NCBI GenBank assembly: GCA_951406725.2
Contig: OX597824.1
Coordinates: forward strand, 58,962,001 to 59,026,000
Direction: 5' to 3'
Length of the DNA: 64,000 nt
Origin: Octopus vulgaris
Lineage: Eukaryota
How positions within the stretch are numbered: the first letter of the stretch is position 1; every line of letters begins with the position of its first letter. The notes under the pieces were generated by a model. That model saw only the letters and a list, made by a program, of their open reading frames with translations, was not told where the DNA came from and ran no database searches. The position numbers and the translations under genes are program-made. Of this stretch, positions 1-64,000 are shown piece by piece.

Positions 1-779
1 TTCAGGATGATAGGTGACCTAGAGCTAAAGTACAGTAGCACACTATCACGCAGTCAAACCTGCCCACCTTCTTTTCCTCGGTAAGGCAAGCAAAGAATGT
101 CTTGACATATTCACGTTGTCCATTTCACGTAGATTCCATTTCAAATAATGCAATATATATTGTCACCTGACGCAAATTTAGCAGCTATTTCTTGCACGGC
201 GAGCAACCGTGAAGTATAGGGTCATCAGCTAGTAAACATTAGTGGGCCCAGGACATAAATATAGTCGATACGGTGAATGAGAGCGCAGTAAGACCCGTGG
301 GAACGATGAACCCGTAAATGAGAGACTCCAAATTCATCTTTATTGTTTTAGCACCCAATTTCTATTGAGAGACAACCAAATAAGTGTCAAATATTGTCAG
401 TGTCTAGTGAATTCTAAGGATAGCGGAATGTTCAAGGAAAAAACTACTTCAGGATATTGGAGCAGAGATCCAAACATGGTTTCTTGTTAAACTCCACCAA
501 TTCGCCAAAGATTTTCGGATCTAGTTTCCACTCCAACTGTCCTATTTATGCGTTGTTACTGAATCCAAGTGATCCAGAACGAGAAATTGTAGATGATACT
601 GTACGAAGTTTCACGTAAACATATTGTCGTGAGAATCGCACGCTTTTGCGAAGTACAAGACGACAGATTTGGAGAAGAGGTACTAGTGAAAAAAAGTAAT
701 CGTCATAACGGTTACTAACGACAGTACTGATAAAACTTATAATAATTACCAGTACCATCACTGGCTGATATAGTATCAG

Positions 780-1261
780 ATACTGGCTCTCATGGCTTCT
801 GATCTTAACTGATTGGAAGTGTTATCATGTATATGTTTTGTCATGGAGTAAAAGATGGGCTACAGCAAATATTCTGCCCAGTACCACAAATTAGTTTGTC
901 AGTTGTTTGACCATAACCAGTTGAGCATACCCCTTAGTAGCTGACGATATGTGCATCTCTGATCACGAACAGACGTAGTGGTGGATGAATTCTTTGGGGT
1001 TTGAATAATTCACCTCTGGAAACATGGATATTTCGTTCAACATCCTTAAACAACTCTTATTCAAGGACTGTTTGAGCGGGATGGGCTACTCGACCTCAAG
1101 AAAATTCTAACTGGGCTCCACCTGCAAGGTAGTGCTTGATATGAGATCATCATGTTGCGCACATATGGTTGTGATGCATGTGCCTGGTGTACCCATATCA
1201 GATGAGTAGACATGATGGGTATATTGGGCTTCGTATATTTTACCCCAGTGTCACTTTGATG
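780..1261. repeat. Interspersed non-coding repeat, class unresolved
   Basis: Non-coding block abutting the LINE fragment. It resembles a frequent octopus repeat from memory only; no second copy in this window. Confidence 0.35.
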
Positions 1262-2246
1262 ACATATATATTCTTTTTGGGCTAGTGGCCTACATTGACT
1301 GGTAATATGCCATACGGTTTCACCATTTTGTCCACAAATTCTGTACTTGCCACTTTCTGATGTGTTGTTTATTCTGTATTTGATGTAATTGGTTCTTAAT
1401 GCTTGCTCTTCAACGGCACAGATTAAAACCTCCGTTTTCAGTTTTCAAAAAAAAAAAAAACAGAAACAATGTTTTAAATCACTTTTAGTTATCTATAGTC
1501 ATCTTTTTCTCTGTCTCTTTTATCTTCAACATTCCTATGAAATTATCCATGCATTCTTTTCTTTATCTACCTATTTTCAGTTTCATTCATTCTCATGTGC
1601 TTGTACAATGCTTTATCTTTGCAATCTTCCATCCTAGACAAGCCTGACCTTCTTACTTCCAATAATAGCAGTTCTCTGGCACCTTTTACATATCATGCTA
1701 TGTTATTTTCTTCTACTCTAATGCTGGGTTCGCATCCAATCAGTCCTCTCCCTCTCTTTTTCCTGGATACATACTGTCTGTCTGTGTCACGTTTTGGGTA
1801 GAGTATCCCATATCTAATCAGCAACTTCTTTGTCTTTCTGTCTAAGCTGTTTAGTTCGTCTACTGTCCATGCGATTACCCCTGCTCCATATCTAAAGAGT
1901 GAAACCGCCCAGATGTTGCTAGCTTCACTCGTATTCCGTCCGTTTAATTTCGACTTAAGGATCAATTTCAGTCTCCACAAGTACTCCACCTATCTCTGTC
2001 ATTTCTTTCTCCATCAGTTTATCCATTTCCTGTCTCTTCTGTTTGCTTCACAACATCCCCCGACGGTATTGCTAGCCCATACATTTAATTTTGCTTCGCT
2101 TCAAGACTAACACACCACACTTTTTCCGTCCGTACTCAATTCTCATATTAGCACTGAAGGTATACACCATATGGACGAGGGAACTGATTTGGGATTCATC
2201 TTTACCATAAAGTTTGAGGTCATTCATGAATAACAAGTGGTTGACT
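1262..2246 (-). mobile_element. R4/Dong-clade (RLE) non-LTR retrotransposon fragment, RT to zinc finger, decayed
   Basis: Minus-strand translation gives VNHLLFMNDLKLYG (YxDD-like), ORF 1693-1989 (LKSKLNGRN...WAVSLFRYGAGVIAWTVDELNSLDRKTKKLL...RGRGLI) and TEVLICAVEEQALRTNY...RICGQNGETVWHITSQC. Confidence 0.9.
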
Positions 2247-2249
2247 TTT

Positions 2250-2404
2250 TGTTGGCGGCTTTTGAATACATACCTAGCATGAAGAAATGGAAAGTAGATC
2301 TCTATTCAAGTGATACAAACTTAGGAAAACTTAATATCAAGAGAGGAATTTTCCAGGGAGACTCGTCATCCCCTTTAATATTTATATTATGTTTCACCCC
2401 ACTC
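2250..2404 (+). mobile_element. Inverted upstream RT segment of the same R4/Dong LINE
   Basis: ORF 2237-2425 contains IKRGIFQGDSSSPLIFILCFTPL, the RT motif that normally lies just before VNHLLFMDD, on the opposite strand. Confidence 0.85.
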
Positions 2405-2406
2405 GG

Positions 2407-4250
2407 CAGTGGAGGGCACAGCTAACCACAAAGTTAGCTTAGTTTTCCGCTAATTTGCTAACTAAAAAAGTTGGCTCCGCGAACGCTAAAACGTTAAACA
2501 GGTGAAAGAAATTAGCGGAAGCTAATGCTAAATGATAACCGCTAAATTTTATCATATGAATTTAGTCTCGGTTTGGGTTTTTGGCTCTGAAACCCCTAAA
2601 AAACAGATCTAAAGAGCTGAAATTCTCATGTTGTAACCTAGACATAGAGCTTTACAAAAGGTGTAGCATGCCAAGATCAGATGAGGATCAAGGTGTACCC
2701 AAATAATTTAATGAACAAATGAAATTAAACATTAGTCTTTCAGTCAACATACATATTATTTACTGTACAAAAAGTATTAAACGAATCAAAAGGGTATAGT
2801 ACAGCATAGGTATCAAGCCAAGATCGGATGATGCTCAAGGTGTACTACTCTGACTGGGCCTTCTCCATCACCTCGACGGGATGCTGGTTGCCCTTCATAA
2901 ACACCAGCTTCTCAAAGTTACCATCCGACAGAGTGGCTTTCTTGGCTTTCTTGGCTCTCAAAATATCTGCCTATAGAGAATAGGCGTTCACTGCAGCACT
3001 GGATGGAATAGCGGTGTTATACTTGGTCTTCACTAAGTTCTACGGCTTGGATTTCAATGATTTGTGACTCATACTCGCCCAGAACCGAGTGATATTGCTG
3101 AAGGAATCATTTTCCTTATCCTCATTGCTGGTGGTGCTGCTGTCCTCCTCATTGATCTCTATTAGGGCTGTCTCTACGACGGACTCCGTGGCGTTCGTTA
3201 CTCTGCTAACCTGGTTGTTATTATACTGCTCCAGCCAGAACAAGCGAAGTTTGGGGCACTCCAGGTCTTCTAGGAGAAGCCCAAACCTTTTCGTGATGCC
3301 TGACAGTATTGCGTTTACCAGAGGACTGCGCTACAGGATATGTTTGAACCTGGCCACCTTCAACTTCATGGCGGTGGCCGCTACATTTGGAAGAAGGCTC
3401 CTGAGATAAGCCTGGTCCTCCCCCTGGATTTTATCCAAGGCCTTGGTGACATTAGACATTACCTGGGCGTAGTCTGTCAGGAAGCCGACATCAGAATCAG
3501 TGACGGTTTGCAGCTTCAGCTGTGTCATCACCCTGTGGATAGCTCCCTTATTCTTCTACAGCGGGCTGTCGAGGACAATAACAGTCATAGGTAGAGTTCC
3601 ATCTGGTACTGTTGAGGACCACTAGCTTCCTCTTCAACGCGTCCAGAATACTGTCTGCTGCCACCGTGCTGCTGATCTACAGATCCCACAGCCGCTGTAC
3701 TTGGACTTGGTCTTCTTGTAGGCCGACTTGTACGAAGTACTGTCCAGAGCCTTGTCGGCATCCACGTTGGCTACCAAGTCGAAGGTATGGGCTGCGCACT
3801 TCATGTGCACTGGAAAGTTTAGGCCCAGGCCGCTGAGCTCATCAAGGATAGCATCAATAGAGATGTACTGAACTTCCACATTCCCAGCCTCGGGATTCAC
3901 GTTCAGGTCCACATTCGCGACAATCTCCACGTCCAGATCGGCAGCAGCCTCAGGAATGTCTAACAAGGGTTCAACTTCAGCACAAAACTGCCTTAAAAAC
4001 TTTTTGCGTTGTCCTTTGTGGTCCTGGTCACTTTGTCTTGAAGATGGAACTTGTAATGGATGTCCACCATGGTCTGGGCGAGAACATCAAAAGTGTGACG
4101 TCCTCTGAACCGAGGGCAGGCCAGGACTGCGTGTTGTCCCGTAGTGGACTTGGGGTACAGACTGTGTACCATCATCTCCGGACAGGACCTCTTGTGGGCC
4201 GACCAACAGTCCGCGGTTGTTACCACCCAAAGGAATCCTTGAATAATCTG
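2407..4250 (-). mobile_element. hAT (Ac-like) DNA transposon, one end plus decayed transposase
   Basis: Terminus CAGTGGAGGGCACAGCTAAC with many GCTAA/TTAGC subterminal repeats. Transposase pieces TTADCWS...TTKDNA (3993-4226), CAAH (3634-3966) and C-terminal dimerisation motif YNTAIPSSAAV...LSDGNFEKLVFMKGN (about 2890-3025). Confidence 0.9.
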
Positions 4251-4306
4251 TAATTAAAAAAATGTTAAATTGTAAAAAGAAGTAAATTGTAAAGTTAAAA
4301 ACTTGG

Positions 4307-4337
<31 letters not shown>

Positions 4338-4514
4338 AGCATGTTCTCTTCTAATCAATCCCCCCTCCCCAAAAAAACCATCTGTTTTATATAAATGAAC
4401 AAGCTGTTTGTACATTCACAAAATTTTATTTGACAAGTTCGAGAAAGGAATGAAAGCGTTAATAATGATGAAGAAATAAAAAGATTTTTTTCCAAAATTC
4501 TGTCGACTTTTTCC

Positions 4515-4517
<3 letters not shown>

Positions 4518-4575
<58 letters not shown>

Positions 4576-4647
4576 TTATATATATATATAAATGTATATA
4601 TATATATATATATGTATAAATGTAATATATATATATATATATGTATA

Positions 4648-4678
<31 letters not shown>

Positions 4679-4690
4679 ATGTATATATGC

Positions 4691-4741
<51 letters not shown>

Positions 4742-4816
4742 TATATACATATATACATATACATATATACATATATATATGTGTGTATATATATATATAT
4801 GTATATATATATACAT

Positions 4817-4871
<55 letters not shown>

Positions 4872-4890
4872 TATACATATACATATATGT
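4518..4890. repeat. Compound (TA)n/(TACA) microsatellite
   Basis: Seen directly. Confidence 0.95.
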
Positions 4891-4944
4891 CGTCAAATGA
4901 CTTCTATTGTTACCAACTGATGTTAAGACCAGAGCAACCAAATC

Positions 4945-5133
4945 CTTTCTAATAAAGGCACAAGGCCTGAAATTTCGGGGGAGGGGACCAGTCGATGTAA
5001 TCGACTCCAGTGCCTCACTGATACTTAATTTCTCGGATCCGAAAGTTGACCCCGGCGGCATTTGAACTCAGAACGTAAAGACCGCTCAAGCATTTTGCCC
5101 GGCATGCTAACGATTCTGCCAGCTCACTGCCTT
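4945..5133 (-). mobile_element. tRNA-derived SINE, family A
   Basis: Reverse strand begins AAGGCAGTGAGCTGGCAG, has B-box GAGTTCAAAT, and matches copies at 8443, 12360, 15695 and 53303. Confidence 0.9.
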
Positions 5134-5703
5134 CCAGAACCATCAAATCAATTATACAAGTCAAATAAACTTTATTTTCGTTTACACATTTTCTACGTTA
5201 TCTCAATAACCAACTATAGTTATTTCACATACACTTTTCTACAAAGATCAGGTTTCGTTAGAAATGAAAATAGTTTCACACTTTCAATTTGAACCAAAAT
5301 TACAAAGTGTTGCATAACGAGAGTGATGATGTGTGAATAATGAAAGTAATGGTTTTCATAATTAGTCACATGTGTATTGTCATAAACAAAGCTGCTTATT
5401 ATATATTTACCAAATAAACTATATTTTTGATCAATAACTCTTTTTTACGTTGGATCGCAAAATTTTTAGGTAATTTTCAGACAATATTTTGATTTGCTTC
5501 TAATGTATCACTTTCGTCCGATGTTACGTAAAATTCGACTCAGACAAATATTTATGAAAATGTACATATAAATATTGTATTTAAATAAGCCACAACCAAA
5601 AAGATTGCATTAAGACATCCATTTTTCTATATGTTATAACGAATTACAGCCTCTCTCTCTCTCTCTGTCACGCACAAAAAAGATGTATGCATATGTATTT
5701 ATG

Positions 5704-5788
5704 GGCGAAGGACAAGAATACGCATTCCTGGTGTTTAGGGTTAGGATTACTCCGAAAACCGGTGATGTGCGTATTCTTTACCTCCGCC
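5704..5788. mobile_element. 85-bp MITE-like hairpin with TTAGGG core
   Basis: GGCGAAGGACAAGAATACGCA ... TGCGTATTCTTTACCTCCGCC imperfect 21-bp inverted repeat around TTTAGGGTTAGG. Confidence 0.6.
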
Positions 5789-6002
5789 TACCTATGTTTG
5801 TGTATATGAAAGAGAGTGTGTGAGAGAGAGTGAAAGAGAGAGCGAGTGAGTGTCACTTGCACATACATGCAAAAAAATTCATCACAACACACACCTTCAT
5901 TCACTCACTCTGTCTTTCTCTCTCTCTCTCTCTCCCTCTCTCATGTCCATTTCATATACACGTGAATCTTACACTTTCTCCTCTCTTTTACTTTCTCCTC
6001 TC

Positions 6003-6440
6003 ACTTGGAACCTCAAGATTAAAAGAATACCTGTTGTCATAGTTTCCCTAGGAATGATACCAGGAAATCCAAATATGGAAGACATTAAAAAAATAGCGAT
6101 CATGAGAACTGCTCATATCCTACGAAAAATATCGTCTATGTACTCCCCAAAGCATTTTAATCTGTAAACGGTGTCAACATGCTTTTAAATGTACATGATA
6201 TCCAACACCTTCTACTATAATTTTTGCATCACACTACAATCTTATAATCAAATTAGTTTTAAAACAAATGTTTCTTATGTTTTCTCAGACATTTGTAAGA
6301 ATAATACTTTGTGCAGAGCTGAAACTATGGAACCCTAGTCATGACACCAACCTGAACTTCTAACTTGTTGTCTCTTGAGGGCTCTTGGGTGAGACTTGGA
6401 GTCAACTTGTTCAAATTCAAAGCAAAAGCCAAACATATAA
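6003..6440 (+). mobile_element. 3' end of R4/Dong-type LINE
   Basis: TWNLKIKRIPVVIVSLGMIP...KKIAIMRTAHILRK (RLE C-terminus), then a 3' UTR ending in an AAT/AAC repeat. Confidence 0.8.
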
Positions 6441-6474
6441 TAACAACAAAAACTGCAACAACAACAACAATAAT

Positions 6475-8170
6475 TTCTTTTATTCGTTACAAGGGCCCGC
6501 GTCATTGAGGACAACATCAAAGAAGGAAATACAAGGAGCAATTCGGTGTATGTGGATGAAAGAGGAAACAACAACAATGAGAATGTTACAAAAATATAAA
6601 AATAGACTTCAAAATGATAAAGAAATATAGAAATCCTAAATAGTGAGATAGAGACCAGTTTGGCAAACTGCTGTCAAAAACCTTCCTCATCTGCATGGAA
6701 TCGGAGAGCACACAGCTGCTATGCTCCTCCACAAACCAAATTCTCGCTTTGCAGCAGTGCTGTAGCTCCGTCACATGGATGCAACCGACGATTTTTCAGC
6801 TTACATGTGTCAGCGCATGCATCCTAGCCTAGACAATACAACATTCGTGTTTCGTGACGGAGAAATTATCGAGGGCATCTCTCGCCGCTAGCACGTCACT
6901 GGATATCCCTCTTCTAAGCTACTAACTAGTTTATTTTCTATTACATTTTGTTTTATAACAATTCATTTGCAAAAAATTTAAGATGCTTCTCTGATTTTCC
7001 TTTTTATTGAAACCTACAACCTGTTGGTGATGACAGCTTCTGTTCATTGCTACTTAACTTGTAAACTTCTCCGATCCCTGAAAAATTTCCATTCGTCTTT
7101 CAGTAACCGGGTCGTTGGCAATTCGCCTTTTCTAGGTTGACTAAAAAGGTCCCAAATTTGTGGTCTGAGTAGCCAACGATCTGAAAATATGAACAACTTA
7201 ACTGTGCCACTTTATTAATCTCATAAAAGCCCTATATACATTTGACCTGAGTGACCCATTGAGATTTCAACAACTCTACGTTGGTGTATTTAGGAAATTG
7301 AGGCTAAGACTGTCAGAGAGTTGATAGTGTCTGAGAAAGATTGCAAGGCTTTTGCACTCCACTTTCCTTTCCGCTATTCCCCGATAATCACCCAATAGAA
7401 CTAATGAGCTAGATCTTCTCAGGTAAGCCTCTCTTGCCATCCAAAGAAATCCGGCCGGCTGGCCCCTGTCGGAACAAATATAGCCACTAATTTGAAGGCT
7501 CCACTGACGACTTCCTTCCTGCTCACATTCAAGACCACTAACGTGCCGCCCTGGTTTAAGGAAACCATACTCACCTTTATGTCGAGGCCTTTCTATAAGA
7601 GCATCGTCACGCAACTTGAGCGAGGCCAACTGAAAAAGTTTAAAAAGCTTGTGGTCGGCCAGGAGAGTAATCAATTTTGTTGCAGAAATCCTAATTTCCT
7701 TAATGGCTACTGCATCTAGGCGTAGAGGCCTGCGTCATCTCCATTTTGAAATGGAATTTTATAAAAGCTGATGAGTGCTTGACCGAAGAGGAAGGTGTTT
7801 GTCGTTAGTACTTTTAGTCTCGTCCACGACCTTTTTCACTATCGCCAGCCACCAGAAAGAGTGGGCGATAGGCGGATCCGTCCTAAACTTGATAGCAGTT
7901 GTTCCACATATCTCCACAAGTCAGAAATACCCGATCAATGTACGACGGCTTGCAGGACAGTTTCATCCCTTCTGTTCGCATTTTGGACAGGTGCTGCTGA
8001 CGGCAATACTATGCTTGCTGAGTTTATTCCCAACCGGCAATGCCCCCACCTTGGTAGCATTGCCAGACAAGAGTTTTCTGATATTACCCATTGGTTGAAA
8101 ACTGAAAGTCCTCTAGAAGAGATCAGACAGTTGACAAAATTTCTCCGTGGAAGTTATTGCTCTTACCCAT
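6475..8170 (-). mobile_element. Tx1/L1-clade LINE remnant with scrambled domain order
   Basis: 8150-7735: ALPVGNKL...TCPKCEQ...ETVLQAVVH...LWRYVEQLL (C-terminal zinc finger). 7720-7270: APE endonuclease (LDAVAIKEIR...AFKLVAIFVPTG...LVLLGD). About 6900-6660: DVLAARDALD...KHECCIV. 6640-6475: T-rich 3' UTR ending AATAAAAGAAAT. Confidence 0.75.
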
Positions 8171-8230
8171 CACTTATACTCTAATAGTCTATGTAATAAT
8201 AATAATAATAATAATAATAATATAATAATA

Positions 8231-8263
<33 letters not shown>

Positions 8264-8442
8264 ATGATTTCTTTATAAACCACAAGGGTTTATATCAAGA
8301 AAATCATTATGGACAGTACAGGACAAAGCAAAGAACGTGTTTGCGTATGTGTGTATGTGTGTAAGTATGTGTTGTGAGGGTTTTGCATGTAAACAAGACT
8401 AACAATTTTTTTAAAAATATATATAACAATTAATAATAGTAA

Positions 8443-8656
8443 TGGTTTCAAATTTTGGCACACGGCTAGCAATTTCGAGAGACAGAGTAAGTCGATTACA
8501 TCGACCCAAGTGTTTAACTGCTACTTATTTTATCGACCCCGAAAGAATGAAGGCTCGGTCAACACCGGCGGAGTTTGAACTCATATCTGAAAGACAGACG
8601 AAGTACTTGGCAGTATTTCGTCCGGCGTGCTACCAAGTCTGCCAGCTTGCTACCGT
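8443..8656 (-). mobile_element. tRNA-derived SINE, family A
   Basis: TTTATCGACCCCGAAAGAATGAAGG and TTTGAACTC, as in other family A copies. Confidence 0.9.
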
Positions 8657-10031
<1,375 letters not shown>

Positions 10032-10099
10032 GCAGCAGCAACAACAACAACACAACAATAATAGTAATAATAATAATAGCAACAACAAAAACTATTTAT

Positions 10100-10263
10100 G
10101 CATAAGGGCAGCAAAATTGATGGTGATTTATTTTATCGAAATCGGAAGGATGAAAGGTAAAGTTGCACTAAACGTATTTGAACTCAGGGTGAAAATAAGC
10201 CAGAAGTAAATACCAGAAGGTAATTTTGTCGACGCTCAACTGATTCTACCCATTCACATCCCT
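10100..10263 (-). mobile_element. Old degenerate SINE, family A-like
   Basis: GGAAGGATGAAAGGTAAAGTTG...ATTTGAACTCAG. Confidence 0.65.
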
Positions 10264-10681
10264 GAGCAATGAGAACAATAATGTTGGTGATATTTGTCAA
10301 CCTTTGGATCGATGTCTGCAATGATTCTTGAAGGATGCCGCTGGAACATATTGCAGACATTTCAATAACCTTCTACGCTATCACCACTTAGCCACTCCCG
10401 CCACCCAACTACATAGCCACCCAACTACTTTGCCGGACATCCAGTCATGCAGGCAGTCGACATTTATTGCACCTATCCCATGACATGAGCAAGCTGACAT
10501 TAGACAATCATCCAACATGATTGATACGTGGTTATCGTGCCGATACGACCTGGCAAGGACATAAATAAGATATCACCGACTACCACCACCCCACCACCGC
10601 CACCACCAACTACTACTACTACTACAACAACAACTACTACTACTACTACTACAATAACAATAACTACTACTACTACCTCTT

Positions 10682-10713
<32 letters not shown>

Positions 10714-10999
10714 GCTGCTGCTGCTACTACTACTGCTACTGCTTCTGCTGCTGCCATTACTACTACAAAACGAACAAACAAACAAACAAGCGACGTCGTC
10801 AGAAGAAGGAGTAAATGAAAGGTTTTGCTAATGGCTCTATAATAGAGAGATGATATGGTGTTAAAAGCTGACAACACTCGCCACCTTTATGCATGATAAG
10901 GACGCGAAGAGAACTAGATGGATGTTGACATGACTTGGATAATTGAAATCGTGAAAAACCTATCCGTTTATCTAATCTAATATAACGCTGTCTCACAAC

Positions 11000-11340
<341 letters not shown>

Positions 11341-11628
11341 CTAGCACTCAGTCTATCCATCAAACCATCTATCTATTTACCTATCTCTTTCATTACTCAC
11401 CCTCCGACCTACCTATTTGTCTGTTTTCATATTACTTTGTTGAAATGTGTCTCTTAATCTATTTCTATTCGGTTATGTAAATATATGAGTACATTATGTG
11501 TGTATCCTTGCGACTGTGTGTGAGTGTGCGTGTCTGTATATTGTATGTGGACATATATACATTCATCCATATATGGATTTACAGGTATGTATATAAGTAT
11601 GTCCATATGCAAGTGATTGTGTATAAGT

Positions 11629-11660
<32 letters not shown>

Positions 11661-12213
11661 GGAGGGGTGCATGTGTGTGTGCGTGCACGCTAAAATTGTT
11701 TAGAAAACCAGTAGAATACAAGAAAGAAATGAAAGAGGGACAAAAACCAATAGTTCACATTATTGTACTTAGATATTTTGGGGAATAAACCCATTTAATA
11801 AGGGCAAATAAGAAATAGTTACTAGCTGGTGCCTTATCTGAGTAAAAGCTGCTATCTTGCGAGCATTTGTCACTTTCTCGAATATTTTACTACGAAATAA
11901 GAGTATAAGCCCTTGTGTTGTTATACTTTCTGCTTTGATACCGTTATGTACGACTTGCTTTGTATTGCTTTTTTAAAAGCTAGTACTATGTTTCATTCGA
12001 ACTAGACTATTCGAATATGTGACATGTAAATATACGTATGTGAGTGTGCATGTGTGTATATGTGTGTGTGTGTGGTGCGTGTGTGTGCGAGTGTGTGTGT
12101 ATTATACACAATTACGGGCATACGTACAATCATATATACATACATAGATATATACACACACACACATACACATATATATATATGTATGTATGTATGTACA
12201 ATGTGTATACTTG

Positions 12214-12271
<58 letters not shown>

Positions 12272-12359
12272 TGAAAAATAAAATGACAAAGAAAAAAGCG
12301 CTTATGTTATGAACTTCATTAGCTTACAGCTGTTTCTGATATAACATGCAATGGACTCA

Positions 12360-12578
12360 TAATTCTTCTACTCTAGGAACAAGGCCCGAATTATTTGGGG
12401 TAGGGGGCCGGTCGATTAGATCGAACCCAGTACGCAAGTGGTACTTAATTAATCGACCCCGAAAGGATGAAAGGCAAAGTCGACCTCGGCGGAATTTGAA
12501 CTCAAAACATAAAGACAGACGAAATACCGCTAAACATTTCGCCCGGTGGGCTAAAGTTTCTGCCAGCTCACTCCCTTA
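12360..12578 (-). mobile_element. tRNA-derived SINE, family A, near full length
   Basis: ATCGACCCCGAAAGGATGAAAGGCAAAGTCGACCTCGGCGGAATTTGAACTC...TGCCAGCTCAC. Confidence 0.92.
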
Positions 12579-12627
12579 AATGGACTCATAATTGGGTGAC
12601 TGAATAACACCCTATAGACATATATAG

Positions 12628-12706
<79 letters not shown>

Positions 12707-12714
12707 TACATACT

Positions 12715-15660
12715 GTTCGGAACAAATCAGATACTATTCTACGCGACACTGGATGGAGGAAACATGGAAGATGCAGTGTTACCTGATCCCACATAAGCAA
12801 ATCGCTTTAGAGCAAGATTTGGTTAGAGAATGTTAAACACAACAGGGCACCCTCGTTTCATGAAGTGGAAGCAGAATTGTTTGACATAGAGATTCAAGAG
12901 AACATTACTACCACGTTGAAAAATATACAAGCAGGAGTTAGTAAGATGAGAAATTGGAAGGTAGTTGGCTCGGACCTAGTTCAAGGTCTTTGGTTCAAGA
13001 CTGATGAATTTACATCCTAAACTCCAAAAGCTCCTGCAAGGCTGTGTACACTAAGGAATTGTACCAGAATGGATGGTCAAAAGAAAAACTGTGTTGATTC
13101 AGAAGGACCAGACCAAGAGGGTCATGACCAGTAACTATAGTCCGATTGCTTGTTTGCCTATATGTGGAAGCTTCTAATAGGAATAATGGCAAAAAACTTG
13201 TACGACCTTTTGGAAAGAAATGAACTGTGAGCAGATGAATAGAAAGGAAGAGATCACAGGAACAAAGGATCAGTTGCTGAAAGATAAAGCAATTTGAAGA
13301 ATTGTCGAAAGCTGACATTGGCTTGGATTGACTGTAAGGAAGCACATATGGTTCTTCACTAGTAGATTCTAAAATGCCTGGAGATGGCCGGAGCAGCTAA
13401 AAATAGACAATATGGAGAATTGGAAATATTGCTATAGTAAAAGGAAGGGAAATTGGACAAGTCGCTATCAAAAGAGGAATCATGCAAGGAGATTGTCGGG
13501 ATCCGGACCTAAGCTCCCATTGGACAAAAGCCCATCGGAAAAAAAGCCTCATAGTTCAAGTGTGAAAGTGGACAAAAGCCCTCCGGTTATATTTTTCGGT
13601 TATTTCTTCCGTTTTTTTTTTCCTTTTGACTTGTTGCAGTCATTAGACTGTGGCCATGTTGGAACACAACTTTCTAGGAATTTTTAGTCGAATGTATCGA
13701 CCCCAGAATCCCTTTTAGGTGATTTTCAACCAGTACATGAAGTTAAGCCTAGAAGGTTTCTCCAGATGCTAGAAATAACCAAATCTTTAAAAAGATTTCT
13801 TTTCATAATTTCACGTAAACAACAACAGAAATCGCAGTTATATAAAAAAAAACTTTTATTTTCCAAAATTCCAATTTTTAAGTAAGCAAAATATATTCAA
13901 TTGAAAATAAATAAGTAGAACAGAATAACAGAACTCAATTCTCTTTGCTACTGAATGTACATATTGTCTGAATTCTAACAAAAGGTAAAGCATCAACTTC
14001 AAGAAATGTGTAGAAACATAAAAACGATAAGAAGTGCCATAATTCTGTTAGACCTTCAACGGCCGGCGAAAGCTCATTTTCATTAATCTGTAAGTGCTGA
14101 GAGAAGAAAATAAAAGATTAAATTTAAATTTCAAAATGCTGATTTTTCTGCAACTAAAAATTCTTCAAGGCGGTGCCCCAGCATGGCCGCAGTCTAATAA
14201 CTGCAACAAGCAAACATTTAAAAAATTCTCGCGACGATACATTCTACTAAGAATTCTTCAAGGTGGTGCAGTCAAATTACGGTAGCAACGGGTAAAAATG
14301 AAAAAAATTCGACTAAAAATTCTTCAAGGTGGTGCCCCAGCATGACCGCAGTCTAATAACTGCAACAAGTAGAAGTAAAAAACAATTCTGGGGTCGATAC
14401 GTTCAACTAAAAATTGTTCAAGGTGTTGCCCTAGCATGGCCACAGTCTAATGACTGAAACAAGTAAAAGATGAAAAAAAAAACCCGAAAAATATAACCGT
14501 GGGGATTTTGTTCGAGTGGCTTTTGTCCGCGGGGCTTTTGTCTTATGGGGATTTTGTCCTACACTCGACCCTGTGACCCCTGCTTTTTATTATTAATATT
14601 TTACCGATCTCTACGGTTTTGAATATAGGAACTGCTTACATACTACAGAAGAACATAAGACCAATTAGCCACCCGCTGTTCATGGACGATTTCATGTTTT
14701 ACGGAACTAGCAGAGGTCAACTGAATTCCTCTATTCAGGCTGTATTAAATTCTCTCACATGAGATCCAGATGGTATTTGATGTAAATAAACTCACTGTTT
14801 TAGAAATGAGGAGAGAACATTAAATAGACAGCAGGGGAGTACAACTTCCAGATAAAAGGAATTATTTCTTCTGAATATACCAAAAAAGTAAAAAGCTACG
14901 TAAACCCAAGCTGAATGAAGGAAATCTGATTAGAAGCATCAACGTTTGAGCTGTAGGTGTAGTATGCTGCTTCGTAGAAGTTGTGGAATGGACAAAAGAA
15001 GCACAGGTCAACATGGATAGTAAAGCTAGAACAATGGTTCGAGCTAGATTCCTTCGTACTAGATGTAACTTAATGAGGCTTTTCTTACCTTAAAAGGAAA
15101 GTGGAATAGGGTTGGTTGTAATAGAGGATAATATTAAGAAATAGAGATGGAAGAATGTTGCTGGCGGTAAAGAATGTTGAGTATGGGCTAGAATGTTCCA
15201 ACAAACCTTCGCTAGTAGCAGTCAATGATCAGGTGAAACTCACATGGGATATGTCAATCTACACAGAGAGCTTTAACATAACTGACTAGATATCACTCCC
15301 CTACGGAAAGTGTTCAAAGAATGAATCTTTATCAACGTAGCAAAACCTGCAGACCAGAATATTGTGAAGACAGAGAAGTCGAAAAGTACCAAGACCTAGC
15401 ACTGGAAGTGAAAGGTATCCATAGAGCCTCAAAAGCGAGCGAAATACCTATTGTGACCGGAGCACTTGAGACCATATCAAAGAAAGCAATATTTTGGCAT
15501 GAAAAGCTGCAAATATTAAATTTCATAGGAAGTACACAGTTGGCAGTAATACTTGAAACGGCAAGTGTTTAGAAAAGTGTTGTATCTCTCCAAGATGCGG
15601 GATGGAGCTGAGACGCGACATCGATAACTCAGAAGAAGAAAGGGAAAGGGGAACATCAAC
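12715..15660 (+). mobile_element. Highly decayed R4/Dong LINE, interrupted by a foldback element
   Basis: KRGIMQGD at about 13470-13493, ISHPLFMDD at about 14665-14690, and ORF 15321-15572 (KYQDLALEV...IPIVTGALETI). Many stops and deletions. Confidence 0.85.
13495..14569. mobile_element. Foldback/MITE-like non-autonomous DNA element with long inverted arms
   Basis: Left GGACAAAAGCCC repeats and CGGTTATATTTTTCGG; right CCGAAAAATATAACCG and GGGGCTTTTGTC repeats. Splits the LINE QGD-x-LSP motif. Confidence 0.8.
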
Positions 15661-15694
15661 AATAATAATATTTGCTATTATTGTTATCATTGTT

Positions 15695-16198
15695 AAGGCG
15701 GCGAGCTGGCAGAATCCTTAGCACGCAAAATACTTAGCGGTATTTCGTCTGCCGTTAAGTACCATTTACGCACTAGGGTCGATATAATCGACTTAATCCG
15801 TTTGTCTGTCCTTGATTGTCCTCTCTGTGTTTAGCCCCTTGTGGGTAGTAAAGAAATAGATATTTCGTCTGTCTTTACGTTCTGAGTTAAAATTCCTCCG
15901 AGGTTGACTTTGCCTTTCGGGGTCGATTAAATAAGTACCAGTTACGCACTGGGGTCGATATAATTGACTTAATCCGTTTGTCTGTCCTTGTTTGTACTCT
16001 CTGTATTTAGCCCCTTGTGGGTAGTAAACAAATAGGTATTTCGACCGTCTTTTACGCTCTGAGTTCAAATTTCGCCGAGGTCGATTTGCATTTTATCCTT
16101 TCGGGGTCAGTGGAATAAGTACCAGTTATGCATTGGAGTCGATATAATCGACTACCCCTCCCCCAAAGTTTCAGGCCTTGTGCATTTAGTAGAATGGA
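15695..16198 (+). mobile_element. Composite family A SINE: one head, three bodies, two tail types
   Basis: Bodies restart at G(G/A)TATTTCG at 15739, 15859 and 16035. The first two end GCCCCTTGTGGGTAGTAAA(G/C)AAATA; the last ends CCCCTCCCCCAAAGTTTCAGGCCTTGTG. Confidence 0.9.
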
Positions 16199-17571
16199 TT
16201 ATCATTGTTGTTGTTGCTACTGTTATTACGATGGTGGTGATTTAAAATTAACTTGGCTGATATTTCTTGCAGATCACATGACCGCACAGATTATTTTTTA
16301 TTGGCTGTAAAGTAGATGTTTGTAGTAGTGTCAGTGGAGGAAATACAAGTGATAATGACAAGAAGGGGGAGGGAGAGAAGGAGGAGGAGGGTCACGACGT
16401 GCACTTTGACAACTATGATATAAACATATTTATATTTAATTTCAAACTGATGTTGAATAAAAATTTAAGAGAAGCAAAGAAAACCAAAAAACAAACAAGC
16501 AAAAAATGAAAACCACATAAAAACTGTGCTAACTTGGTTCCTTGAACAAAGCCGATATAAACAGGAACTATTAAATTTCAGTTTGGAAATCTCACCATTA
16601 GAAATGTTAAGCGTTGCTCAGGCTGAATGCCATCCGTTTTGGTAGTGGTGTTTCTTAAAACCACCTCCATCTACTCTGATGGGTAACCATTAGAGGAGGA
16701 AGTGCTAAAGATGAAACAAAATAGGCATTGTTTTCTTCAAGTCCATGGCACAGTGGTAATGATAATGTCGTCAACATTTGTTATAACAACAGTAACAACA
16801 ACGAAGACGACAAAAGGTTCTTGCTAATAATAAGAACAATAAGTGCAACAACAACTATCAAAGTGGTTATGATGAATACAATCGCTTTCGTTATAACATT
16901 CTATCACGCGATGAATCAAAATAATAATAATATTAATAATCTCTTTGTCTCAAAGCCGATGGATGAGGGGAAACTACGTGGATACGTTATATAAAAGAGT
17001 GGAATGAGGAGGAGATTACACAGAAGCGCTTATGAAAAACAAAGGCATGGAAAAAATAGGAAATAAGATATTACAATAAGGGACAACTATCTAGGGGTGA
17101 TCAAACATCACCCCACAGATGCGTAATTACTCTACCAAGAGTATGTCCCCACTGTTAACTTTATTTCCCGGTTTACAGGTACCTATAGAGTGAAGGGTAT
17201 TTAGTGTGTACCCTTGCAACCAGCTATCGACAAATTTATTCGAGGAGAGAACCTCACTTAAACAGGAAGGTCCACTGAAAGCTGAAAAAGTTTGCGTGAT
17301 CTTGGCTGAAGTGGATGATAACTGTCTTCAATCCTTTCAGTTCTGTCCAATATAAAATCTTCCATGGGAAGTTTTGTCCATAATGTTCCGAGACTGACCG
17401 TCTACGTAGAGAACAGTTTCGCCCCCCCTGTTGACGTCCTTAACCAGCTATTGCTTCCCTCTGATAGCATTAACAGACGAAGTATTTCTGGAAGTTGTCA
17501 AAGCTCGTAGACCCGGTTCTCATAAAGTGAGGTATTACTTAGGTGTATGTGTGTTTGTATGTATATATATT

Positions 17572-17625
<54 letters not shown>

Positions 17626-17715
17626 TATACATATATACATATACATATATGTATATATCACACACCCAGGGGGTGTATGTGTGTGCGTGCGTACGTGCAT
17701 ATGTGTGTGTGTGTA

Positions 17716-18794
17716 ACGTTAGGAGACTCCGATTTGCTCAGAATTCATCCGCGTATTACTATCAATTGCGAAAAACTGTGGCCGACCTTACGACCGCTGT
17801 TTTTCCCGATCTGCACATGAACTACCAAAGCCTGAATTAGCTGTGCGAAAGAGCCATATTAGCTCCCAAAAACATATTTGTTGTGAAACTCAATGAAGAC
17901 CTACTGCGAAGCCTTCCTAGAAACCTTCACACCTATAAGTCTGTGGACACTGTTGTGGACCAAGTAAAGGCCGTTAATTTTCCCACAGAATTCCTCAATT
18001 CCTTGGACCCCTCCGGACTACCGCCTCATCAACTGCACCTCAAAATTCGAGCTCCGGTCATGCTGCTGAAGAACCTGGAGCCACCACGTCTGTGCAATTG
18101 AACGTGGTTAGTGGTAAAAAATGTGCTGCCTCATGTTATTGAAGCAACAATTGTTACGGGTTGCGGCATCGGAGACGTCTTTATACCCAGGATACCTATT
18201 ACTCCATCAGATAATCAATGCCACAAAAAAAACATTTTCGTGTTCGTCCCGAAAGCCAAAACAGAAAGTGTCGTCTACCGTGAAGTGCTGTAAGCCGTTC
18301 AACATGCCGCAACTTTCCTGCCGAACCGGCTTATGGTGAGTGAGTACTATTGTTGCCATTCTTTCAAAATTAACTGTTTTTATAAGTCTTTCTTTTTATA
18401 TTTTGTCCACTACAGCTTCTCAATCTCCTTGCAGATGGCTAGCGTTTTGGCATCACTGCACTAACTGCTTTTTATGTCAACGAAAAAGGACATTTATACC
18501 TGTGAACGGTTAACAATTCTTTTCAGGGCTATTGTGAGACCGATAACACGGCCCTTTTCAGGGTCACTTTACATTCAATTGTTGCACCCCCAGCGATGCT
18601 CTTGTGGCTTCTCCAAGGCTTTTCACCCTGTTGTTACAACTTTATTAATGCTCTATGAGAAAAATCACTTTTTCTTCAATCTCAATGTTTGCATCTTAAC
18701 GCAAAAAATATTCAAAGAGATGTACAACGAAAAAATGGCAGAATTTCTTAAGACCATTGTCGAATATTTAATACCCGAGCAACGCCGGGTACGC

Positions 18795-18799
<5 letters not shown>
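17716..18799 (+). mobile_element. Helitron 3' fragment (PIF1-like helicase pseudogene and terminal hairpin)
   Basis: ERAILAPKN...[40 protein letters not shown]...VFIPRIP...VVYREVL. 3' hairpin TACCCGAGCAACGCCGGGTA followed by CGCCTCTA. Confidence 0.92.
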
Positions 18800-18872
<73 letters not shown>

Positions 18873-19065
18873 ATGTATATATATATATATATGTGTGTAT
18901 GTATATATATATATATATCACTGGGTTTTTTTCATCAGCAGCGTCAATTTTTACAATTCTGTAAATAATAATAATAGTATTTTATAAGCTTAAAGTTTAC
19001 AATGACTAAAGAAAATAGTGTAATAATGGGACATATAAACCCTCGATGGAAAAATGTAAGTTTTC

Positions 19066-19125
19066 TCGTACGCGTGGGATTCGAACCCACATCTTTTATG
19101 ACAAGTGAGCTAACCATTTACACTA
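19066..19125 (-). pseudogene. Degenerate tRNA-derived sequence (SINE head or tRNA pseudogene)
   Basis: Reverse strand TAGTGTAAATGGTTAGC...GTGGGTTCGAATCCCAC (A and B boxes); anticodon arm missing. Confidence 0.55.
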
Positions 19126-19207
19126 GTGTACACGTCGGTAGATATATAAGTGTGTGTATGTGTGTGTGTATTGTGTGTGCGCGTTTGCGTATGCATGTAT
19201 ATAAGTA

Positions 19208-19347
19208 CAGTAATGCCTTGATATACGAGTTAATTAATTCCTGGAGAACGCTCGTAAAGCAAAAACTCGTAAACGGGAAATAAAACTCGCAAAAGCTCGT
19301 AAAGCCGGTACTCATAAACCGGGTACTCGTAAAGTGAGGAATTACTG
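19208..19347. mobile_element. Tigger/pogo-like MITE
   Basis: TA-CAGTAATGCCTTGATATACGAG ... CTCGTAAAGTGAGGAATTACTG-TA; internal ACTCGTAAA repeats. Confidence 0.85.
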
Positions 19348-19359
19348 TATGTGTGTGTT

Positions 19360-19422
<63 letters not shown>

Positions 19423-20215
19423 GTATGAATATAGATTTATAGATAATGTGTTCAGTCACGTGTTCTGAAACATAGGCAGCTATGCAAAACCTACGTAATT
19501 TTACTGCTGTAGTTAGATATAGGCGAAAATATTTCTTTTTCTTCCTTGATTCAGAGAAGAAAATACGATGGAAAGAGGGAAACAAAGAAAGAAACAAAGA
19601 AACAAAGAAAGAAGAAAGAAAGAAAGACAGGAAGGAAGGAAGGAAAGAAGGAAGAAAGAAAGAAAGAACCTAGCAAACAAACAAAGGAAAAGAAAAGGGA
19701 AATGGAAAACAAAAAACAGCATAAACCCTTTTCTTCCTCACCTCCAAAATAAATAAATAAATAAAAGCTGCTGAAATCAGGAAAAGTTAAAGTAATTTCT
19801 GCCATACAAGAAGAAGAATAGAAAACATTTAACGAAGTGAATTGTGGGAGTTATAGATGCGGGCTAATCTTTGACTTCGCTGTTTCTTTTAGTCTTTAAT
19901 TTCCTTTAGAAGGTGTCTGGTTACATGAAATGGATGCAGGAGCAATCGGGCCTTTAGTTACGTTGTCTGCATCCATGCCGGTCCACCTGTCGGCCTGCCC
20001 GACATCGGGCGTCTCTATAATCTACGTGCTTTCCAGTAATTCACGTGCTTGCGCGCGCGCGCGTACTAGTGTACATGAGTGTATGTGTGTGTGTTAGTGC
20101 TTGTGTGTGTGCATGTGTGTGTGCATGTGTGTGTGATTGTGTATGAGCATATATACATACACAAGCATATACTTCATACATGTGTGTTTTGTATAAACGC
20201 GCGCACACACACAAA

Positions 20216-20366
<151 letters not shown>

Positions 20367-20369
20367 AAG

Positions 20370-20820
20370 TGGTAAGACAACAAAAGAATGAAAGAGATCT
20401 CGATATTATGTAAATAGAGGAATTTATCTGTAAATGTAATATGTGACAATTAATCGGTAGCCATGATAAAACTCCGAGTTTCGAATGTCGGGGTGGAAAT
20501 TCACGCTGCCATCACTTCATCGGAAAAAATGCTATGAAAATGACCATTAAACAATGGGAAACTACTCTGTGATTGACCGTTATTAAGAAAAAAGAGCTAT
20601 TTAGACAAAGAGCTCAATAGATCATTCAAATAGTTCTTTTGTCTTAATAACGGTCAATCACACAGTAAGTTCCCTTTGTTTAACGGTCATTTTCATAACA
20701 TTTTTTGCCGATGGTCGGATAACTGAAGAGATGGCAGCGTGGATTTCCACCCCGACATCCGAAACTCAGGAGTTTTATCATGGCTACCGAATAATTGTCA
20801 CATATTACATTTACAGATAT
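20370..20820. mobile_element. Non-coding palindromic element carrying a hammerhead (PLE pseudo-LTR/retrozyme-like)
   Basis: Inverted arms about 20415-20602 and 20627-20818; flanked by microsatellites; homologous to 23262-23880. Confidence 0.8.
20718..20779 (+). ncRNA. Type I hammerhead ribozyme motif
   Basis: GATAA-CTGAAGA-GATG...CATC-C-GAAA-CTC AG GAG-TT-TTATC: stem I, core, stem II, GAAA, short stem III, GUU site. Confidence 0.75.
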
Positions 20821-21009
20821 ATATATATATATACGTTTAAATATTTGTTGTGCAAGATTTTTTATGTGAAGTCGTGTGTTGAAACAGATATTGTTATATT
20901 TCGGAATGGTCATATTGCCAGTTTAGCCAATAAAAACACACGCACTATATATTTGGTGTTATTTTGCTTCAGTGATATTTATTTTTTACATTAATCTTAA
21001 TCTTATTTC

Positions 21010-21054
21010 GGCCAAAGTTCTTTCGTCACACTCCTGTGACCGCATCAGTGGTCC
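21010..21054 (-). ncRNA. Minimal hammerhead motif in inverted pseudo-LTR
   Basis: Reverse complement of 22290-22334. Confidence 0.65.
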
Positions 21055-21250
21055 TTTGTTTTCTTCTCACTTATTTGTGTCTCTCCTTACTAACCGTCAG
21101 CCATGAAGAAATTTGATAATATATTATGTAATGATAGGAATGGGATTTGCCCAATCTATAGGAACAAGTCATGGAACACTATAGAAAGGACAAAAAAAGA
21201 AAATAGGGAAGGCCAACTCTTGGTATGATAGCCATAAATACCAGAGTGTC

Positions 21251-21784
21251 ATGTTCGTTGACACCACCCCAGGAGGTGAACTGGCGTACCGCTTTAGAAG
21301 GACCCTAGATAAACTTAAACTAAGAATTAAGGTTGTTGAAAAGCCAGGCAACCCTATCAGATCTATAATTGGTAGAACCTATCCTTTTAGTAGAACCCTC
21401 TGTACGGATAACTATTGCACTGTATGTAGATTTAGCCCACAAACAAACTGTAAAGCCAGAAATGTAGTCTATAGTATAAGATGTATAGAGGGACGATGCA
21501 GTAACGAGACAGTAACATACGTAGGGGAAACAGCAAGAAGCATTGGAGAGCGGGTGAATGCACATTGGAGACAACTCAAGGAAGGTAAAAGCTCATCGAT
21601 TCTGTACCAACACGCCGAACAGGAACACGGGGGATCAATCAATAACATAGAGATTAAAATATTGTCCACACATAGAACAGATGCAACAATTAGACAAATT
21701 ACAGAAGCTACACATATAATAGAAAATAAACCTAGCCTGAATAGAAAACTAGAATGGAGCAATAGCACACACCACAACATATGA
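21251..21784 (+). CDS. Penelope GIY-YIG endonuclease domain (C-terminal part of PLE ORF; no RT)
   Basis: CTDNYCTVC...[12 protein letters not shown]...[16 protein letters not shown]...HAEQEH...RQITEATHI; open for 177 codons. Confidence 0.9.
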
Positions 21785-21872
21785 CGATAGAGGATCCTGA
21801 AAACATAATAAATACACAGATAAATAAACAGATAGAAATGAATAACTATATATATGTATATATATCTATGTA

Positions 21873-21933
<61 letters not shown>

Positions 21934-22289
21934 GTGTATATATGTGTGTATATATATATATTTTTTTTTTTTCGATTAGATTTATTATTATTATTACTAA
22001 TATTGTTGTTATACATACATACAAGCATATGTAATGATAATAATGGGTGGATGTAAACACATGAACAAAATTAGAACAAAAGCAACAACAACAAAAACAA
22101 AATACAAATTACAAGAATGTATATAAACAGAAGATACAGATATTACAGGCATCCCCCCCCACACACACACACTAAATAAACATAGACGCACATAGAGATA
22201 TAAGCATGCGCAAATGAAGACATGCAATAGAAATACAAAATGGCTGACGGTTAGTAAGGAGAGACACAAATAAGTGAGAAGAAAACAAA

Positions 22290-22334
22290 GGACCACTGAT
22301 GCGGTCACAGGAGTGTGACGAAAGAACTTTGGCC
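22290..22334 (+). ncRNA. Minimal hammerhead motif in pseudo-LTR (CUGAUGC variant)
   Basis: CCA-CTGATGC-G-GTCAC AGGAGT GTGAC-GAAA-G AA C-TT-TGG. Confidence 0.65.
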
Positions 22335-22444
22335 GAAATAAGATTAAGATTAATGTAAAAAATAAATATCACTGAAGCAAAATAACACCAAATATATAGT
22401 GCGTGTGTTTTTATTGGCTAAACTGGCAATATGACCATTCCGAA

Positions 22445-22561
<117 letters not shown>

Positions 22562-22851
22562 TATATATGTGTGTGTATACATAAACGCACACACAGGCAC
22601 ACACAACACACATATATATACATGTGTGAGTGTGTGTGTAGTGCACGTTGTTGTTAATGACGATTAAAATACAAAAGAAAAGTAAACAAGAGAAAATATT
22701 TTTACTAGTGAGTATATTCTTATGTAAACAAACCCAACACGCATACACACAAACACTCTCTCTACCTTTCTCTCTCACTCACTCACAAGTTTACATACAT
22801 GCATACACACATACATGCATACATACATACATACATACATACATACATACA

Positions 22852-22930
<79 letters not shown>

Positions 22931-22982
22931 AAATGGCTGACGGTTAGTAAGGAGAGACACAAGTAAGTGAGAAGAAAACAAA

Positions 22983-23027
22983 GGACTACTGATGCGGTCA
23001 CAGGAGTGTGACGAAAGAACTTTGGCC
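22983..23027 (+). ncRNA. Minimal hammerhead motif in second 3' pseudo-LTR
   Basis: Same as 22290 with one stem I change (C to T, giving a G-U pair). Confidence 0.65.
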
Positions 23028-23141
23028 GAAATAAGATTAAGATTAATGTAAAAAATAAATATCACTGAAGCAAAATAACACCAAATATATAGTGCGTGTG
23101 TTTTTATTGGCTAAACTGGCAATATGACCATTCCGAAATAT

Positions 23142-23179
<38 letters not shown>

Positions 23180-23261
23180 GTACATCTAATATAGGATAAC
23201 ATTTTTCGAAAAAAATAAATTTTATCAATGGCTAGCATACTAAAAAATACCTTTAAAGGTT

Positions 23262-23705
23262 AAAACGCTATGAAAAAATACCGTTATATAAAGGGAAATC
23301 ACTGTATTATAATTCTGCTCGCGAACCCACGTGCGTACTTATACGTCACTATGAAAACGTACACATCTTCACTCGCATTTTTCGCCAAATATATACGCAT
23401 ATATATACGACCTCATACACACTCACATGCGTACCGTAAAAGTTCATACATACGTCTATACACGTACAAACGCAAGAAACCATGTTTTTTCTTGTGTTTG
23501 TGCGTATATAGACGTATGTATGAACTTTTACGGTACGCATGTGTGTATGTACGAGGTCGTATACATATGCGTATATATTTGGCGAAAAATGCGAGTGAAG
23601 ATGTGTACGTTTTCATAGTGACGTATAAGTACGCACGTGGGTTCGCGAGCAGAATTATAATACAGTGATTTCCCTTTATATAACGGTATTTTTTCATAGC
23701 GTTTT
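23262..23705. repeat. About 444-bp near-perfect palindrome
   Basis: The ORF track shows mirror ORFs (23270 + and 23413 -). Centre near 23483; mismatches only in the inner part. Confidence 0.97.
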
Positions 23706-23716
23706 TCAGATGGCCA

Positions 23717-23777
23717 GATAACCGAAGAGATGGTGTTGTGGATTTCCACTTCGGCATCTGAAACTCAGAGTTTTATC
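23717..23777 (+). ncRNA. Hammerhead motif with core mutation (CCGAAGA)
   Basis: GATAA-CCGAAGA-GATG...CATC-T-GAAA-CTC A GAG-TT-TTATC; homologous to 20718-20779. Confidence 0.6.
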
Positions 23778-23877
23778 TTGACTATTGAGTAATGTAACAT
23801 ATTATTTTATAGATAAATTTCCTCTATTTACATAATATTGAGGTCTCTTTCTTTCTTTTGTTATCTCACCGTTTTTA

Positions 23878-23949
<72 letters not shown>

Positions 23950-24234
23950 ATACATGATTTGATTCACCTTAACTAACAGTGGTCACTTGAGGAAGTTTCT
24001 TGGTATGAAAATGTTTTAGACTTCCAATAAAGTAACCAGACGAACAGTATAATCTGCGTATGCTACGAAACTGTTAGTAGGGGCCGGTGTTGAGTTCAAC
24101 CAACCAAATTAAATTAATATAGTACTTTTTACAGTATTGAATACTCTCTTTGGCTCGATTTACTATTTAGAAAGGTGTAATCTTTATTAACTTGTGAATG
24201 AGTTTGTGTGTGGGGTGTGGGGCTGTAGAGTTAA

Positions 24235-24530
24235 GGTGCGTTGTTCAATGGTTGGGGTATTCGGCTAACGATCGTAAAGTCGTGAGTTCAATTCCTTGAG
24301 TAAGACACTTTATTTCACCTTGCTCCAATCCACTCAGCTGCTGAGTAGTACCTGTATTTCAAAGGGCTAGTGTTATCACAGTGTATGTTACACTGAATCT
24401 CTCTGGGAACAACGTTAAGGGTACGCCTGTTTCTGGAATACTCAGCCACTTGCATTTTAATTTCACGAGCAAGCTGTTCCATTGATTAGATCGAATGAAA
24501 CTCGCTGCGTTGCAACCGACGAAGTACTAG
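24235..24530 (+). mobile_element. tRNA-derived SINE, family C
   Basis: GTGAGTTCAATTCC B-box, then CCTTGAGTAAGACACTTTATTTCACCTTGCTCCAATCCACTCAGCTG central domain; (TATG)n follows. Confidence 0.75.
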
Positions 24531-26532
24531 TTATGTATGTATGTATGTATGTATGTATGTATGTATGTATGTATGTATGTATGTATGTATGTATGTATGT
24601 ATGTATGCATGTATGTATGTTTGTATTATGGATGGATGGATGGATGGAAGGACGGACGGACGGGCGGACGGACGGACAGACGAGTGCGTGGCCGGACGTA
24701 TTTGCATGTATGTATGGATGTATCTGGTAGGTAAATTTTCCGCTGAAAATTTCCTACTGATCATGACTCGGAAGGCACATGAGAGTACACTGGATTGCAA
24801 CACATGAAAATGAATGCCATATCTGGAACAAAAAATGCAGATCACTTAGTGGTGTTATAAACCATTGTGGATCTCTTAACCTTTGATTAAAAAAGGAACG
24901 AAAGCATAAAAAAGGGGGTGGAAACGCTCTCCCCCACCAAAATAAAAGCACCCAGAAGCAAGATTATTTGGTCATACTAATGTAACGAGTAATATAATGG
25001 TCATACATAATGTAACGAGTCAACAGCATGTATGTATGTATGTATGTATGTATGTATGTATGTATGTATGTATGTATGTATGTATGTATGTATGTATGTA
25101 TGTATGTATGTATGAATGTATGTATGTATGTATGTATGTATGTATCTGTGTGTATACATACATATGTGTATGTATGCATGTACGTATGTATGCTCTAATT
25201 GATTACATGTCAGCCTCAGGAGATGATCGGATGCAGTATCTTGTGATTACCTGTGAAGCATTTTGGTTTACAGTGTTCCGAGTCCAAATCCTGTCAGATT
25301 TTACTTTGCCAATTTATATGTAACTCCAAATAAATACCAGGGGAGAGTGTTTGATGAGACACAGACGAGTAGAGGCCATTTTGAAAAAAGCTACGAATTC
25401 CTTCGAATATAAAAGTTCATTGTTAAAAGAAGGTGAGTCGCTTAGCTTTGTAGAAAGCGCCGATCAGCTTCTTTTACATATTCCCTCATCATCATCTTCT
25501 CCACCACCACTACTATCGTCATCACCATCGTCATCATCATTATCTTCTTCGTCGTCTTTGTCACTTCACTGTTAAATGTGTTTCAAGAAGAATTGACAGT
25601 AGATTGGATTCCCTCTATCTAAATGAAATGTGAAACACTTTCCCTGCAACCGACGGAATGATTTGTAAATAGAAAACGGTCAAAACTTCCGAGAATCATA
25701 CATTTCAACTCTATCACTCATTGTATTTATGTATAAACATACAGGCTTACAGACACAACGCCATACCGATGGCAGGACATGAACTTTTGTCTTCCCAATG
25801 TTATTGTCAGACAGGTTAGTCACTCAACCAGCCCTATATTCAATTTTCAATAAGGCAGTTCTGAGTAAAAATGTATTTTCCTTATTCCGAATCAAAAATT
25901 AACCAATGTATTATTAAACTGAAATAAAATCCAACAAAAATTTATCAAAAGGATTAAAAGTAATTTAGTACGGTTAATTTTAACAAGTTATTCATGTCCT
26001 AACATTTGGGTGTGTTGCTATGTTGAATAGTTCCGGCTTACAATTAATTCTTGAAGCATGCTGTGAGGTACACACACATGTGTCAACCGTAATTTGATAA
26101 GATGTTATTGTGGAATGGTGAAATACACTACATACAGACAAAAAAAAAAGCACTACAAAAATAAATCTAATATAAATTCTCAAGTCTCACGAGAATCCAT
26201 AGAAATATTTCATTTTAAAGAACTATTTAGAGGAGATATAAAAAATGGCTGTTTTTTTTACTCTCATTTTATTCTCGAAAACGTCCCAAGGAAAATGTTT
26301 ACTATGACGTAACCAAAACTGCTGACATACACACAAAAATATACCATAGATATACTCACGCGCACACACACACACGTACACATACGTGGAGGACATATAC
26401 GCTTATCCGTACAATAGCATCACACATAATTCCACTTTCAAGCACGAATAAATGAAAATAGATATCTCTAGAAAATACACATATGGTTAAAAACAGCACA
26501 CACGCAACTACTAGCTTATAATGTATACATAC

Positions 26533-26589
<57 letters not shown>

Positions 26590-26852
26590 TTGAAATGGAA
26601 AGATGAATTTTCTTGTTACAGATTATTCAAAAGTTTAACCGATATCTGGGTAGCAAAAATCACAGCAGAAAAAAACACGGTTGGAGATAAGACCATTTGG
26701 TGTTATATATATATATATTTCAACTTATATATATATATATTTCTTTCTTTCCTTCCTGAGCGTCCAATAATACTATACTTGTTCCACGTCTTCACGTTGT
26801 TGTGTTTCCTCTTTGTTCATGCTTGGATTAACTATATATATATATATATGAG

Positions 26853-27252
26853 ATACAGATAAGGAAATTATTTATTCTCAAACGCAGTATAATGCTAACA
26901 GAATAGCAAGAACAGGATAAACTATCCATATTTTGCAGAAAAATTTGCCCGCGGCCAGCCACGACACTCGAACTCACAACCCTGTGATTACTGCTCATAG
27001 TGCTTGGCCATTAAGCTAAACTGCCCAGTGACAAATTAATGAGCAATTCGGGATTTTAAAATCTAGTTTTATTAATTGCAGATTAATTTGTCACTGGGAA
27101 GTTTAGCTTAATGGAAAAGCACTATGACCAGTAATCACAGGGATGTGAGTTCGAGTCTCGGGGTTGGCCGCTGGCAAATTTTTCTGCAAAATATGGATAC
27201 TTTATTCTGTTAGCATTATCCTGCGTTTGAGAATTATTTCCTGATCTGTATT
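26853..27252. repeat. Inverted pair of tRNA(Thr, AGT)-like sequences forming a 400-bp foldback
   Basis: Plus copy about 27096-27170: TTTAGCTTAATGG...TGACCAGTAATCACAG...GAGTTCGAGTC. Mirror copy about 26951-27027. Flanks are also inverted. Confidence 0.8.
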
Positions 27253-27457
27253 TTCAGTACATTTCAACGCTTCTAAAGCAAACATTGTTTGCTTAATTTC
27301 ATCGTAATTTGAATTTATACACACACATACATACATATATACATCAGCTGAAATTGCGAGGATGATCCGGTTCTTGACTGAAGATTAAAGGCTTCGAATG
27401 ACCCGTCCGTGTTTTTTGTATCGCCTTCTGGATGTTTTGCGTTCTTGTCTCATTTTG

Positions 27458-27507
<50 letters not shown>

Positions 27508-27513
27508 TATACT

Positions 27514-27610
27514 TTGTTTCAAAAGATTTTAGTTGAGCAAATCGACCCCAGGACTTTTTTAAAGCCTAGTACTTATTCTGTCGGTCTCTTTTGCTTAACC
27601 GCTAGGTTCC
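27514..27610 (-). mobile_element. SINE family B, 3' fragment
   Basis: ATCGACCCCAGGACT...AAGCCTAGTACTTATTCT. Confidence 0.75.
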
Positions 27611-29025
27611 GTGGGAATAATGATAGTAATAACCAGAATATGATTACTGGATTAATAATAAATAGTAATGAAGTTAATATAATTAAAAAAGTCAGGAGTG
27701 GGAGGAACGTCTATAGCAAAAACACTAAGCAAATGGAAGCTACCGTAGCACATTCAAACGTGAGCCTTCGAAGGGAAGATAGAAATGCTAGAAAGTGCAG
27801 TACATGGAATGTCATTAATGAGTGAAGACGAAATAACCTAGAAAATAGACAAAATAATTTAGGGATTACCGCTAATGAAACTAACATAGAAAATAATAAT
27901 AGAATCAGAATCTGTGGCAAGGAAAAGACGATACCCTTTAAATTTCGGGTATAAGACTAAAAATGTGATTTACAGGTGCAAAGTCCCCTCATGAGACAAA
28001 AGGTGCTTTTATGTAGGTTTTAGCTTACGTTTTATCAAACAAAGAACAGCTAACCATGAAAATTCTTTTATCTATAAGGAAAAAAATAACATTAGCCTAA
28101 GTAAGTTAATTTGGTCACTGAAAGACAGTAGCAAAATATATTCGATAGGCTGGGATATTATTAGTAAAGCTAAACCTTATAGAATAGGGGGTAAGAGATG
28201 GGATCTATGCGTAGAAGAAATGTACCAAGTTTTCACTTTTAAATTTAATCTGATAAGCATAATGCAAAGACATGCACTACGATGCCTTCATACAAGAAGA
28301 TTTACATTTAAACAACTTAAATAAACACATTACACTTTATATAATAATTATAATTACTATAATAACAATTGAGAAATCCAGAACCAAAAAATAAATCAAA
28401 CGTAATAGAATACTTCTACACTAAGAATATATTCTTTGGAACGAGTGGAATAATAAACTTTTAATATTAATGACAAATCTACATAAACATTCAATCCAGC
28501 CTTGACCTATTTTTGAGACTATGTTTCACTTCACCTACCACATATAGTAGAGGTGAACACTAGATCAAGATTCCTACGAATATTAATAGTAGTACCCCTA
28601 CCTCCCACAAAGCACTTTATTCATTCAGTTTGTTGATTCTTTCAGTTTTACTTCGAAACGGAAGAGGGTGATGATCCTGATGAAACTGCGCCGACCGTGA
28701 TATTAGGTTGCATAGCCAATAGTGTGCAGTTGCTGCAGATGAAACCCGTGTAGGTCCCGAAAAGATGTAAATAACTGTTAAATAAAATTATGGAGGTAAA
28801 AAATCCCCGCTCCCCTTATCATTGTCAATACTATTACTTACTCCATGGACCGTACGCAGTCCAAAAGAGGACCCTCGAATTTACCCAACGAGTAGAGTCA
28901 CCAGAGCGTAGCAATTTATTTTTAGCTCGGGTACCACATAAGGACCGTTGTGGTTAACCAGCACCTGAAACCGACGTCAGACGAAACACAGTAACCGTTA
29001 GTATAATGTATCCCTTTAACTTCAC
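27610..29025 (+). mobile_element. Decayed Penelope-type element (GIY-YIG remnant and 3' pseudo-LTR)
   Basis: About 27905-28320: TKNVIYRCKV...FYVG...KQRTANHENSF...LSKLIWSLK...WDIISKAKPY...DLCVEE. Degenerate hammerhead CTGATGA...GAAACC...GGTC at about 28674-28760. Confidence 0.8.
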
Positions 29026-29072
<47 letters not shown>

Positions 29073-29545
29073 TAAACTAAATTTCTCTTATGCCTAAATA
29101 CTGCTTGGCGCTGATACTGCTGAACTTCTCCCCACCAGCCGGTCTAATTGCGCAATCCAATCAGAGTTGTTGAATGAGTTTAATTAAAGATACGGCTTTA
29201 CTTCTTCCAGTATTCTGTTCAGTATTCTCCATTCTTACCAGCTAAAGAGCTAGAAACGCTGCATCTGAGAATACGACAGGGGGCAATATTGTGCAGATAT
29301 AATATTTTTATACTTTCTAGCATAACAATGAATTTTCTCTCAACGGTAACTGCAGTGAATTCGTCTTTAGAAGTTGAAATACGTTACAAACATATTTAAC
29401 AAACCTAAGTTTGCTTATATCTAAACACTGCTTAGTGCTGATACTGCTGAATTTATGTGTGTATACATATATACATATACATATACATACGTATACATAT
29501 ATATAGAGAGAGAGAGATGCATGCGCGCGCGCACACACACGCACA

Positions 29546-29590
<45 letters not shown>

Positions 29591-29898
29591 GATAGATATC
29601 TAATGGCCGTTCACTCGTGAACGGGGAAGACCATTGCTGACCTTCAGGAACATTGTGCGCGAGGATATAGAAAAAAAAGCAGCACATATCGAGCAGAGAC
29701 AGGCAATGCCTGTGCGGAGTTTTAGGTCCAATAAGGCTTGCACGACACCTCATAGACCGTCTCCACTCTATTGACATTATACAGAGACAAGCCAGAGCAA
29801 GTTGTCTGGTGCCAATATGAGTCGCAGGCTTAGAGATATGAGAGTGACATGATCTCTAGTACAAACCAAAGATCCCCCAAAATGTCCAATACCACTCC

Positions 29899-30520
29899 CT
29901 GCCCTCTATATATAATATAAATAAATATTTTCGAGTGAAAACATTTACAGATTTTTTCTCTTATGAGGTTTTTCACGCTAACTACCTGATAATTTCTTGT
30001 TAAGATTTCTTATTAAGATTTTATGCTAATTTTTAAATTTGTTCCGAAGAAGCACGCTTCTCACCGAAATGCAGCTCGAAAAAGCCCGCCATTTACATAA
30101 ATATATGAGGAGTGAACATTTTCATGTGCTACGATGGAGGCGACGGTTGTCTGTTTGGTTCCGCCGGGTATGTTGGTTTTGTTCATTCATGATATATTTT
30201 GAATTCGTTTCACTGAAGAACAAGAGACGTAGATAATACGTTAATTGCGAAATCACAGGTGATCTGGAACTAAATTCTGTTTTTAAATGTCTTGCTTCGA
30301 GAGCTGCATTCGGTACGATTCGTTTAGTTTTGGTAGTTATGACTTTAAAAGTCCCTCCAAGCGTGTGGCATTTATATGTAATAATGCCCTCTAAATATAA
30401 TATAAATAAATATTTTCGAGTGAAAAAATTTACAGATTTTTTCTCTTATGAGGTTTTTCACGCTAACTACCTGATAATTTCTTGTTAAGATTTCTTATTA
30501 AGATTTTATCCTAATTTTTT
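29899..30520. repeat. About 135-bp direct repeats flanking a non-coding spacer
   Basis: TGCCCTCTA.ATATAATATAAATAAATATTTTCGAGTG...AAGATTTTAT.CTAATTTTT at about 29900-30035 and 30385-30520. Confidence 0.85.
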
Positions 30521-30985
30521 AAAATATATATATATATATATATAATATATGTATTCATGCATGCATGCAAGTACCTATTTATAAGATATTACTCATTTTT
30601 ACGGAAATTACCTAGACCATAAGTGTGTTCTACTCTTATGTTGGAGATAAGGCTGGATAGTTATCATGCTGATAACGCCTATTGAGGCAGAAACACGTCG
30701 CAACGACTACAGTCTAATCTCTAGATATTAAGCCTCTGTTTTCCTGAATGTCAGCTGTGGTTAATTTCTGGTTCTAGAGATTATCTCCTCTATATCGGAT
30801 AGAGCTGGTCCCAATTTTCAATTTTCATTTGGTAATTATGTCAAATCCTCTAGAGACGGAGGTAATTCATACAAATCAAGAATTTATGCTGTATGATATG
30901 GCATTTGATATACATTTATTTGTATGTATGTTCGTATGTATGTATGTATGCATGTATGTATGTTTGTGTGTGTGTGATTATATAC

Positions 30986-31024
<39 letters not shown>

Positions 31025-31061
31025 AGTATATATATATATATAAAAACAAACAAAAATATAT

Positions 31062-31102
<41 letters not shown>

Positions 31103-31119
31103 TATATATATATAATGAC

Positions 31120-31510
31120 ATAGGCGTGGCTGTGTGGTAAATCGTTTACTCGCCACCATATGATTCCGGACTCAGTCACACTTCGTGCCACCTAAGGCAG
31201 ATGTCTTCTGCTATAGCCTCAGTCTGGCCAAAGCCTTATGAGTGGATTTGGTAGGCGAAAATAGAAAGAAGCTCGTCATAAATATATGTGTGTATGTGGC
31301 TCTGTGTCATGTTTGTCACCCCACCACCGCTTGACAACCGGTGTTGGTGTGTTTACATGCCCATAAGTTAGCGGTTCAGTATGGAGATCAATAGATTAAG
31401 TAGCAGGCTTTAAAAAATAAAATGTACTTGGGTCGATTCATTCAACTAAACATTCTTCCAGTAGGTGCCCCAGCATGGCTGCAGTCTACTGACTGAAAAA
31501 GTTAAAAATA
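31120..31510 (+). mobile_element. tRNA-derived SINE, family B, full length
   Basis: GGCGTGGCTGTGTGGTAA head, GTGGATTTGGTAG, short central microsatellite, tail GGTGCCCCAGCATGGCTGCAGTC...GACTGAAA. Confidence 0.9.
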
Positions 31511-31714
31511 GCTGAAAGATATATATACATGTATAGATAAATTTATGTATATATACACATACACATGTACACACACACACACACATACACACACACACAT
31601 ACACACACATACACACACACATACACACACACACACGCACACACACATTCACATATTCACAGACACACACAGACATATATTTATTTATTCATTCATATCT
31701 TTCTTTTCGGTAGA

Positions 31715-33415
31715 TGTTCAGATTTCCCGAAGCGGGGATAGACGCAACTGCCTTTACACGACGTACTTGAAATTACTCAACTGAACACGATACTCCGATA
31801 AATGCAGACTCTTAACGATCTCAACGACTTCCTACGACTTCCACGAACTCTCAATACACTCCTCTGACTTCCCTCTGTTGTCCCAACCAATACGCTATTT
31901 TTTATTATAAGAGCTAGACTAATCTATTCTTCCAGTCCCACAGGGGTGTCAGTGACTCTCGCTACAACATCTCCTCCTTTTGAGACTGACTTCCGTTGGA
32001 AGTTAATATAATTATTATTTTTATTATATTTTTTTTCTTTCACCACATCCCCCTTTTTGAGATTTTCTTCTTAGGGAAGTTTAATATTATTTCCGTTTAG
32101 GCACTGCTTCCAACCGTTCTGTTTGTTTCCCCTTTCTTGTGCTGCTACGCCTAGGTTCGACTTCTTGTCGCTATGGAACATCAAAGTTGTCATAGAGCAC
32201 TTCCATGGGTGTCTCTTTTCTTTTTTCTGTATATCTACTTTTTAGCTGGTTTAAATGTCTTTTGTGTTCCCATTTTTCACTTCCTATCATATATGTCATT
32301 TTGCCCTTTCTTTTTGTTATAAATCCGTCTTTCCAAACTTTTTTCCATTCTTATATATTTTTGAAATACACCTTGTCACCGATATTAAAATACTTTGTCC
32401 TATTTTTAGTGTTTTCCTTATTTGTTTTTCTTACTAGCAACAGTTTGTCAACAATTGACTTTATTTTTCGAGAAAACGTTAATTCCGCAGGCAACTTGCC
32501 TGAAAAATTCTTTGTGTTTGGTGTTATCCTATAAACCCTCAAGAATTGTGCCAATGCTGCATCACCGTCTAGCTCGTTTCTTGATTTCTTTAATGCCCTT
32601 TTAGATGTATCCACGATCCGTTCCGCTTGCTCGTTGATCCTGGGTGATATGGCGGAGTAAAGATGTGTTCAACTGTACACATTTTGTAGAAAATTTTGTA
32701 ACTCATGAGGTCCCATAAATTAAACAATTCCATCCAGTCAATACCGAACAGGTTTGTTGCATTATTCAACACAAAACTTTTGCTTTCATTGTTTTACCCT
32801 GAAATGTAAACTTAGTTATCATGTCGCCCCCAAAATGCTTTTTTTTTTTTGAGAAACCTTTCGTAAACTTTAAAATTTTCATTAATGTAGGCTTTCCTAT
32901 GTTTTCCCATGTGTCAGTAATAATAATTGTAATAACACCGCCTGTATCTAGCTGTACCTTCATGCTCACATTATCAATTTTTTGGTACACTACTTTCTTT
33001 TGTGAACCTCGACTAGACCTTCTGTTGAGAAAACCTTTCCAGAAACCTTTTCGTTCGACCTTTTGTTTTTGTTTTTTTTTTACTCTGCAATGTGAGCTTT
33101 TATATCCAATGTTTTGACAGTTAGAACATTAAAAATTTTTAAACGGACAGTTATTTCTAAAATGTAGACCTACGCACCCATAGCATGGATTGGGTTTTGA
33201 TCTTCGTTTTTCTGTTCCCTTATCCTTTACAGATCGGCACGCATGTATGTGAGAGTAATCCTTTCCTTCGATTTTACTTGCGTCATGTCGAAGATTAATA
33301 ATTCTATGACATCACTCTGCCACTGCCTGCAGAGTCAAATTCTGGTGCTGTTTCAATTTTGTCAGCATTCTTCCCAAATCATTATTATTTATATCAACAC
33401 ACAACCCCAGAAACA
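31715..33415 (-). mobile_element. Gypsy (Mag-like) LTR retrotransposon remnant with RT/RNase H deleted
   Basis: Gag twin CCHC (CYGC...H...C, CSNC...HC) about 33080-33190; protease QLDTGG (32766-32990) joined to integrase PYHP...FLRVYRITPN...PAEL. PPT AAAAGGAGGAGA then 3' LTR starting TGTTGTAGC at 31969. Confidence 0.9.
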
Positions 33416-33419
33416 CTAT

Positions 33420-33915
33420 TGTGCGAAATCTTCCTTTACTAACTAGAGATCCAAAAATGAACGACATCCTGAAAACACACAAACTCATCAAATGTAAAAA
33501 GCAAGACAAATTTCTAAAGATACCACCAACAAATGCGAAGCTTTACAAAACAACCACGAAACCAACGGTTGAAAAATGAGGACGCCCAAATTGTGGAACC
33601 TGCCCCAAACTTTTCAAACAAGGACAGAGGTTCACAATTAAAACTAGTTTCACTTGTGCCTCTGAGAACCTGCTTGGGTTGCGGACGCAATTATATTGGA
33701 CGGACGGGTATGACCTTGAGAAAGAGAACCACTCTACATAAAGAGCAAATCCGTTTCCCGCAATACAGGCAAATTCCTCTCAGTGAACATATAGGACAAT
33801 GTGCAGATAGCATCAAGCCAAATTTCACAGTCTTCCCCTTCTATCCGGGGCAAAGACACGATCTCTTCACAAGAACGTTTAAATAAAGAAACTTTTTCAT
33901 TGAAAAATACAGAAC
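33420..33915 (+). mobile_element. Penelope GIY-YIG fragment
   Basis: ORF 33533-33886: TCLGCGRNYIGRTGMTLRKRTTLHKEQI...LSEHIGQC. Confidence 0.85.
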
Positions 33916-33939
33916 ACATCTTAATATGCATGCATATGT

Positions 33940-34165
33940 ATGTGTGTACATGTTTGCGTGTCTGTGTTTGTCCCCCAACAGCGCTTGACAAGCGATGCTG
34001 ATGTGTTTACGTCCCCGTAACTTAGCGGTTCGGTAAAAGGAGCCCGATAGAATAAGTACTAGGCTTACAATAAATGAGTCCTGGGGTCGATTTGCTCAGC
34101 AAAAGGCGGTGCTCCCGCATGGCAGTAGTCAAATGACTGAAACAAGTAAAAGAGTTAAAGAGTAA
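33940..34165 (+). mobile_element. SINE family B, 3' half
   Basis: GCTTGACAAGCGATGCTG...CGTAACTTAGCGGTTCGG...ATGACTGAAACAAGTAAAAGAG. Confidence 0.9.
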
Positions 34166-34593
34166 AACAGCATAACCAACTTTTATCTTTTTCCATAATT
34201 CAATTCACGATTACATCACTGTACATAAATCCCCTCCTAAACAAGGTTTTCGAAACCTATTTTTGTCTATACATATATATTCCCCTCCCATTACCGAAAG
34301 CTGAACAGTTATCTCCCTTTCCCAGAACAATAACAATAATAAGGATAACCAATTACCTTCCCTTATTTTTCTACTTGTGAACTAATTCACGCGTAAATAT
34401 CATCGCACACAACATGGACAAAATTTCTTCTTAAGAAAATACATATTCAAATAAGTAAAACATGATATCATGAATAGTGATAGCGAAATCGGTCGATATA
34501 TTAAAAATTATATTAAGACTATGTAAAGAGCGCGCATTTTCCCTTTTTAATTTCTTATACATATATACATACATACATATATATTTATGTAAA

Positions 34594-34641
<48 letters not shown>

Positions 34642-34751
34642 TATAAACATGCGCGCGGCGCACATATATGTGGATATATATCCATACTTATATATACATA
34701 TATATACATAGAGACACGCGCACACACACACACAGAAACATATATATATAC

Positions 34752-34783
<32 letters not shown>

Positions 34784-35156
34784 ATGTGTGTGTACACATA
34801 TACATATATAAACGTACACATAAACACACACGCATAGTTTTCTTTTCCTTTACAAGATCCTTGATGCGAAAACGTATTGAAGCATATTTTGTTGCATCCC
34901 AGGAGGGTCACTACATCATTAATATGCACACTCATTGATTCTTTTGCATTTCTTTTATCATTATAAATCAAAATTCCTTTCGTTGCTACTAGCAACGTCA
35001 TCAATGACATGCCCTCTTTACCCCAGGTCAGCTTCAGTTTCACATATTCATATATACATAAATATATATATATATATATATAGAAATTCAGGGTGAGTAC
35101 TTGATAATTGTAAGCACCTGTATATACCGTTTGGTGGTGTAGGTGATGGAGTAAAT

Positions 35157-35426
35157 TAATCAAAATAAAAACATGATGCCAAGGATTCAGCGGTACATAT
35201 GATTCAGGCCTTTATTAGACAGATTTATAACAATGCATAATGTGTGTCTATGGCCTTCTTCAGCCGCGCACGACATAATGCGTACGACATAATGCGGCAC
35301 CAGCACAAACATTTTTGGCGCGGCTGAAGAAGGCCATAGACACACATTATGCATTGTTATAAATCTGTCTAATAAAGGCCTGAATCATATGTACCGCTGA
35401 ATCCTTGGCATCATGTTTTTATTTTG

Positions 35427-35430
<4 letters not shown>
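35157..35430. mobile_element. Perfect 113-bp inverted repeat element in (TA)n with a hammerhead in each arm
   Basis: Arms 35157-35269 and 35318-35430; 48-nt loop with duplicated ACGACATAATGCG; diverged relative at 41680-41972. Confidence 0.9.
35320..35397 (+). ncRNA. Type I hammerhead motif with long stem II (mirror copy 35190-35267, minus strand)
   Basis: GCGG-CTGAAGA-AGGCC...GGCCT-GAAT-CATATG-TA-CCGC. GAAA is changed to GAAT; the relative near 41702-41719 (-) reads GGCCCGAAAC. Confidence 0.65.
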
Positions 35431-35642
<212 letters not shown>

Positions 35643-37600
35643 TACACATATATTTATATATATATATATTGTATGTGTATGTATATATACACATATGTAT
35701 ATATGTTTGTATATAAACATATTTGTGTGTGTGTGTGTGTAATACCCCTGTATATGGGCATATGCACATTTCTCTACCACGCACGCACACACACGTCATC
35801 AGTCTAAACAATCGTAGCTGTATTCACTGAAAACTCCCAAAACTTTGCCTCTTTCTATACGCTTGATGGAACAAAGTTTAACCAAAGTTTTGTTTGTGAC
35901 ATTTCCCTCTGATACCCGCCAGAAAGGGAAATTTAGAGTGCTCTTAGACTATGCTTAAACAAAGACAAGATTATGCAGGCTAGAACACATTTGTCCTTGC
36001 ATCTGGTCCAGTAGGTCTTTCCTGGAGCTAAATAACTATAATAAGTACCAGCTATACTATGCAGTTGATTACGTCAGTAGGTAGATGGTATTGGAATAGA
36101 TGTCGAAAAATAAATTGACATTGTTTTAAATTGTCTCACAGACTTTCTCCTAGTAAGAGTTACCGGTATACTACAGTAACATCATCGACTTCATCATCAT
36201 CATCATCATCATCATCATTATCATTCTATTATCAACACCACCACCACAATCGTCATCATAATCATCATCACCAGTAAAATCATCAACAACAACAGTAATT
36301 ATGCAGAAACCACAACATTATCAAAAATACTACAGTGTCTACCACATGTGTGTTACATGCCCTGCTGGGAATAAAGAGATTCACACCGGAAATAGGTTAG
36401 ATCGGGTGGGAGGGTTGGTGGCCACAGAAACAATACATCTCTAAACAGTGGAGACTGACAGACGGCTCCGCCTAGCACACACCGCTACTCCCCTTCACAG
36501 GCGCCAATTATCGATCCTATCTCTCAAAGTCGTCAACTGTGTTGTCATCATTGGAAATGTCTCATTGATCATCATCATCACCGTCGTCTACATCGTCGTC
36601 CTCGTCGTCCTAATCATCATCATCATCATCGTCATCGTCATCGTCATCATCATTATGAATCGTCATCAACATGAGGATGATGATGATCATCATCATCCTC
36701 AACGTTGACTTTGTCGTCGTCGTTATCATCATCATCAGCAGCAGCAATAACAGCAGCGGCTGTAACACCACTACCACAACCACTACCACCACCATCACCG
36801 CCGACACCATCATTATCATGGTCATCATCGCTGATTGACTATCGCTGCTGCCATCACTAATAACGGCAGCAATGATACTCGCCATAAAACATCATTTATA
36901 TCAGCAACATCAATAGCACGAACGAGGACGACAACAACAACATAAGTAATAACTTCAAATAACAAGTCAAAGCAACAACTTGCAACGTATCGATAATACA
37001 ACAACAAAATCCACAACAACAGCAACAACAGCAACAACAACAACAATAGAGACGATGACGATGAAGACAACACACATAAGTGTGATGGAGTAGAAAGAGT
37101 AGCTAAAACTCCCTAGAGGAAATAGCTTTGTATAAATCATGTGTATCATGGTGTCAATTATTAGTTGGTTGATAGAGGTGATAGTAGCGGTGGTAGTGCT
37201 GATGGCGGTGCTGATAGTGTTGCTGTCGGTGATGCTAGGATGATGGTAGAGTGGCGAAGGACTAGATCCCATTGGAAAGGGCGCGCCTTTTGTTGATGTT
37301 GGTGCAGTTGTTATAGTGGCTGCGGTCATGATGGTGGTGGTGGTGGGTGTGATGGAGGTGGTGATTGTGGTGGTAGTAATGATGGCGGTGATGGTGGACG
37401 TGGTGGTGGTAGTGACTATGGTGCTGATGATGGTGGTCATGGTGTACTTCATCAAGTTTGTATCCAGTATCAATGTCATAGGATGAAAAATCGAAGTGTA
37501 TGACAACAAAATAGAAACAAAACAGACACACGCACAGCACAAGTCTAACACATTCACAAGCATGCGTATAACACATAAAAAAACACAGGCATATATGTAT

Positions 37601-37658
<58 letters not shown>

Positions 37659-37683
37659 GTATGTGTGTGTATCTCTCTCTCTC

Positions 37684-37727
<44 letters not shown>

Positions 37728-37792
37728 TATACATACACATATATATATATATATGCATATACATATACATATATATATGCATATACATATAC

Positions 37793-37843
<51 letters not shown>

Positions 37844-38048
37844 AGCACATACAGAGGTAAGCATATCTATCTATCTATATATGTATGCATGTACGTATGA
37901 ATATATATACATCCATATATTTGCATACATATATATATACACAGTGGAACATACATAGACAAGTATGTAAGTATATATATATATATGCATATATATGTAT
38001 GTATATATATTCATACATACATATATACATGCATACATACATATATAC

Positions 38049-38101
<53 letters not shown>

Positions 38102-38392
38102 GATGTTAGTATGTTTGTATGTATGTACGAATCTGTATATGTATGCATGCAAGAGTATAGGGGTAAAGGGGTGGTTGAAATGCCCTGTCACGGTTGTGAC
38201 CAGATCGGTCAGATAAGACAAATTGTCATAAAGTGGGGGAACAATGGTTATTGTAGTGACAGCTGCGATTGAGCTAACAATGACACAAACACAGACGAAT
38301 ATACAGACAGACGTGTAATAGATATGTAGATTGTAAAGTAGTTGGACAAGAAGAGATAGCTAGCTATCTAGCTAGCCAGCTAGCTAGCTAGT

Positions 38393-38474
<82 letters not shown>

Positions 38475-38615
38475 CATACATACATACATACATACATACA
38501 TACATACATACATACATACATACATACATACATACATTCATACATACATACATGCATAGCTGCACAGGTAGGTAGTAAATAGTCAGGTAGTAGTTGACCC
38601 TGAGATCTGTACGAA

Positions 38616-41152
38616 CAGGAGCTGGACAAAATAATGGAAACACCTTAACATTTCAAACAAATGTCTCTTAATATGGGATAGGACCACATTTGGCAGTAAT
38701 TACAGCTTGAATTCTACGAGGTATAGACTCGTACACAATTTGAATTGTTTCCAAAGGAATTTTTGTCCATTCTTCGGCTAAAACTGTTTCCAGTTCTTGT
38801 GATGATGGTGGAGGATATCCACTCCTTATTTGCTTTTCTAAAATGCACCATAAATTTTCAATAATACTGAGATCTGGAGACTGTGGTGACCAGATAAGAT
38901 GTTCAACTTCACTAGAATGTTCCTCGTGCCATTCAGTAACAACTTTATCAGTGTGAATTGGTGCATTATCATCCTGAAAGGTTACGTTTCCCTCCGGAAG
39001 CAGCTCCCGAAGCATAGGATGAATTTGATCGGATAAAATACTTAAATAGTATTGACTATTAATTATGCCATGAGGGGAAACCAATGGGCCAGCGGATTTC
39101 CAAGATATAGCCCTCCAGACCATTACAGATCCTCCTCCATGTGGTTCAAGAAATTTTGGTTAAACAGTTGGAAGAAGGCAGTCTGGGTCAAATGCTTCTT
39201 TTCGCTGTCTCCACACGTATACTTGGCGGGTGGTCGGAAATAAGATAAAGGATGACTCGTCCGAGAAAATAGCATTCTTCCACTGCTCAAGGGACCAATT
39301 CTGTAGGTTTTTACTCGACTCTAAACGCTTTGCAACGTTTGTTTTTGAAAGTAGTGGTTTTCTGATTGCAGCCTTCACTTAAAATCCGGCTTTTGCGCAA
39401 CTACAGGGGAACAGGTTCTCGAGGTGGTCATAAAGCTCTACAGTAATATTAGGAGCTGTACTTTTGTGATCGTTTCTAACAATTCGCGTAAGAGTCCGAC
39501 GGTCCTTATCTGAAAGTTTTGATTTTCTTCCGGAGTTTTGTTTCGACGTGGAGGTTTTTCCCTCTTTCTCAAAGGCTGTCATTGCTATCGAGACTACTTC
39601 TTGATACACCAGACATTTCGGCTGTTTTCGTTACGCTAGCGCCAGCCATACGAGCACCAACAATTTGACCTCTTTGAAAATCCGATAGATCTGACATTTT
39701 AATGAATTTTAAGTACCTTTCTCTGAGGATTTCTGAAAAGAAACAATTATTTTAGCAAAACATATTAAGTAACACCAACAATAAATAAAAAAACCATAAA
39801 AATAAACTAGCTTTTAACGCTTTTATATTAGGTTGTCAAGAAAGTTCTTACGGTTTTTAACCTTTAAATTCAGATGCAAATATCCCGGCTCAAACAAAAC
39901 TTTATTAATCGAAATAAATACAATCAGAATCAACACACTTTTGCCAACGCGAAACAAGCTTATTTATGCCAGTAGCGTAAAAATCCTGCGATCTGGTGGC
40001 GATGAAGTCGTTGAAGACGTGTTTGGCATCGTCTTGGTTTTTGAAGCACTTCTCACGCAGGAAGTTGTCGAGATACTTGAAAAAGTGGTAGTCGGTTGGC
40101 AAGAGGTCTGGTGAGTATGGCGGATGAGGCAGAGTTTCGTAGCCCAATTCGTTCAACTTCCGCAGAGTCAGTTGTGCGACGTGCGGCTGAGCGTTGTCGT
40201 GGAGAAGAATTGGTCCTTTTCTATTGACCAATGCTGGCTGTTGTTGTCGGAGTTTCTTATGCATTTCATCCATTTGCTGACATTACTTCTCTGCTGTAAT
40301 GGTTTCACTTGTATCCAAAAAGCTGTGATGGATGAGACTGGCCACAGACCACCAAACAGTTATCATGACCCTCATTTGGTGCAACTTTGGCTTCGGGATG
40401 TGCCGTGGGGCTTCGTCGGCGTCCAACCACTGACCTGAGCGTCGCTGATTGTCGTAAAGAATCCACTTTTCATCGCAAGTCACAATCCGGTCGAGAAACG
40501 GGTCGTTCTTGTTGCATAAAAGAAGGGAAGACGACACTTCAAAATGACGTTTTTTTTTTGTTTTGGGTTGTCGTTAAATTCGTGCGGCACTCATTTCTCA
40601 AGTATTTTTGTTTTTCCAATCTCTTTCAAGTGGTTGGAAATTGTTGTTTACGTTACGACTAATTCAGAAGCAGGCTCTCGAACAGTTGTGCGTGGATTAG
40701 TTTCGACTAAGGCTCTTAGTTGCTCGTTGTCAGCATCCTGTGGACGACCACTATGATTATTTTCTTCAAGACTCTCGCCACCGCTACAAAATTTCTTGAA
40801 CCACCATTGTGCTGTACGTTCATTAGTGGTTCCTGGGCCAAACTCATCGTTGATATCGCGAGCTGTTTCAGCCGCTTTTCGGCCTATCTTGAACTGGAAT
40901 AAGAAAATTGTGCGAATTCGCTTTTTGTCCATGTTGTATTCAACGTTCCGGAAAAAATGGCCTAAAGGGAAAAGAGTAACATGATTAGATAGAGCGAAAA
41001 ACGGGCTTTAAAATGATATAAAATTAATTTGAAAATACATAATTTAAAACCAAAATTTTAAATTCCACAAGAATTTTCTTCACAACCTAATAGATATTTC
41101 TAAATTATCATGCTATGATGCAAGATGTTTCCATTATTTTGTCCGATCCCTG
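38616..41152 (-). mobile_element. Tc1 (DD34E-type) transposon, both TIRs, decayed transposase
   Basis: TIRs CAGGAGCTGGACAAAATAATGGAAAC / GTTTCCATTATTTTGTCCGATCCCTG-TA; motifs IFSDES, FQDDNAPIH, SPDLSIIENLW. Confidence 0.95.
39828..41090 (-). mobile_element. Full-length mariner (DD34D-type) nested in the Tc1 5' region
   Basis: TA-TTAGGTTGTCAAGAAAGTTCTT ... AAGAATTTTCTTCACAACCTAA-TA; motifs TCDEKW, HDNA, YSPDLLPTDYHFF split over three ORFs. Confidence 0.97.
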
Positions 41153-41226
41153 TATACATGCACACACATATACATATGTATACATACACACACAGTCATA
41201 CATACATACATGCATAAATACATACA

Positions 41227-41258
<32 letters not shown>

Positions 41259-41550
41259 ATCACTGAATTATAAAATTATAAATAAGGAGGATAGTATCTA
41301 ATTAAAGAATGATTTAAGAATATCTGTATGCACGATAAATGCAGATTACATAATCATCGTCATTATAATTATCAACCTCTTTATCATTACCATAATCGTT
41401 TTCACCAATAGCAATCCGTCTTCATCATCATTATCAACATCATTGTCATTACCCTCTTTTATTCTCTCTCTTATCTGTGAACATGCACATAAATCTCTCA
41501 CTGTCCCTTTATTATCACACACACACACATGCACACACAAACACAAACAC

Positions 41551-41581
<31 letters not shown>

Positions 41582-41596
41582 CGTATATGCATTTAT

Positions 41597-41652
<56 letters not shown>

Positions 41653-41654
41653 TC

Positions 41655-41679
<25 letters not shown>

Positions 41680-41686
<7 letters not shown>

Positions 41687-41971
41687 AAAACATATAAGGA
41701 TCATATAGTTTCGGGCCTTATAGATTTATAACATACACTTCACATTTACATCAAAATTCTTGGTTGATCATAATGGGCAGCATAATTGAAGCATCACATT
41801 GAGAGAAGAAAGATGGACGCTTCTATGCTCGTTATGTCGGTATGATGATCACAGAATTTTGATGTAACATGTCCTGTGAAGCTGTTGCAAGAAGACTACA
41901 TATTGTTATAATCTGTCTAATAAGGCGCTATGTACCGCTGAATCTTCCATCATGTTTTATTTTATTTTGAT

Positions 41972-41972
<1 letters not shown>
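41680..41972. mobile_element. Diverged relative of the 35157-35430 element
   Basis: AAAATAAAAACAT...GGCCTTATAGATTTATAACA and AATCTGTCTAATAAGGC...TGTACCGCTGAATC...CATCATGTTTTATTTT inverted ends; TA flanks. Confidence 0.7.
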
Positions 41973-42014
<42 letters not shown>

Positions 42015-42017
42015 TAT

Positions 42018-42065
<48 letters not shown>

Positions 42066-42067
42066 GT

Positions 42068-42207
42068 ATGGGCGTAGGATTGGCTGTGTGGTAAGAGGAT
42101 TGCTTCCCAACCACATGGTTGCGGGTTCAGTTCCACTCTGTTGTAGTTTGGTCAAGTATCTACTACTATAGTCTCGGGCCGACCAAAGTAAGTAGATTTG
42201 GCCGTTT

Positions 42208-42267
<60 letters not shown>

Positions 42268-42476
42268 GCGTGTGTGTGTGTGTTTGTGTGTCTGTGTTTG
42301 TCCCCCCACCATCACATGACAAACGATGCGGATGTGCTTACGTTCCTGTAACTTAGTGGCACATGTGACAGATAGAATAAGTACTACTCTTACAAAGAAT
42401 TAGTCCTAGGGTCAATTTGCTCTACTAAAGGCGGTGCTCATGCATGGCCGCGGTCAAATGACTGAAGCGAGTAACA
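42068..42476 (+). mobile_element. SINE family B with central (TA)/(TG)
   Basis: Head GGCTGTGTGGTAAG...GGGTTCAGTTCC; tail CATGGCCGCGGTCAAATGACTGAA. Confidence 0.9.
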
Positions 42477-42814
42477 TAGTATATGTGTGTGCCTTGTTGT
42501 TGTTGTGTGTGTGTTTGTATCTATGTATATGTATGTATGATATATGTATATATATATATATATGCATATATATATATTCACACACATACATATAAGTATA
42601 TATGTATATATATGTATATATATATAAACAGCAGTTTGCAATGCTTTCCCAAAAATGAGAATTACAAATGGCAATAAATGCGACTAGGGTGTTAGGAAAC
42701 ACCGACATTGCTAGAAATAAAACCTAAACCGCTCTAATGCTGTAGTCAACGCACATGAATGAAAACATATATTAACAGGGAACATGGGCCTCCGAAAAGT
42801 GCCGATCTAGAATT

Positions 42815-42865
42815 CTTAATACTAACGCGTTAGTTTCGGCAATTTCCTTTCCCTCATCAGTTAAG
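42815..42865 (-). ncRNA. Type I hammerhead ribozyme with intact core
   Basis: Reverse strand CTTAA-CTGATGA-GG...CC-GAAA-CTAAC GC GTTAG-TA-TTAAG: all core bases canonical, 5-bp stems I and III, weak stem II. Confidence 0.85.
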
Positions 42866-42996
42866 ACAGCTCGGCTTCGGCTCTTTTCGAACTCGCTCGC
42901 CATTAGTATTTATGTTTTACGTTATCCAAATAATCGGATGTGTTTTTATGAAATTAATATAACCAGCAGTTTGCAATTTTCACCAATATATATAAT

Positions 42997-43829
42997 AGTA
43001 ACATATAATTGCCAACCAAGTGTGGTGTCCTATACGGGAAAGTTCTACTGACATTTATAGCCCCAGGAAGACATCTCTTCCAGCTGGTTAACGACACATA
43101 TTCTGTGTCCAGTTAGAATTTGCAAGGAGAGGTCATCGCTTCCATCTCTAGTGTTACGTGATACACACAGATTCGAGTTTCTGAGTGGCTAGCCGTCCTC
43201 AGCGTGTATTAATCATCAGCTAAGGATGAAGACTCATTCCATTCGCAAAAATACTATGTGCTTTTTCCAGCGATGAAATGTCGCTGACCGCTAAAAAGGA
43301 GAAATAAGATATATTAAATCTCTGAGCGAGATATAAACAGTAGCAATACGGAATCGTAACATATTATTGCCAACCAAGTGTGGTGTCCTATACGGGTAAG
43401 TGCTACTGACGTTTATTGCTTCAGGAAGACATCTCTTCCAGCTGGCTAATGACACACAATCTGCGTCCGATTAGTATTTGCAAGGGGAGGTCATCGCTCC
43501 GATCTCTAGCCTCTGACTGGAAAAAGCATATAGTATTTTGCGAGAGGAATGAGGAATGAGCTGGAGATTAACACACGCTGAGGACTGGTAAGCACCCAGA
43601 AACTCGAGTCCATGTGTATCACTTATGGCTAGAGATGGGAGCAATGAATTCCCCTCGCAAAAACTAATCGGACACAGAATGTGTGTAGTTAGCCAGCTGG
43701 AAGCGATGTCTTCCTGGAGCTATAAACGCGAGTAGCACTTTCCCGTATATGACTCCGCACTTGGTTGGTAATTATATGTTACGATTCCGTATTGCTACTG
43801 TTCATATCCCGCTCAGAGATTTAATATAG
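42997..43829. mobile_element. Three copies of a pseudo-LTR-like unit (two minus, one plus) with hammerheads
   Basis: Copies about 42997-43270 (-), 43310-43511 (-, truncated) and 43516-43829 (+). Confidence 0.85.
43571..43617 (+). ncRNA. Type I hammerhead motif (second copy 43162-43209, minus strand)
   Basis: ACACACG-CTGAGGA-CTGG...CCA-GAAA-CTCGAG-TC-CATGTGT; palindromic stem III. Confidence 0.75.
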
Positions 43830-43840
43830 CCTATATATAT

Positions 43841-44290
43841 CAGTGGCAATTCCGGCACTCGGGCTGATCGGGCTTAATAAAGTGAGCGTGTATTTGTAAG
43901 CTGATTTCATTTCAGCCAACACTGACTTCAAGTGTGTAATTCCAGCCAATAACTCGGGCTCCTTTTATTCAGCCTGGTGGCAGTTCATTTATTTTCCTTC
44001 AGCGTCTGGTGGTCGGCTTAGAGGTGCCCTGTGTCAAAAATATCACTCGCAGCAGATGATCTCTCAACATCGTTCACACGCGCCTAACTCGGGCTCAGAA
44101 GTTACAGCCCGAGTTTTTAGCTATAAACGTAAACATTTTAAGTAATTCAAATTCAATGTTTTCTTGAAACAATAAATTTCTATAGAAATTAGGATTTAAA
44201 TTGCAATCTATGAAATGTTTCCAGTCAACAATATTCTTAAAGGAACGAAAAATTATCCGGCAACTCGGGCTAATACGAACGAGCCTGACA
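43841..44290. mobile_element. Probable DNA-transposon end with ACTCGGGCT subterminal repeats
   Basis: Starts CAGTGGCAATTCC; ACTCGGGCT/AGCCCGAGT occurs at least five times; partner TIR not found. Confidence 0.45.
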
Positions 44291-44522
44291 AGTGTAAGAG
44301 ACTAACTGGCATCTCTTGTCAAGAGTGCAGAAGACAGTCAGATCGCTGATGTTTATTGTGCACTCCGCTGTTGTTATTCTGTGCGTCTGTGTGTAAAGAT
44401 CAGTTGTGTATTGCAGGGTTGCTTAAGACGTACTATTAGATATAAAAAAGAAATAAGCCATTTAGGGCTAGACGAAGTCTCTGATGAGCCCGAGTAACGC
44501 TGATGGTCTGGAGTCGTCTCTG

Positions 44523-44610
<88 letters not shown>

Positions 44611-44710
44611 ATACTCGGGGACGTTCATTTTCTTGGAAATTGAACACACGCACTATTTATTCAATCTTCGCTTTAGTTTTTATTCGTATTATCTTTCAAT
44701 TATTACATAT

Positions 44711-44752
44711 GTCAGAGTACTTTCATCACACATCTGTGGCCTCATCAGTGAC
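44711..44752 (-). ncRNA. Minimal type I hammerhead in a solo pseudo-LTR (about 44606-44775)
   Basis: Reverse strand GTCA-CTGATGA-GGCCAC AGATGT GTGAT-GAAA-GTAC-TC-TGAC. The unit shares AACACACGCACTAT with the 20888 pseudo-LTR. Confidence 0.75.
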
Positions 44753-44777
44753 TCTCTTTCCCATGAGTCTCCTCATG

Positions 44778-44876
<99 letters not shown>

Positions 44877-44885
44877 AGAGAAAAA

Positions 44886-45512
44886 AAGTAGTGTTTAACG
44901 CCACTTGAACACTAGTGTTCCCTAGGAACCGACGATACTGCTATTTTAACCTCAGGAGGACACTTACTGATTATTCAGTGCATAGTATATTGCAAGCGGG
45001 AGAGAACACCCGGCTGTTTTATCCCTGAGACCATGAGACCGTACGGTTTCGACCTATTTATGGTTATCCTAGTTCATGGATACTCGTCCGCTAGACATAC
45101 CAGTAGTTCACTCCAGCCCGCAATATGTTGGAAATAAGTGACATACAGTCACTGAACTTGCATCAAGCAAATTAACTAGTTAGGAAAATGTCTATAACAG
45201 ATCAAAGCAGTATTTATACTGCGAAGTAGTGTTTAACGCCTCCTAAATACGGGTGTTCCATAGGAACCGACGATATTGCTATTTTATCCCCATGAGGAGG
45301 CCTCCTTCAGCTGGTTATTCACTGCACACTGCGCTCGATATATATTGCAAACGGGGAGAAAACTCCGTACGATTGTAGCCCCGAGACCACCTGTCCATAC
45401 GGTTTGGATTTCCTTATGGTCATCTTCTATCATGGATACTCATCCACTGGATATAGTAGTATCGTAGGTTATTAAGGAACACCCGTGTTTAGGCGAAGTT
45501 AAACATTACTTT
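44886..45512. mobile_element. Tandem ~340-bp unit plus inverted end, with degenerate hammerheads on the minus strand
   Basis: AAGTAGTGTTTAACGCC at about 44886 and 45224, inverted copy at 45460-45512. 45031-45079 (-): CCATGA...GGTC-GAAA-CCGTACGG-TC-TCATGG with mutated CUGA. Confidence 0.7.
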
Positions 45513-45976
45513 GTATTAATACTGCTCTGATCTCTTACAGAGGTTTTCATAACCAGCTTTTATACACATACACGCATGCACGCACGCACACACACACAAT
45601 GTTACTGGTATGTCAGAAACCTTTCCAGTTTTGTTTCAGAATTTTCAGGCATCCTAAATGCATGCGTCAGTATCATCACCTCGGCTCGAACCAAGACGTG
45701 TGCTCGAAATAAAATGTGCGGGAATTTCGTGGAAACTTGTCAGACTGTGCCTATAATCTAAGGAATATGTTTGTCGCTCATTAATTCTTCTTGAAGGTTA
45801 CATTGAAGATAGATGTGCCTGAGGGATACTCAGCCACTTTCAATATGAAGTGTACTTGTGAATTAAATTACTAACATTGTTACGCAAAACTATACGTTGG
45901 TTCTACTTGAGGATTACACTTAATACATAAATATCTGGGCAATACTCTGTCAATATATATATATATATATATATGT

Positions 45977-46051
<75 letters not shown>

Positions 46052-46104
46052 CATATATACATATATGTATGTATGTATGTGTATATGTATATATATATAT
46101 ATAC

Positions 46105-46157
<53 letters not shown>

Positions 46158-47028
46158 TAGATATTTAGCAGAAGTAACAGAGTGGCTGAATGTGCTAGAG
46201 TTTCGTCTCTAGCATAACCATTCCTATACATGTGTGTGTGAGCGCGCGTACGTGCGTGCATGTGTGTGTTTGTATGTATATATATATATATAGAATGACT
46301 GAAACATATAAACGATAAAAGATAAAACATTAGCACCTATAATTCTTTTAAAATCCAGCTTTGTGAAACACGCTAGCCATTCCTTCTCGCTACATGTTAC
46401 ATTAAATGTACCCGCATAAACTATGCTTCCATAAACATTTGCATAAAATAAAAATTTGTAGAATTTAATTTAAAAATAGATTACAATATTCACCATAGCA
46501 ACTACCATTAGAACTATGACTGTATACAATGTATCACTGTGACAACCAACGTGAGGTCTTCAAAGGCCTTAGTTGAAAGTTGAAGTACAATATTCACCAT
46601 GACAACCGACGTGAGATCTTTGGAGGACATAACTTACAACTATTACCACAAAAACAGCTGTTGAAATATGAGTTAGGGTTGCAGCGATATTTCTTTTACT
46701 AAACTCTTATATAAGATGTATGTGTAAATACTAGTATGTGTGTGTGTGTGTGTGTGTGTTTACTGGTTTCTTAGTGTGGATATGTGTGTTTACTAGTTTC
46801 TTAGACTTTCTCTCTATTTGTCTACCTGTCTGTCTGTTTCTCTCCCTCTGTGTATACACATATACACACCTATATGTATGTATACGTACATACATACACA
46901 AACACACATAGACTTTTGTCTTCATATATATGTGTGTGTATGTGTATACGCACATACTTATATACATACGCACGTACTTATATATACATATGCACATATA
47001 GTGAGTGGTAGATAGACAAATAGATACG

Positions 47029-47067
<39 letters not shown>

Positions 47068-47303
47068 TTCGGTCTTTTCTATCGAATTTCTTCAGATATT
47101 TCAATTACTTTGCAATCTTAAAACCTCATTCTTCCGTTTAGTAAAAGAATGACAAATGGAAAAAGAAATGGAAGCGTCTAACTGGAACTAAAATATCATA
47201 TAAAATATCCCACAGTAACCACTGCGCATGCGTTTCATCTAATGTTGTAAGCGATATCGGAAAGCAATTGTTCTGAATCTTTTCTCTTTTTGTTTTGTGT
47301 TCG

Positions 47304-47423
<120 letters not shown>

Positions 47424-48358
47424 TTTTTTGTTTCTCATTCAGAAAAGGAAATTGAACTCAACAATCATTTCCATTGTTTATTTTTCTTCTCTTTTTATTT
47501 CCTATTCCTTGTGTGACATATATAGGGGAATAGTTATTTTAAAACTCTCATGAGAGTGAAAATTGAGATGAGGCACCGGGAGAAAGCCTGTACATCAACT
47601 TTTAATCTGGCCATATTGGATTTCACATACTTATATTTATTGGGGAGTGTTGCCAGGCGCAGATAACTCGCTGTTATGCATACTACAACGTTACGGTCGA
47701 TACTCGGCTGGTTTTGTCGATGATTAATAGAAAGCTTAAAGGACGAAATATATGTTTTTATCTTTTTCCTAAAGTTTCGCTTTGTGGTTGGAGAAGTGAG
47801 TGCAACTTCGATTAGATTTCTGCCTGATAAATGAAATGGCAGGGTGTATGATGGAGACTAGGAATTTATCAGGGAACAACAATTTTCCTCGCCTCAGTTC
47901 CACTTAGCTGGATAATTTCCACAATGCACTTCTAATTGCGAGTCTAACTGTGATAGAGCAGCATCATATCCAGTGCTTTCAATGTGCATCTAATGTATTT
48001 CACTTTCTTTTTAGCAAATCAATGAGTCAGACGTGGTTTATCGATTTGCTAGAAATAGCACTCAAGCTTCTTTAACAGTATAAGAGCAGTATTTATGATA
48101 GAGTTCTAGATGTATTATATCTGGAATGTTTACATACATTTATACACATATAAATATGGGGGGGTGCACGTGCGTTCGTGTGTGTAGGTATCACTATGTA
48201 TATACGTGGCTGTGTGTTAAGAAGCTTGCTTCCCAACCACATGGTTCCGGGTTCCGTCCCACTGCGTGGCACCTTGGGCCAGTGTCTTCTACTATAGCCT
48301 CGGGCCAACCAAAGCTTTGTGGGTGGATTTGGTAGACGGAAACTGAAAGAAGATCGTC

Positions 48359-48402
<44 letters not shown>

Positions 48403-48791
48403 TCTTTACTCTTTTACTCTTTTACTTGTTTCAGTCATTTGACTGCGGCCATGCTGGAGCACCGCCTTTAGTCGAGCAAATTGACCCCGGGACTTATTCT
48501 TTGTAAGCCCAGTACTTATTCTATCAGTCTCTTTTGCCGAACCGCTAAGTGACAGGGACGTAAACACACCAGCATCGGTTGTCAAGCAATGCTAGGGGGA
48601 CAAACACAGACACACAAACACAGACACATACATATATATATACATATATACGACAGGCTTCTTTCAGTTTCCGTCTACCAAATCCACTCACAAGGCATTG
48701 GTCGGCCCGGGGCTATAGCAGAAGACACTTGCCCAAGATGCCACGCAGTGGGACTGAACCCGGAACCATGTGGTTGTTTAGCAAGCTACTT

Positions 48792-51040
48792 TATTTCAAA
48801 ACATTTGCCATAAAGGCAGTACACAGATTAAGTTAGCTTTGCGGGCTGGACGAGGACATTAATGAGGTGAATGATAATGAAAGAAAGATGATAAGGATGG
48901 GAGAAGACAAAAAGCGCCTGCCGACTTTCGCTTCTCTAAAACATTGTTCTTTTTAAAGATAAACACAAAACGAGGTATTAAACCTCTTACAATTTTTCCA
49001 ATTTTTGGACTTAGCAGTCCATTATTAATACAAAACGAGGTATTAATCCTCTTACAATTTTTCAATTTTTGGACTTAAGTCCATTACTAATAATACATAT
49101 CGTCCTCGAAATAGCTTGTGCCCGCGCCCTCCACCATCAACCACGCCTCCCTCAGAACGTAGTCAAGTTCCGAGTTCGCGTCGCCCGGGACCAAGTTATA
49201 ATCTTCCTTAGCCCAAGCGTCACGTCGAACGTCACGTCGAACGTCACGGCCTCCACAGTTACCTGCGGAGGCCATTCGGGGTCCTGTGTGAAGGCTAAAG
49301 GTGCTCCCTTGTAGTGCTCTTCCATCACTTTTTCAATTTCTCCTCCTCTATAGAAGAGGACCAATACGTTCAGTTCTTTCGTTGGCGGCACAGTTTCCGC
49401 CAACGGTATTCCTTCTCTTGTCGGTGGCACAACCCCAACCGACGTAGTTCCGGGACATTCCGGTGCTACACTGACAGCCGGTAATGTCCCGTTTTTCTTC
49501 CTCTTTTTCTTTTTTTTCCCTTTTCAACTGAGGGAGGGTGCGTCTCCTCCGTGGCTGGAAGATTCGCCTTCCTCTCCTCATCCCTATTATCCTTTGGTGA
49601 GCACCCATTGTTGCTCACCTTCCTCTTTCGGCCTCTGTTTGAGGAGTCCTCTGCTTTCTCGGCCGTTATCGTTCCCTCTTCTAGAGGGGTTTTACTTAAC
49701 TGTTCCGGGATCCTATTTTGTTCCCGAGGACAGTTCTTCTTTATGTGGCCGGACTCCAAACACCGATGACACTTAGGGGGGCGACCCTCAAGCATCACCG
49801 GGTACCTGCACCCGGCCATTTTCAAAAAATCTGGAAGAACCAGATTGGCTGATTGGGTCCACAGGGTCAAAATTGCTTTTGACCCAACCCAAGCAGCCGC
49901 AGGAAGAACTTTTACATTGAGGAGCTTAGTTTCGCTGTCACCCAGACCCCGGCGGATAGTCTCCTCTATCCACTCGGGTTCTATGTCGGATGGCATTCCG
50001 CAAATCCAAGCTTTCATCAATTTCTTTTTTTTGTACGTGGGCAGGAATAAGATTTCCTTACCCTCCAGGGGTTTGCTAGCAAATTTGTAAGCCTCTTCAG
50101 GGGTGTCAAATAGCAACCACACCGTTGCATATTTGACACTCCTGGAAATGAATTTAATTGTTGGCAAATACTCTTCCAACTCCTTTTCAATTGCCGTCTT
50201 TTCGAATAGGGCGATGGTGTCAAGTGCCTTGGAGTAGGTTCTCAACACCACCGTCCCATCTTCACGGTCTTTTAACCACTTTTTAGGTGGTATGATTTCC
50301 CACTCCAAAATTTTGTTATTTTTCATTGCCATGTTTTTTTTTAAATATATTCAAATTAAACTCAAAAGCAGGAAGAAAAAAGTTCAAAAGTCCAAATAAA
50401 ATTTGATAGATTTTTGAAAAAACAAAAAGGAGAAAGCACAACAGAAGGGAAGAAATTAACGGAAAGTCGCAATAAAGAAAAAAAAACAAAAGGGGGGGGG
50501 GGTTTAAATGAAGTTCAAAAGAAAGTTAATAAACAGAAAAAACACAGCAAAAATATTCTGGCCTTGCGGTACTCCCGGCCTGGGTTGAACCTGGAACGCC
50601 GCAACTGCAACACAACCTCCACAAAAATGGGTCCGAAAGGTAATCCAATAGTGGCTTATTTTTATAATTTTCTTGCGAAGTACTCTGACAAGGGAATAAA
50701 TTCAACAAACCCAAACACAGCACTGGCTACCGCTAACGGTAATTTTAATAGTAACTTATTGAATTCTGAGGATACGCCCCTCCACTGTTTTTTCTTTTTT
50801 TTTCAATGAACACAAAAACGGCAGCCGCCGAGAGCAGGCGAAATTGTCTCAGAGTTGGACACAACTTACTGAAATAATAATTGGCACGCAATAAATTATG
50901 CCCAACTCACAATAAACAAAATCACTTACCTCGACAACTTTCCGTTTTTGTTGTTTTTTCTTTAATTGGACGGAGCTGATTGACTCGCGTCCACTCTCGC
51001 TGAACAGGAAGTAAATGACTAACTGCGCATGTGTGTCAGA
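48792..51040 (-). mobile_element. ORF1-only non-LTR retroelement (HAL1-like, Tx1-type) with 10-bp TSD
   Basis: TSD CAAGCTACTT at 48782-48791 and 51041-51050; about 700-bp 5' UTR; gag-like ORF; no endonuclease or RT motifs seen. Confidence 0.85.
49466..50332 (-). CDS. Tx1-type ORF1 nucleic-acid-binding protein with CCHC knuckle
   Basis: 288 aa; EGRPPKCHRCLESGHIKKNCP (CX2CX4HX4C), upstream RRM-like pattern, basic tail. A -1 frame extension runs to 49152. Confidence 0.88.
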   Translation of the reverse strand: MAMKNNKILEWEIIPPKKWLKDREDGTVVLRTYSKALDTIALFEKTAIEKELEEYLPTIKFISRSVKYATVWLLFDTPEEAYKFASKPLEGKEILFLPTYKKKKLMKAWICGMPSDIEPEWIEETIRRGLGDSETKLLNVKVLPAAAWVGSKAILTLWTQSANLVLPDFLKMAGCRYPVMLEGRPPKCHRCLESGHIKKNCPREQNRIPEQLSKTPLEEGTITAEKAEDSSNRGRKRKVSNNGCSPKDNRDEERKANLPATEETHPPSVEKGKKRKRGRKTGHYRLSV

Positions 51041-51073
51041 CAAGCTACTTACCACACAGCCACTCCTGCGCCG

Positions 51074-51131
<58 letters not shown>

Positions 51132-51184
51132 GTCTGTATTTGTTCCCCCACCACGCTTGACAACCGATTTCGGTCTATTTATCA

Positions 51185-52460
51185 CGATTGGAAGTAGAAC
51201 ACTCCTATTTAGTTGCTTCCTAATGGACTGTGCCACAATATAAATGGACATGCGAAGAGAGTTTGAAAGAGAGTCGGTTAACCGTTAGGTGTTGGTTTTG
51301 GTTTCTTTAAACGTGAGTTAAATTGTTACACACTGTTATTTATATATTTGTTATAGGTCTCCCCGCGCGGAAGAACCAAGGTTCGTTAAATTCTTAAATT
51401 GTTGAATTTCTGTCGTTGTTTTTTGCCTGTTCTGAAATTTATTTCTTCCCAAGTTATAGGTGAAGTGGTGAAAAGAGGAGAAATGGGGCATGGCGCAAGT
51501 TATGCATCCGCAACTACACAAGGTATTACGACCAACAACCTTGAAGTTCGCGAGATAAAAATAGAGAACAAGAAATAGAAAGAAAGAAACTAATAGTTAC
51601 AAAGGGAAGGGACCAGTTTAAACCTGACCCCACCAGAAGAAGTGACGAAGAATGTAGCAAGGAAAACGGTTGTGTACAGGACATTATCTACTTCTACCAA
51701 AAAAATAGAGATTACCCTAATAGAGGCAATATTGTAATGTCTAGGTGACGTGAAAGGCCTAACCACTTTTTATACTAGTGGAAGGAAATACGGCACAGTA
51801 GAGGTTAGGGTCTCCAACGAGGAGGACGCTATTAACCACTCTATTGAGCCGACAAGGACACAAGAGTGGGTGCTGCTGCCAACGTACTGTGGCAAACTTG
51901 TTGCCAGAGTGAGAGTCGGCAGACTGCCCCCCAAGATCGAAGAGGCATGGCCGGTGGCAGCAGTCACGCACGGAATTGAGGGTGTTGCAAGGATTCTGAA
52001 GATAACTAGAACGAAAAAAGTTAATCGTTGGGGATACGGCCTAGAGATGGCGATTCAAGTTAGGTTAAAGGACCTACATGGAATTGTAGAAGAGATTCTA
52101 CTACCAGAATATATTACGCTAAGAGTAGTTGTGGAGGGAAGACCTCCAAACATGTTTTTTATGCAAACAAAGAGTGCCCTCAGCAAGAAAGTAAAGTGGA
52201 GGAACAAGAATACGAAGGACAACCCGCCGAAGAGGAGGGGCTGATAATAAAGGAAAATAAGAGGTAATAGAGGAGTCCTTTAAAAAGAGATTAAAAAAGG
52301 AAGGAAATAGACTTTTTAAAAAAAGAAGAAAAAAACGATGCAAAAAGAAAAAGAAAAACTTTCAAAAATTGTATCAATTAATGGTACTGCTTGAGAGTGG
52401 GACTCAATGCAGCCATTTTATCATCATCGATTTCATTATACATTTTTTTCATTTTTCGTT
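51185..52460 (+). mobile_element. Second, decayed ORF1-only element of a related family
   Basis: KTVVYRTLS, RKYGTVEV, LLPTYCGK and VVVEGRPP align with the 49466 ORF; knuckle TCFLCKQR follows a frameshift. Confidence 0.8.
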
Positions 52461-52655
52461 CTATAGAATAAGCCCTATGCTTACAAAGAATAAGTTCTGC
52501 GATCGATTTGCTCGACTAAAGGTGGTGCTCCAGCATGGCCGCAATCAAATGAGTGAAACAAGTAAATGAATAAAAGAATAAAAGAATATATATATATACA
52601 TACACACATATATCCATACATGTGTGTGTGTGTTTGTGTGAGTATATAAATATAT

Positions 52656-52710
<55 letters not shown>

Positions 52711-53302
52711 GGGCTTAGTAAAATAAATTACTTTGCCACATACTGAACTTAGTAGAAATATATATATATATATACGTATGCATAAATACATTTATATATA
52801 TATGCTTACATATGTCGTGAATGGGAAGCCTTTGGTCACAGATCTGCTCGACTTTGATTGACATAAATATTTAATATCTAGTCAGTAGAGAAACTAGCTT
52901 TGAAGTTAGCTGCTTCTTTTTTTTTTACCAGACCTCGTTTAGCTGTTGCTGTGTAACCCAAGGTCTGCCTTTTATTGGGTAAAGCTTATGCCATGCCTCA
53001 TTAAATATGTCACGCCTCATTAAGTATTTTTGTAATTATTTCGCTATGGTACCACGTAGTTTGTCGGTCGAACAAATAGGTGCAATACACTGACATGTAG
53101 CTCCGTATAAGTTATATCTCTATTGAGTGCACATTCAGACATGCAAGAGTTAATGGTATACACAATAGTATAACAGACTGTTATACTCTCTCCCAACTCC
53201 CTGCGTGTTTCTGCAGATTAAGCGGCTAGCTGCAGCAAATGCAGGCTAAATACGAACATAACATACATTACTCCTTTATACTTATTATTAAAGCTGTACA
53301 TA

Positions 53303-53718
53303 AGGCGACGAGCCGGCAAAAACGTTAGCACGCCGGGCGAAATGTTTAGCGGTATTTCGTCTGTCTGAACGAACGTTCTGAGTTCAAATTCCGCTGAGGT
53401 CGATTTTGCCTTCCATCCTTTCGGGGTTGATAAATTAAGTACCAGTTGCATAGTGGAGTCGATCGAATTCGACTGGTCCCCTCCCCCAAAATTTCTGGCC
53501 TTGTGCCTAGAGTAGAAAAGAATCTTTGGCACGCCGGGCACAGTGCTTAGCGGTATTTCGTCCCTTCTTACGTTCTGAGTTCAAATTCAGCCTCATTCAA
53601 CTTTACCTTTCATTCTTTCGGGCCGATGAAATTAGTACCAATTTACACACGGGGGTCGATGTAATCGACTATACCCCTCCACCAAAATTTCAGACCTTAT
53701 GCCTATAGTAGAAAGGAT
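53303..53718 (+). mobile_element. Tandem pair of family A SINEs
   Basis: Copies 53303-53520 and 53527-53718 (second is 5'-truncated). Confidence 0.9.
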
Positions 53719-53974
53719 TATTAATGCCACCCATCCCAGCTCTGTATTAGGTGTCCTGCAGTAATTTCTGATTCTATGTAGGATTTTTATGCCTGTGTGG
53801 AATGAGGGTGAACATGCTGTTGTTTTGTGAAGTGTTATAGATATACGTGAGTGTTTGGTGTGGATTATATTAATAGTGACAAGGGAGTGAGAGTTGGGCT
53901 TGGCTGCTGTAACAATCGTTTCCCTTCTTATATTCTAGTGGTGTTTCAAAATAAATATTTCTGCTTCGCTGTTT

Positions 53975-54170
53975 AAAGCGATGATCTGGCAGAATCGTTA
54001 GCGACAATTCAACCGTCTTCATGTTCTGAGTCCAAATTTCGCCGAGTTTGACTTTGCCTTTCATCCCTTTTGTGGTCGATAAAAAGTGTTCCAGCTGAAC
54101 ACTGGGTTCGATGTAATCACCTTTACCCCACCCCTTCCCCGAACGAGCTGGCCTTCTGCTAAAATATGAA
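53975..54170 (+). mobile_element. SINE family A, degenerate
   Basis: CTGGCAGAATCGTTAGC...GACTTTGCCTTTCATCC...GGTCGATAAAA. Confidence 0.85.
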
Positions 54171-56832
54171 ATCAATATTTTTGTTTCACTCTGCAAATAG
54201 TCTGTTGAGGTGTTTTACGCACAACTTATATTGATGTGAACTACTTTATAGTTTGTTGTTATTGTCGTCGTTGTTGTTCAACCCTACGTATGCCCTGATC
54301 GAGTATGTGTGTGATTCAAGATATTCCACCTATAATAGTCTTATCATTTTTGTATTTTCAGATCTATATTAAGTGTCCTTCATGTTTAAGTGTACAGGGT
54401 GTGGTTTGAGAGAAGTCTGGCCAGCATTTTATGCATGTAAAAAAGAAGATGAAAATAACGTTTATAAGTCCCTTGATTGGTTAGCCTAGTTTAGTGTTTC
54501 ACCTATCCGGCTTCAAATCGCAATTAGTGTGCATTGCATCAAGCAGCAATAATAAGTAAACTACAAAGCCATCAATGTCGGGTTGCTTAGGTTATGAATG
54601 ATCATAATCTCTAACGTAAACATTAACCAGCCACATTGCCAAAGAGCAGATGGTTATATCCAGTTTCTGATAACGTATAGAACTCAAAAGGTTCTAATTC
54701 TCTGCTGTTGTCCATGTAAAAGAGCTATTTATCATAAAAGAGCCTCTACGGGGTATATAATAGTGAAGATGAATAAGATAAATATAATTCATAATGTTTA
54801 TTCACTAGAATGTGTATCAAAGAATAGCAGTTCGACCATATGCAAGAATGTCGGATATGGTCACTCTGTAATACTCCGGGCTATACCAAGACACACAGAC
54901 AGAGTGATTAAGGAACATTGGTTGAATAGCTTTTGCGATAGATAACGGATATCATTGCCACAGACGATAGTGCTTATCAGGAAAAATATCCAAATACAAA
55001 TCAGAAAATGGAGGTAACTAAAACGTGGGGAGTGAAAACAAAAGCAATTTTTATAATAATAGGTCTGTTTGCAATGATTGAAAAATATGCAGGGATATAA
55101 CAAAAGTTCTATTGTTTCCAGACGCGTACTCCCACCCAAAATCAGCAAAGCATACGTGGGTTCACAGCGATACGTATAATCTGAAAGATAACCCTGCTAG
55201 ACATAGCCCTCATGCCACACAGGATATTTTTAATTAAACAACTTTCGACACCCCAAAATAACTTTCTACTCTCAATACATTCTATACCGTAACCACTTAA
55301 TAGCATAAAACAACCCACAAATAGAACATTCTTTACATAGTTATTTCTTAAAATACCACACTACTCTCTGTTATATAATCGACATTGTGACATCCTCAAT
55401 AGTGAAGATGATGCTGATGATGATGATGATGAGGAGGAGGAGGAGGAAGGGAAGGACACAAACAGCTTCTCTGGTACCCCAAATGCATATACATTCTCTC
55501 AAATGTTGCCCACAGCCTACACTCGCATGCTTCGTATGGTTCCCTTTTACATACACATATTTCCCTACTCCCGCTTACTATTCGTAATATATCCTTCTCT
55601 CCACTTTCGACTTCCTTCGCTACTGGTAATTAATCTAGTCTATAAATGTTTTTGATGAGAGGAAGTGGTCTCAAGTATTTCAACTGTGCCCAACACAGAA
55701 CGTCTTTCGCCACAATCACTGGACAGTGAGATTATTCTCATTTATTTAGTAAAGAAAACCGTTGGTTCGATCTTTGCAATAGACTCGGCTGATGTCTTCA
55801 TTTGTTTCTGCTCATGATGTCAATTTTCAACTAAGTCCATGAATATACAATGTAAGGATACTGAATGAGTGCGACCCGTACGGTTTCGTCACTCTGCATG
55901 CATCTCAGAGACGATTGATTGTTGAATGCTCAAAGAAAGTCATGTTTATATTATTTATCCAGAACAGCGAAAGATCATATATTCCAGTTTGATAAAGTGT
56001 AAGGCAAAGGCAAAGGCACAGCACTAAAGCTACTTACATCCAACTTTTCAGAGACAGCTGTGTTATCTCTCTCTTTTTTTCCTACTGCTATTGTTTTAGC
56101 ATCTGCTTTTCGTATAAAGCTGGGTTGTATCAGCTCCAACTAGGCATTCTCGACTTATTCGTCTCCTCTTTTCTCATCATTCGTTTTTCTGTCTAACTTC
56201 CCCGGCCATGATCTCCTCCAATCCTTCCTACACAGAGCAACAGTCCACTGATCCTTTTTCTTGTAACTTAACTTCTTTTCAGATGTCGATTTGTACTACA
56301 AGTTTATAAACAAGTCACTAATGACAGCACATTTACTGCTTCTTGTTATGAAGATGGAGGAAGTACTCATAAATCAATGGGCTTATCCAGGCATTAATGA
56401 CCGAAACAAAATACTTTCAAATATTTAGGTATATCGTTATACATTCTGGGTTCAATCCCCACCGATAATAAATTTTACATTCTTCATTCAATAAAATAAG
56501 AAGTCAAGTACTTTTGGTATCGACTCCGATGATTATGCCTCTACTTTGTAAAGTCTGGTCTCGTAGTAGAGAGAGAAACAATTGTTATTGATGTAGCAGA
56601 TGGTGTTGATATTGTTGTTGCTGTTGCTTTTATTAAAGTTCTGGTTGACGATGTTACTGTTATTGTTGCTATTGTTGTTGATGTTTCCGTTGCCATTAAG
56701 GTTCTGTACACCACCAGACTCTCTATAATTTCACAACTAAAATAATCAGTTTATCTGTCTAAACAACTTAATTTTGACAACAGCATATTATCACTACTTT
56801 ATTCTTTAATACCGATATTGAAGGCGGTGTCA

Positions 56833-56845
56833 AATGATGATGATG

Positions 56846-56906
<61 letters not shown>

Positions 56907-56910
56907 TGAT

Positions 56911-56941
<31 letters not shown>

Positions 56942-56967
56942 ATGATGATGATAATGATAATGATAAC

Positions 56968-57002
<35 letters not shown>

Positions 57003-57096
57003 TAATAATAATAATAATAATAAAAATAATAACAATAATAATAATAATAATAATAAAAATAATAACAATAATAATAATAATAATAATAATAATAAC
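56833..57096. repeat. (AAT)/(GAT)n array
   Basis: Seen directly. Confidence 0.95.
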
Positions 57097-57235
57097 CTTA
57101 TTTATTAGTGTTGTGTTGCTTGTTCCACAATTTAATTAATGTGTGAATTGTTAGGTAAAATGGCCTTTTTCCGCCGACCACGAAAATGGAAAGAAGAAAA
57201 TATCAATAAAATAGAAACATCTACAGAGTGAGAGA

Positions 57236-57267
<32 letters not shown>

Positions 57268-58700
57268 AAAGAGACTGACATTGTGAAAGAAAACAGAGTG
57301 AGGAAAAACGAATGAGAGGGAAAGAGAAGGAAAGACTTAGTTTGAGAGATGCAGAAAAAAAAGAGAAAGAGAGGATTAAAAGAAAACTGAAAAGAAAGAC
57401 AAAACGATTATATTGCTGCCCCCTCATCAAATGGGATGTGGGTGGCACAACGACCAGCTTTGGTGAGAAACGAAAGAAGAGGTTTCAAATGATTGTGGCA
57501 GTTTATAATGATAGTGAATGTCATTGGTTTTGACAATGGTGGCAATTGTGCAATTGGAAAATGAGTGAAAATTACAAAGAATGTGTAAGAGGACTTCTAT
57601 ATATATAAAAAGCAACCTTTCGCCAGCCTAATCAACACCAACGAAAAGAACAATAATATGTGACAGATGATAGACTACAAATTGAAAATCTAAGTGACAG
57701 ATGCATCTTTTTATCGGTAGAAAACATTTATATCTAGTTTTGGCGGGTGTTAATTCTTGCATTTTATCTTTTGTGTGCGCGTATTTCAATTTTTCGTACC
57801 TTTTCAAAACTATTTTGTAGAAAGGGTCTGTCGTTCTCCCACTCTCACACCCACTTTTTCATTTTCTCTCATCCCATCATATGGAAACATTGAAGAATAA
57901 CATTTTATATTTTTCTTCTTGATGCTGTAATTCTTTTTGTCGATGAAGATGTTTAGTTTTTACCTGTTTTGTTTATTAATTTTTCCTATTTATTATTTCC
58001 TGAGGCTTTGATTTTTTTCAACACGGAGTCCTGTCTAAATCTATAAATATAAAGCTTATCACATGTTGATATTAACTCATGCCATATTTTTCCTTATAGC
58101 AGACACAATCTTTTATTCATTCACTTGCTCTTTCCCTCAAGCCTTTTTCCATTCTCCCCACTCAATTCAACACTCACTTTCCTATACTAACTTTTCCTCC
58201 AAATCCTTTATATTCAATTATTCTCAGACGTGTTCATGTTCTTCACTTCTTCATATTTTCTCCACTACAACTTTGACAATAATAGAACGATTTTAACTTC
58301 GAACACAATAACAAAGCAGGTAAATCAATTCTATATAAAGAAACTGAGTGGTTTTTAAAGTTAATATATTTACATTAACACTTAATGTTAACAGCTCCAA
58401 TAGGAAGTATGTGCTTTATTGCCATCGTTGTTGTTTGCCCTAGTTTCGTCCTGATCTACAAGACCTATGATGAGAAACGCTTCAGCCGTGAGAATCCTTT
58501 CAGTTATTCATATATGAGGAATCTATGACTACTTTATCTAATGCACCCTTCTCTGCTTAAGACAATCAAGTGTGGTTTGAGTGAAAATTGGCTACCGTTG
58601 TATCAGCTGAATCAACGTAACGGGCTCTGCAGAGTACGTGTTTCTCAAAACATGCTATGAAAATATACACATACCTATAGAAACAATCTCTCTCCCCCCC

Positions 58701-58742
<42 letters not shown>

Positions 58743-58929
58743 GCACACACACATGCACACGCACAACAGTATCCCTGATCAGTCGCATATATGTATATTT
58801 GTTGGAAGAAGTAGTATGAACCTGTGAATATATATGCGCGCGCATACATGTATATTTGTGTAGGTTCAAATGTTAATAACTTTACCAATACCTCTTTCCA
58901 GCATGCCTAATCATACGCCCTCCAAAACA

Positions 58930-59170
58930 CACACCCTTGACTGCCCTCTACCTCTTTGCTATTCTTCCTTCTGCTGCATACCCTTCGTCACTAACTCCAT
59001 CTTACACTTCATTCTACACCTAAGCCACCGTCTCCTTTCTGTCGATGAGCGTAGGGTCGAAACGTCAGAGACTTTTCCATTCGTCCTGAGCGTTAAACTA
59101 CTACACCTACTTCTTGTTCCTTCACCTGCCTTCACCTGCCTTGTAACACTTACTGTTACAAACTGAATAA
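58930..59170 (+). repeat. Pseudo-LTR-like repeat with degenerate hammerhead
   Basis: GATGAG CGTAGGGTC GAAACGTC at about 59040-59070; CCTGAGCGT...CTTGTTCC shared with about 26755-26790. Confidence 0.45.
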
Positions 59171-59339
59171 AGCTACCAACAGGCATATTCCAGTGTGATA
59201 GTTTATTTGTAATGTTGTTCGTACCGGCAGTGAACCTCTTGTCAGTCCTGTTAACAAAATCCAAGGTCCCATCTTGCGATACGCTGAAAAGAATAAAATT
59301 AATTCTCTCGCACATTTTCTTGTTAATGACTACAGTTAT

Positions 59340-59900
59340 ATTCTGATAATATAATCAACATCAAGAGACTATTAGAACTAGTCAGAACATTCTAACGAGA
59401 TGTAGGAATGGAGTTTGGGTAAACTAAATATATAATCAACATGTGATAATGTGATAATCAACCGAGGAAAGAATGTTGATCAGATAGAGAATATGTATAT
59501 CAAAGGCTTGTCTATCTCTCCTGTCTCAAATAATGAAAGCTGCAAGTGCCTCGAAATGGATGAGAATGTTGCATTCGTTGGTGCTGTGACTAAAGCCAGA
59601 ATAACAACAAAAGGGCACTTCTGTAGACTCCGGAAAACATGGAACTCAGAGCTGTCTGCATTTAACAACACAATATCTCACAATACTTCTGCAGTATCAG
59701 TGCTAGTGCAAACATTTGAGTTATTGGACTGGATACTTGACGAGATCCGCAACCTGGACATCAAAACTAAAAACATGCTGACTTCCACTGGCAGCTTCCA
59801 TATTAACAGTGACATAGGGCTTATGTGAGATGAAGTGATGGCGGTAGAGGTATAAAGTCTTTGAATGTCGCATTGTATCACTCAGACAATACCGGCTGAA
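59340..59900 (+). mobile_element. R4/Dong LINE RT-thumb fragment
   Basis: ORF 59451-59828: RLRKTWNSELSAFN...LDWILDEIRNLDIKTKNMLT...FHINSD. Confidence 0.85.
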
Positions 59901-60002
59901 CAGTAAATAAAGAAATGAGTACATTCCATGCATTCTCAAAAGTGAGAACACATCTTCAGAGTTGGAGAAGTACTGTTAGAGGATTTATTCAGTTTGGCTG
60001 CC

Positions 60003-61241
60003 ACTTTTCAATTTCTTCCATATTTGTTCCAACTGATTCCATATTCGGTGTATTGGAGTATTTTTGTAAAGTAATCATTGGCATGAAATTCATTTTCGTC
60101 AAAAATCAAGAGATGAAATGTTAATAGCTCTTAAAGTTTGTACATTTTGAGTAATGTTAGCCAATCGAAAGCCACAGACATATAGGTGCCATAGCTGTTA
60201 CCAAGTTTCTTGCCACATGTTCCTTTTGTCGCTTATTAAATGTTTAAAAGACAAGCGTTATGCTAGAAATAACAGCTAAATAGACCTTAAATCAGGAACC
60301 AAATTTCTTTGTGTGGGATGCATAATCATATGAAATCTTGTGTGTAAAATACGAATTCACAAATATTTTCTGAATATTCCAAAAAAAAAAAGAAAGTTAT
60401 TAGCGTGCACAAAGCAGAATTCCGCCAATATTTTATTTGTTTACAGCTGGCAACACGTGCTGTCACACATAGAATGACGGCTTCCAAATCCTGTTCTCTG
60501 ACTGGGTAAGAATGATCGAACTTTAAACCTCTGTAACTTTTATTATTATTTTTTTTTATTCTGGAAAAAGCGAATTATCTTCTAAGATTCAGCGTGGAAA
60601 ATTACGCCAATAAACCAAATTTTATAATTTCCACAGGTGCAGTCAAATACAAAAGAACCCTGTGAGAACACAATTGTTTCATGCGACCCAAAGGAAGCTG
60701 GACTGGCCTACCTAAACAGAAGCTGGACTGACCTACCTAAACAGAAGCAAATTGAGTCTCTGTGATATCATTAAAGTACGATTGATTAATATACTCTAAC
60801 TAAACCGCGTTTGTGTATGCTTGTGCGTTAGGCCGACCTCCTCCATTCGTTGTTGGACCAACTGAATTACCGGCTTCTGAATTATGATGTGAGTGGTTGT
60901 GCGAATTACAGATACAATCTACCCGATAAACTTCGACAGAGTTTCTATCCACACGATTTACTCAGAAAGTACGGGTCGAAGTGAGGCTACATGATATTTA
61001 TGAGTATCTTGCGAAAAAGAAATAGATAAAATATGTGCAAAACAGAAAGTTATGATTGGAATAGAGAGAATTTCTAAAATTGGAAACTGTACCGATGTTT
61101 GATGAAACGTAAACGAGACTACAGAATCAAAACCAAACACATTGTCTATTCCTTTGTCTCCTCTACTTTCTCTTCGGTTTCGTTTACTCCAATACACCGA
61201 ATATGAAATCGATTGGAACAAAAATGGAAAAAAATTGAAGC
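60003..61241. mobile_element. Non-autonomous DNA element bounded by ~55-bp inverted sequences
   Basis: TTGTTCCAACTGATTCCATATTCGGTGTATTGGAGTA and TACTCCAATACACCGAATATGAAATCGATTGGAACAA. Confidence 0.65.
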
Positions 61242-61296
61242 AACACGTATATTTCCCACGTGGGCAAAATAATTTTCAACGAAACTAACATTACAG

Positions 61297-61460
61297 GTAG
61301 GCGTAGGCGTGGTTGTGTGGTAAGAAATTTGCTTCTCAACCACATGGTTCCGGGTTCAATCCCACTGCGTGGCACCTTGGGCAAATGTCTGTCTTCTACT
61401 ATAGCCTTAGATCGACCAAAGTCTTGTGAGAGGATTTGGTACATGGAAACTGAAACAAGC
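61297..61460 (+). mobile_element. SINE family B, 5' half
   Basis: GGTTGTGTGGTAAG...GGGTTCAATCCCACTGCGTGGCACCTTGGGCAA. Confidence 0.9.
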
Positions 61461-61744
61461 CCCCCCACACACACACACACAAACATACACACACTAGCAA
61501 TGCATCCCGGCATTGCTCTGTTGGTATGACATGCAGCCACGTTGTATTATTTGTTCCTTTCTTATGGGCAGAATCGGCACACTTAATATATAGTGAACTG
61601 GATTACTGGTATAATGGAAGTTATTGTTTATTTAAAAGTGAAGGTGGGAGGGTACAATTTGCATAGGTTTGCATGAAAGTATTTTCTGTTCTTTAGAAGG
61701 ATCACAAACTATGTATTAAGGGAGTTAATACGATTTTGCCCAGA

Positions 61745-62346
61745 AATTACGTTTTCAAAATATTAATTCCGCTCCCCCGTCCCCTTTGCAATTTCTTAAT
61801 TTGTAACCTTTTTTCAAATTTTTTTATCCACGAAGAAAAATACAGAGATTGCGAATTTGGGAGATATATATTTTTTTAAAGTTTAATTTTTCTTAAAGAA
61901 ACGCTCAATCTTCCTTCCCCCACCTCACCCACCCATCACCTACCCTCTTTCAAAAAGCTAAAACCTCCGAATGTTTCACTTTCGTTTGATGCTTCACGCA
62001 TTCGTAGAATTGTACTGAAATAACAGACGTAAAACATACCAAAACACCGCCAGAAAACCCGATATGCTAGAAATAACAGGTAAACGACATTATTCTGCAG
62101 AAACTTCCCCACTTTCGAAAAAGCTAAAAGTAAAATATTAGGAGTATGTAGCTTTTTGAAAGTAGTGAGGTGATGAGTGGATGTCTGGGAAGATTGTAAA
62201 GTTTCTTTGAGAAAAAAAGAAGAAAATTCGGAAAGGTTCGTACTCTCTGTTTTCTTTTTAAGTGGATTACCAAGAAAAATTTTTTGAAAAAATAAAAATT
62301 GAAGAAATTGAGATGAGGAGGGAGAAAATTAAATTATTGAGAACGT
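61745..62346. mobile_element. Old foldback/MITE with ~200-bp degenerate arms
   Basis: ATCACCT...CTTTCAAAAAGCTA versus TAGCTTTTTGAAAG...AGGTGAT; AAAGAAAC...CAATCTTCC versus GGAAGATTG...GTTTCTTT. Confidence 0.6.
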
Positions 62347-63319
62347 GTTTGTTGAGCGCAACCTAATCTCCTGTGTCGAAAACATAGGAATCGAAAGAAA
62401 TTTAAGAAAAAAAGTAGAGGGTGGGGGGCACAAATGTCACCTCGGACCTGCTAGCAACAACAGGTAAAAGACAGGATTTCTGGGAAAACATCCTTTTAAG
62501 TTTATACCGAAGACCAGGTTTTTAAATATGCTCATCACAAACACGAATTACAGAATAGAAAAAGGTAATTTCAACTGGATTTGAGCTGTAATTTTGCTCG
62601 TGCACACACTAAGAAATAGCATAATTCGTACAGAAGTTTTACCTAAAGAGAAAAGAGAGAGGAAGAGAGAGAGAGAAAGAGAGAAAGTGTGTGTGTGACA
62701 AAGGAAGTTATTTTATGGCATTCTTTCGTTTGTCAACTTGATCATATTGGTCGATCATATGGGATCATATGATTGTTCGTTAATTTCCGGGAAATTTTTT
62801 GAATTTATGCTTTTAAGAGAGCAGAAATTGAAAAAATAGGAGAAAGTGAAAAGGCGATATTTGCTTTGAAGTGAGAGCAGAAAGTGAAAGAGAAAGTGCG
62901 CGTGTGTAGGTGTGCTCGTGTGGGTGTGTGTGTGAGAGCGAAAGAGAGTGAAGGTGTGTATTGTCATGTATGTATTATTTTGCATGTATTCGTGACACTC
63001 ACTCGCTCTCTGTCTGTCTCTCCCTCCCTGTTTCTCTCTCTCTCACACACACACACGTACACGCGCGCACGTTACCTTTCATATACACGTATATAAATAC
63101 ATATTCTTTTTTTTCACTTTTTCCATTCATTTGAATGTGTCATGCTGGAGCACCACCTTTGGTTGAAAAAATCGACCCCAGGATTTATTATTTGTAAGCC
63201 TAATACGTGTGTTCATATCTTCCTGAATTTTTGACTGTGTATAAGTCGGTCTATCAGTCTACTTGTGTGTATGTATGTATGGTGCATATGTATATTATTA
63301 TTTTCTTTTATGCTCTTAA

Positions 63320-63718
63320 CAATTTCAGGCATTTGATTGCGATCATGCTGGAGCACCGCCATTAGTCGAACAAATCGATTCTTTGTTCCTACTCCTATTC
63401 TTTGTAAACCTAGTACTTATTTATCGGTCACTTTTGCCGAACCGCTATGCTACGGACACGTAAACACACCAACATCGGTTGTCAAGCGAAGGTGGTGGGA
63501 GACACAAAGACGCTCACACGCACTTACACAAATACACACACAAACACATACACACACACGCATATTATAAAAGACGGACTTCTTTCAGTTTCCGTCAACC
63601 AAATCCAGCCACAAGGCTTTGGTCGGCCTGAGGTTATAGTAGAAGATACTTTGCCCAAGTTGCCACGCGATGGGACTCGACTATGTGGTTGAGTAGCAAG
63701 CTTCTTACCACACAGCCG
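63320..63718 (-). mobile_element. SINE family B, near full length (extra tail fragment at 63115-63205)
   Basis: CATGCTGGAGCACCGCC...GCCGAACCGCT...CTTTCAGTTTCCGTC...CTTACCACACAGCC. Confidence 0.9.
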
Positions 63719-63794
<76 letters not shown>

Positions 63795-63824
63795 TGTGTG
63801 TGTATGTATGTATGTATGTATGTG

Positions 63825-63857
<33 letters not shown>

Positions 63858-64000
63858 CATGTACGTATACATGCATATGCACACACACACACACACACAC
63901 ATACACACACAAACACGTTTGTGTGTAAGTATGTGTAGATGTATACATGTAAGTGTATATACGAATATATTTCAGTATATGAATGCAAGATGTATGTAAG

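Follow-up and report, generated by a model that had tools for sequence, protein, structure and literature searches.

We found that a 2.2-kb retroelement in the 64-kb stretch of octopus DNA analyzed here, hereafter the window, is one copy of a young family that encodes ORF1 only. This family very probably consists of non-LTR retrotransposons that insert at one base of a SINE and are copied by target-primed reverse transcription with the endonuclease (EN) and reverse transcriptase (RT) of a LINE, probably of the Tx1 clade, that uses the same base. Such a system would add to the known ORF1-only non-autonomous LINEs a molluscan case, probably of the Tx1 clade, that targets a single base, with three tiers of parasites: a SINE whose copies offer harmless landing pads by the tens of thousands, a LINE that uses them, and ORF1-coding passengers that exceed the LINE by ∼4:1 in our sample.

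The element and its insertion into a SINE head

The window contains exactly two copies of the 10-nt sequence CAAGCTACTT, at 48782-48791 and 51041-51050, and the 2249 bp between them form an element that lies on the minus strand and terminates in GAAATA (Table 1). The 3′ boundary is uncertain by 2 nt, as GAAATA/AA yields AATAAA with the first two target bases. An earlier note, made from the window sequence, had reported a 10-bp target-site duplication (TSD) around a 2249-bp element, a tandem duplication of ∼65 bp near the 3′ end, an end reading GAAATA, the lack of EN and RT, and insertion into a SINE head. We recovered each of these features: the repeat is exact at both flanks, the duplication and the terminal bases are in place apart from the 2-nt ambiguity with the target AA, and the insertion is preceded by 22 nt of the SINE head and followed by the remainder. 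No EN- or RT-like frame was found among the other frames of ≥60 aa within the element, which has too little space for ORF2. A second SINE copy at 48219-48382 is an inverted match to the host SINE at 48403..48781. Origin as a Helitron or DNA transposon was rejected because of the 9-10 nt TSD, the absence of a terminal inverted repeat, and the 5′ truncation of copies.

Table 1. Features of the element and its host SINE, by position in the window
Feature	Position	Strand	Basis or remark
Host SINE head, 5′ piece (A-box-like motif), separated from the remainder by the insertion	51051..51072	-	sequence
Upstream TSD, AAGTAGCTTG	51041..51050	-	exact repeat
Target-like 5′ leader, TCTGAC in the window copy; extends the TSD and rebuilds the target	51035..51040	-	
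5′ UTR, ∼700 nt, exchanged between subfamilies	50333..51034	-	three 5′ ends on one ORF1
ORF1 as read in the window copy, 288 aa: predicted RRM, RRM, CCHC knuckle, basic region	49466..50332	-	
CCHC knuckle in ORF1	49730-49771	-	
Remaining part of the 414-aa family ORF1, frameshifted in the window copy	49087..49523	-	
65-bp tandem duplication, 3′ UTR	48965..49092	-	2.0 copies, 92% match
Tail motif GCAAAGCTAACTT, imperfect reverse complement of the target	48830..48842	-	AGCTAC(T) in most relatives
Predicted TGCC-N5-GGCA hairpin, common to the element and its autonomous partner	48806..48818	-	
AATAAA spanning the 3′ junction, without a poly(A) tail	48790..48795	-	sequence
Downstream TSD	48782..48791	-	exact repeat
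Remaining host SINE: B-box-like motif, body, tail	48403..48781	-	sequence; inverted match to second SINE copy

Copies of the element in the genome

A genome search returned at least 40 near-full copies with 94-100% identity over 1.85-2.25 kb (40 scored of 3276 candidates), and 227 exact 3′ junctions of the window element's subfamily were counted in the genome. With the upstream TSD counted in, the 30 copies that were fetched are 2208-2280 bp long, and ORF2 is present in 0/30. Two extra searches with divergent ORF1 queries added 60 loci, 25 of which reach the tail at the target while 35 lack it by the pattern used; again, 0/60 had an ORF2 match downstream within the 1.5-kb flank. The ORF2-bearing relatives that the earlier note had named as the sign of a private deletion were thus absent from both sets, which confirms the window element as a member of an ORF1-only family. 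That note had also looked to copies of the same length with distinct TSDs. The length is indeed the same, but the TSDs are not distinct, because the family inserts strictly at the SINE site.

The SINE site is used by several divergent ORF1-only subfamilies. In a quick tree of 61 rows, whose deeper joins are unsure owing to long branches, 33 proteins of the ORF1-only type, one of them from Octopus sinensis, formed a clade (SH-aLRT 100) on a long stem and apart from the ORF1 of the autonomous LINE described below; the lineage is therefore old and keeps its own ORF1. One ORF1 with its tail carries three unrelated 5′ ends (L025-L030 versus L001-L024), two of which match other subfamilies, indicating that 5′ UTRs are swapped.

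All 30 fetched copies end GAAATA/AAGTAG. Upstream of the insertion, 29 of them have the same 22-nt SINE head as at 51051..51072, and the 30th has another ORF1-only element. A query with the window subfamily's tail and a different third target base gave 1 case against 227 exact ones, that case being a mutated SINE site; all 228 tail matches of this subfamily (228/228) therefore lie at one base of the SINE head, in a check that covers the window subfamily's tail only. Since the searches for copies used sequence matches and patterns containing the target, specificity counts for other subfamilies are partly built in. The target SINE is short, dispersed and of very high copy number, with at least 73,919 empty copies of the target (exact 31-nt empty sites) in the genome. 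Judging by its sequence, its head is tRNA-like: it contains what we take, by eye against the consensus, to be A- and B-box-like motifs, and neither ARAGORN nor Rfam returned a tRNA match for it.

ORF1 and its conservation

In the window copy, ORF1 comprises 288 aa from the Met at 50332, and its frame is broken. An A is missing from the A-run at 49503-49520, a change that could be an assembly error and that shifts the frame to an early stop; a second lesion, near 49205-49245, consists of a 12-bp duplication (49220-49243) and a 10-bp loss. ORF1 is intact, with 412-414 aa, in 10 of the 30 fetched copies and broken in 20, many at one A-run. The intact family ORF1 would end at 49087, and part of what the earlier note had assigned to a 3′ region is therefore coding.

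The same note had described a CCHC gag-like ORF. A single CCHC knuckle is present in the window ORF1 (Pfam zf-CCHC, E=0.0086, below the curated cut-off), but the likeness to retroviral Gag did not hold. Residues 1-215 gave a predicted fold with a mean pLDDT of 91 (62-row alignment), and the best Foldseek matches to this model were tandem-RRM proteins, e.g., SFPQ and hnRNP A1/A2, at E ∼4e-5 and with low whole-chain TM scores. An LTR or retroviral Gag origin was rejected because of this tandem-RRM fold. Structure prediction points to ORF1 as an RNA-binding protein with the order RRM-RRM-CCHC; no Transposase_22 match was found among 62 aligned ORF1 relatives. The account in PMC5203782 gives RRM-RRM-CCHC as the type I LINE ORF1 layout and ties it to Tx1 in non-mammalian animals. 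The nearest named proteins come from Octopus and Argonauta.

ORF1 is under purifying selection. Variants common to at least 3 of the 30 copies comprise 24 synonymous and 11 non-synonymous changes (pN/pS 0.13) and private variants 39 and 79 (pN/pS 0.58), a difference between classes with Fisher p=3e-4; these counts exclude codons 266-286 around the A-run. Between subfamilies, dN/dS, which the earlier note had suggested as a check on ORF1, was 0.13-0.27, dS exceeding 1 in most pairs and reaching saturation in one.

Two observations concern similar proteins elsewhere. Public octopus gene models (P0003 and P0042) contain the ORF1 domain under unrelated names, a K02A2.6-like fusion and EPM2A-interacting 1-like, that are probably mis-annotations. 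Protein-atlas look-alikes of L007:2210-2854 include ZCCHC3 RNA-binding domains (score 0.91), a lead toward the same architecture in ZCCHC3.

An autonomous LINE at the same base

With a looser tail pattern, 949 family-wide junctions were found in the genome. Six of the first 30 carry ORF2 and 24 are of the ORF1-only type, the latter made up of 21 with an ORF1 match, 2 with the tail only and 1 internally deleted copy. One locus, L064, is an intact autonomous LINE of 5.45 kb at the same SINE base. It encodes a 467-aa ORF1 and a 1133-aa ORF2 with Exo_endo_phos, RVT_1 and zf-RVT, the best solved-structure match of ORF2 being human L1 ORF2 (E=8e-67), and among the matches listed at least 40 copies are 99-100% identical over the last 1 kb. 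This partner combines an APE endonuclease, RT and the C-terminal zinc finger of the L1 group with a preference for the same SINE base, and its ORF1 contains zf-CCHC and is homologous to the modelled RRM-RRM-CCHC domain. It is likely a LINE of the Tx1 clade; because homologue searches with the family proteins returned no homologue named Tx1, the label rests on domain layout and targeting.

At E<0.1, DNA of the element matches that of the partner only in the last 37 nt, which are 78% identical and on their own give E=0.036. Since the two use the same base and have the last ∼37 nt in common, an L064-type LINE is the likely helper. Their ORF1s are 29% identical and are not grouped together in the tree, and the partner is therefore not a recent parent of the element, and the helper may be a different one. 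The earlier note had called the element HAL1-like, had suggested comparing its 3′ end with that of an autonomous Tx1 LINE, and had supposed that it borrows the ORF2 of such a LINE. Its ORF1-only nature stands, and the likeness to HAL1 holds as an analogy only; the comparison of 3′ ends succeeded, and the autonomous LINE at the same site makes borrowing credible. That note had missed the SINE site as a strict target.

Junctions and arrays

Of 48 junction pairs, 20 have an exact common prefix of 9-10 nt and 19 have one of 15-18 nt, the longer prefixes arising mostly because the element starts with target-like bases. The 5′ leader in copies other than that of the window is mostly (T)CTAAC or CTTACC, and by manual reading 14/48 pairs have the family leader, CTAAC or CTTACC, at the 5′ junction where the local target reads otherwise. 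At L004, another copy of the target, of donor type, comes after an 18-nt TSD. The target-like bases at 5′ junctions are absent from the local target, and from this we infer that the transcript starts within the upstream TSD or beside it. The element begins with target-like bases, and each insertion therefore rebuilds the site.

Elements also occur in mixed head-to-tail arrays of up to eight units, and those at L031, L032, L070 and L081 mix different subfamilies. Five of the first 30 junctions lead into another element, in 3 separate arrays; 3 arrays among ∼27 loci exceed the ∼1.3% exact-site occupancy (binomial p ∼0.005). The array at L078-L079 (G000:C1:223689000-223708800) has seven ∼2.0-kb ORF1-only units and then one 5.45-kb autonomous element, all inside one SINE head. 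Several of its units share a frameshift that is seen also at L081, and some arrays may be later duplications.

The 5′ ends of several subfamilies contain GCGCATG(T/C)GC or GACGTG words and GTAAG ∼100 nt in (in the window, at 51020-51035 and 50924-50932), which we take to resemble NRF1, CRE and splice-donor motifs. No joint in presumed-RNA contigs removes the splice-donor-like GTAAG. Contigs of four presumed-RNA runs cover 19-30/30 bins and those of three runs with other organism labels 30/30, and the former are uninformative on transcription, start and strand. Empty-site joints in the contigs of the three runs with other organism labels stem from any SINE copy and are silent on polymorphism at the window locus.

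Target-complementary motif and hairpin in the 3′ tail

The TGCC-N5-GGCA hairpin forms 4/4 pairs in 45 of 50 distinct tails, with its right arm fixed by the search pattern. Upstream of it, the motif complementary to the target lies near −45 in the tails of ORF1-only elements and near −80 in those of autonomous ones. At AAGTAG targets, 109 distinct junctions comprise 97 with AGCTA only in the tail, 9 with neither motif, 1 with both and 2 with AGCTT, these 2 being tiny truncated copies in which the motif comes from the upstream TSD. The variant target AAGAAG has 228 pattern matches in the genome; after three unrelated RT-coding sequences were dropped from the first 30, the remaining 27 gave AGCTTC in 15, AGCTAC in 4 and neither in 8. 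All of these motif and target counts come from related copies and are not independent events. The switch between AGCTAC and AGCTTC is seen in several tail types, including that of the autonomous L213.

In the window subfamily the motif is imperfect, with a 6-nt exact match that 14% of shuffles reach. When single tails were folded by minimum energy, the antisense motif was paired with the read-through target in 4/6, and the six folds gave no one common structure. Because the copies are related and the motif is imperfect in the window subfamily, we offer pairing of RNA and target only as a conjecture. It is possible, if rather doubtful, that the 7-10 nt tail motif pairs with either the top strand, once opened, or read-through RNA, thereby setting the 9-10 nt TSD and letting ORF1-only lineages retune between SINE variants without an endonuclease.

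Proposed mechanism and alternatives

We propose that transcription would start in or beside the upstream TSD and that ORF1 would package its own RNA. The partner ORF2 would bind the common 3′ hairpin and nick the bottom strand at CTACTT/ACC; this putative TT/A cut resembles the L1 endonuclease consensus TTTTT/AA as given in PMC8565326. The AATAAA end of the RNA, or read-through target bases, could then pair with the nick and yield the invariant junction, while the tail motif might, speculatively, pair with read-through RNA or the top DNA strand. A second cut would fall ∼9-10 nt away, where the leader would anneal. Arrays would grow because both junctions of a new insertion remain usable as sites.

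The flanks are identical in all copies, which would also be expected if a single insertion had occurred and the composite of SINE and element had then spread as a unit, through the SINE machinery or by segmental duplication. Also in favor of such spread, the 5′ leaders are inherited from a donor, and the frameshift shared by units of the C1 arrays indicates that some arrays may be duplications. We consider such spread very unlikely as an account of the family. Copies that are 99.9% identical occupy different SINE subtypes (8 combinations among 30), rare local target variants are found on both sides of the insertion in L016, L025 and L100, and copies shortened at the 5′ end to 51-341 bp and flanked by TSDs restart at the same base; on these three grounds the insertions are independent. 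Unrelated bodies, including the autonomous LINE, also sit at that base. Recent recurrent internal deletion of an autonomous element, which would make ORF1 a passive remnant, is extremely unlikely. The 20 broken ORF1s, many at one A-run, fit a remnant, but inherited changes show purifying selection (pN/pS 0.13), the ORF1-only proteins form a fully supported clade with a long stem and an O. sinensis member, and the DNA of the element resembles that of the partner in the tail only.

For the site-specific ORF1-only family that we favor, the helper could instead be another, unsampled LINE, possibly an autonomous one with a closer ORF1. The distance between the two ORF1s in identity and in the tree is consistent with this, further ORF2 families exist (57% identity at L088), and the junctions inspected numbered ∼130 of the 949 plus 228. 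All ORF2-bearing elements found at the site nevertheless belong to the L064 group (75-100% identity), none of the 60 further ORF1 loci has ORF2 downstream, and the element and the partner are both very young and occur together in arrays. A different helper is, on balance, unlikely.

Comparison with known systems

By analogy, the octopus family appears to work like HAL1 and HeT-A, yet it is not mammalian HAL1. Mammalian HAL1 has a poly(A) tail and dispersed AT-rich insertion sites, whereas the octopus family has no poly(A), a single-base SINE target and many coexisting subfamilies. Their ORF1s also differ, being of the Transposase_22 type (type II) in mammalian HAL1 and of type I, RRM-RRM-CCHC, in octopus (PMC5203782). 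ORF1-only LINEs, among them HAL1, HeT-A and Ag-Sponge, are described from the L1, Jockey and CR1 clades (PMC5753468, PMC5786205), the only clades in the list given by PMC5786205, and share with the octopus family a non-autonomous organization of 5′ UTR, ORF1 only and a LINE 3′ end. In the octopus family, ORF1 is under selection and the 3′ end, hairpin and target are held in common with an autonomous LINE; mobilization in trans by the partner's ORF2 is likely on these sequence features.

HeT-A, as described with TART and TAHRE at Drosophila telomeres (bioRxiv 10.1101/445429), resembles the octopus family in sharing one target with autonomous relatives, in forming head-to-tail arrays, and in outnumbering those relatives. 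Its target, however, is the Drosophila chromosome end and not a dispersed SINE, its ORF1 is indistinguishable from that of TAHRE whereas the octopus element and partner differ as given above, and the octopus family has no shown host function.

Target-specific LINEs of the Tx1 clade include Tx1 in Tx1D, Keno in U2 genes, and crocodilian Tx1-Mar, which occurs with SINEU-3 in Mariner-N4_AMi; elements aimed at other repeats and accompanied by non-coding passengers are reported from Xenopus and crocodilians (PMC4494074). An APE-RT LINE within another repeat, non-autonomous passengers at that site, and tandem insertions are thus shared with the octopus system. The targets listed in PMC4494074 are DNA transposons, LTR elements, snRNA and 5S genes, satellites and microsatellites, with no SINE head among them; the passengers are non-coding SINEU where those of octopus encode ORF1, and Tx1-Mar has a regional preference in contrast to the one base used in octopus. 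Annealing of target-derived RNA bases at 5′ or 3′ junctions has been proposed for R2, with its co-transcribed 28S leader (PMC3774820), and for R1Bm and SART1, with target-like 3′ sequences (PMC7265360). The R2 leader is a likeness to a transcript start within the upstream TSD as we infer it here, but the R2, R1Bm and SART1 sequences are sense to the target and the octopus tail motif is antisense.

A cephalopod ORF1-only Tx1-type family or a LINE that targets a SINE head was not found in the openly accessible literature, nor by keyword in two octopus repeat papers (PMC13282606, PMC8967140). The natural variants described here make it testable why a passenger retains its own ORF1 and whether RNA-target pairing plays a part in site choice by APE-type LINEs. 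The intact partner, with its precise and abundant target, is a candidate tool for targeted insertion in cephalopods.

Other ORF1-only lineages

The window also contains, at 51180-52470 on the plus strand, a decayed copy of an older, separate ORF1-like family whose copies are ∼80% identical. Its ORF1 is 24% identical to that of the window element, other copies end in AATAAAGA, and the 15 loci read had no ORF2 inside and no fixed SINE target; this is a second ORF1-only lineage. At L219, with its tail found also upstream in L024, an element with a 29% identical ORF1 and a different tail occupies an AAGAAG target. No ORF2 match was present within 1.5 kb of the junction, and the element possibly represents another independent ORF1-only lineage.
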